Of a stretch of 64,000 nucleotides of DNA, positions 1-64,000 are shown piece by piece. Each line of letters starts with the position of its first letter. The stretch's first letter is position 1. Under the pieces are notes generated by a model that saw only the letters and a program-made list of their open reading frames with translations, ran no database searches and was not told the origin of the DNA. The translations under genes and the position numbers were made by a program. Origin of the DNA: a virus; the IMG/VR virus record IMGVR_UViG_3300008110_000034, positions 32,001-96,000 of that record; one strand, written 5' to 3'.

Positions 1-51
1 GCTATACTTGGTATAACCAATAATCTTCCTAAAGACTAATAAGAAGGTTGT

Positions 52-97
52 TCCAGCCATAAATGGATCTGTTGGTATTTGCGAGCCGAAAATCGCA
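52..97 (+). promoter_or_regulatory. Tandem RNA hairpins with near-identical 8-nt loops in the DNA polymerase leader; putative translational operator
   Basis: TCCA-GCCATAAA-TGGA (52-67) and TGCGA-GCCGAAAA-TCGCA (80-97). The second ends 1 nt before the SD AGGAGA (99-104). Confidence 0.5.
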
Positions 98-109
98 TAG
101 GAGATATAT

Positions 110-2779
110 TTGTACGTAGACGCTTATTTTGATAGAGATTCTGATGTCATCAAAATAGTAGAAAGAAACAACAAGGGAAAAAGAGAATTTAAAGATTTTC
201 CAGTTCGTTATACTTTTTACTATCCCGATCCTCGTGGTAAATTTACAAGCATTTACGGAGACCCGCTGTCTCGCGTAGTTTGTAGAAATTCAAAAGATTT
301 CCGTAAGGAAATGGCTATCCACAGTAATAAAAAACTTTATGAAGCAGACATCAATCCAGTATTTGTATGTCTTAGTGAGAACTACCTTAATCAAGATGCA
401 CCAAAACTAAACATTGCATTCTTTGACATCGAGGTAGACTTCGACCCTGAAAGAGGATACAGTACTCCGGAAGATGCTTTTATGCCTATTACGGCAATCA
501 CTGTATACTTAAAATGGCTTAATCAATTAATCACTTTAGCTATTCCACCTAAAACTTTAAAAATAGATCAAGCTAGAGATCTTATTAAAGACGTACCTGA
601 TACACATCTTTTTGAAAACGAAGGAGATATGTTAGAAACATTTCTTGATCTTATCGAAGATGCAGACATTTTAAGTGGATGGAACAGTGAAGGATATGAT
701 ATTCCTTATACTGTTAATCGTGTTACTCGTGTACTAAGTAAGGAAGATACTAAAAGATTCTGTCTGTTCGGACAGTATCCTAAAAAACGAGAATACGAAA
801 AATACGGTAAATCTGCCGTGACCTATGATCTGATAGGGAGAGTTCATTTAGACAGTCTTGAACTTTATAGAAAATACACCTATGAAGAAAGGCATTCTTA
901 TAGACTTGATGCTATTGGAGAAATGGAAGTCGGTGAAACCAAGACTGTTTATGAAGGTACCTTAGATCAATTATACAACAATGACTTTCATAAATTTATT
1001 GTCTATAACAGACAAGACGTAGCACTACTGAATAAACTAGACAATAAACTAAAATTTATAGATCTAGCCAACACACTTGCACATGAATGTACTGTGTTAC
1101 TGCAGACTACTATGGGTGCAGTAGCAGTTACAGAGCAGGCTATCATTAATGAAGCACATCAACGTGGCTTTCAGGTGCCTAATAGACCAAGGCGTGATGA
1201 AGATGAAGATACACAAGCAGCAGGTGCTTATGTTGCATATCCTAAAGAAGGCTTGCAAGACTGGGTTGGTTCATTAGATATTAACAGTCTTTATCCTAGT
1301 GCTATTAGAGCATTAAACATGGGTCCGGAAACTATTGTTGGACAACTAAGGCCTGTATATACAGAAACATACGTCCATGAACAAATGACTCTTAAAAAGA
1401 AATCATTTGCAGCAGCATGGGAAGGCATGTTTGGTAGTTTAGAATTTGAATCTGTAATTAAAAAAGACAAAGCGACGGCTATCACTATTGACTTTGAAAA
1501 CGGTGAAGAAGTTGTCATGAGTGGTGCAGAAATTTATAAATTAATCTACGACAGTAATCAACCGTGGATGATGTCTGCAAATGGAACTATTTTTACCTAT
1601 GAAAAAGAAGGTATTATTCCAGGTTTGTTAAAGCGTTGGTATGCAGAACGTAAAGAAATGCAGGCTAAACTTAAAGAGTGTATAAATGCTAGTAACAAAA
1701 TTGAAGAGGAATATTGGGATAAGCGACAGTTGGTTAAGAAGATTAATCTTAATAGTTTGTATGGTGCTATTCTTAATCCTGGCTGTAGGTTTTTCGATAA
1801 AAGAATCGGTCAATCAACGACGCTTACCGGACGGCAAATTGCCAAACACATGGCAAGTAAAGTCAACGAAATAATTACTGGAGAATACGATCATGTTGGA
1901 AAAGCTATTATCTACGGCGATACTGATAGCTGTTATTTTTCTGCTTATCGGTCGCTTAAAAAAGATATCGACTCGGGCGCGATCCCGTGGACCAAAGAAA
2001 CAGTAGTACAGCTTTACGATCAGATTGGCCAAGAGGTAAACAATACATTTGCCGGATTTATGGAAAATACATTTCATTGTCCTAAATCCAGAGGCGAAGT
2101 AATTAAAGCTGGTCGAGAAATTGTTGGTTCAAAAGCATTGTTCATTACTAAGAAACGTTATGCAGTATTGTATTACGATAAAGAAGGCAAGCGCACAGAC
2201 ACAGATGGAAAGCCTGGTAAGATTAAGGCCATGGGTCTGGATCTTAAACGTAGCGATACGCCAGAATTTATTCAGAACTTTCTGAGCGATGTACTTGAAA
2301 AAGTATTAACAGGTGCCAATGAAGAACAAGTGCTAGAGCATATTTCTAAATTTAGGACTGAATTTAAATCTCGTCCTGGTTGGGAAAAAGGTAGTCCAAA
2401 ACGTGCTAACAATATTACTGACTATGAAGCTAAAGAAAAGCGGCAGGGTAAAGCTAATATGCCTGGACATGTTCGTGCAAGCATAAATTGGAATACGCTA
2501 AAGCGTATGTACGATGACAAATATTCTATGCAGATTGTCGACGGAATGAAAGTCATTGTATGCAAATTAAAAGAAAATCCATTAGGGTTTACATCAGTAG
2601 CTTATCCTACAGATGAACTACGATTGCCTAAGTGGTTCCAGGAGCTGCCATTTGATCATTTAGAAATGGAAGCAACTATTATAGATAACAAGCTAGAAAA
2701 CTTAATCGGGGTCCTAAATTGGGATGTTCGATCAACTGAACAAAATAATACGTTTAACAATTTATTTGATTTTAGTTGA
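110..2779 (+). CDS. polB: Family B DNA polymerase (T4 gp43-like)
   Basis: Exonuclease motifs FFDIEVD, GWNSEGYDIPY and YNRQD; polymerase motifs SLDINSLYPS, KINLNSLYG and YGDTDS. TTG start with SD AGGAGA. C-terminal LFDF clamp-binding-like tail. Confidence 0.97.
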   Translation: MYVDAYFDRDSDVIKIVERNNKGKREFKDFPVRYTFYYPDPRGKFTSIYGDPLSRVVCRNSKDFRKEMAIHSNKKLYEADINPVFVCLSENYLNQDAPKLNIAFFDIEVDFDPERGYSTPEDAFMPITAITVYLKWLNQLITLAIPPKTLKIDQARDLIKDVPDTHLFENEGDMLETFLDLIEDADILSGWNSEGYDIPYTVNRVTRVLSKEDTKRFCLFGQYPKKREYEKYGKSAVTYDLIGRVHLDSLELYRKYTYEERHSYRLDAIGEMEVGETKTVYEGTLDQLYNNDFHKFIVYNRQDVALLNKLDNKLKFIDLANTLAHECTVLLQTTMGAVAVTEQAIINEAHQRGFQVPNRPRRDEDEDTQAAGAYVAYPKEGLQDWVGSLDINSLYPSAIRALNMGPETIVGQLRPVYTETYVHEQMTLKKKSFAAAWEGMFGSLEFESVIKKDKATAITIDFENGEEVVMSGAEIYKLIYDSNQPWMMSANGTIFTYEKEGIIPGLLKRWYAERKEMQAKLKECINASNKIEEEYWDKRQLVKKINLNSLYGAILNPGCRFFDKRIGQSTTLTGRQIAKHMASKVNEIITGEYDHVGKAIIYGDTDSCYFSAYRSLKKDIDSGAIPWTKETVVQLYDQIGQEVNNTFAGFMENTFHCPKSRGEVIKAGREIVGSKALFITKKRYAVLYYDKEGKRTDTDGKPGKIKAMGLDLKRSDTPEFIQNFLSDVLEKVLTGANEEQVLEHISKFRTEFKSRPGWEKGSPKRANNITDYEAKEKRQGKANMPGHVRASINWNTLKRMYDDKYSMQIVDGMKVIVCKLKENPLGFTSVAYPTDELRLPKWFQELPFDHLEMEATIIDNKLENLIGVLNWDVRSTEQNNTFNNLFDFS

Positions 2780-2784
2780 AAATT

Positions 2785-2791
2785 CTAAATA
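2785..2791 (+). promoter_or_regulatory. Putative T4-like late promoter (TAAATA)
   Basis: CTAAATA in the short gap upstream of the clamp gene. The same hexamer recurs in several other intergenic gaps. Confidence 0.4.
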
Positions 2792-2812
2792 CAATCAGAA
2801 AAGGAAAATAAA

Positions 2813-3544
2813 ATGAAAGATATTTTAACAGACATCGTAGCACATACACATAGCCTGTCTATTTTACCTTTGGTAAAAATTACAGGAACTGAGACTGAGA
2901 CTGCCATTGAAGCAATGGCTGAAGATAGATCAGTTATACTCTCTGCAAAATCACATGAGCCGGTTGAAGAGTTCCAAGGAGTTTTTGGAATGCCTAATCT
3001 TGATAAACTAAAACTTCACTTAAACTATGAGGAATACAAAGAAGATGCTAAAATCGAATTAACTAGAGCTGTGCGTAATGGCGAAGAAATTCCAACAGGC
3101 ATTCACTTTGAAAATACAACTGGTGACTTTAAAAACGATTATCGTTTTATGAACGCCGACATTATTAACGAAAAACTTAAAACAGTTAAATTCAAAGGGG
3201 CCAATTGGGATGTTAGTATTGAACCGAGCATTAGTTCAATTCAAAGACTAAAGTATCAAGCTCAAGCACATAGTGAAGAGTCGACTTTCCAAGTAAAAAC
3301 TGAAAACAACAATTTAGTGTTATTCTTTGGTGATGCAGGCACTCACGCAGGAAGCTTTGTATTCCAATCAGATATAGAAAGTAAACTAAAACAGACATGG
3401 GCATGGCCAGTGTCGCAAGTGTTAAGTATTTTAAATCTAAGCGGAGACAAAAAACTGATGATTAGCGATGCTGGAGCTATGATGATCAGTGTAGACAGTG
3501 GTCTGGTAAACTACAACTACATTCTCCCAGCACAGACAAAATAA
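2813..3544 (+). CDS. DNA sliding clamp (gp45/PCNA-like)
   Basis: 243 aa, directly after polB, rich in predicted beta-strand, ends YNYILPAQ like the C-terminal strand of PCNA/gp45. SD AAGGA. Confidence 0.7.
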   Translation: MKDILTDIVAHTHSLSILPLVKITGTETETAIEAMAEDRSVILSAKSHEPVEEFQGVFGMPNLDKLKLHLNYEEYKEDAKIELTRAVRNGEEIPTGIHFENTTGDFKNDYRFMNADIINEKLKTVKFKGANWDVSIEPSISSIQRLKYQAQAHSEESTFQVKTENNNLVLFFGDAGTHAGSFVFQSDIESKLKQTWAWPVSQVLSILNLSGDKKLMISDAGAMMISVDSGLVNYNYILPAQTK

Positions 3545-3553
3545 GGGATAACG

Positions 3554-3817
3554 ATGACATTCGTATTAAACTATGTTAAAGATCATATTCCTCAAATGGA
3601 AATGATTGGAGTAGTAATGCGTATTATAAGTTTTACATTAGTATCATGGTTAGGGCCAGCAAGTCCTTTTATGTTTGTTTGGATTTTTAACACTATAGAT
3701 GCTGTACTTTTAACGTATTGTGCAACTATAAAGAAAGACAAAGCATATACACTTTTAAATGGATTTTGGATCATAGTTGGTCTAATTGGAATTGCTAGGG
3801 CAGGAGGATTGTTATGA
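3554..3817 (+). CDS. Small membrane protein (about 3 TM helices)
   Basis: 87 aa with hydrophobic segments such as LLNGFWIIVGLIGIA; coupled to its neighbours. Confidence 0.7.
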   Translation: MTFVLNYVKDHIPQMEMIGVVMRIISFTLVSWLGPASPFMFVWIFNTIDAVLLTYCATIKKDKAYTLLNGFWIIVGLIGIARAGGLL

Positions 3818-4272
3818 GTGGAATGAGAGAAAAAGATCAAGCAGATTTTGATTTAGAGACATTTGTGGACTTATTTGATACAGCGATGAGTTCAGATAAT
3901 CCAGCAGTACAACGTGCATTAAAGAATCTGATTCTTATTAGTGCTATGGTTAATGCGCAAAATGATCCTAGTGGTTTGACTAAAGGACCACTACGTAGAG
4001 TAGTCGAAGATATGAGACATCTAAGTAGAAGAATAGAGCAACTGGAAAGTGCAGGCGCATATAGATCTACATATACTACAAAAACTACTACAGGTACTGG
4101 AACTCCATACACGCCTAATCAGACTCAGTGGCCTAATGTATTGCCTGGAACTATTCCCCCTGGAACTATAATTGGTGGGCAAAGTATCAGTGGTGGTCCT
4201 AGTAATCTAGCAGCAACTAGTCAAATAGATGTTAAAGTAGGCAATTTATTAGATAAGTTAGAATTAAAATGA
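3814..4272 (+). CDS. Hypothetical protein with T/G/P-rich low-complexity C-half
   Basis: ATGA overlaps with both neighbours; 152 aa. Confidence 0.7.
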   Translation: MSGMREKDQADFDLETFVDLFDTAMSSDNPAVQRALKNLILISAMVNAQNDPSGLTKGPLRRVVEDMRHLSRRIEQLESAGAYRSTYTTKTTTGTGTPYTPNQTQWPNVLPGTIPPGTIIGGQSISGGPSNLAATSQIDVKVGNLLDKLELK

Positions 4273-5801
4273 ATAAAAATTTAACTGCATCTCAAAACGA
4301 TTATGCATATTTTTTGCCGGCAACTAGCGGGTTTTACGCAACCTTTATTGGTAAGCAACGGTACGGAAATTACGTTGACCCTGCACGTATTCCTAAAAGT
4401 TTTGTCAATGGTATAGAAAGTTTAAATTATCTTGAACCAGAAAAAGGATTATTTTATTATGATCACTGTCTGTATTCAGCAGGTCATGCTAACTTAGATC
4501 TTAACAAACAAGACGAAAGTGAAGACATGTTTCGTAATCGTGACCGCAGTACTTCATGGGTACTAGGTGACTCGGGCGGTTTCCAAATTGGTAAAGGTGT
4601 CTGGGAAGCAGATTGGAAAGATCCTAACTGTCCTAAAGCACAAAAGAAACGCAGTCAAGTGTTAAATTGGATGGATACACTTATGGACTACGGTATGTGC
4701 CTTGATATTCCAGCATGGGTCGCTCGTAGTCCGGAAGGACAAAAGGCTACCGGTATTACTACATATGCAGAAGCAGTGCAAGGAACGTATATCAATAATG
4801 ATTACTTCGTAAACAACAGAAATGGTAATTGTAAATTCTTAAATGTTCTGCAAGGCGAAAATCACGCAGATGCCGAAGATTGGTATCAGCGTATGAAAAA
4901 GTATTGTGACCCTAAGCAGTACAGTGACCGTGCATTTAACGGTTGGGCCATGGGCGGTCAAAACATGTGTGATATACATCTAGTTCTAAAAAGAATCAAC
5001 TCTTTAAGATTCGACGGCTTGCTAGAAAAAGATCAACAAGACTGGATGCACTTTTTAGGAACCAGTAAACTAGAATGGGCTACCTTACTAACTGATTTAC
5101 AACGTGCTATAAGAAAACACCATAACGAAAACTTTACTATATCATTTGACTGTGCAAGTCCATTCCTTGCAACCGCAAACGGTCAAATTTATGTTCAAAC
5201 AGAAATCGAAGATAGAACTAAATGGGTATATAGAATGGTTCCGTCAGTTGACGACAAAAAGTATGCCAACGATACTAGACTATTCAAAGACGTAGTGATC
5301 CAAGATGCAGTTTTTGAAAATTTTGAATCTAGTCCAATTATTGATCAATGTAGTATAAAAGATGTATGTATATATGCACCTGGTGATTTAAACAAAATTG
5401 GTAAAGAAGGCAGTACTAGTTGGGATTCATTTAGCTATGCCATTCAAATGGGGCATAATGTTTGGGCGCATATTAATGCTGTACAAGAAGCCAATCGGCA
5501 ATATGATTTGGGGAAAATTCCGTCAATGTTAGTTGACGAACGCTTTGATAGAGTTTATTATAAGGACATTGTTAACGAAATATTTTCTACAAGCGACAAA
5601 GGAAAGTCAGATAAAATCATTGAAGATTATTCCAAATATTGGATGAGTATTATTGGCACTAGAGGAGCAACAGGAAAAAGAACTGTAAACGCTCATACCT
5701 ATGCAGATAAACTATTCGATATTGACGCCAACGTTGCTAATATTAAAATTCCTAAACTAACCGAACCTGTTCAAACAACCTTTGATACATTATTTGAATG
5801 A
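4269..5801 (+). CDS. dpdA: TGT-fold base-exchange enzyme, probably a DpdA-type 7-deazaguanine DNA transglycosylase
   Basis: TGT catalytic motifs in order: GDSGGFQ, MCLDIP, NVLQG, GWAMGG, HFLGTS, SFDCASP, GHN. Lacks the CxCxxC Zn motif of tRNA TGTs. folE, queE and a queD-like gene lie nearby. Confidence 0.75.
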   Translation: MNKNLTASQNDYAYFLPATSGFYATFIGKQRYGNYVDPARIPKSFVNGIESLNYLEPEKGLFYYDHCLYSAGHANLDLNKQDESEDMFRNRDRSTSWVLGDSGGFQIGKGVWEADWKDPNCPKAQKKRSQVLNWMDTLMDYGMCLDIPAWVARSPEGQKATGITTYAEAVQGTYINNDYFVNNRNGNCKFLNVLQGENHADAEDWYQRMKKYCDPKQYSDRAFNGWAMGGQNMCDIHLVLKRINSLRFDGLLEKDQQDWMHFLGTSKLEWATLLTDLQRAIRKHHNENFTISFDCASPFLATANGQIYVQTEIEDRTKWVYRMVPSVDDKKYANDTRLFKDVVIQDAVFENFESSPIIDQCSIKDVCIYAPGDLNKIGKEGSTSWDSFSYAIQMGHNVWAHINAVQEANRQYDLGKIPSMLVDERFDRVYYKDIVNEIFSTSDKGKSDKIIEDYSKYWMSIIGTRGATGKRTVNAHTYADKLFDIDANVANIKIPKLTEPVQTTFDTLFE

Positions 5802-6052
5802 CTTTACCAGACGAAAGATTTCGAGCTGTGCTTAGAACAAGAGAGCTTTTAGTAAACTTGTGTAACCCGCAGCATACTCCCCGAGTTCCTAAAATTATCA
5901 GAGATGAAGCAAGATGGTGTCTACGACACTATCCTGATCATTACGATATGAATAAAACATCTCAAACAAGTCCGGATATTTTTCAAGAAAGAATGGAACC
6001 TGTAACTAAACTTTTTAAACAGTACGAGGAAAGTAAAAATGATCACAATTAA
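5798..6052 (+). CDS. Small phage protein resembling the BPSL0761 family
   Basis: MTLPDERFRAV...EARWCLRHYP pattern recalled for this family; ATGA overlap. Confidence 0.6.
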   Translation: MTLPDERFRAVLRTRELLVNLCNPQHTPRVPKIIRDEARWCLRHYPDHYDMNKTSQTSPDIFQERMEPVTKLFKQYEESKNDHN

Positions 6053-6554
6053 AGATTTTATGGAAGTTGTTGATTACCGTATCACCGAAGGTAGTCAATA
6101 CATGTGGAAATGCTACGGTTCCGATGCTTATAGATTAGACTCATGGAACGGTGACCACGACGGACATAGTGTTAGTATTGTATTCGATACCAAAACTCAA
6201 GAATTTTATGAAGTTAGTGTATATGATTATAAAAATCAACGTGCCTACAGATTAATTAATCCCAATTATAAATTTGCACACGACGACGAAGCTAGTAGTC
6301 GTGGTGTTGATCTTAATCAAGCATGGGACGATGTTAATTACACTGATTTGGATATTGCTGAAGATTTCTTAGAAAAGGCCGAGGCCATTGTTAATGGACA
6401 ACCTTATGATGAAAGAGTAATGATTGAACTTGACTTACCAGAGAATTTAATGCTAAAATTATACGAGTTAGCACACAAACAAGACATTACACTCAATCAA
6501 TTAGTTGAAAACATTATTAAGTTCGAAATAGAAAATAGAAAAAATGCAGCGTAA
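6039..6554 (+). CDS. Hypothetical protein with C-terminal ribbon-helix-helix-like DNA-binding domain
   Basis: C-terminus VMIELDLPENLMLKLYELAHKQDITLNQLVENII fits the RHH strand-helix-helix pattern. Confidence 0.6.
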   Translation: MITIKDFMEVVDYRITEGSQYMWKCYGSDAYRLDSWNGDHDGHSVSIVFDTKTQEFYEVSVYDYKNQRAYRLINPNYKFAHDDEASSRGVDLNQAWDDVNYTDLDIAEDFLEKAEAIVNGQPYDERVMIELDLPENLMLKLYELAHKQDITLNQLVENIIKFEIENRKNAA

Positions 6555-7086
6555 TTATAAAGACGGTATTAAAAACGATGTAAATTTTTTCATCGGAAAT
6601 GAAGTTGAACACACTCCTGCATTCGGAATGCGTACAATGTTTGTTACTGGAGTACACAACATAGACGATATAGAAAATATCGTTAATGAAGAAAATTCAA
6701 AACTAGATAGATCATATCACATCAAGCATATTTTCTTTGGGGCTAATCATAGTTTCAATCCTCAAACATACGAGGAACATAAATTATGGGAAGAAATGAT
6801 ATTTTATTTCCTCAGAAAAGATTATCTGTGTTCTCTTGATATTCCTATAAATCAAGTAGAGGAATTCCATGAATCAGGTTACTGTGAATATGATAATTTT
6901 ATTCCTCAAATTCGTGTGCCGATTCCATATATAAAACTATGGAACTATAACACAATGGTTAAAATTGATGATAAAGATTTTAAAGCAACTAATCCTGGCG
7001 TATGGTCACACAGTCTACATACGCTAATGAATCGTAACAAATTTACAGACTGGTCGCAATACAATAATGACGAGATCGTTAAATGA
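6544..7086 (+). CDS. Hypothetical protein coupled to the QueD-like gene
   Basis: 180 aa; ATGA overlap with 7083. Confidence 0.75.
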   Translation: MQRNYKDGIKNDVNFFIGNEVEHTPAFGMRTMFVTGVHNIDDIENIVNEENSKLDRSYHIKHIFFGANHSFNPQTYEEHKLWEEMIFYFLRKDYLCSLDIPINQVEEFHESGYCEYDNFIPQIRVPIPYIKLWNYNTMVKIDDKDFKATNPGVWSHSLHTLMNRNKFTDWSQYNNDEIVK

Positions 7087-7478
7087 TTATTAAACAAGAT
7101 GTACGTCCAAATAAAATGATTTGGGTTACCTTTCGTAAGGAAGGGATCCATTGTTACCCGGCAGCAGCCACAGACACTAACCTAGCAACAGGAGATGAAT
7201 ATGATGTATCGTTCCTTGCTCATCCTCACCGTCATATTTTTCACTTTCGTGTGTGGATCAGCGTTACTCATAACGACAGAGATATCGAGTTTATCCAATT
7301 TAAAAGATGGCTTGAAAAATTGTATAATAGCGAACAAGCTGTATTGTCGCTAGATCATAAAAGTTGCGAAATGATGTCAGATGAATTGTATGACATGATT
7401 TCCAATAAGTATCCAGGCAGAGAAGTTTGGATTGAAGTCTCCGAAGATGGAGAAAATGGTAGTTTTATCAAATATTAA
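7083..7478 (+). CDS. QueD-like T-fold protein, DpdL-like variant (candidate CDG decarboxylase)
   Basis: LAHPHRHIF metal-binding motif instead of the QueD CxxxHGH; also SCEM and VSEDGENG; 131 aa. Confidence 0.65.
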   Translation: MIIKQDVRPNKMIWVTFRKEGIHCYPAAATDTNLATGDEYDVSFLAHPHRHIFHFRVWISVTHNDRDIEFIQFKRWLEKLYNSEQAVLSLDHKSCEMMSDELYDMISNKYPGREVWIEVSEDGENGSFIKY

Positions 7479-7500
7479 TAATTAACAACTAAGGAAAAAT

Positions 7501-7740
7501 ATGTCTCAAGAACGTCTTAAAAAATATTTTGTTATGAAACCTGAAGTAACAAAAATTTTCGATGATCTAGAAGCTTATCATAATTTTTGCAGATTCGAAT
7601 TGCTGCCTTTTAATCCGGCAGATCTATATAACAAATCAAGCACTATCTGGAATCAATATCTGCAATCAACTAGACCTCGTAGATGGAAAAACGACAGACC
7701 TGGATCATATAACGGTCATAAAAAACACTATACAAGATAA
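7501..7740 (+). CDS. Hypothetical protein
   Basis: SD AAGGA; 79 aa; TAATG overlap with the next gene. Confidence 0.7.
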   Translation: MSQERLKKYFVMKPEVTKIFDDLEAYHNFCRFELLPFNPADLYNKSSTIWNQYLQSTRPRRWKNDRPGSYNGHKKHYTR

Positions 7741-8837
7741 TGACAGTCTATATAGTAGATCTTGAGGCAGTAGAAACAAGGTATACTGCCCAATGGAAAT
7801 CTCATTTACCTAGTATTTTAAAAAAGAAAGGTTATGATGTTCAAGTTATATCTGGCCCTGAGGATATTCCTAGTGCCACTACTCCTGGCGCCTTCCTTAA
7901 TTTTGGCGGCACTAATGTCTATAAGTCTCGTCAAACTGAAGAGATTAGTAGACTGTTTACTACCGGTAAGATAAAATCATTTGATCACTTTGTGTTTACT
8001 GATGCCTGGCATCCCGGTATCATTAATTTAAAGTATATGAGCAGTCTGCTTAGTGTTCCAATTAAGATACACGCACTATGGCATGCCGGCAGTTATGACC
8101 CTCAGGACTTCTTAGGTCGTCTAATTGGTAACGAACCTTGGGTAAGACATGCCGAGAAGTCATTTTTTTATGCTATTGATTATAATTACTTTGCTACAAA
8201 CTTTCATATTGATATGTTTGTACGCAATTTATTGAACAACGGGCTGACGGAAAATCCATGGCTAGAAGATGATTTGCAGGATGCGTTAAAGGGTGATTGG
8301 CCTAATGTTGTACGCACAGGATGGCCTATGGAATATTTTCATGACATTTTCACACAATATCAAGGAATGCCTAAGCGTGATTTAATTCTCTTTCCTCACA
8401 GACTGGCTCCCGAGAAGCAGGTCAATATTTTTAGAGATTTAAAAGAACTGTTACCACAATATGAATTTGTAATTTGTCAAGAACAAGAATTAACAAAAAA
8501 CGAATATCATAACTTATTAGGCGAAGCTAAGATTGTGTTTAGTGCTAACCTACAAGAAACCCTAGGCATCAGCTGTTATGAAGGATGCGTACTCAATGCT
8601 ATTCCTATGGTTCCAGACAGACTTTCATATACAGAAATGTATTTTGACACATTCAAATATCCTAGCAACTGGACAGATACTTGGGACAATTATTTGGACC
8701 ATAGGCAAATGTTGGTAAAAACAATAATAGATCATATGACTTTTTACGAAACTAGACTGCCAATGTTGCATAAACAAACGGAGGCATTACGTGAGCAATA
8801 CTTCGCAGGAACCAATTTATACAATAACCTTAGATGA
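7740..8837 (+). CDS. GT-B fold glycosyltransferase
   Basis: C-terminal GT-B donor-binding pattern FPHRLAPEKQ...SANLQETLGISCYEG...PMVPDRLSYTEM; N-domain FTDAW/WHAGSYD. Confidence 0.8.
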   Translation: MTVYIVDLEAVETRYTAQWKSHLPSILKKKGYDVQVISGPEDIPSATTPGAFLNFGGTNVYKSRQTEEISRLFTTGKIKSFDHFVFTDAWHPGIINLKYMSSLLSVPIKIHALWHAGSYDPQDFLGRLIGNEPWVRHAEKSFFYAIDYNYFATNFHIDMFVRNLLNNGLTENPWLEDDLQDALKGDWPNVVRTGWPMEYFHDIFTQYQGMPKRDLILFPHRLAPEKQVNIFRDLKELLPQYEFVICQEQELTKNEYHNLLGEAKIVFSANLQETLGISCYEGCVLNAIPMVPDRLSYTEMYFDTFKYPSNWTDTWDNYLDHRQMLVKTIIDHMTFYETRLPMLHKQTEALREQYFAGTNLYNNLR

Positions 8838-9186
8838 ACTTGAGCCGTTAAAGCCCGAGGACATTACTGTTACTTGGGATATGAATAGTCTTCCAAGTTT
8901 GACTACATCAGACATTATAACATTAACAGGTACACCTTATAATTCAGGATCTTATACAATAGGCAATATAGAAACAGTAGATTTATCTGGTATTGATTCT
9001 TTTACTACTTTTAGTAATTTTTATAAAGACGAGTTTGATGGTAGATTTCCAGATTACGAACGTGTTCAAGAAATGTGTAAAGAATATCCTGGACTGGAAA
9101 TCGCATATCGAAAATTTAAAGAAGTTTATAAAATGGTTAAAGAAGATTTTGACGGAAAAGAAAGAGAACGTAAAGGATACAAGTAG
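8791..9186 (+). CDS. Hypothetical protein
   Basis: 131 aa; S/T-rich N-half and a C-terminal helix. Confidence 0.65.
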   Translation: MSNTSQEPIYTITLDELEPLKPEDITVTWDMNSLPSLTTSDIITLTGTPYNSGSYTIGNIETVDLSGIDSFTTFSNFYKDEFDGRFPDYERVQEMCKEYPGLEIAYRKFKEVYKMVKEDFDGKERERKGYK

Positions 9187-9187
9187 T

Positions 9188-9556
9188 ATGACGACGTTTA
9201 CTATACCTACCACAACTACTGGCCAAATTTATGTGTCTGCTGGTAACGGTGGAAGCGGTGGAACAGGTTCGTTTACTACAAGTACAAGTACAACTACTCA
9301 ATTCAATAACAGTAAGGGCAAACCTGTTATGGAAATTCCAAATAGCGACGACCCTAGTATCAAAATTAACGGCAGAATAGAATGGAATGGTGAAGACCTC
9401 CATAATAGATTAAAACGAATAGAAACTATGTTGAACATTCCTACAAGAGATGTTATAATGGAAGAGAAGTATTCAAAACTTAAGAAGATTAATGATGAAT
9501 ACAACAAAGCGTTAGCAGAATATAAAACTTGGGAAACTTTAAAGGGGTCAAAATGA
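9188..9556 (+). CDS. Hypothetical protein (T/G-rich N-terminus, coiled C-terminus)
   Basis: ATG at 9188 just after the upstream stop. The longer ORF-track start overlaps the previous gene and is unlikely. Confidence 0.65.
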   Translation: MTTFTIPTTTTGQIYVSAGNGGSGGTGSFTTSTSTTTQFNNSKGKPVMEIPNSDDPSIKINGRIEWNGEDLHNRLKRIETMLNIPTRDVIMEEKYSKLKKINDEYNKALAEYKTWETLKGSK

Positions 9557-9765
9557 TTGAACAATTAATAACAGATCAAGCTGCATGGAAGCTTCGGTTA
9601 AAAATTAACGACTGTGTAAAGCCAGACGGCTTTAACCATCTTATGTTTACTGGAGAACAGTATAACGACGAAGGTGAATTAACTAATACTAGCACTTACG
9701 ATTTTTTCCTTAGCAAAGAGGAAATTGGAAAGCTTTGGACAACCTTAGCAAACGGTGTACGATGA
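9553..9765 (+). CDS. Hypothetical protein
   Basis: ATG 9553 with GGGG SD; ATGA overlap with the next gene. Confidence 0.6.
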   Translation: MIEQLITDQAAWKLRLKINDCVKPDGFNHLMFTGEQYNDEGELTNTSTYDFFLSKEEIGKLWTTLANGVR

Positions 9766-10307
9766 AAAAAATTTACTTAACTTGGAGAAACGTTCAAGGA
9801 CACGTTCTCGAACTAGCTAAACAAATTAACAATGATAATTGGCGTCCGGATTATGTTGTAGGTATCACAAGAGGAGGTGCTGTTCCAGCAGTAATGCTTA
9901 GTCAATATCTTGATGTTCCTATGCGACCATTACAGGTCAGTTTACGCGACGGTGGAGATTGTGTCAGCGACTTAGGTATGGCCGAAGATGCATTTGGTTA
10001 TGTTCCTGAAGAAGTACGAGGGGAGTCGGGTACTCAAACCGATCCTGCTTATCGAAAAAAAATTCTTATTGTTGACGACATCAACGACACCGGTGCTACT
10101 ATAGCGTGGATTAAGAAAGATTGGCCTAGCGGATGTTTACCAAATCATTTTGCTTGGGATACTGTTTGGAACAATAATGTTCGTTTTGCTGTAATTCATA
10201 ATAATCTTGCCAGCAAAGAAGAAGTAGATTACTCAGCTAATGAAATTAACAAGGCTGAAGAGGATTGCTGGATAGTATATCCTTGGGAGAACTTTTGGCG
10301 TGGATAA
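9762..10307 (+). CDS. Type I purine phosphoribosyltransferase (Gpt-like)
   Basis: VVGITRGGAVPA loop, PRPP-binding ILIVDDINDTGAT and C-terminal WIVYPWE. Confidence 0.9.
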   Translation: MKKIYLTWRNVQGHVLELAKQINNDNWRPDYVVGITRGGAVPAVMLSQYLDVPMRPLQVSLRDGGDCVSDLGMAEDAFGYVPEEVRGESGTQTDPAYRKKILIVDDINDTGATIAWIKKDWPSGCLPNHFAWDTVWNNNVRFAVIHNNLASKEEVDYSANEINKAEEDCWIVYPWENFWRG

Positions 10308-10680
10308 TAAAGAACTAGATCGTTTCTGCTGTAATTGGGATATTCAATTGAGGCCTAGTTCACGCACTATTAGAAAGGCTAAACCACCACAGGTTAGCAC
10401 TTATCAGGATGCACATGATTTTTATTTTGCTACAGAAGATTTAGAGTGTTATGATATTCTAATACCTAAAGATAACTTTCATGCCTTAGCCGAAATTGAT
10501 CAAAGAATGAATGACGTAATTGTTAAATCTCGTGGAGATCAAGATTACATCAATCATATAAAGCGTAAAGAAATGATTGAGATTAAAGCAAGAAATAATA
10601 ACCCTGCTGTTAAAAAGGCCTGGGATAATTATTCTACATTAATGAATATGGTTTGGAACGAGTATGCTGACAGATATTGA
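10300..10680 (+). CDS. Hypothetical protein
   Basis: 126 aa; GTG start; overlaps both neighbours. Confidence 0.65.
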   Translation: MDNKELDRFCCNWDIQLRPSSRTIRKAKPPQVSTYQDAHDFYFATEDLECYDILIPKDNFHALAEIDQRMNDVIVKSRGDQDYINHIKRKEMIEIKARNNNPAVKKAWDNYSTLMNMVWNEYADRY

Positions 10681-11068
10681 AAAGGCCTTAAATGAAAAAA
10701 GAGCACCGTGGACAGAAATTGAATACAGAACTAAAGACTTCTGGGTCTTCAGAGACGCTTATGCAGTTACCCCAGGGCATTTGTTATTTGTGCCTACCCA
10801 AGAAAACTGGACTAATCTCTGGGAGTGCTACAAAGCAGCCTACAAGTTCGGACACGAGGGTGTTGAAGCTGAAAGGTGGGATGCTTTTAACATCGGCCAA
10901 AATGTTGGAGAAGCAGCTGGACAAACAGTGATGTATCCCCACGTACACATGATACCACGACGTATAGGCGATATGGAGGATCCAAGAGGTGGAGTTAGAC
11001 ATGTTATACCCGAAAAAGGAAACTATAAAAAATCCACACACAGTATGGATCAATTGGCAGCACCCTGA
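10664..11068 (+). CDS. HIT family nucleotide hydrolase
   Basis: PGHLLFVP and GQTVMYPHVHMIPR; the first His of the triad is replaced by Tyr. Confidence 0.85.
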   Translation: MLTDIEKALNEKRAPWTEIEYRTKDFWVFRDAYAVTPGHLLFVPTQENWTNLWECYKAAYKFGHEGVEAERWDAFNIGQNVGEAAGQTVMYPHVHMIPRRIGDMEDPRGGVRHVIPEKGNYKKSTHSMDQLAAP

Positions 11069-11225
11069 TATGCCGTGGACTGAAATCTGTGCTAAGGTAA
11101 TGGAAGTATTTGGATTACCTGGTCACAGATATACTAGTCATCCTACTACACACTTTATGACATTTACATTTAAATCAGAAAAAGATCGTGTATTATGTGA
11201 AATATTATTAAGCGAGTATTTGTAA
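10989..11225 (+). CDS. Hypothetical protein
   Basis: 78 aa filling the gap between the HIT and dehydrogenase genes; TAATG overlap at the 3' end; start uncertain. Confidence 0.6.
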   Translation: MELDMLYPKKETIKNPHTVWINWQHPDMPWTEICAKVMEVFGLPGHRYTSHPTTHFMTFTFKSEKDRVLCEILLSEYL

Positions 11226-12022
11226 TGTATGAAAAAATAGGAATTATTGGTCATGGCTATGTTGGAGAAGCAATAGCACAAAGCATAGTGCCTCCATTTC
11301 AAGCAGTTATTATTGATCCAGCCAAGGGATGGAACACAACTTACTATGATCTAAAAAAAGAATGTTCTTGTGTGTTTATATGTGTCCCAAGTCCGCAAGG
11401 TGCAGACGGACAATGTGATACTAGTATTATTGAGAGTGTTTTAAAAGAATTGCAATTTGGATTTACTGGAACTATTATTAGTAAAGTAACTGCGCCGCCA
11501 GACTTTTACGAAGACTGGGGTAAACTGTTACCTAATTTAGTTTACGTTCCAGAATTTCTTAGAGCCTCATCTGGTATAACAGACTTTGCTAGAGCAGAAT
11601 GGACTATAGTTGGCGGCACTGTTGGTGCTTATCAAAGAGAAGCAATAAGAATTATTAAACAACTGCAAACCGAACTTAGGCATATTGAACTATGCGGTAT
11701 CGGTGAAGCAGCATTTGTCAAATATTCCATTAACAGTTTCCTTGCTACAAAAGTTGTCTTTATGAATGAACTATATCAATTATCCGATAAGAAAGGTTAC
11801 AATTGGAGGCAACTGTCTAATTTGATTAATATGGACAAGCGCATAGGCGATAGTCATATGCAAGTGCCCGGGCCTGACAAGTATTATGGGTTCGGTGGAG
11901 CATGTTTTCCTAAAGATACAGAAGCACTATTAAAATATGCAGATGATCATAGTGTAAACCTAAATACTCTTGATGCAGCCGTAAAGAAAAATACTCTTTT
12001 AAGGTTGACTAAACCTAAATAA
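11225..12022 (+). CDS. UDP-glucose/GDP-mannose dehydrogenase family protein lacking the C-terminal domain
   Basis: GIIGHGYVG Rossmann motif, CVPSP, PEFLR, KYSINSFLATK and catalytic GFGGACFPKD; only 265 aa. Confidence 0.85.
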   Translation: MYEKIGIIGHGYVGEAIAQSIVPPFQAVIIDPAKGWNTTYYDLKKECSCVFICVPSPQGADGQCDTSIIESVLKELQFGFTGTIISKVTAPPDFYEDWGKLLPNLVYVPEFLRASSGITDFARAEWTIVGGTVGAYQREAIRIIKQLQTELRHIELCGIGEAAFVKYSINSFLATKVVFMNELYQLSDKKGYNWRQLSNLINMDKRIGDSHMQVPGPDKYYGFGGACFPKDTEALLKYADDHSVNLNTLDAAVKKNTLLRLTKPK

Positions 12023-12033
12023 CATTGTAAAAT
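12005..12033 (+). promoter_or_regulatory. Sigma70-type promoter for folE with a late-type CTAAATA in its spacer
   Basis: TTGACT-17 nt-TAAAAT; CTAAATA at 12015-12021. Confidence 0.6.
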
Positions 12034-12051
12034 AGCAATAAAGGAAAACTT

Positions 12052-12387
12052 ATGGTATATAACAAAATGTATGAAAGCAACGACGAGACTGGCTTAGATG
12101 CTATGGCCGGAGATGGTGGCTACCAAGAATCAACATTATCTGCTGTACTACGTGCTAAAATGAAAAGAGAAGGAAAGCGTTTCTGGGCAGGAGACAATAT
12201 CAGCGACTATCTTCATGACAGCGACAAAGAGCACTTAATTAATGAAGCTACAGAAGCATTTGAAGGTGTACTAGACACACTGCTGATTGATCGCGAAAAC
12301 GATCCTAACAGTAAAGGCACAGCCCGCAGGCTTGCTAAAATGTATTTCAACGAAATAATGGCAGGAAGATATGAGAAGGAATGTTAG
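12052..12387 (+). CDS. folE: GTP cyclohydrolase I, N-terminal fragment of a split gene
   Basis: DPNSKGTARRLAKMYFNEIMAGRY matches the FolE N-terminal helices, then a premature TAG. Confidence 0.75.
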   Translation: MVYNKMYESNDETGLDAMAGDGGYQESTLSAVLRAKMKREGKRFWAGDNISDYLHDSDKEHLINEATEAFEGVLDTLLIDRENDPNSKGTARRLAKMYFNEIMAGRYEKEC

Positions 12388-12767
12388 TAGTACGTAGCGA
12401 ATTAAGAAGTATGTGTAGTCATCATCATCAACCAGTTAATGGTGTAGCATATATTGGTATCATTGCTGCTAATAAACTTATTGGCTTATCTAAGTACACT
12501 CGAATCGCTCAATGGTGTGCTAGACGCGGTACTCTACAAGAAGAACTGGCCAACGATATTGCAAGAGAAATTAGTCGAGCTACTGACGCTAAAGATGTAG
12601 GTGTGTACATTCAGGCCACACATGGCTGCTGTGAGAATCGAGGTATTATGGCACATAGTAGTCTTACACAGACTACAGTATTAAAAGGTGCGTTCAAAGA
12701 TGATCAAGGCACTAAAAAAGAATTCTTTGATAACATCAAACTACAACAAGATTTTGCTCCAAGATAA
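12381..12767 (+). CDS. folE: GTP cyclohydrolase I, C-terminal catalytic fragment of a split gene
   Basis: SMCSHHHQP (Zn Cys/His), GLSKYTR, TLQEEL, HGCCENRG. Different frame from the N-fragment. Confidence 0.85.
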   Translation: MLVVRSELRSMCSHHHQPVNGVAYIGIIAANKLIGLSKYTRIAQWCARRGTLQEELANDIAREISRATDAKDVGVYIQATHGCCENRGIMAHSSLTQTTVLKGAFKDDQGTKKEFFDNIKLQQDFAPR

Positions 12768-12788
12768 TAAAATGAAAGAAACTTAAAT

Positions 12789-13067
12789 GTGACTTTAATT
12801 AACAAAGATGATATAATAGAAGTAGATGAAGATCAGTATCTTTGTTTAACAGGAACACTTGAAGAACAATTTAGTTTTCAAATTATAAATGGAGAAAAAT
12901 GGGATCTACTAGGAGATGAGGAATTTCCTGTCGACTGGTGGCCCGAAAGAAGAGAAGCTAACGATTACTATATTGGATGGACTGCCGAAGAATTTTTATT
13001 ATGGGGGCATTCGCCGTTAATAGATGATCTATGCAACTATCGTAATTTATTAAACAAGGAGAAATAA
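12789..13067 (+). CDS. Hypothetical acidic protein
   Basis: 92 aa; GTG start. Confidence 0.55.
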   Translation: MTLINKDDIIEVDEDQYLCLTGTLEEQFSFQIINGEKWDLLGDEEFPVDWWPERREANDYYIGWTAEEFLLWGHSPLIDDLCNYRNLLNKEK

Positions 13068-13068
13068 A

Positions 13069-13257
13069 ATGAATATAGGCGACAAGCTAGCAAAAGTAGG
13101 AGATAGTTTTACTATCAATATGTATGACAACGGATTTATGGTAGAAGTGTCGGGACGTAATTCCGACGGCGACTGGGCAACTGCTAAAGTACTTTGTCAA
13201 AATTTAGAACAGGTAGTTTCTATAGTTACTGAAGTTTCATCAATGGAAAGAGAGTAA
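13069..13257 (+). CDS. Hypothetical protein
   Basis: 62 aa; SD AGGAG. Confidence 0.7.
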   Translation: MNIGDKLAKVGDSFTINMYDNGFMVEVSGRNSDGDWATAKVLCQNLEQVVSIVTEVSSMERE

Positions 13258-13475
13258 TGGACAAAAAAGTCGAAGATGTTATTCATAGGATGAAAAATCT
13301 TAGAGAGTACAAAGTAGTACGTAATGTCTCCGAAGGATTTGTTCTTAATGGCAAGATGCCGTATGATGTTAAGCTTGACAAAAACAATGTATTGACAGTA
13401 ACATTAATGGCTGTTGATAGAGAAGAAGCAGAACGTCGCGTTAGCGAATTTATTGCAGGAATGAACGATGATTAA
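13257..13475 (+). CDS. Hypothetical protein
   Basis: 72 aa; TAATG overlap. Confidence 0.65.
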   Translation: MDKKVEDVIHRMKNLREYKVVRNVSEGFVLNGKMPYDVKLDKNNVLTVTLMAVDREEAERRVSEFIAGMNDD

Positions 13476-13773
13476 AAAATGGTTTAAGAAAAAATTCAGA
13501 GATTGGTCTAAGGAAGCGTGGGACGCCGGTATGGAAAAATCACAATCTTTAGGCATTGGTATTCCTAACAGTGTTTATGAAACTCGTCAATTGAATAGCG
13601 ATGCTGTTTTACAGTTTACTGTATACAATGCTGTTGGCGGTAAAGTAGTAGAATTTAGATATCATGATCGTAACAGTGATCGTAGTCATAATCAGATGTA
13701 TGTTATTGGTAAGGATGAAGACTTTGGAGAGAAAATAGCTAAGATAGCCACATTAGAGGTATTAAAGCAATGA
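13468..13773 (+). CDS. Hypothetical protein
   Basis: 101 aa; SD AGGA; overlaps both neighbours. Confidence 0.65.
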   Translation: MIKKWFKKKFRDWSKEAWDAGMEKSQSLGIGIPNSVYETRQLNSDAVLQFTVYNAVGGKVVEFRYHDRNSDRSHNQMYVIGKDEDFGEKIAKIATLEVLKQ

Positions 13774-14123
13774 CACCGCAGATACCTGCAGAAGGAATTT
13801 ATAAAACGGGCGAATGGGGGGACTCAGTGTCTTACCGTATTGCCTGTAATTGTCACGATGCAAATCATTCTCACGATCTTTGGGTAGAAGCCAGCGACAT
13901 AGGTATAGATATTACAATCTATACCACAGTTAAATCTAAATGGTGGTCTATTAATCGACTAAAACAAATTTGGATATTATTAACTAAGGGCTATATAGAG
14001 ACAGAGTCGTCGATTTCTCTTACAACACAACAAGCTCTTAATTATTCTGAAGTTTTAAAATCTTCTATAGAATATGTAGACAAATTAAGAGAAAGTTATA
14101 TTAGAAAGAAAAAAGATGAGTAA
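13770..14123 (+). CDS. Hypothetical protein
   Basis: 117 aa; ATGA overlap. Confidence 0.65.
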   Translation: MTPQIPAEGIYKTGEWGDSVSYRIACNCHDANHSHDLWVEASDIGIDITIYTTVKSKWWSINRLKQIWILLTKGYIETESSISLTTQQALNYSEVLKSSIEYVDKLRESYIRKKKDE

Positions 14124-14973
14124 AATAAAAATAGCAGAGCTTTTTTATAGCATACAAGGCGAAGGACGCTTTATGGGTGTTCCTTCTGTTTTCTTACGTA
14201 CATACGGTTGTAATTTTAAATGCGCCGGATTTGGTATGCCACGCGGTGAGATTAGTATTGAAGCAGATGATATTGCATATACACATGCCAATATTGAATC
14301 TTTTCATAAGTACGAAGAACTGCCGTTAGTTACTACAGGCTGTGATAGTTATGCAAGTTGGCATCCAGCATTTAAAGATCTAAGCCCTATGCTAACTGTA
14401 GATGCTATAGTTGATAGAATAATGGAATTACTTCCTTATAATAAATGGCGCAGTGAGCATCTTGTTATTACAGGCGGTGAACCTTTGCTAGGTTGGCAAC
14501 GTGCTTATCCAGATTTGTTAAGTCACGATAAAATGAAAAAATTAAAAGATATAACATTTGAAACAAATGGTACTCAAGAAATATCTAAAGATTTTAGAAA
14601 GTACTTAGAAAAGTGGACACACAAACAAGGGTATCACAATCTTACGTTTAGCGTGAGTCCAAAACTAGGTGTAAGCGGAGAGAAGAAAGAAGACGCTATA
14701 CGTCCAGATATCGTTAGAGAATATGAAGAACTAGGACACACTTATCTAAAATTCGTAGTCGCCACTGAAGAGGATCTTAAAGATGCAGAACAGGCAGTTC
14801 AAGAATATCGCGATAACGGTTTCGAAGGTCACATTTATCTTATGCCTGTCGGGGGTGTTGAACGGGTGTACAATCTTAATAATAGAACAGTGGCACAGAT
14901 GGCAATGCAAAAAGGATGGCGGTACAGTGATCGACTTCAAGTGCCGTTATTTAAAAACGAATGGGGAACCTAA
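14116..14973 (+). CDS. queE: 7-carboxy-7-deazaguanine synthase (radical SAM)
   Basis: ELFYSIQGEG...VFLRTYGCNFKC...GCDS, VITGGEPLL, FETNGT, SVSPKL and RLQVPLF. Confidence 0.9.
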   Translation: MSKIKIAELFYSIQGEGRFMGVPSVFLRTYGCNFKCAGFGMPRGEISIEADDIAYTHANIESFHKYEELPLVTTGCDSYASWHPAFKDLSPMLTVDAIVDRIMELLPYNKWRSEHLVITGGEPLLGWQRAYPDLLSHDKMKKLKDITFETNGTQEISKDFRKYLEKWTHKQGYHNLTFSVSPKLGVSGEKKEDAIRPDIVREYEELGHTYLKFVVATEEDLKDAEQAVQEYRDNGFEGHIYLMPVGGVERVYNLNNRTVAQMAMQKGWRYSDRLQVPLFKNEWGT

Positions 14974-15422
14974 TGAAAAACTTTATTAAAAAAATAACGG
15001 GCATCGAACGATTAGAAAAAGAAAGAGCTGAATCATTAGCTCGTTTAGCTGAAGCTAAAGCTAGCGAAGAAGCAGCTAAAAAGGCAGAAGAAGAAGCTCG
15101 TCAACAAGAAGAATTGGCTAAAATGACGCCAAAAGAACGAGCTACTGCTAACCAAGAACCTTATATTGCTGTTTTAGATACTAAGGTCAATCCAGAAAAT
15201 CCTAGAAATGGCTTTTTTGAACTTGACTGGAACGAATACTTTATTGTACAATTAAGACAAGCGGGTTATGGTTTAGATGGTGATCCAGACGAGCTTGTTG
15301 TTGATTTATGGTTCCGTGACCTTGCTCGTAATATCTTAGCCGAAGAAGGTCAAGATATTACTCGAGGAGCCGGATATATTAACGTTGTTCCAATTTCAAA
15401 AGGCAAATTAGAAGTTTCATGA
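14973..15422 (+). CDS. Hypothetical protein with N-terminal coiled coil
   Basis: TAATG overlap with queE; E/K/A-rich helix. Confidence 0.7.
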   Translation: MKNFIKKITGIERLEKERAESLARLAEAKASEEAAKKAEEEARQQEELAKMTPKERATANQEPYIAVLDTKVNPENPRNGFFELDWNEYFIVQLRQAGYGLDGDPDELVVDLWFRDLARNILAEEGQDITRGAGYINVVPISKGKLEVS

Positions 15423-16423
15423 CATATATTCTAGTAGATACTGCTAATACATTTTTCCGTGCTAGGCACGTAGTTCGTGGAGATGCTGATACTAAACTTG
15501 GTATGGCTCTCCATATTACTTTTAACAGTATTAAAAAGGCCTGGCAAGATTTTGAGGGCAAGCATGTTGTATTCTGTCTTGAAGGTCGATCATGGCGTAA
15601 AGACGTTTATACGCCCTATAAGGCTAATAGAGCCGAAACTCGAGCTGCTATGACTCCAAAAGAAGCAGAAGAAGATAAACTCTTTTGGGAAACCTTTGAT
15701 AAGTTTAAGGAATTCATTACTGAGAAATCTAATTGTACTGTGTTACAACACCCACAGTTAGAAGCAGATGATCTTATTGCAGGATGGATACAAAGTCATC
15801 CTCACGACAGTCATGTTATTATTAGCACTGACAGCGACTTTGCACAACTAATTTCTCCAACTGTTCGGCAATACAACGGCGTAGCAAATGTAACTACTAC
15901 GCACAAAGGATATTTTGACGATCGAGGAAAAGAAGTAATTGATAAAAAAACTAAGCAGCCGAAGCCGGCACCTAATCCACAATGGCTGCTATTCGAAAAA
16001 TGTATGCGAGGTGATACAAGCGATAATGTGTTTTCAGCATACCCAGGAGTTCGCGTTAAAGGAACAAAAAATAAAGTAGGACTAACAGAAGCGTTTGAAG
16101 ATAGAAACTCAAAAGGATTCGCGTGGAACAATCTCATGTTACAACGTTGGATGGATCATAACGGTGTTGAACATAGAGTGCTCGACGACTATAATAGAAA
16201 TGTACAGCTCTGTGATCTAACTGCACAACCTGATCATATTAGATCTTTGATTAAAGAAACTATTCATGCACAGACTAGTTCTCCTAAGAAAATTGACCAA
16301 GTTGGAATTCGAATGTTAAAATTTTGTAATTTATTTGACTTACAAAAAATTTCAGACAACATTCAACAATATGCAGAACCATTCGCTGCCAAATATACTA
16401 GTAAAGAAGTTGAACTAATTTAA
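15419..16423 (+). CDS. rnh: T4 RNase H-like 5'-3' exonuclease / flap endonuclease
   Basis: ILVDTANTFFR, EADDLIA, ISTDSDFAQL and GDTSDNVFSAYPGV. Confidence 0.9.
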   Translation: MTYILVDTANTFFRARHVVRGDADTKLGMALHITFNSIKKAWQDFEGKHVVFCLEGRSWRKDVYTPYKANRAETRAAMTPKEAEEDKLFWETFDKFKEFITEKSNCTVLQHPQLEADDLIAGWIQSHPHDSHVIISTDSDFAQLISPTVRQYNGVANVTTTHKGYFDDRGKEVIDKKTKQPKPAPNPQWLLFEKCMRGDTSDNVFSAYPGVRVKGTKNKVGLTEAFEDRNSKGFAWNNLMLQRWMDHNGVEHRVLDDYNRNVQLCDLTAQPDHIRSLIKETIHAQTSSPKKIDQVGIRMLKFCNLFDLQKISDNIQQYAEPFAAKYTSKEVELI

Positions 16424-16440
16424 ATCTATAAAGGATACAA

Positions 16441-16911
16441 ATGAATTTAAAAGCTAAACCCATTATAGAAGGAAAGTATTGGATAATAGAAAAAGATGGT
16501 GAAAAGGTTGCTATCTTACATAAAAAAGAAAACAACAAGTTTATGTTAAGTTCCAAAGACGGCGAAAAATATTTTAATCGTAAAGACGAACTAACTAAAA
16601 TTTTTGGAAAAGATTTCTTTGGAAAATCTATCAAAACTAAAATCTCTTCAATAGAAGTAAGAGATGTTTACGGATTTCCTACACCATGTCATCCATACAA
16701 TCCTCTTTTTGATATTAAGAGAAAATTACCTTTGTTTACAAAGAGTAGTCAAAGTAAAAGTTTATACTGTGCAGGATATTATACCATTAGATTTGATAAA
16801 GGATGGGTAAAATCGTTCTGTCCTAAACTAATCACTATTGAAAGATATGAATCCAGAGGACCTTTTAAAACTGAATTAGAAATGAAACAGGTACTTAGTC
16901 ATGCAAAATAA
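16441..16911 (+). CDS. Hypothetical protein
   Basis: 156 aa; SD AAGGA. Confidence 0.75.
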   Translation: MNLKAKPIIEGKYWIIEKDGEKVAILHKKENNKFMLSSKDGEKYFNRKDELTKIFGKDFFGKSIKTKISSIEVRDVYGFPTPCHPYNPLFDIKRKLPLFTKSSQSKSLYCAGYYTIRFDKGWVKSFCPKLITIERYESRGPFKTELEMKQVLSHAK

Positions 16912-17137
16912 TACTATTAACACATTACCTATTCAGCAGTTTATACAACAGGTAAGGGCTGCAGAACTAAGCCAACAAAGAGAAATTAAGTTAGATATAA
17001 AAACTGCTAAAAATTTAGCATTTTGTTTAGGTGAAATTAGTGCTAAACTGCTGCAAGACTATACAGAAGTTCTTTCTGCACTACAAAAAACATCTGGAGA
17101 ATCGGTTACTATAAAAATGGACGGTGGTGGTTTTTAA
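16901..17137 (+). CDS. Hypothetical protein
   Basis: 78 aa; overlaps the upstream stop. Confidence 0.65.
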   Translation: MQNNTINTLPIQQFIQQVRAAELSQQREIKLDIKTAKNLAFCLGEISAKLLQDYTEVLSALQKTSGESVTIKMDGGGF

Positions 17138-17148
17138 CTAAAAAATGG

Positions 17149-17155
17149 ATAAATA
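17149..17155 (+). promoter_or_regulatory. Putative late promoter (ATAAATA)
   Basis: In the 44-nt gap before 17182. Confidence 0.4.
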
Positions 17156-17181
17156 TATACGTACATTTCGGAGACGTATAT

Positions 17182-17466
17182 ATGTCGAGACCAAAACCAA
17201 AAGTTCTTCTGGAACAAGTAAATAAAAAAAATTATAAATGCGATCAAATTTTAGAAGCAGAAGCAGTTTGGGCTGTCTTCTATAAAGGTAGTCCTTTCAA
17301 TTTAAAAAGTTTTAATAGTTTAACTAGTTACCCTGGACCAAAATATAAAAAAGTCAGTTTTAGTAACCCCGGACATGCACACAATCTTGCTAAAAAATTA
17401 AATCAAATGTTTAATTGTAAAGATTTTCAAGTTTATAAATTAACATCCGGCGATCCAGTTAAATGA
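17182..17466 (+). CDS. Hypothetical basic protein
   Basis: 94 aa; SD GGAG. Confidence 0.75.
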   Translation: MSRPKPKVLLEQVNKKNYKCDQILEAEAVWAVFYKGSPFNLKSFNSLTSYPGPKYKKVSFSNPGHAHNLAKKLNQMFNCKDFQVYKLTSGDPVK

Positions 17467-17858
17467 TAGCCAAGGAAACATACACAAAAATTTTTCTTAA
17501 ACAAAAAGAAAAATCTTGTGATCCTGCTAACATAAAAATTCATATGTTCAAATGGTGGCAAAGTCACCGTTCAAAAAAAGAAGGCGGATTGAGATTATCC
17601 GATGAAGGATACGATTTCTTAACCAAAGAGCTAGAGTTAAGAAGTTACGAAGTTAAGTTCACTGAACCAATCGAACTAAGTCCCCAAACAATCATATTTT
17701 TTGATAGATATATTGATTGTCCTTATTATCTTACTAACAGTTATTTGGTTGTTTTTTCTGAAAAAAAAGCTTTTGAACTTTACATGTTTTCGGACGACAT
17801 TCGAAAATACGGATTGGTTAAAGCTATGAAAAACAGAGAAGAAGTCCAAAATGGCTAA
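17463..17858 (+). CDS. Hypothetical protein
   Basis: 131 aa; ATGA overlap. Confidence 0.7.
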   Translation: MIAKETYTKIFLKQKEKSCDPANIKIHMFKWWQSHRSKKEGGLRLSDEGYDFLTKELELRSYEVKFTEPIELSPQTIIFFDRYIDCPYYLTNSYLVVFSEKKAFELYMFSDDIRKYGLVKAMKNREEVQNG

Positions 17859-17865
17859 AAAGTAT

Positions 17866-17894
17866 TTGACAGTTGCCTAACTCTGTCATATAAT
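17866..17894 (+). promoter_or_regulatory. Consensus sigma70 (early) promoter
   Basis: TTGACA-17 nt-TATAAT upstream of the AAA ATPase gene. Confidence 0.85.
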
Positions 17895-17940
17895 ACTGAC
17901 TGTAACACAATTTAACCACAATTTTTTTAAAGGATAATAA

Positions 17941-19029
17941 ATGAGCGAAATCTCATCTCGACAAGTTGGACCCAATGCTGCTAAAAAAGGTTTGCGTAAA
18001 GCATTCAAGCACAAGCGTCCTGTATTCCTTTGGGGACCTCCGGGTATCGGTAAGTCGGACATTATTAAGCAGTTGGGCGTCGAGCTTGATGCTCATGTAA
18101 TTGATGTTCGTTTGAGCCTCTGGGAGCCGACTGACATCAAAGGTATTCCGTACTTTGATTCTAACAATAGTACAATGGCATGGGCTCCCCCATCTGAATT
18201 GCCCAGTAAAGCACTAGCATCAAAATATAAAAATGTCATTTTGTTCCTAGACGAAATGAATTCTGCGGCGCCCACAGTACAGGCTGCTGCCTATCAGTTG
18301 ATTCTTAATCGTCGTGTTGGCACATATGAATTGCCTGACAATGTTTTTCTAGTTGCCGCTGGTAACCGCGAAAGCGACAAGGGTGTTACTTATCGTATGC
18401 CTGCTCCATTGGCGAACCGTTTTGTTCACTTGGAAATGCGTGTAGACTGGGACGACTACTTTGGTTGGGCTACTGAAAATAAGATCAATAAGGATGTCGT
18501 TGGTTTCCTTTCTTTCAGCAAAAAAGATCTTTATGATTTTGATCCTAAGTCTGCTAGTCGTGCATTTGCTACTCCTCGTACTTGGAGTTTTGTAAGTGAA
18601 TTACTCGACGACGAAGACGGTGACGAGAACACTCTTACTGACTTGGTATCAGGTGCAGTGGGCGAAGGTCTTGCTATTAAATTTATGGCACATCGTAAAG
18701 TGGCTAGCAAGATGCCTAAGCCTGAAGATGTGTTAACTGGCAAGGTTAAAAAGATGGAATCAAAAGAGATTTCAGCTATGTACTCTTTGACTATTAGTTT
18801 GTGCTATGAACTCAAAGATGCATGTGATAAAAACGATAAGGATTGGAACAAAAAAGTTAACAATTTCTTTAACTTTATCATGAATAACTTTGAAACTGAA
18901 TTGGTTATTATGGGTACTAAGTTAGCACTTACACAGTATCAGCTGCCATTAGATCCAGACGAGATCGAATGTTTTGACGATTTCCATGCTAAATATGGCA
19001 AATATATTAGCCAAGCGACCGATCGATAA
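17941..19029 (+). CDS. MoxR-type AAA+ ATPase
   Basis: Walker A GPPGIGKS, Walker B LFLDEMN, sensor AAGNR and PAPLANRF. Confidence 0.9.
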   Translation: MSEISSRQVGPNAAKKGLRKAFKHKRPVFLWGPPGIGKSDIIKQLGVELDAHVIDVRLSLWEPTDIKGIPYFDSNNSTMAWAPPSELPSKALASKYKNVILFLDEMNSAAPTVQAAAYQLILNRRVGTYELPDNVFLVAAGNRESDKGVTYRMPAPLANRFVHLEMRVDWDDYFGWATENKINKDVVGFLSFSKKDLYDFDPKSASRAFATPRTWSFVSELLDDEDGDENTLTDLVSGAVGEGLAIKFMAHRKVASKMPKPEDVLTGKVKKMESKEISAMYSLTISLCYELKDACDKNDKDWNKKVNNFFNFIMNNFETELVIMGTKLALTQYQLPLDPDEIECFDDFHAKYGKYISQATDR

Positions 19030-19048
19030 TTGTTTGGTCCATTAAACA

Positions 19049-19077
19049 TTGACACCGCCTACGGGCGGTGTTATAAT
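19049..19077 (+). promoter_or_regulatory. Consensus extended -10 sigma70 promoter whose spacer is an inverted repeat
   Basis: TTGACA-17 nt-TATAAT preceded by TGn; ACACCGCC-TACG-GGCGGTGT at 19052-19071. Confidence 0.85.
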
Positions 19078-19105
19078 ATGTACATACTAACAGTTAAGGA
19101 AAAAT

Positions 19106-20287
19106 ATGTATAATACTGATCCAATCGTTGATAAAATTGTTGTAGCTCGAGTTGGTCTCCTGCTACGTCATCCGTTTTTTGGTAACATGGCTACTCGTCT
19201 ACAAATTAAAGAAGCAGACGATTGGTGTCCTACTGCGGCTACTGACGGACGTCATTTATACTATAATACTAAATTTTTCGAAACTCTAAATATCAAACAA
19301 ATTGAATTTGTTGTTGCACACGAAATTCTACATAATGTGTTTGATCATATGAGTCGTGTCGAAGGCCGTGATCGATTCATTTGGAACGCGGCTGCTGACT
19401 ATTGTGTAAATGGTCAATTAGTTCGAGACAAGATCGGAGAAGTTCCGCCAGAAATTAAAATATTTCATGACTCCAAATATTACGGTTGGGGTGCAGAACA
19501 AGTGTATGATGAAATCTTTTCAAACATGGATGAAGAGCAACTTAAAGCTCTAGGTCAGTTACTTGACGAACACATTGACTGGAATAAAGATAACGGCGAC
19601 GGTAGGCCGTCATATTCAAAAGAAGAATTGAAAAAAATTCGTGACGAGATCAGAGATGCTACTATTCAAGCAGCTCAAGGTGCAGGCGCAGGTAATGTGC
19701 CATCGGGTGTAGAACGATTAATTAAAGAATTAACAGAACCTAAAATAAATTGGCGCACATTGCTACGTCAACAAATCCAAAGCACTATTAAAAACGATTA
19801 TACTTTTATGCGTCCAAATCGAAAAGGTTGGCACACTGGTGCTGTTTTACCAGGTATGCGATTTGACGAAACTATCGATATAGCTATTTCTTTAGATATG
19901 AGTGGATCCATTGGCGATGATCAAGCTAGAGATTTCCTTTCAGAAATTAAAGGAATTATGGAAGAGTACAAAGATTTTAAGTTAAAGATTTGGTGCTTTG
20001 ATACAAGTGTTTACAACGAGGCAGATTTTGACGGGTATAATGACGACATCGGAGGATACGAAGTCAAAGGTGGCGGTGGTACTGACTTTGATGCTAATTG
20101 GCATTATATGAAAGAAAACAATATTGAACCAAAGAAATTTATCATGTTTACTGATGGATATCCTTGGGGTAGTTGGGGTGACGAAAATTACTGCGATACT
20201 GTCTTTATTATTCACGGTAATGATAAAATTGTTCCGCCGTTTGGAACATATGCCTACTACGAAAATCCAAAATTTCAAGAATCATAA
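19106..20287 (+). CDS. Metallopeptidase-like plus VWA domain protein (DUF2201-like), MoxR partner
   Basis: PTAATDG and HEILH (HExxH); MIDAS DMSGS...GGGGTDF...FTDG. Confidence 0.85.
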   Translation: MYNTDPIVDKIVVARVGLLLRHPFFGNMATRLQIKEADDWCPTAATDGRHLYYNTKFFETLNIKQIEFVVAHEILHNVFDHMSRVEGRDRFIWNAAADYCVNGQLVRDKIGEVPPEIKIFHDSKYYGWGAEQVYDEIFSNMDEEQLKALGQLLDEHIDWNKDNGDGRPSYSKEELKKIRDEIRDATIQAAQGAGAGNVPSGVERLIKELTEPKINWRTLLRQQIQSTIKNDYTFMRPNRKGWHTGAVLPGMRFDETIDIAISLDMSGSIGDDQARDFLSEIKGIMEEYKDFKLKIWCFDTSVYNEADFDGYNDDIGGYEVKGGGGTDFDANWHYMKENNIEPKKFIMFTDGYPWGSWGDENYCDTVFIIHGNDKIVPPFGTYAYYENPKFQES

Positions 20288-20349
20288 TTTTGCTCATTTC
20301 TGTTCTATGAAACAAATTTTTATCATATATAGTGTATAAGGAGATTATT

Positions 20350-20604
20350 ATGGAACACGAAACACAAGAAAATCAAATTAATTTAACTGCACAGTCTGCC
20401 GAAGCTCAGTCCGAGGCAGGCTCTCAAAATGCTGCTGGTACCGAATTAAACATCAATGATCTGGCTGCAATGAAAATGATTGTTGACATTGCTAGTTCAA
20501 GAGGTGCATTTAAGCCTGCAGAAATGATGGCAGTTGGACAAACTTATAATAAACTTACTGCATTCTTAAATGCTGTATCTAAAGGAGCATCTAATGGATC
20601 TTAA
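20350..20604 (+). CDS. Hypothetical protein
   Basis: ATG 20350 with SD AGGAG. Confidence 0.7.
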   Translation: MEHETQENQINLTAQSAEAQSEAGSQNAAGTELNINDLAAMKMIVDIASSRGAFKPAEMMAVGQTYNKLTAFLNAVSKGASNGS

Positions 20605-21214
20605 ACACGTAGGTCGCGTTAAGGCTGATGCAAAAAAATGCTTAGTCGTTTTTCGAACACTGCCTGGTGACTCTAGTTATTGCCTTATAGTTCCTACAGA
20701 GTTATTATCAGACAGTCAACACGACGCGATTATTAGCTGCGTCGAAGGTAATACTGCACAAGCTTCCTTTGAGTTTGGCGAGGTATTAGCTAGGGTTCCA
20801 TTTTCAGATGGTAGAATGATGTTACCAGCTTTACATGCTGAAGGAAAGCTAGTTAGAATAGCTACTAAAGATATTGAAATGATTCCTAATCATACTACTG
20901 CTATTCAGCTGTCTGAGTTAAATCAAATGATTGCCGAGCAAAGAGGAACCACTGTAGATGAATTAGCTCTTAAATCGCCTAGTAAATCAGAAGGTCCAAA
21001 ATCTGAAACAGTAGATGTGGCTACTATTCAAGAAGTACCGAAAGTTTCTGAACCTGATTTAGTTACTCCTAATCCAAATGCAACACCAGAGGAGACTGCA
21101 AAACTATACAGAAGTCAAGCAGACAAACTAAGTAAGGAAGCTGCAAACTTAAGAAGACTGGCGGAAGATCTTGTCCCAACGAAAAAACCAGAGCGAAAAC
21201 AAATGGTTTCCTAA
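20594..21214 (+). CDS. Hypothetical protein
   Basis: ATG 20594 with SD AGGAG. Confidence 0.7.
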   Translation: MDLKHVGRVKADAKKCLVVFRTLPGDSSYCLIVPTELLSDSQHDAIISCVEGNTAQASFEFGEVLARVPFSDGRMMLPALHAEGKLVRIATKDIEMIPNHTTAIQLSELNQMIAEQRGTTVDELALKSPSKSEGPKSETVDVATIQEVPKVSEPDLVTPNPNATPEETAKLYRSQADKLSKEAANLRRLAEDLVPTKKPERKQMVS

Positions 21215-21509
21215 AGATATCAACGATACTTGGTCTGAAATTTTTGAAGAAATTGAATTTGATGCTATACCAATTGAATACATACATGCCATTGATGTTG
21301 TTTTCAAAAATAAAAAAGTTTGGTCAATAGAAGTAGAAAAAAAATTATCCTATACATCGTGGAGTGATTTTGAGAAGGAAGTTCGAGAAATGCTCGGATC
21401 TTATAAAGATGACATAGAACATGTTAATTTTAAACTCGACACAGAGAGACTTAGAGTAGACATTACAAACAGTACTAAAAAATTCTTCAAAAATAGAAAG
21501 TTAAAATGA
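21171..21509 (+). CDS. Hypothetical protein
   Basis: About 112 aa; ATGA overlap with thyX; start uncertain. Confidence 0.6.
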   Translation: MSQRKNQSENKWFPKDINDTWSEIFEEIEFDAIPIEYIHAIDVVFKNKKVWSIEVEKKLSYTSWSDFEKEVREMLGSYKDDIEHVNFKLDTERLRVDITNSTKKFFKNRKLK

Positions 21510-22174
21510 AAGTAAAGTTAATATCACATAGTACACCATCTCCTGAAATTCTTGCACAAGGGCTCGAAGATGCACAAGATCTTATAGCTTTTTGTGCAAG
21601 AGTAAGTAATCCAAGTAATCAGTTCAATACAGGAACCAGCGAAAAATTAATTAACTATCTAGTTAAACATAAACATTGGAGTCCGCTTGAAATGGTATCA
21701 GTGTGTTTAGAAATCGAAACAACACGAGACATTGCAAGGCAAATGCTACGACATCGTAGTTTTAGCTTTCAAGAATTTAGTCAACGCTACGCTGATCCAA
21801 CAAAGGACCTTAACTTTGTACATAGAGAGGCACGACTCCAGGATACTGCTAATCGACAGAACAGTATAGAAACCGACGATGACGACTTACAACAACAATG
21901 GCGTCGGTGGCAGAACAATGTTATTACTGAAGCACGTATGGCATATAATTGGGCTATTGAAAACGGTATAGCTAAAGAACAAGCTCGTGCTGTATTGCCG
22001 GAAGGGCTTATTGAAAGTCGTTTATATATGAACGGTACATTGCGTAGCTGGATACATTATATCGAACTTCGTTCCTCTAATGGAACACAAAAAGAACACA
22101 TGGAAATTGCTCGTGCATGTGCAGAAGTAATTTCTAAAGTAGTTCCTATGATCAATAATTTTATTACTGATTAA
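21506..22174 (+). CDS. thyX: Flavin-dependent thymidylate synthase
   Basis: KHKHWSPLE, signature RHRSFSFQEFSQRY, EQARAVLP and LRSWIHY. Confidence 0.95.
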   Translation: MKVKLISHSTPSPEILAQGLEDAQDLIAFCARVSNPSNQFNTGTSEKLINYLVKHKHWSPLEMVSVCLEIETTRDIARQMLRHRSFSFQEFSQRYADPTKDLNFVHREARLQDTANRQNSIETDDDDLQQQWRRWQNNVITEARMAYNWAIENGIAKEQARAVLPEGLIESRLYMNGTLRSWIHYIELRSSNGTQKEHMEIARACAEVISKVVPMINNFITD

Positions 22175-23282
22175 ACCATTCAGTAAGTTTTTCTTTAAGA
22201 TTTTTTCCGATCTGCTCTTGAACAATCTGTCTATGCTGATTGTTCTTTTTTAGCCTCTCGTTGAGATTAGTAACGGACATTATGGAATCTTTGTTCTTTA
22301 AAAGACGTTCTAGCTCTTCTGCTACCATTTTTATTCGATTACCCGGATTTGGTTCTAAATCGTAAGAATGATCTACAATATCATCAAAGACATCAAACCC
22401 GTGATCCCTAACAGCTTGCACATGCCCTTTAACTGTTACAAATAATGGTATCTGATAAGATTGAAAAGCAAAAAACGTTTTCTCTGTTAAAAATACTCTA
22501 TCACTAAAAATACCTCCACAGTAGTTAGTACATTTTGTTCCAGGTATAATAGAATCGTCATAAGTAGATTCTAAAACTACTTTTACTATTGAATCTATTG
22601 CTTCGGGCGGGTAAGTGACTACATACTGATTTCTTTTTACTATTCCGTCAGCATACATTGGAAACAAATGTGTGTATTCTGCAGGTATTAATTCTTTATA
22701 TAATTCGTCCCCGTAATCGTCTGAAACTCCAAAACTCACACACCCTAAATTTAAAAGGTCTCGTTTAACTAATTCTAAAGTAAATAATAATCTAAAATTT
22801 TTTGGATTTCTTGATAAAGAATTGTAAAAAGTTTTTCTTTGAGAAATAGGCGTTAGTGCTCGCACTACACTTGTTAGATCCAATACAGGATTAATAACAA
22901 AAGGATTTGTACCTATGTGAGGGTAACTTCCGTCTGTAGTATATCCTGCATCAACAACCATTATATCTTCAATATTTTTTCCTGTTATTTCTAAAATAAA
23001 GTCTACTATTTCTTTCCATCTGTAATTTGGTAACGCTTCATTTCTGACCATTAATAAAAGTTTAGGGTATTCTTTTAATTTCTTTATGCTATGGCCAACA
23101 ATAAAAAGTTTTATCCTGCCAAGGTTATCCCAATATTTTAAAGCTGCTACATCAAAATTAATTACGCCTATTTTACGTTTTCCTCTACCTTCTAGAAGAT
23201 GAACTATGTCTCTGTTTAACCATACCCAATCTTTATCTTTAACTCTCTCTTGTAGTACGTTTAAATGAGATTTACTTAGCAT
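22164..23282 (-). CDS. Glycosyltransferase-like protein (GT10/fucosyltransferase-like C-domain)
   Basis: SLSRNPKNFR...VVLES...FLTEKTF...GFDVFDDIVDHSYD resembles GT10-type C-domains. ATG 23282 with SD GGAG. Confidence 0.5.
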   Translation of the reverse strand: MLSKSHLNVLQERVKDKDWVWLNRDIVHLLEGRGKRKIGVINFDVAALKYWDNLGRIKLFIVGHSIKKLKEYPKLLLMVRNEALPNYRWKEIVDFILEITGKNIEDIMVVDAGYTTDGSYPHIGTNPFVINPVLDLTSVVRALTPISQRKTFYNSLSRNPKNFRLLFTLELVKRDLLNLGCVSFGVSDDYGDELYKELIPAEYTHLFPMYADGIVKRNQYVVTYPPEAIDSIVKVVLESTYDDSIIPGTKCTNYCGGIFSDRVFLTEKTFFAFQSYQIPLFVTVKGHVQAVRDHGFDVFDDIVDHSYDLEPNPGNRIKMVAEELERLLKNKDSIMSVTNLNERLKKNNQHRQIVQEQIGKNLKEKLTEWFNQ

Positions 23283-24432
23283 AAGTTTTATCTCCAGGAA
23301 ATAACGGTAGTTCAGTATTAGGTGCTCTTTTAGGAATTTTACTATCGGCACTACTTACACAACTTGGAGTAATACAAGGTTTAGGACTATCAAATAATCT
23401 AAAACCTGTTTCTATATTTCCCAATGGCACATCGTGACAGCTATAACTTCGTTTGATGCTTCCGTCTGGTTCGCGTATAATAATACCTCGATATCCACTA
23501 CTACATTCCCATCCTTCAAATTTGTTAAAATTAAAGGCATTAAATCGTTCGGCCTGATCCATGTACCACACCTTTTGTTCTTTATCTATAAATTCTACTT
23601 GAAAGTGTTGTGGGATATTTTGATTTTCTGCTTTATAAATTGGATCAGGCATCTTAACAAAAGTAGGAAATGGTCTTGAGACTAGTTTAGCAGTGGCAGC
23701 TTTAGCTTCAGTAAACGCCCGTTGAGGCATTCCGTTATGTAACTTTTCTAACATTTCAGAAGTATAACCATCTACTACCCGACTAGCAGTGGGATCGCTT
23801 TGAGGCTTTAATGTAACATTAATACCCCTATTATGAAAGTAAAGAGCGTTTTCATAATCTTTATCAAACCACTCTGGTACCATGACCATATTAATTGTAA
23901 CTTGTACATCATGGTCTTGACAAAGTTCTAATTTATCTCCAAATTCTTTTAGCTTCTCTTTAGTGTCAACATGTTCAGTGTGTAGACTAGCAGTTATACT
24001 TGCACGGTGGAATTTACTAACAGCAGGACAATATTCATCGTTAAACCATTTTACAGTTCTGCTCATATTAGTTGTCATATGAACACTGGTGTAATTTGTA
24101 TTTGGGGCATCATTATTCAAATGATTTAAAATATCTATGTACCCTGGATGAAAGGTTGGTTCGCCTCCACTAAGGCTAAAATGAAAACTATTAAATCCTC
24201 TTTCTCTAGCCTGTCGTTTAATTTCGTCTACAGTTTTAATACATAATTCTGTTGGTCTATGATCTTTTTTATCACTCCGTGCATAAGGCCAACAATAGCT
24301 ACAACGATAGTTACAATATCTGCCTAATAACCAACTTACTGTAAAAAGGTCTCTATATAACATATTTCGTTGTCCAACACGAACTATATTTTCAAACGGT
24401 ATTTTTTTAAAATCGTATTCTGATTTTTCCAT
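23272..24432 (-). CDS. Radical SAM protein with C-terminal twitch-like Cys domain
   Basis: CNYRCSYC, SLSGGEPT and TTN; C-terminal ECSSG...YSC...PCITPSC. Confidence 0.9.
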   Translation of the reverse strand: MEKSEYDFKKIPFENIVRVGQRNMLYRDLFTVSWLLGRYCNYRCSYCWPYARSDKKDHRPTELCIKTVDEIKRQARERGFNSFHFSLSGGEPTFHPGYIDILNHLNNDAPNTNYTSVHMTTNMSRTVKWFNDEYCPAVSKFHRASITASLHTEHVDTKEKLKEFGDKLELCQDHDVQVTINMVMVPEWFDKDYENALYFHNRGINVTLKPQSDPTASRVVDGYTSEMLEKLHNGMPQRAFTEAKAATAKLVSRPFPTFVKMPDPIYKAENQNIPQHFQVEFIDKEQKVWYMDQAERFNAFNFNKFEGWECSSGYRGIIIREPDGSIKRSYSCHDVPLGNIETGFRLFDSPKPCITPSCVSSADSKIPKRAPNTELPLFPGDKTYAK

Positions 24433-24433
24433 G

Positions 24434-24988
24434 TTAAACTTTCTGAATTGGGTCTATGCTTATTTCGTTTATATGAAATTCTTTAGGCTGTTCAATAACC
24501 CATTTTATGTAATTTGCTGCAAGACTAATATCCATACAAGTCCTAGTTGGATGTTTATGTTGTACATTAGATAAACTACCAAAACTTACTAAAGTGACTG
24601 TAGGACCTCCTTGCCATACACCGTTCATCGAAAGTGTATTACAATAATCTCTCAAAGCTTTTTTCTCTGCATTATATAACCATGCTCCGCCTTTTTTAAC
24701 TCGATCAGTTGTTGATCCTACACAAATTATTTTTAGATCTTTTTTGTTTTCTATGCAAGATTTATAAACTGCATCTAGTAGTACAGTTTGGTTAAATTTC
24801 CATAGTGCTGAACAATTTATAAAAATATCGTAATCTAAAACTTTTTTGGCTAGAGATAACTGTCCATCCGCTGAGGTTAAATCGTAGCCAGTTGTCCTTG
24901 ATACAAAAGTAGCGTCCGGATATATTTTAAATAGTTCAGAAGACAATCCAAAATTTTTATTTCCGGTTATTAGTATTTTGGAGCTCAC
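24434..24988 (-). CDS. Short-chain dehydrogenase/reductase
   Basis: ILITGNKNFGL, FINCSA, VGST and catalytic YNAEK (YxxxK). Confidence 0.8.
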   Translation of the reverse strand: MSSKILITGNKNFGLSSELFKIYPDATFVSRTTGYDLTSADGQLSLAKKVLDYDIFINCSALWKFNQTVLLDAVYKSCIENKKDLKIICVGSTTDRVKKGGAWLYNAEKKALRDYCNTLSMNGVWQGGPTVTLVSFGSLSNVQHKHPTRTCMDISLAANYIKWVIEQPKEFHINEISIDPIQKV

Positions 24989-25024
24989 ATCTTCCTCTTA
25001 TTTTTACTTTGAAATAGTAGCATA

Positions 25025-25034
25025 TAAATATTTA
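25025..25034. promoter_or_regulatory. Palindromic back-to-back late promoter (TAAATATTTA)
   Basis: TAAATA on both strands in the divergent gap; the + strand copy is a full T4-type TATAAATA at 25023-25030. Confidence 0.55.
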
Positions 25035-25070
25035 GCTAGTAAAAACTAGCCAACATAATTTGAAGAACCC

Positions 25071-26423
25071 ATGAGAAAACTAGTTAAAAATACATACATC
25101 ATATACATTGTTGATGATAACAAGGATTATAAAGACACCTTAGGTCAGGAAATTGGTTATAATCTTCTAGAAGCATCTGTAAGGCACGACATGCTTTACA
25201 AATACTTTTTATCTTACGACGATGCATTTAAAAGTTTACAAACAGAAACAGCTCCTAAAGTCATTTTTACAAGACCAGGAAACACATTTGATCCAATATG
25301 GTTAGCACAGTTAGTTTCTAAAAATCCAGAGTATTCTCTAATTGGACATCTTTTAGACAAAGGTGAAGAATACTACGAACTACACAATCAATGTTTTATA
25401 TTAGATGTTAAAGATTGGAAACAATCCGGATCTCCTATGTATAATTCTCCTGGAGAGCAAACATGTACAAATATCAGTAGGAGCGAGAACAATTTTCATG
25501 ATCACCACACTCCTTTATCAGTTGATAAAGGTGATGGAACAAAGACCTATAAAAAGATAAAGCCAGGCGGATTAATTATTAGTAAATTGTTAGAACACGG
25601 ATTTAAAATTAGGCCGTGGACTTCAGAAGAAAGAAAGCATAAGTTTTACCTATACGATGATCTAGTTTTAAAGTACGGATCTTATCTACGTATAGAATGT
25701 ACGTTTGACGACACTATCTTTAATTGTACAAATGAACCAATTGTAAAATTTGAACTCCCGCAAATTAAAAGAATTGTAACTCCCGCAAACGGACTACAAG
25801 CCTTACAGATTATTGACAAGTGCCCTAATGCTACTACTGTAGATTTTAGAGATATTAGTCAATCTGCAATCAATTTTACAAAAAATGTTTTAGACAATTA
25901 TATCGGAAAAGATTATGACCAACTATGTTTTTCTAGCGGGTACAATCTTCAAGTTAGCAATCAAGAGTCTATTAGAAAATCAGAACAAGAATTTTTAAAC
26001 GGGCTTGTAGAACCTTATTCCGAAATGCAGTTTAGATTACTAGAACTGAATTGTAACTATTTCAAAGAAAGCTTCTTTGAAATAGAAGATTTAATTAATA
26101 GGATGAATGGTAATACATTGTATGCGTTTAGCAATATTCTGTCTTATAGGAAAACAGCATACTTGTACAGTCAAATTCATTTTAATTTAATGTTAAAAAC
26201 ATTAGCTAGTGCAGAAAGACTAGCAAAAAATGATAGTTATTTTTTAGGAATGTTACCTACTAGCGAAGCATCGACAAGAGGATATGCGTTAATGCATGTT
26301 AAAGATGTTAGTTTAGATCCTGATACAGAATTCAACTTTCCTTGGAGACAAAAATTATATGAATACTACACTGAATATCTCGGAATTCTTCGAGAAAAGG
26401 AAAGAAGAAAATCATTATCATAA
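25071..26423 (+). CDS. Hypothetical protein, possibly with a Rossmann/SAM-binding-like C-half
   Basis: 450 aa. His/Asp-rich N-domain (GHLLD, ELHNQC, NFHDHHTP); IVTPANGL...VDFRDISQSA in the C-half. Confidence 0.6.
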   Translation: MRKLVKNTYIIYIVDDNKDYKDTLGQEIGYNLLEASVRHDMLYKYFLSYDDAFKSLQTETAPKVIFTRPGNTFDPIWLAQLVSKNPEYSLIGHLLDKGEEYYELHNQCFILDVKDWKQSGSPMYNSPGEQTCTNISRSENNFHDHHTPLSVDKGDGTKTYKKIKPGGLIISKLLEHGFKIRPWTSEERKHKFYLYDDLVLKYGSYLRIECTFDDTIFNCTNEPIVKFELPQIKRIVTPANGLQALQIIDKCPNATTVDFRDISQSAINFTKNVLDNYIGKDYDQLCFSSGYNLQVSNQESIRKSEQEFLNGLVEPYSEMQFRLLELNCNYFKESFFEIEDLINRMNGNTLYAFSNILSYRKTAYLYSQIHFNLMLKTLASAERLAKNDSYFLGMLPTSEASTRGYALMHVKDVSLDPDTEFNFPWRQKLYEYYTEYLGILREKERRKSLS

Positions 26424-27099
26424 TTTAACTGAGATACCAAAACATCTAAATTTAGATGCTCAGTTAAAATGGATTATTGAAGAATCAAACTTAAGAACTC
26501 TTAGATTAAATGTTGAGATTCCCCATGAACAGATGTATCAAGAAGCTGAAATTCTTCTTGACGAATTTTATTCTCATCGAGACGAAGGCGAAGATCACAG
26601 AGGGTGGAAAAGTCTTGTTATTCACGGACGAGGAAAACATATTACTCAAGGTGACGAACAATACGAAAATTTAAAAGATCTTCCCGACTATCATTGGACT
26701 GAGATAGCCGACAAATGTCCTATAACAACTATGTGGTTAAAAAGTTGTTGGCCTTTAGATAAATTTCTCAGGGTACGATTTATGCTTTTAGAACCAGATG
26801 GCTACATTATGCCTCATAGAGATAACAATAAAAGAAAGTTACAAGCAATTAATATAGCGTTAAATAATCCAGTTGGTTGCGAATTTGGTATGGAAAACTA
26901 CGGAGTTATACCATGGAAATCTGGAGATGTTAGATTAATAGATATAAGCACGAATCATGCTGTTTGGAACAATAGTAAAACTCCCAGAATACATATTATT
27001 GTACATGGATGGCCAGTTCAACAATATAAAGAGTACAGAAATTTAGTTATAGAAAGTTATAAAAAAACATATGAAGAATATATTGCATCTTGGAAGTAG
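26359..27099 (+). CDS. Aspartyl/asparaginyl beta-hydroxylase-like 2OG-Fe(II) dioxygenase
   Basis: RVRFMLLEPDGYIMPHRD (HxD) and HAVWNNSKTPRIHIIVH. Confidence 0.85.
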   Translation: MNTTLNISEFFEKRKEENHYHNLTEIPKHLNLDAQLKWIIEESNLRTLRLNVEIPHEQMYQEAEILLDEFYSHRDEGEDHRGWKSLVIHGRGKHITQGDEQYENLKDLPDYHWTEIADKCPITTMWLKSCWPLDKFLRVRFMLLEPDGYIMPHRDNNKRKLQAINIALNNPVGCEFGMENYGVIPWKSGDVRLIDISTNHAVWNNSKTPRIHIIVHGWPVQQYKEYRNLVIESYKKTYEEYIASWK

Positions 27100-27805
27100 T
27101 TGGAGTGAAGTAAATGGTGTACCTAATCATAGCTTACCATTTTTTGTAACAGAAGGCCTTATTAATCGAGGTATTGATGTAAACTATTATTCAACAGCTA
27201 TGGGCGGTTGTGGATTAGGTGTTCAATTTGAAATTTTATTAAACATTTTAAACGGTAAAGAAAAAATTGATTTTGTTTTATTTGAAGTAACTACATTTGA
27301 CAGATTTCATTGTCAACTATTAGACTCTGATATTGTATGGGAAAAAGAAGATAGTCATCCTAATATTGTACAATGTCGAAACTGGCTTATTAAAAACTAT
27401 ATTTTTTGGATGCCGCTGCATAAAGAAATTATTAATCAACATTGGCCTTATCTGTCGAATAAAGGAACATATTTAAAAATGGCCAAACTTTTAAATGCGG
27501 GCGACTTTAATTGGGAAAGTATTTTTTTAAGTAGAATAGTAACAATTAAAAATTTACTTAAAAAAAGAAATATTCCGTTTTTAATATATGCACACGATTC
27601 GAAACAAATGGTAGATAAAACTCGGATATCTCAATTAGTACTTAAAGAAATATACGACGAACTAGACTTTTGTGTTAACGAGTACATTGGTATTGAAACT
27701 TTTAAGAAATTTGCCATCGACAGAGGATTTCATATGTCGCCCAACGGTGACAGATATATAGCTGAAAATGTTTTAATACCAAAAATTATTGAAAAATTAA
27801 AATGA
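27071..27805 (+). CDS. SGNH/GDSL hydrolase-like protein (paralog 1)
   Basis: LHLGSSWS nucleophile block, AMGGCG and DRGFHMS. Confidence 0.65.
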   Translation: MKNILHLGSSWSEVNGVPNHSLPFFVTEGLINRGIDVNYYSTAMGGCGLGVQFEILLNILNGKEKIDFVLFEVTTFDRFHCQLLDSDIVWEKEDSHPNIVQCRNWLIKNYIFWMPLHKEIINQHWPYLSNKGTYLKMAKLLNAGDFNWESIFLSRIVTIKNLLKKRNIPFLIYAHDSKQMVDKTRISQLVLKEIYDELDFCVNEYIGIETFKKFAIDRGFHMSPNGDRYIAENVLIPKIIEKLK

Positions 27806-28509
27806 AAAAAATATTACATTTAGGGTGCAGTTGGAGTCAATTTAATCACGAAGGACAAAAAGGAGTACCTGAAAATACAGTCGAAGTATTAAAAGAGAAA
27901 AATGTTGATGTTCTCTATTACAGTGCATCCCATGGTGGTTGCGATCTTGGAACACAATTTGAAGTACTAAAATCAGAGATAGGTAAAGGCTACGATTTTA
28001 TTATATTTCAAGTTACTTCTGACAGTAGACATCATATAAGAACTGGTCATTATAATTTAGACTGGACTCCTACTGTTTCTCATCCAAACATTTATAAGTG
28101 TGATGTTTCTTTAAGAAAAAGTTTTGTGTTCTGGAATCCAAATTACGGAAAAGCTATAGATCAATTCTGGCATAAACATAACAGAGATTATCGAATGGCT
28201 GCTAAACTTAGTTACTCTTACGACTGGGATGATCAAAGTTTATACTTTGGTCAAATATGTTCGATTAAAAAAATATTAGAAAAATCTAATACTCCTTACA
28301 TAATCTATAGTCATCGGAATATCTGGTGGGAAAAACATAATAATATCTTTCAGGCTCACACAACTGATCTACTTGATTTTGATGTTGAAACACAATTAGG
28401 TGACAATTTTAATTCTTATATTGTAGACGACGGACACCATTTAAGTAGTCAAGGAAATAGGATAGTAGCCGAAGAATTAATTGTTCCTAGACTACTACCC
28501 TATCTATAA
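27802..28509 (+). CDS. SGNH/GDSL hydrolase-like protein (paralog 2)
   Basis: LHLGCSWS, SHGGCD and DDGHHLSSQGN; collinear with the upstream paralog. Confidence 0.65.
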   Translation: MKKILHLGCSWSQFNHEGQKGVPENTVEVLKEKNVDVLYYSASHGGCDLGTQFEVLKSEIGKGYDFIIFQVTSDSRHHIRTGHYNLDWTPTVSHPNIYKCDVSLRKSFVFWNPNYGKAIDQFWHKHNRDYRMAAKLSYSYDWDDQSLYFGQICSIKKILEKSNTPYIIYSHRNIWWEKHNNIFQAHTTDLLDFDVETQLGDNFNSYIVDDGHHLSSQGNRIVAEELIVPRLLPYL

Positions 28510-29412
28510 TTACATCTTAGCTTGTTCTTTTCGCCACTCTATAAGTAAATCATCATCGAGTTCAACTAAGAAAGTTAGTAATAAACCCATCTTAGCGTTC
28601 CATAATTTTTTACCTTTGCTCTTAGTACCTTCATTAGTATTATGCAACTGTACTGCATCGAACCACATAGGTTTACCTGGTTCCCAATCTAAAATAGTTT
28701 CAGCACTTAAACCTTTTAATCTTTCATACGGAGTATTCATTACCTGCTCAAAAACAGATTTATCAAAAGGTGTTGCATTGTTTTCTTTAGGAACAGCAGT
28801 TCCTTGACCGTCATAGAATTGAAGTTCAGTGTAATCAGTGGTAATTTTATACACACTAGCAATATTAGGAACTAGACCGCCACCATTATAAACATGCGCC
28901 CAGTCAATATGTCGCTGATCGAAGAATACAATTTGTCCACCATCTTCTTCATTAAGATGTGTTCCTATCCATAAAGGTAACAACCAATTTTTCCAACAAG
29001 TGTATTTTCGTTGTTCGTGATTCAACGGGACTTTATCAAATGTAGTTGTAAAATCTTCAGGCCTTATACTATCATTATGTAATCCATATTGTTGGGGAGT
29101 AATAAAATAATTACCGCCCACTTGTGGACTTTTTTCAGCAGGTATACCTAAACACTGATCGATTCTATCTTTAAATTTTAAATAAACTTCATGTAACTGT
29201 CCTGCTACTAACACAGTTCCGTTTTTATTCATTCTAACTTCTTTGCCTCCGGCAAATGCAAATTTCCAAATCCAATCTAATTCTTCTTTTGAAAACATTG
29301 CATCTTCAGATTTTGATGCTCGGCTAATATGCCTACGCATATTTTCAACTGCTATAGGATGATCCATTGGAAGCATATAATGCTCCCTTCTTAAACCTTT
29401 AGTGTACTCCAT
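28510..29412 (-). CDS. Putative 2OG-Fe(II) oxygenase
   Basis: YGLHNDS (HxD) and distal DAVQLHNT, consistent with a DSBH facial triad. Confidence 0.55.
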   Translation of the reverse strand: MEYTKGLRREHYMLPMDHPIAVENMRRHISRASKSEDAMFSKEELDWIWKFAFAGGKEVRMNKNGTVLVAGQLHEVYLKFKDRIDQCLGIPAEKSPQVGGNYFITPQQYGLHNDSIRPEDFTTTFDKVPLNHEQRKYTCWKNWLLPLWIGTHLNEEDGGQIVFFDQRHIDWAHVYNGGGLVPNIASVYKITTDYTELQFYDGQGTAVPKENNATPFDKSVFEQVMNTPYERLKGLSAETILDWEPGKPMWFDAVQLHNTNEGTKSKGKKLWNAKMGLLLTFLVELDDDLLIEWRKEQAKM

Positions 29413-30805
29413 AAAATACTCCTGTCATTTCTGGAAAAATTTCTTCAAAATTTAAACCTCTATGTGTATCAAGTGCTTTTAAATATTCTGTTGTTTCAGG
29501 TAATCGGTTAGTCCAATCTTCTGATTTCATAAATTTAATCATGCCGCGCAATCTTTTGATACCATACTCGGCGTTAAGCCACTGTTCTTTTGTTACCTTA
29601 CCTTTATGCCATTCAGGAACACCTAGTTCCCAGTTTTCTATCCACCATGGTATAAATTCCTCATAGTGTTGTTCGCATTTGTCTTTAAACCATTGAGGTA
29701 AGATCTTGACATTTAGGTGTGGTGGCCAATATACAAAATGATGATTAATTCCACCTGCACCAAATGGCCACATGTTAATCTTTTTATAGTTCTGTTGTAA
29801 TTTCCATTTGATAAATTCTGGAATATAATAAATGTTCAATGCCTGTACTGCACATGCAACTGTAATTTCTACGTTGTCAGATGTTTGTGTATCTAGAATC
29901 TTAAATACTTCTTCTGTACGTTCCCATTTACTAGGATATCTAATATAGGCATTCTTTTCACCTATTGCATCAACACTATAATGGAATCGAACAAGTTTAA
30001 ATTCTTTCCATAACTCAAATAAATCTTCTCGCCATTCGACTCCGTTACTGTTATAACGAAGTTCTAAATTCTTAGCATGTCCTTGCTTTATACATTCTTC
30101 TAAAATTTCGTAATGTTCTTCTATGATTAATGGCTCGCCACCTGCAAAATAAAGCTGTTGCATATTCGGGATTTGTTCATAGAATTGCTGCCAAAAAAGA
30201 GGATTATTTTTATGCCAATTAAAACTTGAGCCGTTAACACTGCCCTTGTTTTCCCATGCCATGGTCTTGCTTAATTCTCTATTCTGTATAGTAGGATGGA
30301 TCTTATTCCATTCTGGAATCCAATTACTACTATCATGCGGACTGCACATTACACAGGCTAATTGACATTTAGATCCGAATCTAAGATCAATATATTTTAA
30401 ATTAGGAGGGACTTGTCCATCATCTGTTGTCTGTGCAATTAACTGATCGATGTCCACACGCTGAGCCCAATAGTTAGTTTCCCATTGTCTTTTGCTTACA
30501 TGACCAGATTCTTCTTCTTTATAACATTTTGAACAGCTTTCTGGCTGTCCATTATCTAACATAATTTTTCTTACATTTTTCATGTAAGTGCTGTTCCAGC
30601 TTGATTGGAAATCGCTAACATTTAAGTTAGCTGGTTTACCTTCTTCTGTCTTCAACATTCCGACATGACCCCCGGTTTCAGCATTTGTAGATCCAACACC
30701 GCTAGCATTAGCAGTGCAACATACTCTCATACTACCGTCAGGTCTTGTACTTAAATGTATCCAAGGAAGAATACAAAATGTGTCTGATGGATATTTTTGT
30801 GTCAT
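29399..30805 (-). CDS. Radical SAM protein with N-terminal SPASM/twitch-like domain
   Basis: CQLACVMC, FAGGEP and YNSNG; N-terminal CX12GX4CC...CSKC. Confidence 0.9.
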   Translation of the reverse strand: MTQKYPSDTFCILPWIHLSTRPDGSMRVCCTANASGVGSTNAETGGHVGMLKTEEGKPANLNVSDFQSSWNSTYMKNVRKIMLDNGQPESCSKCYKEEESGHVSKRQWETNYWAQRVDIDQLIAQTTDDGQVPPNLKYIDLRFGSKCQLACVMCSPHDSSNWIPEWNKIHPTIQNRELSKTMAWENKGSVNGSSFNWHKNNPLFWQQFYEQIPNMQQLYFAGGEPLIIEEHYEILEECIKQGHAKNLELRYNSNGVEWREDLFELWKEFKLVRFHYSVDAIGEKNAYIRYPSKWERTEEVFKILDTQTSDNVEITVACAVQALNIYYIPEFIKWKLQQNYKKINMWPFGAGGINHHFVYWPPHLNVKILPQWFKDKCEQHYEEFIPWWIENWELGVPEWHKGKVTKEQWLNAEYGIKRLRGMIKFMKSEDWTNRLPETTEYLKALDTHRGLNFEEIFPEMTGVFYGVH

Positions 30806-30810
30806 GGAAA

Positions 30811-30817
30811 TATTTAG
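30811..30817 (-). promoter_or_regulatory. Putative late promoter 5 nt upstream of an ATG (possible leaderless mRNA)
   Basis: The - strand reads CTAAATA-TTTCC-ATG, with no SD. Confidence 0.4.
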
Positions 30818-30825
30818 TTATTATG

Positions 30826-32013
30826 TTAATTGGCAAATTGGTTACTGAACATATCGTTTTTTACACCACATGTTTTGGCACAGATTTGTAATTTCCCGTC
30901 AGCACAACTAGATTTGGTCCAACTATTAGGAACAATATCTTGAAAATATAATCCATTTACGATTGATTCTAAACTGTGATTTTTGGCATTTAAATTTTCT
31001 TTTCCTACTTTATTAATTGCTTGCCAAATTTGGCCGCCTTCTGGTAACCAATACCAAACATACATTTGTCCGGCGGTCCAACAACAAGGTTGAACAATAC
31101 CTTCAGCTGAAACATAAAGACTTTTTTCTTCTGCTACTTTACATTTTATTGGAACTTCGTCCCAATACTTCTCCATTGGTTTTTTCTTAGAGGGATCAAT
31201 ATGAAATTTTTGTTTACTTTGCACAATGAATGCTTCTTCTGCTTTACTTGGAACAAAAGAAATAGTATCTTCTAGTTTTTTATCAATTTTACTTAATTCT
31301 GCTAATGCTGTATTTTTATACTTGTCATCAGTAGGAGGTTTTAAAAGAGTAGTTGCTTGTCCTTTACGATTGGCCGCTTGATGAGTGTCTTTTGTTGCGC
31401 CCGAGGCATTGCTGAAAAATCTTGCTGATTTTTTAAATTGAAACTTTTCAAACCCCATTTTCCCACTTAATGCTCTGGCCTCGTCGACCTGATGTTCGTT
31501 GTGTTCAAATACAATATAATCCCATCTTGCCCTGCCGCCAGCATTTATAAAAGCCTGAGCATTTTCCATAATTTTAGACCATATAGTATTTTGTCTGTAC
31601 AGATGATTAGTATCTTCTAATCCGTCTAAACTAAACACTACATTAGAATTTTTTCCCATAACTTGAGCAAGACGTGCCCACCAATCCGGTTTCTTCGCAC
31701 TGCCGTTGGTGTGCATACTTAAATTCATTTTAGGATTAGATTGTCTAAAATATTCAAATATTTCTAAAGTATCTCTAGCAGCAATAGGATCTCCATAATT
31801 GCCACACATATATAGTCTGTCTAATTGCTGTATAAACTCAACTGTAAATATTCTTTTAACATCATCAAGATGTAATTCTGTGTTTGGTAACTGAGGATTG
31901 TCTTCGCCACCGTTAATGTTTCTAGCACACATTGGGCAGGCTGCGTTACAGCTATCTGTAACTTCTAAGTGTACAGTTCTAATGTCGTTATAGTGGTATA
32001 TCATCTTGTTCAA
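30826..32013 (-). CDS. Radical SAM protein with C-terminal SPASM/twitch domain
   Basis: CNAACPMC, CGNYGDP and HTNG; C-terminal CX13GX4CC...CAKTC. Confidence 0.9.
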   Translation of the reverse strand: MNKMIYHYNDIRTVHLEVTDSCNAACPMCARNINGGEDNPQLPNTELHLDDVKRIFTVEFIQQLDRLYMCGNYGDPIAARDTLEIFEYFRQSNPKMNLSMHTNGSAKKPDWWARLAQVMGKNSNVVFSLDGLEDTNHLYRQNTIWSKIMENAQAFINAGGRARWDYIVFEHNEHQVDEARALSGKMGFEKFQFKKSARFFSNASGATKDTHQAANRKGQATTLLKPPTDDKYKNTALAELSKIDKKLEDTISFVPSKAEEAFIVQSKQKFHIDPSKKKPMEKYWDEVPIKCKVAEEKSLYVSAEGIVQPCCWTAGQMYVWYWLPEGGQIWQAINKVGKENLNAKNHSLESIVNGLYFQDIVPNSWTKSSCADGKLQICAKTCGVKNDMFSNQFAN

Positions 32014-33262
32014 ATAGATAACTAAATTGTTTTAAATAATCTTTATTTACTGCTTCTTGAAAATACAGAAATTCTTCTTTTAACTTATTATTTGCTCTTG
32101 TACTAAAATCGTGATTGTCTAATAAATCAAAAACATTTTGAAAGTCTGATTTATAATCTAAATTACAATCGTTAATAACATTAATTAAAGATTGTTTTGA
32201 CTTCATAATATATTTTTTTGGAAGAACATTAATAGACATTGATCGTGGCCAAGTGAGTATAATTGGTTTAATTACACATCTTTTATCTCCAAGTGTTTTT
32301 TTCCACCAATAAATTAAATTATCTAAATATCTTACATTTAACCCGCTGACTACAGGTACTAAAGTAAGTTGGAAATTATCGTCTACATGTTTGACCGCTA
32401 AGTTAACATTTTTTTCAATATTATTCCAATCTGAACTCGTTCTTAAATATTCATTCAATTCGCCATACGCATCAATACTTAAATTTAATTCTACACTTTT
32501 AAAACTTTTAAGAAGATTTAATTGGTATTCGCTAAACTGAGACGTATTTGTATTACACCAGAATACAATGTTTGATGAGTAACCTTGCTCAACAAGAAAG
32601 GTTATAAAGTTCCAAAGAGGTTTAATAATAAAAGGTTCGCCGCCTGTAACATACAGATGCTCTAACTTATTTGCAATGTCTTTAAGCCCTTCCCAAAAAG
32701 TTTCACTTTTATCTAATTGTTCTTCTCCTGGATTATTAGACCACCATCGTTGATTTAACAACATTGTCTTTTTTTCTTCTCCCATTTTTTGCCCTATAGA
32801 AGTAATTAAAGAAGACCAATCTGTAGAACACATAATGCAAGCATAGTTACAAGTTTTAGCTACTTGCAAATTATAATAGCTGGGTACTAACTTTGTATCA
32901 AACTTTTCCCAATTAGAAAAATCTTCAGGTAATGAAGTATCATAATTTTGTTGAAAGACATTCCACTCTTCTAATCGTTTAGAAACTAATCCTTGTTTTT
33001 CTTTGATCCAACAAGATTCACATTCTGAAAGTTTTTCTCCATTTATCATCCGTTTTCTAGATTCGTTGTAGTATGAATTATTAAAAATTTCTATAATCTT
33101 TGTAGACTTACCGTCAACTTTTTCTATGTCAGGATTATACTTTGCTTCGCAACAAAATTTTATTTGTCCTTTAGTTTCTGTACTAAAATGATTGAATAAC
33201 AAAGGACACATTGTTGGATGTGTACCTGGAGAAAATCTATTTAAAAATTCTTCTCGATTCAT
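31988..33262 (-). CDS. Radical SAM protein with N-terminal SPASM/twitch-like domain
   Basis: CNYACIMC, VTGGEP and NTN; N-terminal CX12GX4CC...CESC. Confidence 0.9.
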   Translation of the reverse strand: MNREEFLNRFSPGTHPTMCPLLFNHFSTETKGQIKFCCEAKYNPDIEKVDGKSTKIIEIFNNSYYNESRKRMINGEKLSECESCWIKEKQGLVSKRLEEWNVFQQNYDTSLPEDFSNWEKFDTKLVPSYYNLQVAKTCNYACIMCSTDWSSLITSIGQKMGEEKKTMLLNQRWWSNNPGEEQLDKSETFWEGLKDIANKLEHLYVTGGEPFIIKPLWNFITFLVEQGYSSNIVFWCNTNTSQFSEYQLNLLKSFKSVELNLSIDAYGELNEYLRTSSDWNNIEKNVNLAVKHVDDNFQLTLVPVVSGLNVRYLDNLIYWWKKTLGDKRCVIKPIILTWPRSMSINVLPKKYIMKSKQSLINVINDCNLDYKSDFQNVFDLLDNHDFSTRANNKLKEEFLYFQEAVNKDYLKQFSYLFEQDDIPL

Positions 33263-33630
33263 TGTGTTTCCTTATCCCAATACATTTTATTATTTTTTTG
33301 ATAAAAGTAATCTTTTTGCATTTCATATACATCATCGTAATCTACTCTATAATGAAATGCTTGACTTTTTAAGTATATTGCTATTCTAACATATGCAGCA
33401 GGTTTCGACTCTGGTCTAGGTCCCGAAGTTTTATATTGGATGTGCCAAACTGCATTATCAGTTTGTATTTGACATCCACCTTTTTTATTCCAAAATCCTA
33501 ATATTTTTTCAAAATCTTCCACCTTTAACATGTAAGTGTTTACTGTGTTAGAGCTGACAAGAATACTTAAACTAACTTCGTTAGTTTCTTTAAACAAATA
33601 AATTTTTAATGGCTTGGTAAATTCTAACAT
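33259..33630 (-). CDS. Hypothetical protein
   Basis: 123 aa; overlaps both neighbours. Confidence 0.65.
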   Translation of the reverse strand: MLEFTKPLKIYLFKETNEVSLSILVSSNTVNTYMLKVEDFEKILGFWNKKGGCQIQTDNAVWHIQYKTSGPRPESKPAAYVRIAIYLKSQAFHYRVDYDDVYEMQKDYFYQKNNKMYWDKETQ

Positions 33631-33854
33631 TAATTATCCAAAACTAATTTAACATCTTTTCCTGGACCAACATGACTTGGTAATCCACCATACTCGTTGA
33701 TATACCATTCAATTACAGCCTTATACCAATTTTGGCTATCGTGATGAGCCTGCTGGTTAAATTTAAAAATATTATTGTTGGTAGCTTCTATAGCTACTAG
33801 AGCTCTTGCAGATTCTTTTTGAAGAGTTCTTAAATCAAAATCATTTATATCCAA
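33630..33854 (-). CDS. Hypothetical protein
   Basis: 74 aa; TAATG overlap. Confidence 0.65.
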   Translation of the reverse strand: MDINDFDLRTLQKESARALVAIEATNNNIFKFNQQAHHDSQNWYKAVIEWYINEYGGLPSHVGPGKDVKLVLDN

Positions 33855-34953
33855 TTCTCAAAAATCTCCTATATTTTGGTAATTCTAATTCACCTTCGTA
33901 CAGACAATCTCTCATCGGAGTTTTGTCTGTAAAGTCAATCAAAGAACTAGAACAGTTTACGTGATCTTCAATGTCAAAATAATCGTTAGTTTGCAAAATC
34001 ACTAGTGTCCCATCTGGTATACTTTCGTACCATTGATTAAAATTTCCTATATGTTCACAACTAGTATTAATTATCGTATTAGGAATATCTACTAAAGTTA
34101 CTGTTGTTCCGTCTGGCTTAAAAACATCGTAAGTTGTCTTATTATAATTTAAGCTTAAAATGTCAGCAATTCCAGCTTTAAATTTCCACGAATCCATTTC
34201 CCACGGTTTATTAAATCTTTCTGCTATTTTAACACAACTAGGATCAATATCAAAACTTCTAACTTTGTTAATTTTTAAATTGCTTTCGAACATCATTACA
34301 GCAAGAGTACCGTACCAGCCTGCACATAAAAATACCGTTCCTAAATCTAAATCAAGTTTCTTTAGCTCATGTATTAACCACATTTTGCTAGCTAGTTGTC
34401 CTCGAGAAAAACAATCGTCATCATAATTTACTTGTTCAATATAAAAACTTTTAAATGCTGAAACAAACTGTGTTTCTAATTCGTTAGATAAAATCTTCCA
34501 AAGACTCCAAACGTTGTCTTCTAGTACTAATTTTCTTAATTCTTCATTATTACAAATCCTAAAAATACTATATAAATTTTCTTCAACAACTGCCTTTCTT
34601 AATTCTTCATTTTCTACTAATCTAAAAATACTGTGTAAATTTTTTTCAGTTACAGCTTTTCTTAATTCTTCAATTCCATCGTTTTCTAAATTAGGAATAA
34701 CTCTAAAAATACTATACATATTTTCTTCAATGACTGCTTTTCTTATATCCTCAGTATATTCATTCTCATCAAAAAGTCTAAAAATACTGTGTAGATTTTT
34801 CTCCATTACAGCTTTTCTTAATTCTTCATTATCTAATAATCTAAAAATACTAGAAAAGTCTTTATCAGTATAAGACCTGCGTAAATCAGATATTCGTTCA
34901 TTAGTATTGAATAACAGTTCAAATCTATCCAACAAATCTTTAATTTCCATCAA
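33841..34953 (-). CDS. Class I SAM-dependent methyltransferase-like protein with N-terminal helical repeats
   Basis: LCAGWYG (motif I), RSFDIDP and INTSCEH; N-terminal SIFR..NEELRKAV.E.N repeats. Confidence 0.7.
   Translation of the reverse strand: MMEIKDLLDRFELLFNTNERISDLRRSYTDKDFSSIFRLLDNEELRKAVMEKNLHSIFRLFDENEYTEDIRKAVIEENMYSIFRVIPNLENDGIEELRKAVTEKNLHSIFRLVENEELRKAVVEENLYSIFRICNNEELRKLVLEDNVWSLWKILSNELETQFVSAFKSFYIEQVNYDDDCFSRGQLASKMWLIHELKKLDLDLGTVFLCAGWYGTLAVMMFESNLKINKVRSFDIDPSCVKIAERFNKPWEMDSWKFKAGIADILSLNYNKTTYDVFKPDGTTVTLVDIPNTIINTSCEHIGNFNQWYESIPDGTLVILQTNDYFDIEDHVNCSSSLIDFTDKTPMRDCLYEGELELPKYRRFLRIGYK
34500..34860 (-). repeat. In-frame coding tandem repeat, about 5.5 units of 63-81 nt
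   Basis: Recurrent CTAAAAATACT and TTTCTTAATTCTTC on the + strand; peptide SIFRxxxNEELRKAVxExNL(H/Y). Confidence 0.85.
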
Positions 34954-35620
34954 ATTTTTCCTTTAACCATATAAAGTCGTTTATTTTTTTTAAGGCATCA
35001 ACGTTGCCTTTGTTTTCAGTTCCGTAGTTAGTACCCTCATGCGCACCGCGAATTGCATATTCTCCATAAGGCTTATCAGATCCTACTGATCTCCAAACAT
35101 TTAATCTTTCCTCAGTCTCATTAGATTTTTGCCTATCAATTACTTTACTACTTAATTTTACACACTCTCTAAATGCACTTTTCCATGTATTAAACGGATC
35201 AGTATTAAAAACAGTAATATTACTAACCTGGGAAACTGGAACAAAATGTCTACTAATACTAGTTGTCATATCAGGTTTAGAAACATCCATATTTAAAGTT
35301 AGTTTTCTTGGGAGAAGTTTGATTCCTCCGTATCCGTACACTAGTCCGTTAACTGGATTTAGACTTCTCCAGACGTGAACATGTTCTAGATACTGATTAG
35401 AAACATTATAATCAAAATTAAAATCTTCTAACACTTTTGCATCACCATCAACAACCCAAAACATCTTAGTTAAACATTTCTGTGCTGCGGCAATGTGTGC
35501 TTGATGTATTCCTTTAACTCCGTGTACACGTTTTGTCATTGGAAAGTTGTTTAGTAAATTTTTGTAATTTTCCTCAGCATTAGGTTCTTGGTAGCTGATA
35601 AACACAATGTCATACATCAT
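34940..35620 (-). CDS. GT-A-like glycosyltransferase (paralog A1)
   Basis: YDIVFISYQEP, FWVVDGDA (DxD) and YGYGGIKL. Confidence 0.6.
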   Translation of the reverse strand: MMYDIVFISYQEPNAEENYKNLLNNFPMTKRVHGVKGIHQAHIAAAQKCLTKMFWVVDGDAKVLEDFNFDYNVSNQYLEHVHVWRSLNPVNGLVYGYGGIKLLPRKLTLNMDVSKPDMTTSISRHFVPVSQVSNITVFNTDPFNTWKSAFRECVKLSSKVIDRQKSNETEERLNVWRSVGSDKPYGEYAIRGAHEGTNYGTENKGNVDALKKINDFIWLKEKFDGN

Positions 35621-36546
35621 CGTTTAACAACTCTAGCACCAGTAGTTACTCTAGAAGGGTTAGTAAACACTTCTTTAAAAAATTTACTCTGTATTGGATC
35701 AAGCGGACTACTCACAGGAATATCTAATTCGCTTTTAAGTTTTTCTCCTAAAATTTCTACTTCATCTTTCATACGATCTTCAGTCAGTGTTGCATTTTGA
35801 TCTTCCCAAAATTGATTTAACCATTTAAAATCTCTAACATTTACATAATCCCAATCAGTACAATTTGTCATATAACATCCTTGTCTTGCCCCGAACATTG
35901 CCCAGTAACCGTTTTCTACATCTGATCCAACATTTAACCAGGCTAACAATCTATGATAATTCTTTTTATGTACACTGTGAATAAATTTTTTAGTATTTTC
36001 TAGTTTAACTCCTTGTGTCAAACTCATTTTGACACCTTCACGGAATCCGGCCCGCCATGCTTGCCAAGGTGTAGCATTATTATACACCCAACTCATGCAT
36101 TCGTCTAATGTTATGTAATTAATATCCCAACAAAAATCAACTTGGCTTTGAGGATTATTAGCGTCAGCGTTTTCATGAGTTTTCATGTTCAACACGAACT
36201 CTCTGGGCCAACTTTTGATCCCACCGTTTCCATACATTAATCCGTTTACTACATTTAATGCACACCAAGACACTACACTTCGATTATATAACTCTTCTGA
36301 ATCAATTTCAATTGTTTGTTCAAAAAATTTAGGATTTACTATGTTATCTCCATCAATTATAACGATTCTTTCGGTGTCTGCTAATTTTGCACAGGCCTTG
36401 TGCGCTGAATCAGATCCTTCAACACCGTGTACACGCTTTGCCCACGGGCATTTAGTTAGCAAATCTGCATAATTTTTTTCAGCGTTTGGCTCGTCATAGC
36501 TCAAATATATCACATCGCAATCAATAATGTTAAAAGTTTTAGTCAT
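35617..36546 (-). CDS. GT-A-like glycosyltransferase (paralog A2)
   Basis: DVIYLSYDEP, IIDGDN (DxD) and YGNGGIK; collinear with the 34940 ORF. Confidence 0.6.
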   Translation of the reverse strand: MTKTFNIIDCDVIYLSYDEPNAEKNYADLLTKCPWAKRVHGVEGSDSAHKACAKLADTERIVIIDGDNIVNPKFFEQTIEIDSEELYNRSVVSWCALNVVNGLMYGNGGIKSWPREFVLNMKTHENADANNPQSQVDFCWDINYITLDECMSWVYNNATPWQAWRAGFREGVKMSLTQGVKLENTKKFIHSVHKKNYHRLLAWLNVGSDVENGYWAMFGARQGCYMTNCTDWDYVNVRDFKWLNQFWEDQNATLTEDRMKDEVEILGEKLKSELDIPVSSPLDPIQSKFFKEVFTNPSRVTTGARVVKR

Positions 36547-37094
36547 AATAATCCATATGTTTTAAAATACTGTTCTGTTACCATTGAAAACTTTGTTAAA
36601 TCGTTTTCGTTTTCGTAAGCATACGGAACTTCGATAAAGTCATTTTCAACTAAATCATATAATTGAAATCTTATTGTTCTAATTAAAAAGTGTATGTCTT
36701 GTTTTTTACAAATATAGAAATTTATATTCCTATTTTGATCTCTTAATATTCTTTTTTTAACTGTAGGCGAAAGTCTAAATCTCCAACAATTGGACATTCT
36801 TTGAATCAAGCACTCTTCACGTGAATCAATCATTGGTCTAATAATGTGAATATAACTGTGTACTGTAGGAGGTATAGATTTTTCAACTTCTTTAATTTCA
36901 TAACTACCGTCATCGGCAAAAGTTATCATACAATTACCAATTTGAAATCCACTACTTGAAAATTTTTGCTGTTCGTCAAAGTCTAAAGCTATAAATTTTT
37001 TAGATTCTTCTAATTCAGGACTTATAGATTCTATAACTCCGCTATCATTAAAATATAAAAATATGTCTGTTGGATTATATTTTTTCTTCGGCAT
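36543..37094 (-). CDS. Hypothetical protein
   Basis: 183 aa; overlaps both neighbours. Confidence 0.65.
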   Translation of the reverse strand: MPKKKYNPTDIFLYFNDSGVIESISPELEESKKFIALDFDEQQKFSSSGFQIGNCMITFADDGSYEIKEVEKSIPPTVHSYIHIIRPMIDSREECLIQRMSNCWRFRLSPTVKKRILRDQNRNINFYICKKQDIHFLIRTIRFQLYDLVENDFIEVPYAYENENDLTKFSMVTEQYFKTYGLL

Positions 37095-37929
37095 TTTTCT
37101 TTAATTTATTTTCAAGTTTTTGAATAATCTCATGTGTTAAAAACTCATCTTCTACATAATGGAATACACCGTTTTGCAAAATATTTCCTATTTTTAATTC
37201 GCATTGATCAGTAAACACACTACTTACAGTATCATACCAAGAAAAGGGCAACAATGACCAATCTTGTAATGCTGGTTTCATATGTGTAAAGGTTGGGATT
37301 GACAGAGTTTTTAGTGTACATTGTTCCTCAACATCTAAAATTTTTAAAATCAATGCCGACGAAACATCCATACTAGCCCAAGTTTGTTGAGTGCTAGGAC
37401 AAAATTTTTGATAAAAGGTCTGATAATTTTTTGTTAAAATTTCTAACCATTTATAAAATTCAAAAGAACTTTCATTTTTTTTGAAATAATGTAATCCAAA
37501 ATATGTATTTGGTAATTTATTTTCTTCAAAAGATTGTCTATAATAATTAGAAGTAATTTTATTACCTCGATAATTAAACACGTTGCTAGATAACACTACA
37601 TCTTTATTTTTTAAAACATTCCACCAATGATCATTAGAATTCAACAATAGCATATCGCTGTCATAAACTAAATTTTCTTTAAACGGTGTTACATAAATTA
37701 TTTTCCATCTATTTTCAATTTTCCAAACACTGTCTTTAGCTTCATCATTCCACGGAATTTCGACTATATAATCAAATACTTTTTTATAGTGCTCGGGTAC
37801 TTTGTCATTAGTAATAACACAAACTTGATTTATTTTATTATGTAATTTTATACTTAATGCAAGTGCGTATGCCTGTCTAAGATAGTTTACATCAGAATTT
37901 TGAGCAAAAATAACATGACCTTTAGACAT
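37075..37929 (-). CDS. GT-A/GT8-like glycosyltransferase (paralog B1)
   Basis: NYLRQAYALALSIK, TPFKENLVYDSDML (DxD) and FTHMKP. Confidence 0.6.
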   Translation of the reverse strand: MSKGHVIFAQNSDVNYLRQAYALALSIKLHNKINQVCVITNDKVPEHYKKVFDYIVEIPWNDEAKDSVWKIENRWKIIYVTPFKENLVYDSDMLLLNSNDHWWNVLKNKDVVLSSNVFNYRGNKITSNYYRQSFEENKLPNTYFGLHYFKKNESSFEFYKWLEILTKNYQTFYQKFCPSTQQTWASMDVSSALILKILDVEEQCTLKTLSIPTFTHMKPALQDWSLLPFSWYDTVSSVFTDQCELKIGNILQNGVFHYVEDEFLTHEIIQKLENKLKKNAEEKI

Positions 37930-38755
37930 ATAATTCCTTATTGTCCATTAATCGTAGTAAACTAAGTTTATTCATAACATGCACATCCATACCTTCAGTC
38001 TTGGACACAATGTATTCATTAGCAGACGAGGGATGTTCTAATAAAAATGTCATTTTATTATCTTCAAATGATAAGATATGATCTTTATCTAATACATATG
38101 CTATTTTGGCTGGAAATATTTCTATAAAATTTTCTTTAGAAAACCCATTAAACATATGTATCGCAATACTATACGCGATGTCATTTCGATAATTTGAACT
38201 TAATGTTTGATACATCATCACATAATAGCTCCAATTATCTTTAATATATTCAACTAAATTAAAAAATAATTGATTCTTTTCAGTTTTTCTAAAATAAAAA
38301 ACAGTGGCCCAATAAAAATCAATGCTATATTCACTAATGTGATTAAATTCTTTGATATTTCTCCAACTAGCTAGATCAAAACTATCTTTAAAAATTAAAA
38401 AATCGCTAGTCTTACCCCAGCAACAATTTAAAAAATCAGAGTTAATTATATAATCGCAGTCAATTACTAAAGTTTCATCGTAAGGACTTAGGTCATAACA
38501 GGTGTGTCTAGAAAGATTATTCCACTCATCGACAAAGTTTTTTAAAGACCCGTCATGAAATAATCTTTTTTGACCCAATTCTTTCGCTAAAAGAATAACA
38601 TTGTCAAATAAATTTTCTTTATCAACTTGTACATCAGTAACTAATGTAACAGGTACCTTTAAAAATTGTGCGACTCTACTAGCAGCCAGCTTGGCTAATT
38701 TAACATAATCAATAGTTTCGTTATTGAAGGCAAAGATTAAGACACCCTTAGTCAT
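37922..38755 (-). CDS. GT-A/GT8-like glycosyltransferase (paralog B2)
   Basis: DYVKLAKLAA, SPYDETLVIDCDY (DxD) and DVHVMNK. Confidence 0.6.
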   Translation of the reverse strand: MTKGVLIFAFNNETIDYVKLAKLAASRVAQFLKVPVTLVTDVQVDKENLFDNVILLAKELGQKRLFHDGSLKNFVDEWNNLSRHTCYDLSPYDETLVIDCDYIINSDFLNCCWGKTSDFLIFKDSFDLASWRNIKEFNHISEYSIDFYWATVFYFRKTEKNQLFFNLVEYIKDNWSYYVMMYQTLSSNYRNDIAYSIAIHMFNGFSKENFIEIFPAKIAYVLDKDHILSFEDNKMTFLLEHPSSANEYIVSKTEGMDVHVMNKLSLLRLMDNKELYV

Positions 38756-39102
38756 AATTGAACTAAACTCTCAACCTTTCTAGAAAGTTTTAATTGTTGA
38801 TATTTGGTTTGATAACTGTTAACTGCCATAAAGTACTGATTTAGAATATCTTCTAAAAACACATTAAGATTTTTGATCTTGATGGGAAGGTCGTTATCAT
38901 CTATAAGCACCACATCTGTATCTTGTTTCAAGTCTATAAGAGTTTTTACAAAAGTTATTAGATCTTTTGATACTTGGAACGTGTGCCCTTGGAAAAAATA
39001 AACTAGATTTTGTTTGAATTCTTGCTTTAAAATTGACTTTTGATTAGCTAAAGTTGTCATATAATTGGCAACTTCATACGCTTTTTGAACTTTGTCGTCC
39101 AT
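38752..39102 (-). CDS. Hypothetical protein
   Basis: ATG 39102 (MDDKVQK) with SD GGAG. Confidence 0.7.
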   Translation of the reverse strand: MDDKVQKAYEVANYMTTLANQKSILKQEFKQNLVYFFQGHTFQVSKDLITFVKTLIDLKQDTDVVLIDDNDLPIKIKNLNVFLEDILNQYFMAVNSYQTKYQQLKLSRKVESLVQL

Positions 39103-39111
39103 TTTTACTCC

Positions 39112-39157
39112 AAAAAAATAACTATACTGCCTAAGCAAGTATAGTTATCTTTTTTTT
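39112..39157. terminator. Bidirectional intrinsic terminator
   Basis: About 13-bp stem ATAACTATACTGC-CTAA-GCAAGTATAGTTAT with a one-nt bulge, flanked by an A tract and a T8 tract. Confidence 0.75.
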
Positions 39158-39179
39158 AAGCCTTAATCTAAAGTCTTGA

Positions 39180-40235
39180 TTAAGTCATTGTGGATGTAAC
39201 TGTTGGAGCGACAATTGTAACACTGTTAGTTCCGGAAGTTTGAATAGTTCCAACCGGTCTTAATAAAGCACAGTTACTAGCAAATGTTCCGTCAACTTGT
39301 TCATCGTTAGGGCCACCGCCGCCAACTGAAGCATCATTATAAGTGATGATGAATGTCATTCCCGAGTTGTCTGCTGTTTTTTGAGCTGTCATAGTAACAG
39401 AAGCAGTATTGTACGGAGTGTTAGTCGCACCAGTTACAACTGAACCAGCAATAGTAAAGAATGTCTGTGGGCTAGTTGTTAATGTTCTATAATTAACACT
39501 AGTAGTAACTGTACCGCTATACAAACCAGCAGTAGAAACAGTAACAGTATCTCCTCTAAACTCAATTGTTCCAAAATTAAGCAATGCTGTCCAGTAGGTG
39601 TTTTTATTGTTAACTGATCCACCGGTACGACTTGCGCTAAATCTAAAACTTCCGCCTGCATTAAAGAAATGTCTTAGATTAGCAGCGGAGTTAGCTGTTG
39701 TTGACCCTTGATTACCGCTTGCTGGATTAGCAGTACTGCCAGTAACAGTAATAGTATGAACTCTAGTACCATTAAAAGTAGCAGTAGTTGAATTTGAACC
39801 AGCCGCATTTGCTAATGTTGTTAGCGAAAACTGAGCTGGGATCGTTACTGTGTTGTTGATAACTGAAACTATTAAATTAGCCTCAGCTGGTCTAACTAGT
39901 TTGTCTGTTGCAATTTGTCCGGACATGTTGGTATATTGTACTCTAAGCGCATCAGAAATAACAGATGTACTTGTTGGAACAATAAGTTGATTATAGGAAC
40001 CAGCTGGACTACCAGTTGCTCCGGAGCCGTTAGTAATACCCACTCCCTGGTGATTTCTGATTCTTATCAAATCGTTTCGTAGATTTGTAAACTGACTCAA
40101 TCTAATAGTTGATCCTGCCACAACTTGAGAAGAAGCTACTGATTGTCCATAACCAGAATTCCCGCTACCGGTGCCTAAAATAGATGCAACTGAAGATTGA
40201 ATAGCATTATATTGTGCTGCTGTAATTTTTGCCAT
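39180..40235 (-). CDS. Putative virion structural / tail-associated protein
   Basis: 351 aa, rich in G/S/T/N/A and predicted beta-strand; last gene of the tail fibre block. Confidence 0.6.
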   Translation of the reverse strand: MAKITAAQYNAIQSSVASILGTGSGNSGYGQSVASSQVVAGSTIRLSQFTNLRNDLIRIRNHQGVGITNGSGATGSPAGSYNQLIVPTSTSVISDALRVQYTNMSGQIATDKLVRPAEANLIVSVINNTVTIPAQFSLTTLANAAGSNSTTATFNGTRVHTITVTGSTANPASGNQGSTTANSAANLRHFFNAGGSFRFSASRTGGSVNNKNTYWTALLNFGTIEFRGDTVTVSTAGLYSGTVTTSVNYRTLTTSPQTFFTIAGSVVTGATNTPYNTASVTMTAQKTADNSGMTFIITYNDASVGGGGPNDEQVDGTFASNCALLRPVGTIQTSGTNSVTIVAPTVTSTMT

Positions 40236-40247
40236 TTTTTCAATTCC

Positions 40248-41741
40248 TTATAAAATAACTGCTTCGACTAATTTGACACCAGAATCATTGTTTGATTCTA
40301 GGGCAATAGCGAAAATATTAAAAATTCCCTTGCTAATAGTGTTACCTACCGCAACTCTTTCGGCACAACCATCGTTGGCCGCAATTAATCGGTCACCTTT
40401 GTTTACTGGACCAACCACTTTTACTGGCACTCTTCCTTTTAAAGCAATGTATGTGCCGCCTTCTAGTGTACTGTTCATCATATAAGCAGGGTTTCCACTT
40501 ACTACACCTAGTGCTCTGTCACCACTTTGTGATGCAGTCACTTCAGCGTCACCGCCTACAGTAACTACGGTTCCTACAATGTAGTCACTGTCAGCTAGAT
40601 ATTTTTCTGCTAAGTCAGCAAATTGTGCTTGTAAAGCAATACCTGTAAAATATTCGCCTTTGATTGAGCCTGGAGGTATAGTAGTACCATCTATTACTTC
40701 TGAAGTATCGGTTCTACAAACAATCGTTCCGGAAGTGCCGGTAATATCAGCTGCTGCATAACTGCCGCCGGCTTCTCTTAAAGTATTAGATTGTGTAGCA
40801 GTACCATTAAATTGTGTAGCATATACTACAGCATACTTTGCTCCAGGGTCACCAATATCGTACGTATTTCCAACATCGGGCATAATTTTAGTTGGAAATA
40901 TCTGCATAAGTTTTGCATTACCTACACCTAATGTTAAACTTGAGCCAGTAGCTCTTACTGTAGGATCCGACCCTTGCATTAAACATTCAAGTTTAGGAGT
41001 CGAAGTTCCTACAGTAAAACCAGAATTAGAAAATGATGCTACGCTAGTAAACGCTGCATTTACACCGGATTTAGTAACATAATCTGAAGATGGGATTCCA
41101 CCTAACTGATCAGCATCAGATGCTACTCCGTGATACTTATATCCTGCATCGGCACTTAGCGTGAGTCCTGTTTTGATTTCAGTAAAGTATTCTAATTCAG
41201 TAGGTTTATCTGGTTCCGATAATACAAAATCGGCCGAAGAACTTACTGTAAATACTCCAATATCTTCTACGATACCTGCAATAATATATCTTAGAGTATT
41301 GTCATCTGCTGTAACTTCAAGTGCCTTCATTTGAATAGTGCCTTGTCCGGCAATACCCTGTGGCCCAATTAGAACTTTTTCTGTTCCGTTCCAAACATAT
41401 AACAAGTCGTTGTCTGTATCAAACCAAAAATCGCCTGCTACTAATCCCGATGGTTCTTGACCACTAGCAATAGAGCCGCCAGCGACTTTAAATCGTGTAC
41501 CGTCAAAGTAATTAAGTTTTTTAGTGCTAGAATTATACCAAAGTTGTCCGGCAATTTTTCGAGGTGGCTCAGTTCCGCCTGCAAAATTTTCTAGCAAATG
41601 TACAAAGTTTTCATTCTGCACTTCTCCGTATCCGGCATAGTTTTTTCCAACTAACTTGATATCTAAAGTGCTATCAACAGTGCCATCTTCTACGATTATT
41701 GGATCGAAAGCGCCACTGTATCTATCAATTGTGTACGGCAT
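40248..41741 (-). CDS. Tail fibre/spike protein with C-terminal intramolecular chaperone (peptidase G2-like)
   Basis: Shared N-module GKNYAGYGE..NENFVHLLENFA; C-terminal ADLAE...GVVSGNPAYMMN...LKGRVPVKVVG. Confidence 0.75.
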   Translation of the reverse strand: MPYTIDRYSGAFDPIIVEDGTVDSTLDIKLVGKNYAGYGEVQNENFVHLLENFAGGTEPPRKIAGQLWYNSSTKKLNYFDGTRFKVAGGSIASGQEPSGLVAGDFWFDTDNDLLYVWNGTEKVLIGPQGIAGQGTIQMKALEVTADDNTLRYIIAGIVEDIGVFTVSSSADFVLSEPDKPTELEYFTEIKTGLTLSADAGYKYHGVASDADQLGGIPSSDYVTKSGVNAAFTSVASFSNSGFTVGTSTPKLECLMQGSDPTVRATGSSLTLGVGNAKLMQIFPTKIMPDVGNTYDIGDPGAKYAVVYATQFNGTATQSNTLREAGGSYAAADITGTSGTIVCRTDTSEVIDGTTIPPGSIKGEYFTGIALQAQFADLAEKYLADSDYIVGTVVTVGGDAEVTASQSGDRALGVVSGNPAYMMNSTLEGGTYIALKGRVPVKVVGPVNKGDRLIAANDGCAERVAVGNTISKGIFNIFAIALESNNDSGVKLVEAVIL

Positions 41742-41762
41742 TAATTACCCCTTTATTCAAAA

Positions 41763-41769
41763 TATTTAT
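41763..41769 (-). promoter_or_regulatory. Putative late promoter (ATAAATA)
   Basis: In the 30-nt gap, followed by a GGGG SD and the ATG at 41741. Confidence 0.5.
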
Positions 41770-41771
41770 CA

Positions 41772-43691
41772 TCAAACGCTACTTGTTAGGTTAGTTACAA
41801 AGGACCAAGCATGTTTTTCGGCAGTTCCTACGACTGAAAATGATCCTTGATCTGTGCCCAGATTACTGTAGGTAAATGAGCTTGGGCCAGTTACTGTAAT
41901 ACTTGTTAAGGCACTAAATGTAGTGTCTGTTGAACAAACAATATCAATTACATTTCCAGTGCTGTATCCATGAGGACTACCAACTGTAATTGTTGCTAAA
42001 TTTGTCGCTCTAGCAGCAGTCGATAATGCAACTGTTGCAGAAGCAGTAACTTGAAATTTCTTTAAAAATCTAGATACAGGATTAATATTATCATCTAAAG
42101 TGCAGTGTACTCTAGCTACAGCACCGACTCGAAATTCATCTTCGGGATAAATGTCATGACAGACTAATGCAATACTGTCATCAGTTGGTGCCGGTAAATC
42201 TGTAATATCTAATGAAAACCCTACAGGTCTAGTATCAACATAAGATCTGTTTGCTGCATCAGTTTGACTTACTGGAGCTGTTACATTCTTAATTAAACTA
42301 GAATTAACATCAACTGATCCTGATCCATTTGGACTAATAATAATATTGCCGTTTGTATCTGTAGAACTTACAGTATTTCCGTTAATGTTTATATTATCAA
42401 TGTTAAGTTGTGCTAGAGTTCCTAAAGAAGTTAAACTTGAACTAACTACAGATGGGCCTAATGTGGTAGAACTTAAAATTAAAGAATTGTCAATTCTGTA
42501 TTCTGTTCCGGTAGGAATATTAATAGTTTGAGATAGTTCCCAAGCATCATTTGACAAGTTGTATAATATAGTTTTGTCTGTTGCTCCGACTAAAATTATT
42601 CCGCCACCGTCGGCACTTAAATCAGTCTGAGCAGTACTATCGCCCAATGCAGGACGATTCAATTCAATATTTTTATCTTCTGAAGTGATAACTGTAGTAT
42701 TCATTGTAACAGTTTCACCTTCGACAATTAAGTCGCCTGTAATTCTTGCATCACCGGTTACATCAAGATTATATTCTGGGTATTCGTTAAAGATACCAAC
42801 TCGACCTTCTAATGTTTCAATTTTTAAAGCAGATATCGGGCCACCGCCCCGTAATGCTTTAATACTAAACCCTTGATTGATCGCATTACTAGAGATTTCA
42901 AATATTGTATCATCTACATATATTTGGCTTTCGTCTGCTTCTCCTAACTTTAAAGGAGTAGAGTTTTGAATAGTTATTGTACCTATTGTCCCAGTGTCTT
43001 GATAGGTTGTCATAAAATTAGACACGGATCTAACTGTACCATTTTCATCAACTAAATTTTCTGCTGCTGAAGCAGTTACATAAAACTTAGGAGAAATAGT
43101 TCCAGGATTGAACCCTTTTCTAATTGTATTTGAAATACCGTTAGTGGAAGGATATCCAGGTATAATTTTCTTTGGTGTGAATTCTGAAGTGTCTTTACTA
43201 AAAATTCCTAATAATATTTGTGCGCACCAGAGATAAACTAAAGTTCTACTTGTTTCAGTTGTATCTAAAATTGTTTCAACTGTAAATCCTGAAAGACCTT
43301 GACTACTTTTATATACTGGTCCAGCTAATACTAAATCTGACCCATCATAAAAATACATTTGATTATCAGTTGGGTTAATCCAAATGTCGCCTTGAGCTAG
43401 TGCAGGTTGTGTAGAACTGACTGTTGAACCGCCAGCTGCTTTAAATCTAGAACCATCATATACTTTTAATTTGTTTACGCTAGTATCGAACCACAACTGT
43501 CCTGTTATTTTGTTCGATGGTTCAGTAGTAGATGCAAAATTTTCTAATAGTTTTAAAAAATTCTCATTGATATATTCACCGTAGCCGGAAACATTTTTAC
43601 CAATTAAGGTAAGATCTGTAGTTTGATCAATGGTTCCATCTATAATTTGAGTAATCTCTACATTTTCTGTGTTATTAATTTTATAGGTCAT
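41772..43691 (-). CDS. Tail fibre protein
   Basis: Shared N-module GKNVSGYGE..NENFLKLLENFA; fibre-type NININGNTVSSTDTNGNIIISPNGSG segments. Confidence 0.7.
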   Translation of the reverse strand: MTYKINNTENVEITQIIDGTIDQTTDLTLIGKNVSGYGEYINENFLKLLENFASTTEPSNKITGQLWFDTSVNKLKVYDGSRFKAAGGSTVSSTQPALAQGDIWINPTDNQMYFYDGSDLVLAGPVYKSSQGLSGFTVETILDTTETSRTLVYLWCAQILLGIFSKDTSEFTPKKIIPGYPSTNGISNTIRKGFNPGTISPKFYVTASAAENLVDENGTVRSVSNFMTTYQDTGTIGTITIQNSTPLKLGEADESQIYVDDTIFEISSNAINQGFSIKALRGGGPISALKIETLEGRVGIFNEYPEYNLDVTGDARITGDLIVEGETVTMNTTVITSEDKNIELNRPALGDSTAQTDLSADGGGIILVGATDKTILYNLSNDAWELSQTINIPTGTEYRIDNSLILSSTTLGPSVVSSSLTSLGTLAQLNIDNININGNTVSSTDTNGNIIISPNGSGSVDVNSSLIKNVTAPVSQTDAANRSYVDTRPVGFSLDITDLPAPTDDSIALVCHDIYPEDEFRVGAVARVHCTLDDNINPVSRFLKKFQVTASATVALSTAARATNLATITVGSPHGYSTGNVIDIVCSTDTTFSALTSITVTGPSSFTYSNLGTDQGSFSVVGTAEKHAWSFVTNLTSSV

Positions 43692-46036
43692 GCAATTACC
43701 CCAGTAAAGATTATGTAGTTAATTGTTGTAAATGGGTTAGTGACATCAATTGGTTGTCCTAACGAGCCTGTTGTGTCAATTCCGCCACTGTTTGTTAAGT
43801 ATTGTGCTTGCAAAGGTGCAGTGCCTCCTAATCCCGATATCGCATCAAGATCCGGTGGAGTTCCAGCAACTTGTCTTACAGCATAATATTGATTTCCTGC
43901 ACCACCTTTTAGATTGTGGCTATGCTGTGGAAGTTGGCTTACAGCTATCGAAACCTCCGGATTACCACTTGATTTTCCAATAGTTGTACTAAACGGAGTT
44001 TCGACACTACCATCAATGATAGGTCTAGCTCCAGAAAATCCTGTTATTGGTAACGTTACTGTTACAAATATTACTGCCGGTGACACCGGAGTTGGTAATG
44101 AAGGTATACCTGATCCAACAACAAGTGCCCCGGTAAATGTACCTTCAGTGAACTCTGTTCCTTTGGCATTAAGAACTACCGATGTTACCTGTCCAAGAGA
44201 ATTTACTATCACATCAACAGTTAATCCTACGCCGTCTCCGCCGCTAATTTGAACATTAGTATAAGTTGTTGATACTGCTGCGTAACCATCGCCCGGATCG
44301 TCTATCACAAAATCAAACTGAGTAGATCTAGTAATAAAGGTCTGATTGTCCATACTATCTCTACCTAGTGCGAATCTTCCTCGCATATCCGGTAAGGCAA
44401 ATGTATTGATACCAATTAAAAGAGTTTGTTCTTTATATTTGTATCCAATGACTGCAAATAAATCAGGATAAGCACCAATGGTTATCTCGCTACCGTCGCA
44501 AAATAAATATCCGCTTGGAGGAGTTTCTCCAGCATATGGTAGAATAGTTCCGGCTGGTATAATAGGAACATTGTTTAGAAGATTTGCTTTAGTTACTTTT
44601 CTTAAACCCGTATTAGGTCTGTGTATTAATAGTTCATCAGTAAACTCGGAACTAAAAATTTCAGTTTTATTTGTTACAAGGTTTTGGCTTAATGTTGCTT
44701 GGAATTGTACATTCCCTCCAACAGTCTCGCCATTAAACGCAATAGCAGGAGCTGAAATATCCCCTGTGATACTAAAGTTAGTAGTACCAACTAACCTAAT
44801 AGCCGAAGTTGCTGTTCCAGTTAAACTACCGGTCACGGGACCTATAAATTCTCCTGAATATACTTTATCAGCATAGACATTCCTCCATGCTTTTCCGCCA
44901 GATACTGACGGATTAGTTCCTAAATCATAAGAACTATCTAAGTTTGGTATAATACTATTTGAGGTAATTTGCCCAGCAACACTAAGATTTTCTCCTACTG
45001 TTACTGATTTTTCTACGCTTATGCCGCCAGCGGTTGCAATAGATAATGCGCCCGTTCCTGATACAGTTAAGCTATTACTAATCTTAGCTGATCCTGTTAC
45101 ATCTAATTCTGTATCAGGAGATAAATTATTAATTCCAACTCTAGGACCTGTTGCTAAAATTCTTAATGCAACTGAATCTGTTCCGCCGTTATTAACTACA
45201 AAGTCAATACTTGATCCAGATGTTTTGTGATATATCTTTGCTGATCCAGCAGTATCTGTACTAATAGATGTAGATGCATTTGCTCCTACACTAATGCCTC
45301 CATCATTTCTAACAGAAAAAGAATAGTTAGTATAGGATGCTACATCTGACCGCAAAAAATTCGCCGCTGGTATAATCTTATTAGATACTACTAGCCCGTC
45401 AGCTGCTTCCGCTGTTCCCCAAAGTTTATTAGTTTCAGTGTTATCGTTAAAGTTTAAAGCAGAAACATTAATACCTTGTTTTATTTCTGTAAACCCAAGA
45501 ATTGCTGCCTTAGGTGAAAATCTATCTTTACTAATGATTGCTACACGATTACCGTTTGAAAACATTGTAACAACATTATAATCTTGGCCATCTTTACCTG
45601 TTATTGTTTCGCCTTCAGCACCAGTCTTATTGACTTCGTTAAAGTTTGGTCCTATTAATGCCCAAGATGAACCGTTGTATAGGTACAACTGTTGATTTTC
45701 AGTATCAACCCATAAATCGCCTGGACGTCCTGAGGTCGGAGTTGCGCTTGCTCTAAAAATATTTCCAGCAGGAACAAAATTTTCTCCATCAAAAACTTGT
45801 AATTGTTGGGTGCTAGGACTTGCATCAAACCAAAGTTGTCCGGTAACTGGGTTTTCTGGCTGGGCGTTGCTGGCAAAATTTTCTAATAAGTGTAAGAAGT
45901 TTTCAGCTATGTCAACACCGTAAGAGGTAGTATTCCTTCCGGTAAATTTTATACTAGTGGAGTTATCCCCAATCTGGTCTTGTACCTGTATTGGTTCCTT
46001 GTTAGTATCAGTGTAATTAACTAGGTAGTATCCCAT
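43688..46036 (-). CDS. Tail fibre protein with tail-collar domain
   Basis: Shared N-module; collar PAGTILPYAG...GYLFCDG...YPDLFAVIG...LPDMRGRF. ATG 46036 with SD GAGG. Confidence 0.8.
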   Translation of the reverse strand: MGYYLVNYTDTNKEPIQVQDQIGDNSTSIKFTGRNTTSYGVDIAENFLHLLENFASNAQPENPVTGQLWFDASPSTQQLQVFDGENFVPAGNIFRASATPTSGRPGDLWVDTENQQLYLYNGSSWALIGPNFNEVNKTGAEGETITGKDGQDYNVVTMFSNGNRVAIISKDRFSPKAAILGFTEIKQGINVSALNFNDNTETNKLWGTAEAADGLVVSNKIIPAANFLRSDVASYTNYSFSVRNDGGISVGANASTSISTDTAGSAKIYHKTSGSSIDFVVNNGGTDSVALRILATGPRVGINNLSPDTELDVTGSAKISNSLTVSGTGALSIATAGGISVEKSVTVGENLSVAGQITSNSIIPNLDSSYDLGTNPSVSGGKAWRNVYADKVYSGEFIGPVTGSLTGTATSAIRLVGTTNFSITGDISAPAIAFNGETVGGNVQFQATLSQNLVTNKTEIFSSEFTDELLIHRPNTGLRKVTKANLLNNVPIIPAGTILPYAGETPPSGYLFCDGSEITIGAYPDLFAVIGYKYKEQTLLIGINTFALPDMRGRFALGRDSMDNQTFITRSTQFDFVIDDPGDGYAAVSTTYTNVQISGGDGVGLTVDVIVNSLGQVTSVVLNAKGTEFTEGTFTGALVVGSGIPSLPTPVSPAVIFVTVTLPITGFSGARPIIDGSVETPFSTTIGKSSGNPEVSIAVSQLPQHSHNLKGGAGNQYYAVRQVAGTPPDLDAISGLGGTAPLQAQYLTNSGGIDTTGSLGQPIDVTNPFTTINYIIFTGVIA

Positions 46037-46037
46037 A

Positions 46038-46646
46038 TTACACCTCACTTAAACCAGTTAGACTTTGAATTCTAACGGTGTAGTCTACTTGAATTACCCT
46101 ATTCAGTGATTTCTGTACGGGATGGAATATTACGTGAGTTAACAATCTTCCAGTACCTGTTGCACTGTACGCTCTAAGACCAAGTTCATCAAAAACGAAA
46201 TCTCCGTTATTATTCGACGTATTATCAAATGCTTCTTGTCCGGCTGGCTCACCGTAATCTAAAAAACAAGTTACAAAAACATCTGTATAATTAGTTCCTG
46301 TAACATGTCTAGTCTCGACCCTATTTCTCGTAGGGTCTATATTTGTTCTTTGTCTATCGTTAACGACTTTAGAGAATTTTTCATTATACAAAGTTGCATT
46401 AGTGCCTGTTGAATTTGGTGTCAAATATGTAATAATTCCGGTAGGATCAATTGTAGTTCCCCCGTTACCAAATACCATTTCTTGTATAAATCCTTGCCCT
46501 TCGTTCGCAATACTTTCAGCAAGGGCAATGCTAATGTTTTCATAATGAATAGCATTTCTTTTATTCACAACGATTTCGCCCGTGTCTGGGTGCCATATTT
46601 TTATATGGCCTTCTATATGTAATCCTGAATGATCTTTACCTTGCAT
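46038..46646 (-). CDS. Putative baseplate / tail-fibre attachment protein
   Basis: 202 aa between the giant structural gene and the fibre genes; FVFDELGL...IFHPVQKS. Confidence 0.55.
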   Translation of the reverse strand: MQGKDHSGLHIEGHIKIWHPDTGEIVVNKRNAIHYENISIALAESIANEGQGFIQEMVFGNGGTTIDPTGIITYLTPNSTGTNATLYNEKFSKVVNDRQRTNIDPTRNRVETRHVTGTNYTDVFVTCFLDYGEPAGQEAFDNTSNNNGDFVFDELGLRAYSATGTGRLLTHVIFHPVQKSLNRVIQVDYTVRIQSLTGLSEV

Positions 46647-46665
46647 AATAATCTCGCTAATAAAT

Positions 46666-46672
46666 TATTTAT
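46666..46672 (-). promoter_or_regulatory. Putative late promoter (ATAAATA)
   Basis: GATAAATA on the - strand, about 20 nt upstream of the ATG at 46646. Confidence 0.5.
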
Positions 46673-46721
46673 CAACACGCATAATACACTATTTTAATAA
46701 CATATCTGTTATTTTTTAAGA

Positions 46722-49700
46722 TTATGGTGTTTTATTAGGCCATGCTCCTTCGTATCTTTTTAAAAATTTTGCTATTGGAGTATTAGAGAACGATAAGGAT
46801 TTCCCTGGCTCATTCCAAATCTTCCCTTGTCGTTTAACTATACTAATCTTAGTTCCAATACTTGGAATTTCGCTTAACAATACACCCTTTGTAGTGCCAT
46901 CGACTGCAAAATCTGCATCAAATTCAACATCTGCTCCAGGACTTTCGGGTCCGTTATCTAAGCAGTGTACTTCATAAGGATGTTTCTTTAATCTTCTGTT
47001 TCCAGTAAAGAATTTCCACTTATCTGAATCATTAAAAAAGCTATCAGAGCTTATATGATCGCTTGTACATCTATAGTTATAGCTACCATAAATTACAATA
47101 TCTCCTAAATTGTAACTTGTATCTGATGTCCAATCTCCCATTACTAGCCAACCCCCGACAAACACTTCAACATCATCGCACTGTCCAAACTGTGTTGGGG
47201 TTGATGATCGGCGCCATCCAGTATATAAAGTACTTCCGTCGGCTACGGTTCCTGATGTTAATGCTGGAGTAAACTCTAACGGTACTAATTTAGTGCTACC
47301 GTCGCTATAATGATTTTCTATAATTAACTCATCATTATAAGGAATAGTTTCTGAAAAACTAATATCTTGTACAAGCATACCAAAACTATGTAATGTAGGT
47401 ACACCTGTACCTAAAGTTCCTCTTCTTAACTGACCTAGAATATTTCCATTTTTATAAAGATATTCTATACGTTCTCCGTTAATTTCAATAATTCCTGGAA
47501 TATTTTTTAAACTTAATGGATCTGCTAACACACTTCCATTAGTAACTTCAATTTCTGAATCATAATAATTTAATTCTCTTGCTAAGGAAGTTTGCTTGTC
47601 AGAGCGTAATCTCTTATAATGCACCCTATTTAAAATATCTTTAAATTGCATGTAACTAATTGCTTGCTCAGTTACTTGATCATTGAATACTATAATCTCA
47701 ACTATATCGCTAGATATTAGATCTTCAGACAGCATTATTGATTGTTTTAAAGGATGTAAAGAATAATCTACACTATGAGTTAATAATTTTCTATTCTTAG
47801 TTACCCATACATAATCGTCTGAAGACACTGGTGCCTTTAAAGAAAACATACCGGCAGTATTTTTCTTAAATTCATAATAGTCTGCAGACATTGGAACTAT
47901 TGTACCTTGGGATTCTAATTTGTTATTTGTTCTTTCTACATTAAGGATATCATGATTGTAGTATGTAATAACTTCAACCTCAGTACCTGTTGGATATGAC
48001 TCTGTAAGTATTAAGTTAGTTACGCCACCACTGTCAATTTCAATTCTGTAATCAGCATCAGTTAAAATTGCAATAGATAGCACTGTTCCTTCGACATACG
48101 AAGAACTTAACAATGTAACCGATATTCCTGCACCATTAAAAGTATAATCAATCACAGGAGATAGCAGCTTACCATCAACATACACTGATAAATTAGAGAC
48201 AGTTAATGTACTTGGAGTTAACTGATATTGAGGAATATTGTAAGTTAACTGACCTCCACTTAATGTAAAATAAAATGTTCTAGGAGATCTTAAAACTTCT
48301 TGTCCTACTCTTACAATTGAATTTCTTCCAAACGGTAATTTTTTACCTATAGGAATAGTAAGAGTATAACTAAACACTTCTTCTTCTGCTTCAAAAGATT
48401 CAGATCGAATAATTGACATCTTATCAAGTACTGGTGTTCCTTCGATAATAGGAGTAATTGCATAGGTAATCACAGAATCTAATTCAGGCGGTGCTGCAAA
48501 TTTTATTCCTAATTTACCTATACTAGATTCTCCATATGATTCATCAGTTTCAAATAAAACATAGTCTATTGCTTCGCCGTTAACTAGAACGAATCCTTCA
48601 AAATTACTTGACCAAGATGCTCTAGTTATGAATTCTGTCGAAACACCGTCAGCTATAAAATAATCTAAATCAACTACATTAGATGAATTTAATCCAAAAG
48701 ATGTAATGTTAACTATCTGTGTATTAGACGCTGCTGCTGTTAACTTAACTTCATTTAGTTTCCAATCGTACTGATAATCAACACCTCTGGTTAAAATTTG
48801 ATCGTCCAATTTTACAATTAATACAGCATTTCCATTTGGAATCTGATCAAGGGTAAAACTAGATGTTGAATTGTCTCCTTTGTAATTTTTAGAGATAATT
48901 TTTGCAGACCCGCTTGTTGGTCTATTATAAACTTTAATTGCTACAGTGTCAGAAATATGTCCTGGTACAACTTCTTCGGGTGCCGAACTTGACGTTGGTG
49001 TAACGAATCCGTCACCGTCAATAATAATATCATCTGCATTTAACCCTGTAGCAGATGAATAATCAATTGGTCCTCCGTCAAGACGTATGTCATAGTTAGT
49101 TTCTAAAGGTTTATAGCTGCCATCGCTTGTTGATCGTCTTACAATAACAATATCATTGCTGTTAATTGTAATTTTATCTTCGGGGATCACCACTGTTTGA
49201 TTTACTCCGTCTCCTACAAATGTAGCCATTACTGCATCAGGGTATCCAGGAATAGGAACACCTTCATAATCATAGTTGTCGATTCTAACAGGCGGCAAAT
49301 AACCGTTCACAGACCTTAGGTCCTCAGGATCGTACCTACTAATATAAACGTTAATTTCTTCATTTAATGCAGGAACATAATCTAAAACTACTTCATAATT
49401 CGCACCGGTATAGACATAATCATCAAAAGAATCATCAAATGTGTCCCACGGAATTGTCATCCAAGGTAAGTTATCCCAGCCGTATTGTATATTGAAATCA
49501 AGACCAACTATGTTTACGCCACCGTAGTCAACGCCTGTCATTAATTGACTTAGTTGCTTACCTAATTGAGCAGTCTGAGGATCGTAATAAAAATTAATTC
49601 TATCCGCAGCATTAAGATGTATAGATGATTTATTATATCTAATAACTACAGTTGCACCTTTTGTTGGCGGAGTTTCAAAAATTACAGATCCGTAGTACTG

Positions 49701-52700
49701 TGTAAATCCATTTATTTGTGTATTCTTAACAACTAATCTATAATCATCTCTTAATATTTCAACATTATTAATTGTAATTAAAGTTTTCCCAACCTCAGTA
49801 TTTGGTGCCCATTTTAGATCAAATTGTAATCTCTTTCCTGTTACTTGAATGTCGCCAGAGAATGTTTCTGTTTCAAGAATACTAGTTACTGCATATGTTC
49901 TAGTTGTTCTATCAAATCTCATTTTAATCATAGAACTTCTAACGACACCATTTTCAATAATTGCTACAGCTCTAGCATAATTGTCTGATAAGGCTGTTCC
50001 TCCAGAAAGAGTTACAATTGGTGCTTTAAGGAATCTAGTTCCGGAATTTATTATTCGAATTTTAGACACCTGTCCGTTTGAAATAAATGCTTTTGCTGAT
50101 GCTTTTACTCCATAACTATCTTCTATAATAACGGTTGGGGCTGTTATATATCCAGAACCTCCATCTACGATTTCAATCGAACTTAGTGTAAATCCAACAT
50201 TATCATACCAATGTTTCCACGGATATTCCGATAATACACTAGTACCACTAATCTCTGTTACAGGAGGAACCGCATTTACGGTCTCAGAAACCCTAACATT
50301 TACTGGAATAATTGTATCCTGATTACTAATAGTAGATTGTAAATCAAAGTCTGTTAGACTTAACGGAGTATTTTGAACTGTATTATATGTACTGATAAAT
50401 TCTCTAATTTTAGTTCTATAAGGTTTAACTTCATTAATATAATCTTCAAAATTATCTAAGTTATCATTATTGTAGGTAACTTTTTGTTTTAAACTACCTA
50501 CATTATGTTTTGCCTTTACAAAACTAGTTTTAAATACCCAATCAACTAATGTTTGCTCCGATAGTACATATCTAATACTTGAGAAGAACAGTTTTAAATA
50601 TTCAACTCTTAATGTATCGACAAAAATTTTATCTTTAAAAGAATTTAAAATTACTCTTAATTCGACTGAGGCAAATTCATCGTACCCGTCAGAATCAAAT
50701 AAACTTCCATCGTAGCCAACACCACCTTCTTTATATTTGTAAAGATTATCTTTAAATTGTATAGTTCCTTGATAACGACCAACGACACTATAACTTTGAG
50801 TATAATCAACACTTGTACTATCTGCATATTTTTCAAGGATTATCCAGCCGCCTGATCCTATATTGTTAACTTTAACTGTGTCTCCAATTTTGGTTTTAAG
50901 TAATGGTAGCTGATAAGTACCGTCTACTGCATAATCTACTTTAGTAAATTGGTTGTAACCTGTAGCATAATAATCAATATAATCCCAATATTGAGTTACA
51001 TCGTATGTTTGAGTTTTTGCTCTAAACCAGGAAACATTATCCCACTGATAAATGCTCCATCGATTAAGAGCAGCAGAATCACTATTAACAAGTACGCTAT
51101 AATATCTTACTGTTAATCGTGTACCATCTGAATATCCTTGTCCAGGATTATTAATTAAAACTTCAGTAATTTGGCCTTTTGAGTTTATTACTGGTAGTAT
51201 ATCTGCATTTTTTCCTGATCCGTATATTTTAATAGACGGTGCAGTTGTATATCCATATCCAGAATTACTAATAACTACTTCAGTAATTCGTCCATCAGTA
51301 ATAACAGGAGTTAATATTGCCTGGCGGAGACTATCAGTATTAATAAATCTTAATTCTAATTCTGTATCGATAACTCTATCGTAAAGTCTAGAAACAGACG
51401 AGGGCTTTGGTTCAGTCATTAACAAATCGCTCAAGTCATAATCATCTGCTATTAGATTTTTAGCTAGTACAGAATTTGCACGTTCAAATAGTTGTTTTAA
51501 TGCTTCTAATCTATTAACAAACATACTCTGTCTTGGCCTAGATTCAATACCATATCGTAATTTAATAGGTAAATTTAAATCCGGTAGAGGTCTATCATTA
51601 GCATCCTTGCCTACTAAACTGTAAAACCATTTTTCTTCAATCTCTTTAGGAATAGATGTATTCTCGTTTTCAGAAATAATTTTCCACTGATAATGTGAAT
51701 TGTTATCTGTCTTATCAATTATCCAATACTGGAAATTTAGATTTACATCATTATTCTCAAGTAATGATTTAAAATTATAAAGATTTATACTGTTCTTTGA
51801 TAAGAAAGAAACAAACTGATATCCCTGAGCTTTTGGATCTGAAATTAAATTTGCAACATCAGTAGCACTGATATTTCTTCCTGCTACTGATGGCACTGTA
51901 ACTTTGTTTTTAACCCAAAAATAGTAAGTGTTCTTAAATGTTTTTGAAATACTATCGTATCGTTTCTTAATACTGTAGGCATTATCGCCGTATAAACTTT
52001 GACCGCTTATTCCTTGACTTAAACCGGATTCAGTATCTGCAATATCGTCCCATGCAGATGGTAAAATCTTTGATTCTACCCATTCGTAGATATCAATACT
52101 TGCATTTTTATGCAAGGTATTCCATGTGCTTGATCTGTATATTAGGTCTTCAACATAGCTGTCTAAAAATTTTGCGTTGGTTAAGTCCCACCATAATACG
52201 CCAACCTGTTCCGACGTCCAGTCTAAACCTTCATCTACGTTTAAGTCGTTATTACTATAAGAATAGATCGCAGGATCAAAATAGGTTTTAAATTTAATTT
52301 CTTGATCAGCAGGTCCGGCAATCTTTCCTTGCACAGGATCTATTACGTCTAGGTAATTTAATAATGTATTTGTTCTTGAATTATAAACGAATAATTTTTT
52401 AATTTTTTCAACGTCTACTACTGCAGACTCTTGATAAAGTTTTTTCCAACTGTATTGAGTTTTTAGTTTTTTAAATGAATATACAATTCCTGTATTTTCA
52501 ACGTAGCTATCGTCATACTCTGGTGCCGAAACTAGTATAGTACTATCGGCTACCGCAATACTTTCTCCGTATTTTAGTAAGGAAGAATCATTAAACGTTA
52601 AACTTTCTCCATATATGAAGTTAGTATAATACTTGTCAAATATATCTATTCTTCCGTTATCTAGAATAACAGTGCTGCCGTCTTGGAAGGTGTCGCCTTT

Positions 52701-55700
52701 CTTACTAAACACTAATAGTGTTTTATCATCATTCATGAATTCAATAGTTGACCCAAATCTTTCGTCAATCTCATCACTGATACTACGAATAGTTTGAGCT
52801 TTTTCATAGGTTTCGCTAGTTAAATCATAGACAAATATTTTTCCGTTGTTGGAAGCGCCTACTATGTCTGTAATTCCAATGGCTAGAGAATCTCCAGTAC
52901 TGCTTAATGCTACACTGGCACCAAATCTTGTGTTTGCTTCAAGATCGCCTGTTGCCGGTTCTAATACTGGTAAAATAAGATCGTAGCTATTGCCATTATA
53001 CTGATATACAAATACCTTGTCTGCATTAGGGGCTGATATCGCTAAACGATCCCCTGAGGAAGAAAAATCAAAATCATAAGCAAACTTATCAGAAGCAGGG
53101 CTAGTGTCCTCAATGTTTAATACATCGTTGGGGAAATATCCTAATATATTTTTATCAGTTACTACTGTCCATTGATCAATATCAAATGCACCGGCAGATA
53201 AATCCTCAATTGCTTCATATATACTTTGATTATAAAATACTAAATCTCCCTGGTAATACTCAATTAAACTGCTAAAGGCGCCACGATACCTTCTATCATA
53301 ATCCATGTGCCACTCAATGCCGCTATCGTCACTTACGTTAGAGTATCTATACAGATATAATTTTCCAGATAGAGGACTTGTTATACCAAGAATATACTCT
53401 CCATTAGACTGAGAGAACTTCATCTTTGTACCAAATTCTTCGTTGTTTAATACAGGATGAGGGCTAGTAAATGATGTTACTACTCTGTATGTTCCATCAG
53501 CAATTCTTTTGTATAAAACAACCAATCCTTGACCAACATAGCCAGAAGGTGTTCCTGATTTAGTTGCTTCGATTAATCTTGCGGGAGTCCAGTCTTGAGC
53601 AAATTGATCAATAGTTGATGTTTCAGCATCTAATAAGTTAGTTGCAGCTTGCCAATGAACATTTCCAACTCGAACAATGTCGTTTTCATTATAATTTGCT
53701 GTTGAATTATAATTGCCGCGGTAAGTTGTTTTAATGTTAGAAGCACGAGGAGCAGCAATAGCTAACCACTCTGCATCTTCTGACATTGCCAATTTAGTTC
53801 CAAAGCCGCTATTTGTAAAATCTGCTATAGGACCTAAGGCTGACACAGTAAGTTCTTGTAGTCTTCCCCAAGTTCCATTGAATACATTGTATATTAATAC
53901 TTTATTTTGTTCTGTTCCTACAGCCAAAGTAGTTCCAAGCTTGTTTGTAGCTAGGGCAATACCAAATTTTTCTTCGGTTCTTGGCTCATCATTTTTTAAT
54001 TCTACTTTAGCATATACTGGAGAATTTTTCCAAACTGCCCAGTTGTTAGACTGTTCATTTGAATCTGCCCATATCAGTTCTCCGGCTTTAATATTTGTAG
54101 ATAAAATTTCATTAGCTAAATCAATACTTTCAAGTCTCTGACTAACAAAAATCAATTCTCTAGTTGCGCCTGATAATCCTTGAAAGTTTGGAATTTCTTT
54201 TTCTACAACTATAGTATCGTCTATTAGATCAGACACTGTATAAAATCCGTCAGCGTCGCCTGACGATTGTAATCCAAATACATCCCCAATAGATAAATTA
54301 GGAGTTATATCACATTCAAATGTTAAGATTCCGTTGTCATATGTTGCACCTATAATAGTAAATGGTGCTCGAGTAATTCTATAAACATTCCAATAATCGC
54401 CGCCTGCATTTAATGTTTCAAAGGCGCACCAAATGTAATCTCCTATTGAAAATTCATTTGGATTTTGATCTAAAAGGTCAAGTAAAGAATCAACACTAAG
54501 TGTTACGTCGTCGTATCTTACATACCCTGGAGTTCTTAAAAATCTTGTTTTATGAGATCTTATTGGCCAAGGATTACTAGAATAATTAACTGTTCTAACA
54601 ACAAGGTCTGTTGGCACTTGTCTGTAAACAGAGTCAACAATATTAGAATCAATAGAATTAACAAATTCAATTGGCTGTGGATTAATTTTAAAATTATCTT
54701 CTTTTAGTTTAATTTCAATTTCATCAAACGCTGCACTTGCACCGTATTCTCCTACTCTAACAGCCCATTCTTCATCAAACACAAGACTATCTTGGTCGTT
54801 TGCACTTAAAACGTCAAACAGTTTGTTTAAAACATTCTTTGTGCCCTTCTCAATAATCATACCTTGATAAAACTTATACTGACTTACGTCGTCTCGAATA
54901 ATATTTTCAAGGTACTGTCTATTTTGATATCCAATTAAATGTTGCGCTACTTTTTGTTGGCCTGCATCAAAATTATCTGTGTCTAAATCATAGAAATCAG
55001 TAAACTGTTCTGCTTTATAATCCCAGTTAGGAATTAACCTAGGTGTAGGTTTTTCTAATAGTAGCTTCCACTCATTACTATTAAACAGTTCTACTCCGGG
55101 AATAAATTTGTTTGCACTATAATAAAATTCTTTAAACTTTACAATTGTTCCTAACGAGTAATCTGTCCAAGGCTCCCAATCTTTAATTACTGCTTCATCA
55201 TAGATAAATCCTGGAATACTAAATCCGCCTGTCCAGCTTTGAGTAAGGTAGCCGTTTATTTTAATTCTTTCTTGACGATACCCTGGTTCTAAATCATAGA
55301 TAACATCATTAAACATTGTTCTATTATCTATAACAACTACATGTTCTTTTTGTATTAGATAAAAAGTAGCTGAATAAATTCCGTGGCTAGTGTTTGCAGG
55401 ACTTACTGAATAATTGTTATCTGTTCTATAAATGCTTGTTAGATCAGGATCTAATTTTTGCCCGTCAACTCTTAAAATGTTATATCCGTAAAAACTATCT
55501 TTAATATCATTAACTACTGAAAACTCAGTATTAAGAGTAATTTTTTCTGCTGCAGGACTTAGAGAGATAACTGCTCCAGTTTTCCATTTCTGAGTAGCCC
55601 AGAACATAAATTCTTTTAAGCTGGTGTTCCAATTAGAAATACTTTCAGTGTTAGTATTAAAGTCGTCAAATACAAATCCTTGGTCTTCTAAATAGATACC

Positions 55701-58700
55701 GTATCCTTCTAAAAAACTTACCACTTCTTGTATTGTACTAAGTGTAGTTCCGTAACTTAATTTTAATACTTTACGTTTTTCCCAAACTTTACCAAGAGTG
55801 GCAACTACTCCGCCTGTTTCTGGGAGACTTGGTAATAAGACATAAAGATCTTTATCAAAAGTATCTCCGCTTATGTGATTAGTTTTTACTCTATAATATC
55901 TTCCGTTGTATCTAATTACTTTTCCAGCTACATAAGTTTGGTTAGTATCAAAATCTGTAAATGATTCGCTTATTCCGCCAATTCTAATAGTAGGACCGTC
56001 TTGTAATTTAGAATAGTAACTAAAATACGGTTCGTCTTGATTATACCCTGCAATATTAAATCCGTCAGACACTTTAACAATAATAACTCCACTATAAGAA
56101 ATTTTTCTAATTGGAGAGCTAGTGTTAAGAACAATGTTATAATTCTCCTGCGGAACAAATACATTATTTTTAGAAGTTGGAGATTTAGAATCAAGAATTA
56201 ATCTAAATTTTTCCTTACTGGTAAATCCGCCAAGTTTGCTGACTATTCTATTTGTTAAAGACGACAAGTCACTCTTATAACTAGAAATATTATAATTGTT
56301 GATAGTAAAAATATGATCAGAGATATAATTTATTAATCCGCTGGAATATTCTCGAGTAGCATCATTAACATTCGAAGGTAAAATTATATCCTGAAGTCTT
56401 ATACGAAGATTGGTGTCTTTGTATACTAACTGATTGGCTTTATTTTTTACAATTCTACTTCTATCAAAGCAAGTTCCTAATGTTTTGTTAGGAGATAAGG
56501 TTAAGAAGGCTAGAAGCGCAGCAAACGGATAAAGACTTGATCTTCTCCATGCTGTCTCAACTGGACCTTGATCTCCAAATTCTAAATATCCGGCTGGGCT
56601 TGGATTTATTACGCCAGTGACCATTCCGGTTTCGTACGGACTTATTAATCTTCCTTGATGGTCAACAGGAATCATATCTATCAGTCCTGGCCGCTTGTAG
56701 TGCAACTTTCTAGTTACTGGTTTTCCTGGCTCTCGAACTGCACCGTCATTTAAATCTTGCCAAAGAATTCTATTATTAGCAGTGTATGGCGCTGGTCCAT
56801 ATACTGATTCCCACCATACAGGTTTAATAGTAAATCCTAAAACCTCCCAAGGATGTGAATGCGGTCTGTCTGTATCAAGGAGCCATTTATAAATTGCTCT
56901 CCAGTGTGCTGGCACGGGTCTTCCGTCAGGTGCAATGTTTCCTCTATAATTGAAAGTAAAGCCGTTAGTTCTGTCATACGTTGGTAATCTAGTGTAATCT
57001 TGATCTATTTGGCTTGACCAGTAATAAAAATATTTTGATAGGACTTGATTGTATTCATCTAAATCATAGTCTGTATTTCTAAAGTAACCTGGGATAGTAT
57101 CTTCAATGTTAAAAATTTCTGGATTGTAAGAGATTTTTATATTATTATAAATTCTTTTTTCTAACTCTAGAAGCAATTCATCTCTATAATCACCAAATGC
57201 AATAGTAATACTTCCGTCGTGTCCTTGTATAACATCTGTAGGTTCAATATAAGTTGTATCTTGAAAAATTTCAGGAACAAACTTTGGCCAGATGCCTAAT
57301 TTTGTTGGTGTAGGAGGTACGAAAGTTCCGTCAGTTGACTCGTACTCATATACTTCAATCAAGTCATCCTCGTTGATGTCTAAGATGATTTCTAAATATC
57401 CTGAAGAAGTAAAGGTATAATTCAATCCGTAAAGTAGTTGTTCACCATTTAGATAAACTAAAACTGACTTATTTGATAATGCTGACATATCAAATACATC
57501 AGAAATTGGGTACATCTTTACACGAGAATCCAACACAGGATATTCAGTTTTTTTACTTGGTCCATAGGCAAACATATCGCTTAGATAATAAGGATTTGTT
57601 TTAGGAGTCTGTTGATTTATTTGATATAAAATCTCATCAACATGGTCCCTAATATTGCTGCCAGAACCTGATTCTTCGGCTAGTCTTAAAAATAATCTTT
57701 TGAATGTTGCATACGTTTCTTTAGCGTCTTCAACAGATTTTAGAACATTAGCAGTTTTTGAACCAAGATGATAAAGGCTAAAATTTAACGGACATGTGTG
57801 CTGAACGAACCGTGTACCGTACGAGGATGTGTCTCCTAAGTCTCTAAGATTACCTTGTCCAATATAATTTCCTACAAATCCTGGAATATTTTCAGAGATT
57901 GAAGATACATGATCAATAACTTCGCCTAAAGTAAAGTATTGTAAATTATTGTTTAAAGGATTATTTTGTAAACTTAAAGGTATTTCGTAATATCCTTTTT
58001 TATTCTTAGCTTGTTTTGCAAAGCATTTTAAGGTTATTACATCTGAATCTGTAATTGTTATTCTACTGTTTTGATTAAGCGATACGTATTTGTAGTTTAT
58101 TCCTGTTTCTACAGTAAACGCAGTCTTTGGAATTCTTTTACCGTTAATTAAAACTCTAACTTCAAGATCTAATAAATCGTTTGCATTATCGTATACGTCA
58201 ATAGGAAAGTTATTCTTATATTCTGTACCTTCGTAAATTCTAATAATAGGTTGAGCATTAGTAATTAAATTCTTACACCATCCATTAGAATATTCTTCAA
58301 GATTATATCCGTGAATAATTTTTAAAAATCCAGTATCTGTATTTTTTGATAGTGTAACAAAGTTTTCTTTATATTGAAAATAATCTGTTAATAGATTAAA
58401 TTCAAATAATATGTCTCCTACATTTGCTATATTTTGATAAGATAACCCGAACCCTAATTCAGAGTCGGCACTAAGTGAAGAAGTTTTATATGAAAAAATC
58501 TTATTTCCTGCAAAACTTGATCCGTCGTAAACAGAAATGTCTGCAAAGCTATTTCCATCCTCGTCAAATAAATCAAATAAAGGAGACTGATTTACTGTTA
58601 TTTTTTGCTGGCCTTTGTTCCAAATGGATCCATTATAATAATACATTGATCCTTGATTTTCTTGGCCGAACTTTACAAGAACTGTTTCTCCGTTAATAGG

Positions 58701-60521
58701 AACAGTATCGTCAGTTTCAATTAGAGTAATTTGATCTTGTGCTACCGTTACTATATCAAGCAAGTGATTTCCTTCACTTTGCGAGGTTAAGGTAACAACT
58801 TGTGTTAGATTTTTATCTGAATATAGTCTAATTCTTTTATTATCAACTACGTAAACATAATAAACTTGGCGATTAACTAGTCCACCAATTGCAGTGTTAC
58901 CGTTTGACAAATATTCTACTCGTCTTCCGTTAACTAATCCGTGATCAATATCAAGATTAAGGTGGTTAGTCGGAATTTCTACATTTGTAATTCCGTTAAA
59001 TTCAACTTGTCGATTGGCTGGCTTTACGTTGATAAACTTAACTTCAAAAATTTTCCCTTGAACTCGTATATCTGTATCAGCTGTGAACAGAATTCTCTGG
59101 CCGTTTACTAGATCTACATTATCAATATTATAACCTAAACTTCCTTCAATAGTACTAAAAACGTCAGTAGTAAATGTATCTACTAAATCTACATTTTTCT
59201 TTGCAACTGATCCAAAATTATATAATTTTACACCTGCATCAAATTCAATAATTGGTCTTTTTGCTCTTCCGCTCTGATCAATATCTGGCGCTAAAGAATT
59301 TAATTCATAACTAGTTTTAATCACATCTTCGTGGAACCATCGATTATATCTAGCCCACGGATTTCTATCTGGACTTGATCTATTGATAGTAATATAATCT
59401 TTTGATGCAGCTAAACTATTTGCATCACTAAAAGGTAAAAAATCAAAAGGAGTGTCATCGAACAACACCTGACTATCAGAAGTATATGTGCTGATGATTT
59501 CTAAATCTTTTTCGCTTACTAATGTAATTTTATTTCCTACACCCTCAACATACCAAATAGAATTAGAATACTTTTCAGGAGATACAGTTCCAGTAAATTT
59601 AATTTTCATTCCGTTACTAAAAGAAACACCATTAGACATAGTATAAGTCTTTTTGCCTAGGATGTCTTTTTCAACATCTAAAAATGTGTTTTCTGTAATG
59701 TCTTGTATTTTAAATATGCCCGAAGTATCAATATTATTTTCACTTGTGTAAAATAAAAAGTCCGGTGCGTCCTCAGGAATTGAAAATTTAATTTCTCCTA
59801 CTTCTACAGCATTTTGACTTACACCCTGCAAGTAACGATCTGTTGAGCCAATAGTTCGTTCAGTTTTAATACTGAATGGTTCTCCTGGAGAATTAATTAT
59901 AAAATTATAAGTTTGTCCTCTGTATAATGTTAAAGAAGGATTTTTACTTAATCCGTCTGGTGTGAAAACAAAAGACCGGTTATCTCCCTCGTCAACAGTA
60001 ACAACAGTATAAGTGCTTTCTATTGCTAGTTGTTGTCCTGCTACAGAAATAACAGGAGGGCCATAGGGTAACCAAAAATACTGTTGAAAATTAGCAAATT
60101 TGTCCCAGCAGATATGAGGTTCCCAAGAATAAAATTCTTGCTTGTTTAATCTCTCATGGTTATCAACGATTCCGTTGTTGATCTTAACATGATTAATGTG
60201 ATCTATATAATCTTTTAAAAATGATACATTGCCTAAGTAGTCTTGAATAATTGCTGCAGGTTCAAGTTGATAATTAGATCTATCAATATCCGATGCTTCA
60301 ATAAAAATATCGCTAGCCGTGACTGCTTTGGCGTTTTTTCTTCCAATGTAGCCATTTACTTTTTTAACTTTTCCAGGCTGTGTTAGTTGATCTATAGTGG
60401 CTTCGGTAAATTTTTTGTTAGCATCTGTTCTATAAAATCTAGGAAGAAGACTTGACGATCTTCTTTTTTCGTTTGAATTTATAGGGACACCGTTCTCATT
60501 TTGATTTTTATCGTATGCCAT
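46722..60521 (-). CDS. Giant (4599 aa) multidomain virion/baseplate protein
   Basis: Uninterrupted 13.8-kb ORF between baseplate genes. It has FG-GAP-like propeller repeats, CBM5/12-like repeats, GsGYxxAP repeats and Ig-like V.(L/V)(N/D)G repeats. Confidence 0.8.
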   Translation of the reverse strand: MAYDKNQNENGVPINSNEKRRSSSLLPRFYRTDANKKFTEATIDQLTQPGKVKKVNGYIGRKNAKAVTASDIFIEASDIDRSNYQLEPAAIIQDYLGNVSFLKDYIDHINHVKINNGIVDNHERLNKQEFYSWEPHICWDKFANFQQYFWLPYGPPVISVAGQQLAIESTYTVVTVDEGDNRSFVFTPDGLSKNPSLTLYRGQTYNFIINSPGEPFSIKTERTIGSTDRYLQGVSQNAVEVGEIKFSIPEDAPDFLFYTSENNIDTSGIFKIQDITENTFLDVEKDILGKKTYTMSNGVSFSNGMKIKFTGTVSPEKYSNSIWYVEGVGNKITLVSEKDLEIISTYTSDSQVLFDDTPFDFLPFSDANSLAASKDYITINRSSPDRNPWARYNRWFHEDVIKTSYELNSLAPDIDQSGRAKRPIIEFDAGVKLYNFGSVAKKNVDLVDTFTTDVFSTIEGSLGYNIDNVDLVNGQRILFTADTDIRVQGKIFEVKFINVKPANRQVEFNGITNVEIPTNHLNLDIDHGLVNGRRVEYLSNGNTAIGGLVNRQVYYVYVVDNKRIRLYSDKNLTQVVTLTSQSEGNHLLDIVTVAQDQITLIETDDTVPINGETVLVKFGQENQGSMYYYNGSIWNKGQQKITVNQSPLFDLFDEDGNSFADISVYDGSSFAGNKIFSYKTSSLSADSELGFGLSYQNIANVGDILFEFNLLTDYFQYKENFVTLSKNTDTGFLKIIHGYNLEEYSNGWCKNLITNAQPIIRIYEGTEYKNNFPIDVYDNANDLLDLEVRVLINGKRIPKTAFTVETGINYKYVSLNQNSRITITDSDVITLKCFAKQAKNKKGYYEIPLSLQNNPLNNNLQYFTLGEVIDHVSSISENIPGFVGNYIGQGNLRDLGDTSSYGTRFVQHTCPLNFSLYHLGSKTANVLKSVEDAKETYATFKRLFLRLAEESGSGSNIRDHVDEILYQINQQTPKTNPYYLSDMFAYGPSKKTEYPVLDSRVKMYPISDVFDMSALSNKSVLVYLNGEQLLYGLNYTFTSSGYLEIILDINEDDLIEVYEYESTDGTFVPPTPTKLGIWPKFVPEIFQDTTYIEPTDVIQGHDGSITIAFGDYRDELLLELEKRIYNNIKISYNPEIFNIEDTIPGYFRNTDYDLDEYNQVLSKYFYYWSSQIDQDYTRLPTYDRTNGFTFNYRGNIAPDGRPVPAHWRAIYKWLLDTDRPHSHPWEVLGFTIKPVWWESVYGPAPYTANNRILWQDLNDGAVREPGKPVTRKLHYKRPGLIDMIPVDHQGRLISPYETGMVTGVINPSPAGYLEFGDQGPVETAWRRSSLYPFAALLAFLTLSPNKTLGTCFDRSRIVKNKANQLVYKDTNLRIRLQDIILPSNVNDATREYSSGLINYISDHIFTINNYNISSYKSDLSSLTNRIVSKLGGFTSKEKFRLILDSKSPTSKNNVFVPQENYNIVLNTSSPIRKISYSGVIIVKVSDGFNIAGYNQDEPYFSYYSKLQDGPTIRIGGISESFTDFDTNQTYVAGKVIRYNGRYYRVKTNHISGDTFDKDLYVLLPSLPETGGVVATLGKVWEKRKVLKLSYGTTLSTIQEVVSFLEGYGIYLEDQGFVFDDFNTNTESISNWNTSLKEFMFWATQKWKTGAVISLSPAAEKITLNTEFSVVNDIKDSFYGYNILRVDGQKLDPDLTSIYRTDNNYSVSPANTSHGIYSATFYLIQKEHVVVIDNRTMFNDVIYDLEPGYRQERIKINGYLTQSWTGGFSIPGFIYDEAVIKDWEPWTDYSLGTIVKFKEFYYSANKFIPGVELFNSNEWKLLLEKPTPRLIPNWDYKAEQFTDFYDLDTDNFDAGQQKVAQHLIGYQNRQYLENIIRDDVSQYKFYQGMIIEKGTKNVLNKLFDVLSANDQDSLVFDEEWAVRVGEYGASAAFDEIEIKLKEDNFKINPQPIEFVNSIDSNIVDSVYRQVPTDLVVRTVNYSSNPWPIRSHKTRFLRTPGYVRYDDVTLSVDSLLDLLDQNPNEFSIGDYIWCAFETLNAGGDYWNVYRITRAPFTIIGATYDNGILTFECDITPNLSIGDVFGLQSSGDADGFYTVSDLIDDTIVVEKEIPNFQGLSGATRELIFVSQRLESIDLANEILSTNIKAGELIWADSNEQSNNWAVWKNSPVYAKVELKNDEPRTEEKFGIALATNKLGTTLAVGTEQNKVLIYNVFNGTWGRLQELTVSALGPIADFTNSGFGTKLAMSEDAEWLAIAAPRASNIKTTYRGNYNSTANYNENDIVRVGNVHWQAATNLLDAETSTIDQFAQDWTPARLIEATKSGTPSGYVGQGLVVLYKRIADGTYRVVTSFTSPHPVLNNEEFGTKMKFSQSNGEYILGITSPLSGKLYLYRYSNVSDDSGIEWHMDYDRRYRGAFSSLIEYYQGDLVFYNQSIYEAIEDLSAGAFDIDQWTVVTDKNILGYFPNDVLNIEDTSPASDKFAYDFDFSSSGDRLAISAPNADKVFVYQYNGNSYDLILPVLEPATGDLEANTRFGASVALSSTGDSLAIGITDIVGASNNGKIFVYDLTSETYEKAQTIRSISDEIDERFGSTIEFMNDDKTLLVFSKKGDTFQDGSTVILDNGRIDIFDKYYTNFIYGESLTFNDSSLLKYGESIAVADSTILVSAPEYDDSYVENTGIVYSFKKLKTQYSWKKLYQESAVVDVEKIKKLFVYNSRTNTLLNYLDVIDPVQGKIAGPADQEIKFKTYFDPAIYSYSNNDLNVDEGLDWTSEQVGVLWWDLTNAKFLDSYVEDLIYRSSTWNTLHKNASIDIYEWVESKILPSAWDDIADTESGLSQGISGQSLYGDNAYSIKKRYDSISKTFKNTYYFWVKNKVTVPSVAGRNISATDVANLISDPKAQGYQFVSFLSKNSINLYNFKSLLENNDVNLNFQYWIIDKTDNNSHYQWKIISENENTSIPKEIEEKWFYSLVGKDANDRPLPDLNLPIKLRYGIESRPRQSMFVNRLEALKQLFERANSVLAKNLIADDYDLSDLLMTEPKPSSVSRLYDRVIDTELELRFINTDSLRQAILTPVITDGRITEVVISNSGYGYTTAPSIKIYGSGKNADILPVINSKGQITEVLINNPGQGYSDGTRLTVRYYSVLVNSDSAALNRWSIYQWDNVSWFRAKTQTYDVTQYWDYIDYYATGYNQFTKVDYAVDGTYQLPLLKTKIGDTVKVNNIGSGGWIILEKYADSTSVDYTQSYSVVGRYQGTIQFKDNLYKYKEGGVGYDGSLFDSDGYDEFASVELRVILNSFKDKIFVDTLRVEYLKLFFSSIRYVLSEQTLVDWVFKTSFVKAKHNVGSLKQKVTYNNDNLDNFEDYINEVKPYRTKIREFISTYNTVQNTPLSLTDFDLQSTISNQDTIIPVNVRVSETVNAVPPVTEISGTSVLSEYPWKHWYDNVGFTLSSIEIVDGGSGYITAPTVIIEDSYGVKASAKAFISNGQVSKIRIINSGTRFLKAPIVTLSGGTALSDNYARAVAIIENGVVRSSMIKMRFDRTTRTYAVTSILETETFSGDIQVTGKRLQFDLKWAPNTEVGKTLITINNVEILRDDYRLVVKNTQINGFTQYYGSVIFETPPTKGATVVIRYNKSSIHLNAADRINFYYDPQTAQLGKQLSQLMTGVDYGGVNIVGLDFNIQYGWDNLPWMTIPWDTFDDSFDDYVYTGANYEVVLDYVPALNEEINVYISRYDPEDLRSVNGYLPPVRIDNYDYEGVPIPGYPDAVMATFVGDGVNQTVVIPEDKITINSNDIVIVRRSTSDGSYKPLETNYDIRLDGGPIDYSSATGLNADDIIIDGDGFVTPTSSSAPEEVVPGHISDTVAIKVYNRPTSGSAKIISKNYKGDNSTSSFTLDQIPNGNAVLIVKLDDQILTRGVDYQYDWKLNEVKLTAAASNTQIVNITSFGLNSSNVVDLDYFIADGVSTEFITRASWSSNFEGFVLVNGEAIDYVLFETDESYGESSIGKLGIKFAAPPELDSVITYAITPIIEGTPVLDKMSIIRSESFEAEEEVFSYTLTIPIGKKLPFGRNSIVRVGQEVLRSPRTFYFTLSGGQLTYNIPQYQLTPSTLTVSNLSVYVDGKLLSPVIDYTFNGAGISVTLLSSSYVEGTVLSIAILTDADYRIEIDSGGVTNLILTESYPTGTEVEVITYYNHDILNVERTNNKLESQGTIVPMSADYYEFKKNTAGMFSLKAPVSSDDYVWVTKNRKLLTHSVDYSLHPLKQSIMLSEDLISSDIVEIIVFNDQVTEQAISYMQFKDILNRVHYKRLRSDKQTSLARELNYYDSEIEVTNGSVLADPLSLKNIPGIIEINGERIEYLYKNGNILGQLRRGTLGTGVPTLHSFGMLVQDISFSETIPYNDELIIENHYSDGSTKLVPLEFTPALTSGTVADGSTLYTGWRRSSTPTQFGQCDDVEVFVGGWLVMGDWTSDTSYNLGDIVIYGSYNYRCTSDHISSDSFFNDSDKWKFFTGNRRLKKHPYEVHCLDNGPESPGADVEFDADFAVDGTTKGVLLSEIPSIGTKISIVKRQGKIWNEPGKSLSFSNTPIAKFLKRYEGAWPNKTP

Positions 60522-63500
60522 TAAACACTCCCAATCGTGCTGCTAAGAATATTTTGTTCATTTAGTGTTGTTGATTGTATAAAGATTTCACCAGAGCTCT
60601 TAATTTTTGTTGCAGTAATTGCGGAAATAATTTCAATATTATCCACAGATGCTCCGCTTACAAATATTTGATCTCTTTCTGCTTGAATTTCATATAAGCT
60701 ACCAAAAAATAAATTTGATTTATTAGGTACAATAATAAAATTTACAATATCTGGTGCTAATTGATTCATCACATATGTTGCTAGTTCTGTAAAGTAAAAA
60801 CTATCTCCGAAGTCCCAATTTTCCAAAGAGAAAAATTGATTTATTGCAGATAACGCTCTTGATTTAATATCATTATCACTTACTACCTTTTCAGAATTTT
60901 TAACAATTTTAAAGGTTGCTTGAAGGTCCGGAGATGCCTTATTTCCAAATAAAATTTTATATTTGACAGGATGGTAGATAATTTCATCGCTAATAGATTT
61001 TATTTTATTAAGATCTGTAGATAATAAATTAAACAACTCATCGCTGCTTGGTGGTAGTGGTTCGGTCGTTAAACTTCCTTGTAGGTATCTTCGATATTCT
61101 TTATCGTAGTTTTTAGTTAAAACAAAAATGTCTACAATATTAGTAAGGCCTGGATCAATTCTAGATTCGTAATCAGCATTATGAATATACTGAAAATTTA
61201 AATTATCTCTTCCTTGAAATACTCGATATGAATCACTAAAACTTAATTTTCCTTGGGATAGATTTAATTTTTTAACTACATCCGTATCAACAAAATAAAA
61301 ATGCTGACTGTCGTTGTAGTCATTAAAATTAATCACAGAACTTTCTGAGGGTAGAATTATTACTTCTCCCGTATTTGAAAGATATCTATAATCTTCTTGC
61401 CCTTGTGCGATTGAATATTTTTCAAGTACTACATAGTACTTTGAACTGCTTTTGTTAATAAGTTGTTCAAATAATTCTGGGTTATCTACTACACTATCTT
61501 CATCAGTGTCAGTAAATGTAATTTGAATCTTTTTAGTATCTACGTAACCATCTAATCCTTTAAACTCTTCAGAAATTTCCCAATCTAAATCTAATGTATA
61601 GGGAATAGTTAACGACGGTCGTGTATTAATTCGTAAAATTTTTATTTTATCCTTGATTGTAGTATTTGATTTCACATCATATACTTTATCCGAAGCATCA
61701 AAATAAAAACGTATCTGTTTATCACTTTCGAAGATGTATCTTAGTTGTCTATATTGGACAGTATAGTACTCGGTGTCAGTTGTGAATAAAAATATCCAAC
61801 TGTTATCTAATTTTGAATTTCCAATATCTCCAGCCTTGCCTAAACTAAATGTTGTGCTTTGGTTAAGATTGGCTTCAAAAATAATTTTCCAGGTCTTTGT
61901 ATTAACATCGTATCGAAGTCCAAATGGTTTATTAGAATAAATTAAATCAACCATTGTACTGACTACAGTAGTCTCAAGAGAAGTGCGCCATCTAGGGATA
62001 ATTTGTTGTAACACTGCGTTTGACGGTATTACATCGTTCAATAGTACTGTTCCAGCACCATCTGGCTTAATACCAGTATTATTATTTGTGCCGTCACCGT
62101 ATACGCTAACAACCTTAGTCCATAGCACCGATGATGCATTAGGAATTAGGCTGGTGTTTTCAGTAGTAGTAACAATTTTATTGCTATCGGATGTGTCAAA
62201 ATATTGTGTTGCAGAATTAGGTACTACAAATTTTAATAAGGCTCCAAATTCTATATGTTTTAACTCAGTAGTTGTAAATGCTCCTGTTTTAAAAGGAATA
62301 ATTTCAGATAGGTCGGTAAAATATCCGGTAGACTGATTAGTATCAGAAGTTACGTTTATCCACTTAACATCAACCGGTGCGGTATCTACATTTGGAAATT
62401 CTGAATAGTAAAAATCTCTTAATGTATTTTTTTCTAAGATAGATGAAATTTCATTATAAATGACACTCTCAATATCTGTTCTAGTCAAATAACTGAATTT
62501 AAAATTGTCAATAAATTTTTCAATATACACAGCCCCATCGTCGGCAAATAAATTAGTCTTACTATACTTCCCGGTTGGATCAACTAGATCAAAATATCGA
62601 CTTATGCCACTGCTAGATCTATTGATTGATTTTATTTTTGCTACACTTTGACTTACTGATAAAGGACTAATATTATAATCCTCAGCTGTAATCATTCTAT
62701 TTTGTGTGTAATATGTAGCCGGTGCATTATTTTTAATTTCTGCATTTGTTTCCGATGCTGCGGAATTCGCCACACTTGTTTGTAATGACATTGTAATTGT
62801 CAGTGTTTCAACTTGACCAATATTAGAAACGTAAGGAATATCAATAGTGATTCCTCTAACATCTTTTGGATTAATTGTATAATTTAATCCGTTACTAATT
62901 CTATAGTATACTCTAAATGTGCCAAGCGGTAAGTTTCCAAATGTACCGTCACTAAACGATAAACTTACGCGATCACTTGATCGTGTAATAACAGTAAAAA
63001 TATTTTTAATATTTTTTTGCAGACTGTTATAAATGATATTGTTACCCTCTAATGAAGGAACTTTAGCCCACTGCTCTGTTTCAAATCCATTGTTATCAAT
63101 TTTATAAAGCCACATGTCGCTGTTGTTAACATTAACAGCGTCAAGGTCAACTACTTCGTTAGTTGAAGGTTGAGTAATTGTAAACGTTCCTTGATTTAAT
63201 GTACCTTGTCTAAAATGTAAAAAGAATCCAGTTGAATTACTTGCTGGGCCTTTTCCGTCTTCTCTATAAAGGAAAGCAAGATTGTTTGCGACGCTAGGGG
63301 ACTCTTCGTATATTTCGTCAGCTCCAGTAAACACAGTGCTAACTATTTCAAAATCCATGTTACGGCCGTCTACTGTTTTTGTAAACGAGTAAACCGGAAC
63401 ATCTGCATTTACGCTCTGAAATCTATATTGTTCAGTTGGGACTCCGTATACTGTCTTTTTATCGTCCGGATTTCCAAACTGTTTACTTGCAGGTATAGCT

Positions 63501-63985
63501 GCATTTATTATTTTAATAAATTGATCGTACCAATTAGTATTAGCAGGATCATTCCACAATACAGTTTGTCCGGATAAATTTCGTCCGTTACTATCAACAA
63601 CTGTTTGTGTAGTGCTTACGCTAGTGAACTTTAGTAATCCGCTAGCAGGAATATTCCTTTTTGGCGTGTAGCTTAGTAATCTAGCTAGACGTAGGACACT
63701 ATCTCTGCGTTCTGCAAGTTCTAAAAAGTTTTCTCTAGCATTTAAATCAACCCTAAATGCAACATTTTGTCCCAAAAATGCTATTAGATCAATTAATGCA
63801 AGGTACTCGCTAGATTCAATATAATCATTGAAATCTTCTGGATAATTTTCTCGAAGATAGCTAATCATAGTTCTACGAAGATTTTCAAAATCGTAACTTT
63901 GAAAGTCTGCGTTTCTATAACTTTGGTATATTCTTTTCCAGTCTTCTGCGACTAAAAGTCTATTTTGTCTATCAGTTGCTGACAT
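60521..63985 (-). CDS. Baseplate wedge subunit (T4 gp6-like)
   Basis: DFQSYDFENLR...DFNDYIESS...ENFLELAERRDSVLRLARLLSYTPKR and RMITAEDY. Confidence 0.85.
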   Translation of the reverse strand: MSATDRQNRLLVAEDWKRIYQSYRNADFQSYDFENLRRTMISYLRENYPEDFNDYIESSEYLALIDLIAFLGQNVAFRVDLNARENFLELAERRDSVLRLARLLSYTPKRNIPASGLLKFTSVSTTQTVVDSNGRNLSGQTVLWNDPANTNWYDQFIKIINAAIPASKQFGNPDDKKTVYGVPTEQYRFQSVNADVPVYSFTKTVDGRNMDFEIVSTVFTGADEIYEESPSVANNLAFLYREDGKGPASNSTGFFLHFRQGTLNQGTFTITQPSTNEVVDLDAVNVNNSDMWLYKIDNNGFETEQWAKVPSLEGNNIIYNSLQKNIKNIFTVITRSSDRVSLSFSDGTFGNLPLGTFRVYYRISNGLNYTINPKDVRGITIDIPYVSNIGQVETLTITMSLQTSVANSAASETNAEIKNNAPATYYTQNRMITAEDYNISPLSVSQSVAKIKSINRSSSGISRYFDLVDPTGKYSKTNLFADDGAVYIEKFIDNFKFSYLTRTDIESVIYNEISSILEKNTLRDFYYSEFPNVDTAPVDVKWINVTSDTNQSTGYFTDLSEIIPFKTGAFTTTELKHIEFGALLKFVVPNSATQYFDTSDSNKIVTTTENTSLIPNASSVLWTKVVSVYGDGTNNNTGIKPDGAGTVLLNDVIPSNAVLQQIIPRWRTSLETTVVSTMVDLIYSNKPFGLRYDVNTKTWKIIFEANLNQSTTFSLGKAGDIGNSKLDNSWIFLFTTDTEYYTVQYRQLRYIFESDKQIRFYFDASDKVYDVKSNTTIKDKIKILRINTRPSLTIPYTLDLDWEISEEFKGLDGYVDTKKIQITFTDTDEDSVVDNPELFEQLINKSSSKYYVVLEKYSIAQGQEDYRYLSNTGEVIILPSESSVINFNDYNDSQHFYFVDTDVVKKLNLSQGKLSFSDSYRVFQGRDNLNFQYIHNADYESRIDPGLTNIVDIFVLTKNYDKEYRRYLQGSLTTEPLPPSSDELFNLLSTDLNKIKSISDEIIYHPVKYKILFGNKASPDLQATFKIVKNSEKVVSDNDIKSRALSAINQFFSLENWDFGDSFYFTELATYVMNQLAPDIVNFIIVPNKSNLFFGSLYEIQAERDQIFVSGASVDNIEIISAITATKIKSSGEIFIQSTTLNEQNILSSTIGSV

Positions 63986-64000
63986 ATCTGTTTCCTATTA

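Follow-up and report, generated by a model that had tools for sequence, protein, structure and literature searches.

In phages T4 and RB69, short peptides dock the DNA polymerase gp43, gp33, gp55, and DNA ligase on the gp45 sliding clamp. The T4 gp43 tail EKASLDFLFG and an internal ligase loop, GLDFLFD, bind gp45, and the tails of gp43, gp33, and gp55 can replace one another and are also functional in internal positions (PMC6212786, PMC2988020). A DNA base-exchange enzyme is absent from the list of known gp45 clients. The idea that a DNA-hypermodifying phage enzyme rides the clamp, which is the reading that we favor here, has an earlier version: the T4 alpha-glucosyltransferase was proposed in 2004 to bind gp45 and modify DNA during replication, and a 2025 preprint did not reproduce the interaction in vitro or in vivo (10.64898/2025.12.06.692756). 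In the passages of that preprint considered here, a polymerase-like tail is not mentioned for the alpha-glucosyltransferase, whereas the enzyme described below carries an explicit and conserved motif. As for DpdA enzymes, 7-deazaguanine insertion has been described as simply "post-replicative" in all cases, and the word "clamp" has 0 occurrences in the paper concerned (PMC10516641). We found no paper that links DpdA to a sliding clamp, in agreement with an initial annotation of the locus, which knew of no such description.

Eukaryotic DNMT1 and UNG2 carry PCNA-binding PIP boxes, with the consensus Qxx[LIM]xx[FY][FY]. As in our reading of the phage locus, these are base-acting enzymes that are tethered to a clamp by a short peptide and act on newly replicated DNA. 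The proteins are unrelated to the phage enzyme, however, the PIP consensus differs, the setting is cellular rather than viral, and the reaction is methylation or base excision rather than base exchange.

The window analyzed here is a 64,000-nucleotide stretch of a 180,861-bp contig from a giant uncultured phage (IMG/VR record IMGVR_UViG_3300008110_000034, positions 32,001 to 96,000). The features that are central to the analysis were as follows.

110..2779, plus strand: T4/RB69-type family B DNA polymerase, 889 aa (Pfam DNA_pol_B and exonuclease domain; PHROG 262, E 8e-202)
2741..2776, plus strand: polymerase C-terminal peptide QNNTFNNLFDFS, a putative clamp-binding tail (translation)
2813..3544, plus strand: predicted PCNA/gp45-type sliding clamp, 243 aa (predicted fold, AlphaFold2 pLDDT 87.5)
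3554..3817, plus strand: small hydrophobic ORF, 87 aa, function unknown (from the ORF list; no family match)
3814..4272, plus strand: ORF, 152 aa, function unknown (no family match)
4269..5801, plus strand: TGT-superfamily enzyme, 510 aa, read as a DpdA-like DNA guanine transglycosylase (AlphaFold2 fold, mean pLDDT 90.9)
5664..5798, plus strand: disordered C-terminal tail of the transglycosylase, residues 466-510 (AlphaFold2 pLDDT <50 at 466-476 and 486-510)
5697..5720, plus strand: internal motif copy TYADKLFD, residues 477-484 (translation)
5775..5798, plus strand: terminal motif copy TTFDTLFE, residues 503-510 (translation; matches the polymerase tail)

The alignment of RB69 gp43 with the thumb domain of the window polymerase reached residue 851 of 903. 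Translation of 2741-2779 yielded QNNTFNNLFDFS followed by a stop codon. The peptide is located where the tail EKASLDFLFG is found in T4 gp43. The tail form NTFNxLF[DE]F was kept in about 70 related loci.

Foldseek and VIA-align comparisons of the predicted structure indicated that the 2813-3544 protein has the two-domain clamp fold. The best Foldseek match was yeast PCNA (E 1.7e-11, TM 0.67). With VIA-align, PCNA scored a Z of 17.6 and T4 gp45 (6drt) a Z of 16.8 (rmsd 3.1, 212 of 230 residues), and the top 39 rows contained nothing but clamps and clamp-type processivity factors. The protein had no Pfam match, the gp45 Pfam domains PF02916 and PF09116 were not found anywhere on the contig, and no second clamp was found elsewhere on it. 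A PDB sequence search returned no match for either the clamp or the transglycosylase. Thus, in contrast to the gp45 system, the window clamp lacks a sequence-level gp45 match, and its assignment rests on a modeled fold; the formation of a ring on DNA is inferred. The same contig encodes a gp44/RFC-like clamp loader (G000:10763-11656), which is 33% identical to the ACP17 clamp loader (E 7.7e-39). In phages PA5oct and Vibrio phage 2.275.O, small ORFs are also found at the position equivalent to 3554..3817.

Structural comparisons of the 4269-5801 model indicated a TGT-type (beta/alpha)8 barrel. In the Foldseek search, Zymomonas mobilis TGT was the best match (E 8.6e-8, probability 1.0), and the top 50 matches were all TGT. 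The VIA-align Z scores were 19.2 for ArcTGT, 17.4 for QTRT2, 17.4 for TGT, 16.0 for DpdA (7ui4), and 14.9 for Cap10, and unrelated, generic TIM barrels scored 11.8 or less. An hhalign comparison of the window-family profile with Escherichia coli TGT gave a probability of 88.5% (E 2.7e-6) and aligned D101 (GDSGGFQ), D146 (LDIP), and D294 (SFDC) with D89, D143, and D264, the catalytic and base-binding Asp residues of the E. coli enzyme. All three residues were invariant in the 84 window-family sequences (84/84). The protein had no Pfam (TGT PF01702) or PHROG match, and PDB sequence searches with the single sequence and with the profile returned nothing. The TGT/DpdA assignment is therefore a prediction that rests on the modeled fold and one profile alignment.

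Compared with the described DpdA proteins (bDpdA and DpdA1-4; PMC10516641; 7ui4), the window enzyme shares the TGT-type TIM barrel (for 7ui4, Z 16.0 and 16% identity), the conserved Asp residues, and the DSGG motif. It differs in bearing a clamp-type tail and in that Pfam, PHROG, and PDB sequence searches gave no match. It is also longer than the phiST protein (510 aa versus 259 aa). BLASTP of phiST gp042, taken as DpdA3 from gene order only, found no match to the 4269-5801 protein, and the window-family HMM found nothing in the phiST and CP220 records, although the CP220 DpdA3 itself was not located there.

The transglycosylase ends in EPVQTTFDTLFE followed by a stop codon, and its last residues are VQTTFDTLFE. 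In the AlphaFold2 model, a short helix at residues 505-509 is the only one in the low-pLDDT tail. The internal copy, TYADKLFD, is at the site where most orthologs have their sole copy (...GKKTVNAST-MFANLFDEV...). On the whole contig, the pattern F..LF[DE] fell within the last 10 residues of only 2 of 193 nonoverlapping genes, those for the polymerase and the transglycosylase. A radical-SAM protein at 31988-33262 on the minus strand ends in FSYLFEQDDIPL; paralogs in related phages lack such a tail, and we took this case to be chance.

The initial annotation had described a TGT/DpdA-like enzyme that ends like the polymerase after a flexible linker, with a sliding clamp encoded between the two genes and no other ORF in the window ending this way. 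The translations reproduced both tails as given, the low pLDDT values at residues 466-476 and 486-510 bore out the linker, the clamp fold and the gp44-like loader supported the intervening clamp, and the TGT fold with its catalytic Asp in place agreed with the enzyme class. In the case of the uniqueness of the tails, the claim could be extended from the window to the entire contig.

The same annotation had named a lack of tail conservation in orthologs as grounds for rejecting its proposal. Of 120 close orthologs, 95.8% had the pattern [FY]..[LFM]F[DE] within their last 60 residues; the figure was 0.4% among shuffled tails and 0% among random windows of the transglycosylase body. The match frequency was thus far above chance. 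The motif was conserved and the linker was not: the segment between the barrel and the motif varied among orthologs in sequence and length, the position of the motif shifted, and the motif was kept both at the extreme C-terminus and internally, ahead of an acidic extension. Judged from these alignments, the transglycosylase tail behaves as a short linear motif. The acidic extension that follows the motif is itself conserved in many orthologs, and its role is unknown.

The gene order polymerase, clamp, transglycosylase was kept in PA5oct, Vibrio phage 2.275.O, and the related loci L117, L121, and L122, and Phosso kept the order of clamp and transglycosylase. Family members without the motif came from a bacterial island or from small phage contigs, and the flanking DNA that was read there contained neither a polymerase nor a clamp gene. 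There were exceptions: the Phosso transglycosylase ends only in ...VEGLF, the pf16 tail is degenerate, and the DpdA proteins of KVP40 and phi-Grn1 have no motif, although the polymerases of these two phages carry it. The P0291 protein has the motif, and no polymerase is in view on its 12-kb contig.

A further check named in the initial annotation was whether the two tails covary across related genomes, and they did so across distant lineages. The paired tails (polymerase/transglycosylase) were HFDSLFGW/SFNSLFD in PA5oct, NNTDLFDW/NNNDLFGW in Vibrio phage 2.275.O, AFANFFE/SYNNFFE in L036, LDDLFDF/VNNLFDFS in L117, AMKLFNY/AKSLFEF in L121, and NKMFTF/MKLFDFGG in L122. Similar pairs were observed in true T4-like phages, which carry a second, very distant DpdA family (the ACP17 protein matched the window family with an hhalign probability of 96.5%): SLDDLFE/TLDELFE in ACP17, SLEDLFGW/SLDDLFG in Moby, SLESLFG/SLEELFG in X1, and TLDDFFS/SLDSFFD in BUCT-ZZ01. 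In a permutation test, the same-genome pairing scored 270 versus 184 ± 18 for shuffled pairings, and 0 of 100,000 permutations was as high (p<1e-5); inside each of two clades, the p values were 0.027 and 0.0014. Related lineages were included in this test without phylogenetic correction, and it is with this qualification that the peptide of the transglycosylase changes along with that of the polymerase over about 13 deep lineages, those with the second DpdA family among them.

The window peptide resembles those of gp45 clients in being short and hydrophobic-acidic and in lying on a flexible segment after a variable linker. As in the gp45 system, one peptide type is common to the polymerase and another, here putative, client and may be C-terminal or internal. 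The consensus in the window lineage is [ST]xFxxLF[DE] rather than SLDFLF; the DpdA tails of ACP17, Moby, and X1, which read [ST]LDxLF or SLExLF, almost have the T4 form.

Genes for 7-deazaguanine synthesis were identified downstream of the transglycosylase, as listed here.

7083..7478, plus strand: DpdL homolog, a proposed 7-carboxy-7-deazaguanine decarboxylase (tblastn to ACP17 and phiST)
7740..8837, plus strand: conserved 365-aa protein travelling with the transglycosylase (ACP17 gene match; no Pfam match)
12052..12767, plus strand: GTP cyclohydrolase I (FolE), two overlapping ORFs (PF01227, E 2e-33 on 12381-12767)
14116..14973, plus strand: QueE-like radical SAM enzyme (weak Radical_SAM match; syntenic with the annotated QueE of PA5oct and ACP17)

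The 7083..7478 product matched ACP17 (54.5% identity, E 2e-33) and phiST (34%, E 3e-8), and the matches adjoin the 7-deazaguanine synthesis genes of those phages; DpdL is defined in PMC10516641. The 7740..8837 protein is 33% identical (E 7e-65) to the product of an ACP17 gene that adjoins its DpdA gene, and the same N-terminus is found in PA5oct. The N-terminal FolE ORF, 12052-12387, had no family match. Among relatives, PA5oct carries QueE, Vibrio phage 2.275.O carries QueF, QueC, and FolE, and L122 carries QueC and FolE. PA5oct DNA resists restriction enzymes with G-containing sites (PMC12191111). Like known DpdA proteins, the window-family enzymes are encoded with FolE, QueE, DpdL, or QueC genes in phages whose DNA resists restriction at G-containing sites. 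The proposal in the initial annotation that the substrate is DNA, not tRNA, fits the nearby FolE, QueE-like, and DpdL genes and the PA5oct restriction resistance (PMC12191111). Guanine exchange in DNA by the window enzyme itself is inferred, and the only support, this PA5oct phenotype, is indirect.

It is possible that the resemblance of the tails has no function, being fortuitous or a by-product of biased composition at phage C-termini, or that the protein is a tRNA enzyme with an irrelevant tail. The motif is indeed short, with 4 to 5 defined positions, and tRNA-modifying TGT enzymes have the same fold. However, this explanation is hard to reconcile with the 2 of 193 genes that end this way, with the ortholog frequency (96% versus 0.4% for shuffled tails), with the recurrence of the pairing in a second DpdA family and the permutation result (p<1e-5), or with PA5oct DNA that behaves as G-modified (PMC12191111). 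It was already unlikely, and we gave it hardly any credence. A functional tail might also serve a purpose unrelated to replication, such as a degradation or turnover tag, compartment or capsid targeting, or autoinhibition. The acidic extension of unknown role in many orthologs is compatible with such a purpose, as is the annotation of the PA5oct and Phosso clamp homologs as (virion) structural proteins. The PA5oct label came from detection by mass spectrometry, however, and PA5oct RNase H has the same note, so the label is no evidence that the clamp homolog acts in the virion. The modeled fold is clearly a clamp fold, and a tag would leave the covariation with the polymerase tail, a known clamp ligand, unexplained. 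We considered a purpose of this kind very unlikely.

The shared peptide might also dock both enzymes on a replisome hub other than the phage clamp, be it the host beta clamp, the clamp loader, the helicase loader, or the single-strand-binding protein. Many hub-binding tails are likewise hydrophobic and acidic, the peptide is similar to beta-clamp motifs of bacteria, the P0291 motif comes from a contig on which neither a phage polymerase nor a phage clamp is in view, and there are no binding data. Pointing instead to the phage clamp, the polymerase tail is at the position of the clamp-binding tail of T4/RB69 gp43, the common tails of true T4-like phages read SLDxLF (compare the gp45-binding LDFLF of T4), and in phages that are only very distantly related, the clamp gene still adjoins that of the transglycosylase. 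Another hub seemed unlikely to us. The motif does resemble bacterial beta-clamp-binding peptides, such as QLxLF, and the host clamp is therefore not excluded.

The best reading, which we consider probable in the absence of binding data, is that the tail docks the enzyme on the clamp and in this way ties 7-deazaguanine insertion to replication. The analysis itself yielded the folds, catalytic residues, tail disorder, motif conservation, and tail covariation, whereas clamp binding, replication coupling, and which base is inserted are inferences. The phage has a T4-style replisome, in which a family B polymerase is combined with a clamp of predicted PCNA/gp45 fold and a gp44-like loader, and a divergent, DpdA-like enzyme of the TGT superfamily is encoded shortly after the clamp. 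This enzyme is predicted to consist of a catalytic TIM barrel followed by some 45 disordered residues that carry the polymerase-type peptide [ST]xFxxLF[DE]. Because the tail peptide is the same as that of the polymerase, the transglycosylase probably hooks onto the clamp and modifies DNA during copying, although binding was not measured. Docked on the phage clamp through the tail peptide, the enzyme would stay behind the fork on new duplex DNA and replace guanine there with a 7-deazaguanine base. This base is probably 7-deazaguanine itself, the product of FolE, QueD, QueE, and DpdL. An observation against this reading is that phiST reaches complete G replacement with DpdA3 (gp042, assigned by gene order), which has no such tail; thus, a clamp tether is not required for complete modification.

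The broader meaning of these results is tentative, and we would lean against all of the following holding together. Clamp tethering may be a general strategy of phage DNA hypermodification, with at least two very distant DpdA subfamilies each having acquired or kept the clamp-docking peptide of the polymerase. The tail may make "post-replicative" exchange fork-coupled and help to set near-complete versus trace-level guanine replacement: DpdA of the KVP40 type has no tail, and phi-Grn1, a relative of KVP40, has trace modification. Finally, the clamp "toolbelt" of these jumbo phages may reach further clients, such as a protein of about 190 aa with the same tail.

The window was part of a 180,861-bp IMG/VR virus contig with a CheckV completeness of 51%. 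Its first 6 kb contained five genes, all on the plus strand:

110-2779, plus strand, family B DNA polymerase (889 aa)
2813-3544, plus strand, 243-aa protein
3554-3817 and 3814-4272, plus strand, two small ORFs
4269-5801, plus strand, 510-aa protein

The polymerase was of the T4/RB69 type, with a Pfam DNA_pol_B match and a match to PHROG 262 (E value of 8e-202). Its thumb could be aligned with RB69 gp43 to residue 851 of 903, and the remaining C-terminal tail was comparable in length.

Pfam, PHROG and PDB sequence searches gave no usable match for either the 243-aa or the 510-aa protein; both proteins were recognized only through predicted folds and hhalign. When an AlphaFold2 model of the 243-aa protein (pLDDT of 87.5) was used in Foldseek, yeast PCNA ranked first (E value of 1.7e-11, TM of 0.67). 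In VIA-align, the Z score was 17.6 for PCNA and 16.8 for T4 gp45 (6drt; rmsd of 3.1 over 212 residues), and the top 39 rows were all clamps or clamp-type processivity factors. Judged by its modeled fold, the 243-aa protein is a sliding clamp. Clamp homologs in the related phages PA5oct (L001:7915-8661) and Phosso (L003:8184-8906) are annotated as "structural protein" or "virion structural protein," which is probably wrong because the predicted family fold is that of a sliding clamp.

With the model of the 510-aa protein (pLDDT of 90.9), the top 50 Foldseek matches were all tRNA-guanine transglycosylases (TGTs). In an unbiased search against 48,161 chains, the leading matches were ArcTGT (Z score of 19.2), QTRT2 (17.4) and bacterial TGT (17.4), followed at ranks 4 and 5 by the DNA preQ0 insertase DpdA (7ui4; 16.0, with 16% identity) and Cap10 (14.9); unrelated TIM barrels reached 11.8 at most. 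A profile of 84 family members aligned with E. coli TGT at a probability of 88.5%, and we observed that the family-invariant residues D101 (in GDSGGFQ), D146 and D294 aligned with TGT D89, D143 and D264. On the strength of the model, the 510-aa protein is a TGT-fold enzyme, referred to here as the transglycosylase.

Neighboring genes pointed to 7-deazaguanine in the DNA, and the identity of the inserted base is inferred:

12052-12767, FolE (GTP cyclohydrolase I)
14116-14973, QueE-like radical SAM enzyme
7083-7478, DpdL homolog, with 54% identity to its ACP17 counterpart and 34% to that of phiST

DpdL is a decarboxylase proposed to yield 7-deazaguanine (PMC10516641). The FolE reading consisted of two ORFs that overlap, 12052-12387 and 12381-12767; the gene could be truly split, or a frameshift or sequencing error could be responsible. 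A PF01242 search of the contig, which was 51% complete, found no canonical QueD. The closest cultured relative was the Pseudomonas jumbo phage PA5oct, whose homologous transglycosylase was 34% identical and whose gene order (polymerase, clamp, small ORF and transglycosylase) matched that of the window. PA5oct DNA was reported to be resistant to restriction enzymes with G in their sites, and QueE and a PTPS-like protein are among its encoded products (PMC12191111). In PA5oct (L001:2608-7834) and in the related locus L121 (L121:4955-9154), a homing endonuclease and/or an intein interrupted the polymerase gene, and the clamp-type tail was on the C-terminal piece. In the window phage (7740-8837), ACP17 (L084:10969-11997) and PA5oct (L001:10620-11681), the transglycosylase and DpdL were accompanied by a protein of roughly 350 aa that had no Pfam match; the window and ACP17 proteins were 33% identical (E value of 7e-65). 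Further modification of the inserted base is a possible role for this protein.

The initial annotation had pointed out similar tails in the polymerase and the transglycosylase, and translation confirmed both: the polymerase ended in QNNTFNNLFDFS and the transglycosylase in VQTTFDTLFE. Its claim that no other gene ends in this way held for the entire contig, as F..LF[DE] was present in the last ten residues of only these two proteins (2 of 193 genes). The transglycosylase tail was predicted to be disordered (pLDDT below 50 at residues 466 to 476 and 486 to 510), with a short helix at residues 505 to 509. It carried two copies of the motif separated by 18 residues, a near-intact internal TYADKLFD (residues 477 to 484; 5697-5720) and the terminal TTFDTLFE (5775-5798); most orthologs had one copy, in either place. 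Each copy might contact a different subunit of the trimeric clamp.

The tail was also conserved in orthologs. Specifically, [FY]..[LFM]F[DE] was found in the last 60 residues of 95.8% of 120 close orthologs (75-85% identical), compared to 0.4% of shuffled tails and 0% of random body windows. The motif behaved as a short linear motif: in one ortholog subgroup it was located at the extreme C terminus after a variable linker, and in the other it directly followed a conserved GKKTVNAS and preceded an acidic extension of about 30 residues. In many orthologs (P0008, P0011, P0014, PA5oct L001:8998-10620 and others), this extension contained a second conserved block, approximately EEFTEDE..KLDQLE; the window transglycosylase had no such extension. 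Among distant family representatives, the strict pattern occurred in only 8%, and looser forms were 2- to 14-fold above shuffles; thus, some family members have a degenerate motif or none. When 1,500 ORFs of at least 100 aa in 80 related loci were scanned, 72 ended in the motif: 53 polymerases, 14 transglycosylase-sized proteins, 4 ORFs with the polymerase's own tail and 1 member of a third family. The four ORFs were probably C-terminal pieces of split polymerase genes.

As shown in the table, the polymerase and transglycosylase tails changed together across lineages.

Table. C-terminal peptides of the polymerase and of the transglycosylase or DpdA in the same genome (L-numbers are related phage loci)
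Window: polymerase TFNNLFDFS; transglycosylase TFDTLFE
PA5oct: polymerase HFDSLFGW; transglycosylase SFNSLFD
Vibrio phage 2.275.O: polymerase NNTDLFDW; transglycosylase NNNDLFGW
L036: polymerase AFANFFEFE; transglycosylase SYNNFFE
L117: polymerase TLDDLFDF; transglycosylase VNNLFDFS
L121: polymerase AMKLFNY; transglycosylase AKSLFEF
L122: polymerase NKMFTF; transglycosylase MKLFDFGG
ACP17: polymerase VPSLDDLFE; DpdA VTTLDELFE
Moby: polymerase SSLEDLFGW; DpdA NSLDDLFG
X1: polymerase SSLESLFG; DpdA QSLEELFG
BUCT-ZZ01: polymerase STLDDFFS; DpdA ASLDSFFD

The strongest test of covariation was provided by the ACP17-type proteins, which are outside the window family. Acidovorax phage ACP17 belongs to the true T4-like phages; its annotated genes include gp45, gp44/62 and gp43, and its 424-aa protein adjoins its DpdL and QueE. 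BLAST found no link between this protein and the window transglycosylase, and hhalign aligned the two at a probability of 96.5% (E value of 8e-10); its relatives in several T4-like phages are annotated as queuine tRNA-ribosyltransferase. The tails of the T4-like phages (ACP17, Moby, X1 and BUCT-ZZ01) were close to the T4 gp43 tail, EKASLDFLFG.

Peptides of this type and the clamp as a toolbelt are textbook knowledge for T4. The gp43 tail binds gp45, as does an internal loop of T4 ligase, GLDFLFD, for which there is a crystal structure (PMC6212786). In addition, the gp43, gp33 and gp55 tails are interchangeable and are also functional when internal (PMC2988020). We propose, as the initial annotation did, that the transglycosylase would dock on the phage clamp through its tail peptide(s), in the manner of T4 ligase, gp33 and gp55. 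Binding of the clamp by the tail is inferred. One trimeric clamp could bear the polymerase and the transglycosylase together; alternatively, a clamp remaining behind the fork could bear the transglycosylase along new duplex DNA. Either arrangement would concentrate guanine exchange on freshly replicated phage DNA, although the timing of exchange is likewise an inference.

Several other explanations were considered. The covariation that the initial annotation had suggested checking was borne out in 13 deep lineages, where same-genome pairing scored 270 versus 184 +/- 18 for shuffled pairing and 0 of 100,000 permutations reached 270. The test was also run inside each of two clades (p values of 0.027 and 0.0014), and no phylogenetic correction was applied. 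We regard it as highly improbable that the peptide is shared by chance or that the enzyme acts on tRNA. That the peptide is an unrelated tag seems improbable to a lesser degree, and docking on another hub, for instance the host beta clamp, a single-strand-binding protein or a loader, is unlikely but the most plausible of these. A gp44-like clamp loader was encoded elsewhere on the contig (E value of 7.7e-39), and a search of the contig for a second clamp found none.

Docking on the phage clamp, the reading that we prefer, has exceptions to accommodate. The Phosso transglycosylase ended only in ...VEGLF, and its polymerase ended in TTFNDLFTF; the pf16 transglycosylase tail was degenerate. The DpdA proteins of KVP40 (L086:2489-3868) and phi-Grn1 (L115:1192-2568) were without the motif, and the KVP40-type polymerase ended in TLESFFG. 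In phi-Grn1 DNA, only 816 dPreQ1 per million nucleotides, a trace level, were reported (PMC10516641), which together with the untailed DpdA fits a link between tail and efficiency, as a correlation only. Phage phiST, in which replacement is complete, has a 259-aa candidate DpdA3 without a tail and a DnaE-type polymerase; therefore, the tail is not a universal requirement. A tblastn search with phiST gp042 found no Campylobacter phage, only Cellulophaga and Chryseobacterium phages and weak Bacillus matches. ADG replacement is 100% in the Campylobacter phage CP220, whose polymerase ends in ...ETLEEW; this phage was unusable as a test because its DpdA3 was not found with the transglycosylase family profile, phiST gp042 or ACP17 DpdA as queries. 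Members of the window family without the motif occurred in two settings: a bacterial island that also contained QueC, QueD and QueE, and small phage contigs on which the flank read showed neither a polymerase nor a clamp. One member with the motif, P0291, was on a contig of 12 kb, where no polymerase was seen.

A looser motif scan of all 193 C termini on the contig revealed no convincing further client. The RNase H/FEN protein (15419-16423) has FCNLFD 30 residues before its end, but this is not a conserved motif because the PA5oct counterpart reads FCNRWA. A radical SAM/SPASM protein (31988-33262, minus strand) ends in FSYLFEQDDIPL, a motif-like stretch with an SSB-like DDIPL behind it; this candidate was also rejected, and the resemblance is probably due to chance because the tail is missing from its paralogs in related phages, one genome of which gave 11 matches. 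In some relatives, a third family of about 190 aa, encoded 1-3 kb downstream of the transglycosylase (L012:13788-14369, L010:10512-11087, L019:8931-9506, L055:11735-12331, L037:14251-14853 and L023:9371-9952), carried a C-terminal [ST]x[FY]xxLF[DE], with ends such as ...HFDNLFEPA and ...TYVSLFEETV. This family had a weak MutH-like Pfam match (E value of 0.018) and was absent from the window's contig; its members, perhaps nucleases, may also be clients of the clamp. In Vibrio phage 2.275.O, the gene right after the transglycosylase (L002:10723-11835) had a motif-like N terminus, MFNELFDF.

In the published account, insertion of 7-deazaguanine is regarded as post-replicative, without any mention of a clamp (PMC10516641). 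Our literature search found no paper that connects a sliding clamp with DpdA or 7-deazaguanine. For T4 alpha-glucosyltransferase, binding to gp45 had been proposed earlier, and a 2025 preprint did not reproduce it (10.64898/2025.12.06.692756). We rate the present finding as a known docking device, putative and without binding data, on a new class of client, the DpdA-type enzyme.

7-Deazaguanine DNA modifications shield phages from restriction, and they are relevant to phage therapy and to defense systems that sense modified DNA. To our knowledge, no mechanism has been established by which an enzyme of the base-exchange type, in the course of a single infection cycle, can replace much or even all of the guanine in a genome that is hundreds of kilobases long. 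A tail that docks on the clamp provides a concrete, testable mechanism, in which the enzyme would travel along new DNA on the polymerase's ring, and a test is within reach because the cultured phage PA5oct has the same arrangement. A polymerase-like tail could also serve as a sequence marker for predicting phages that heavily modify their DNA. If true, the proposal would add a new client class to the viral clamp toolbelt and would refine the post-replicative picture of DpdA action.
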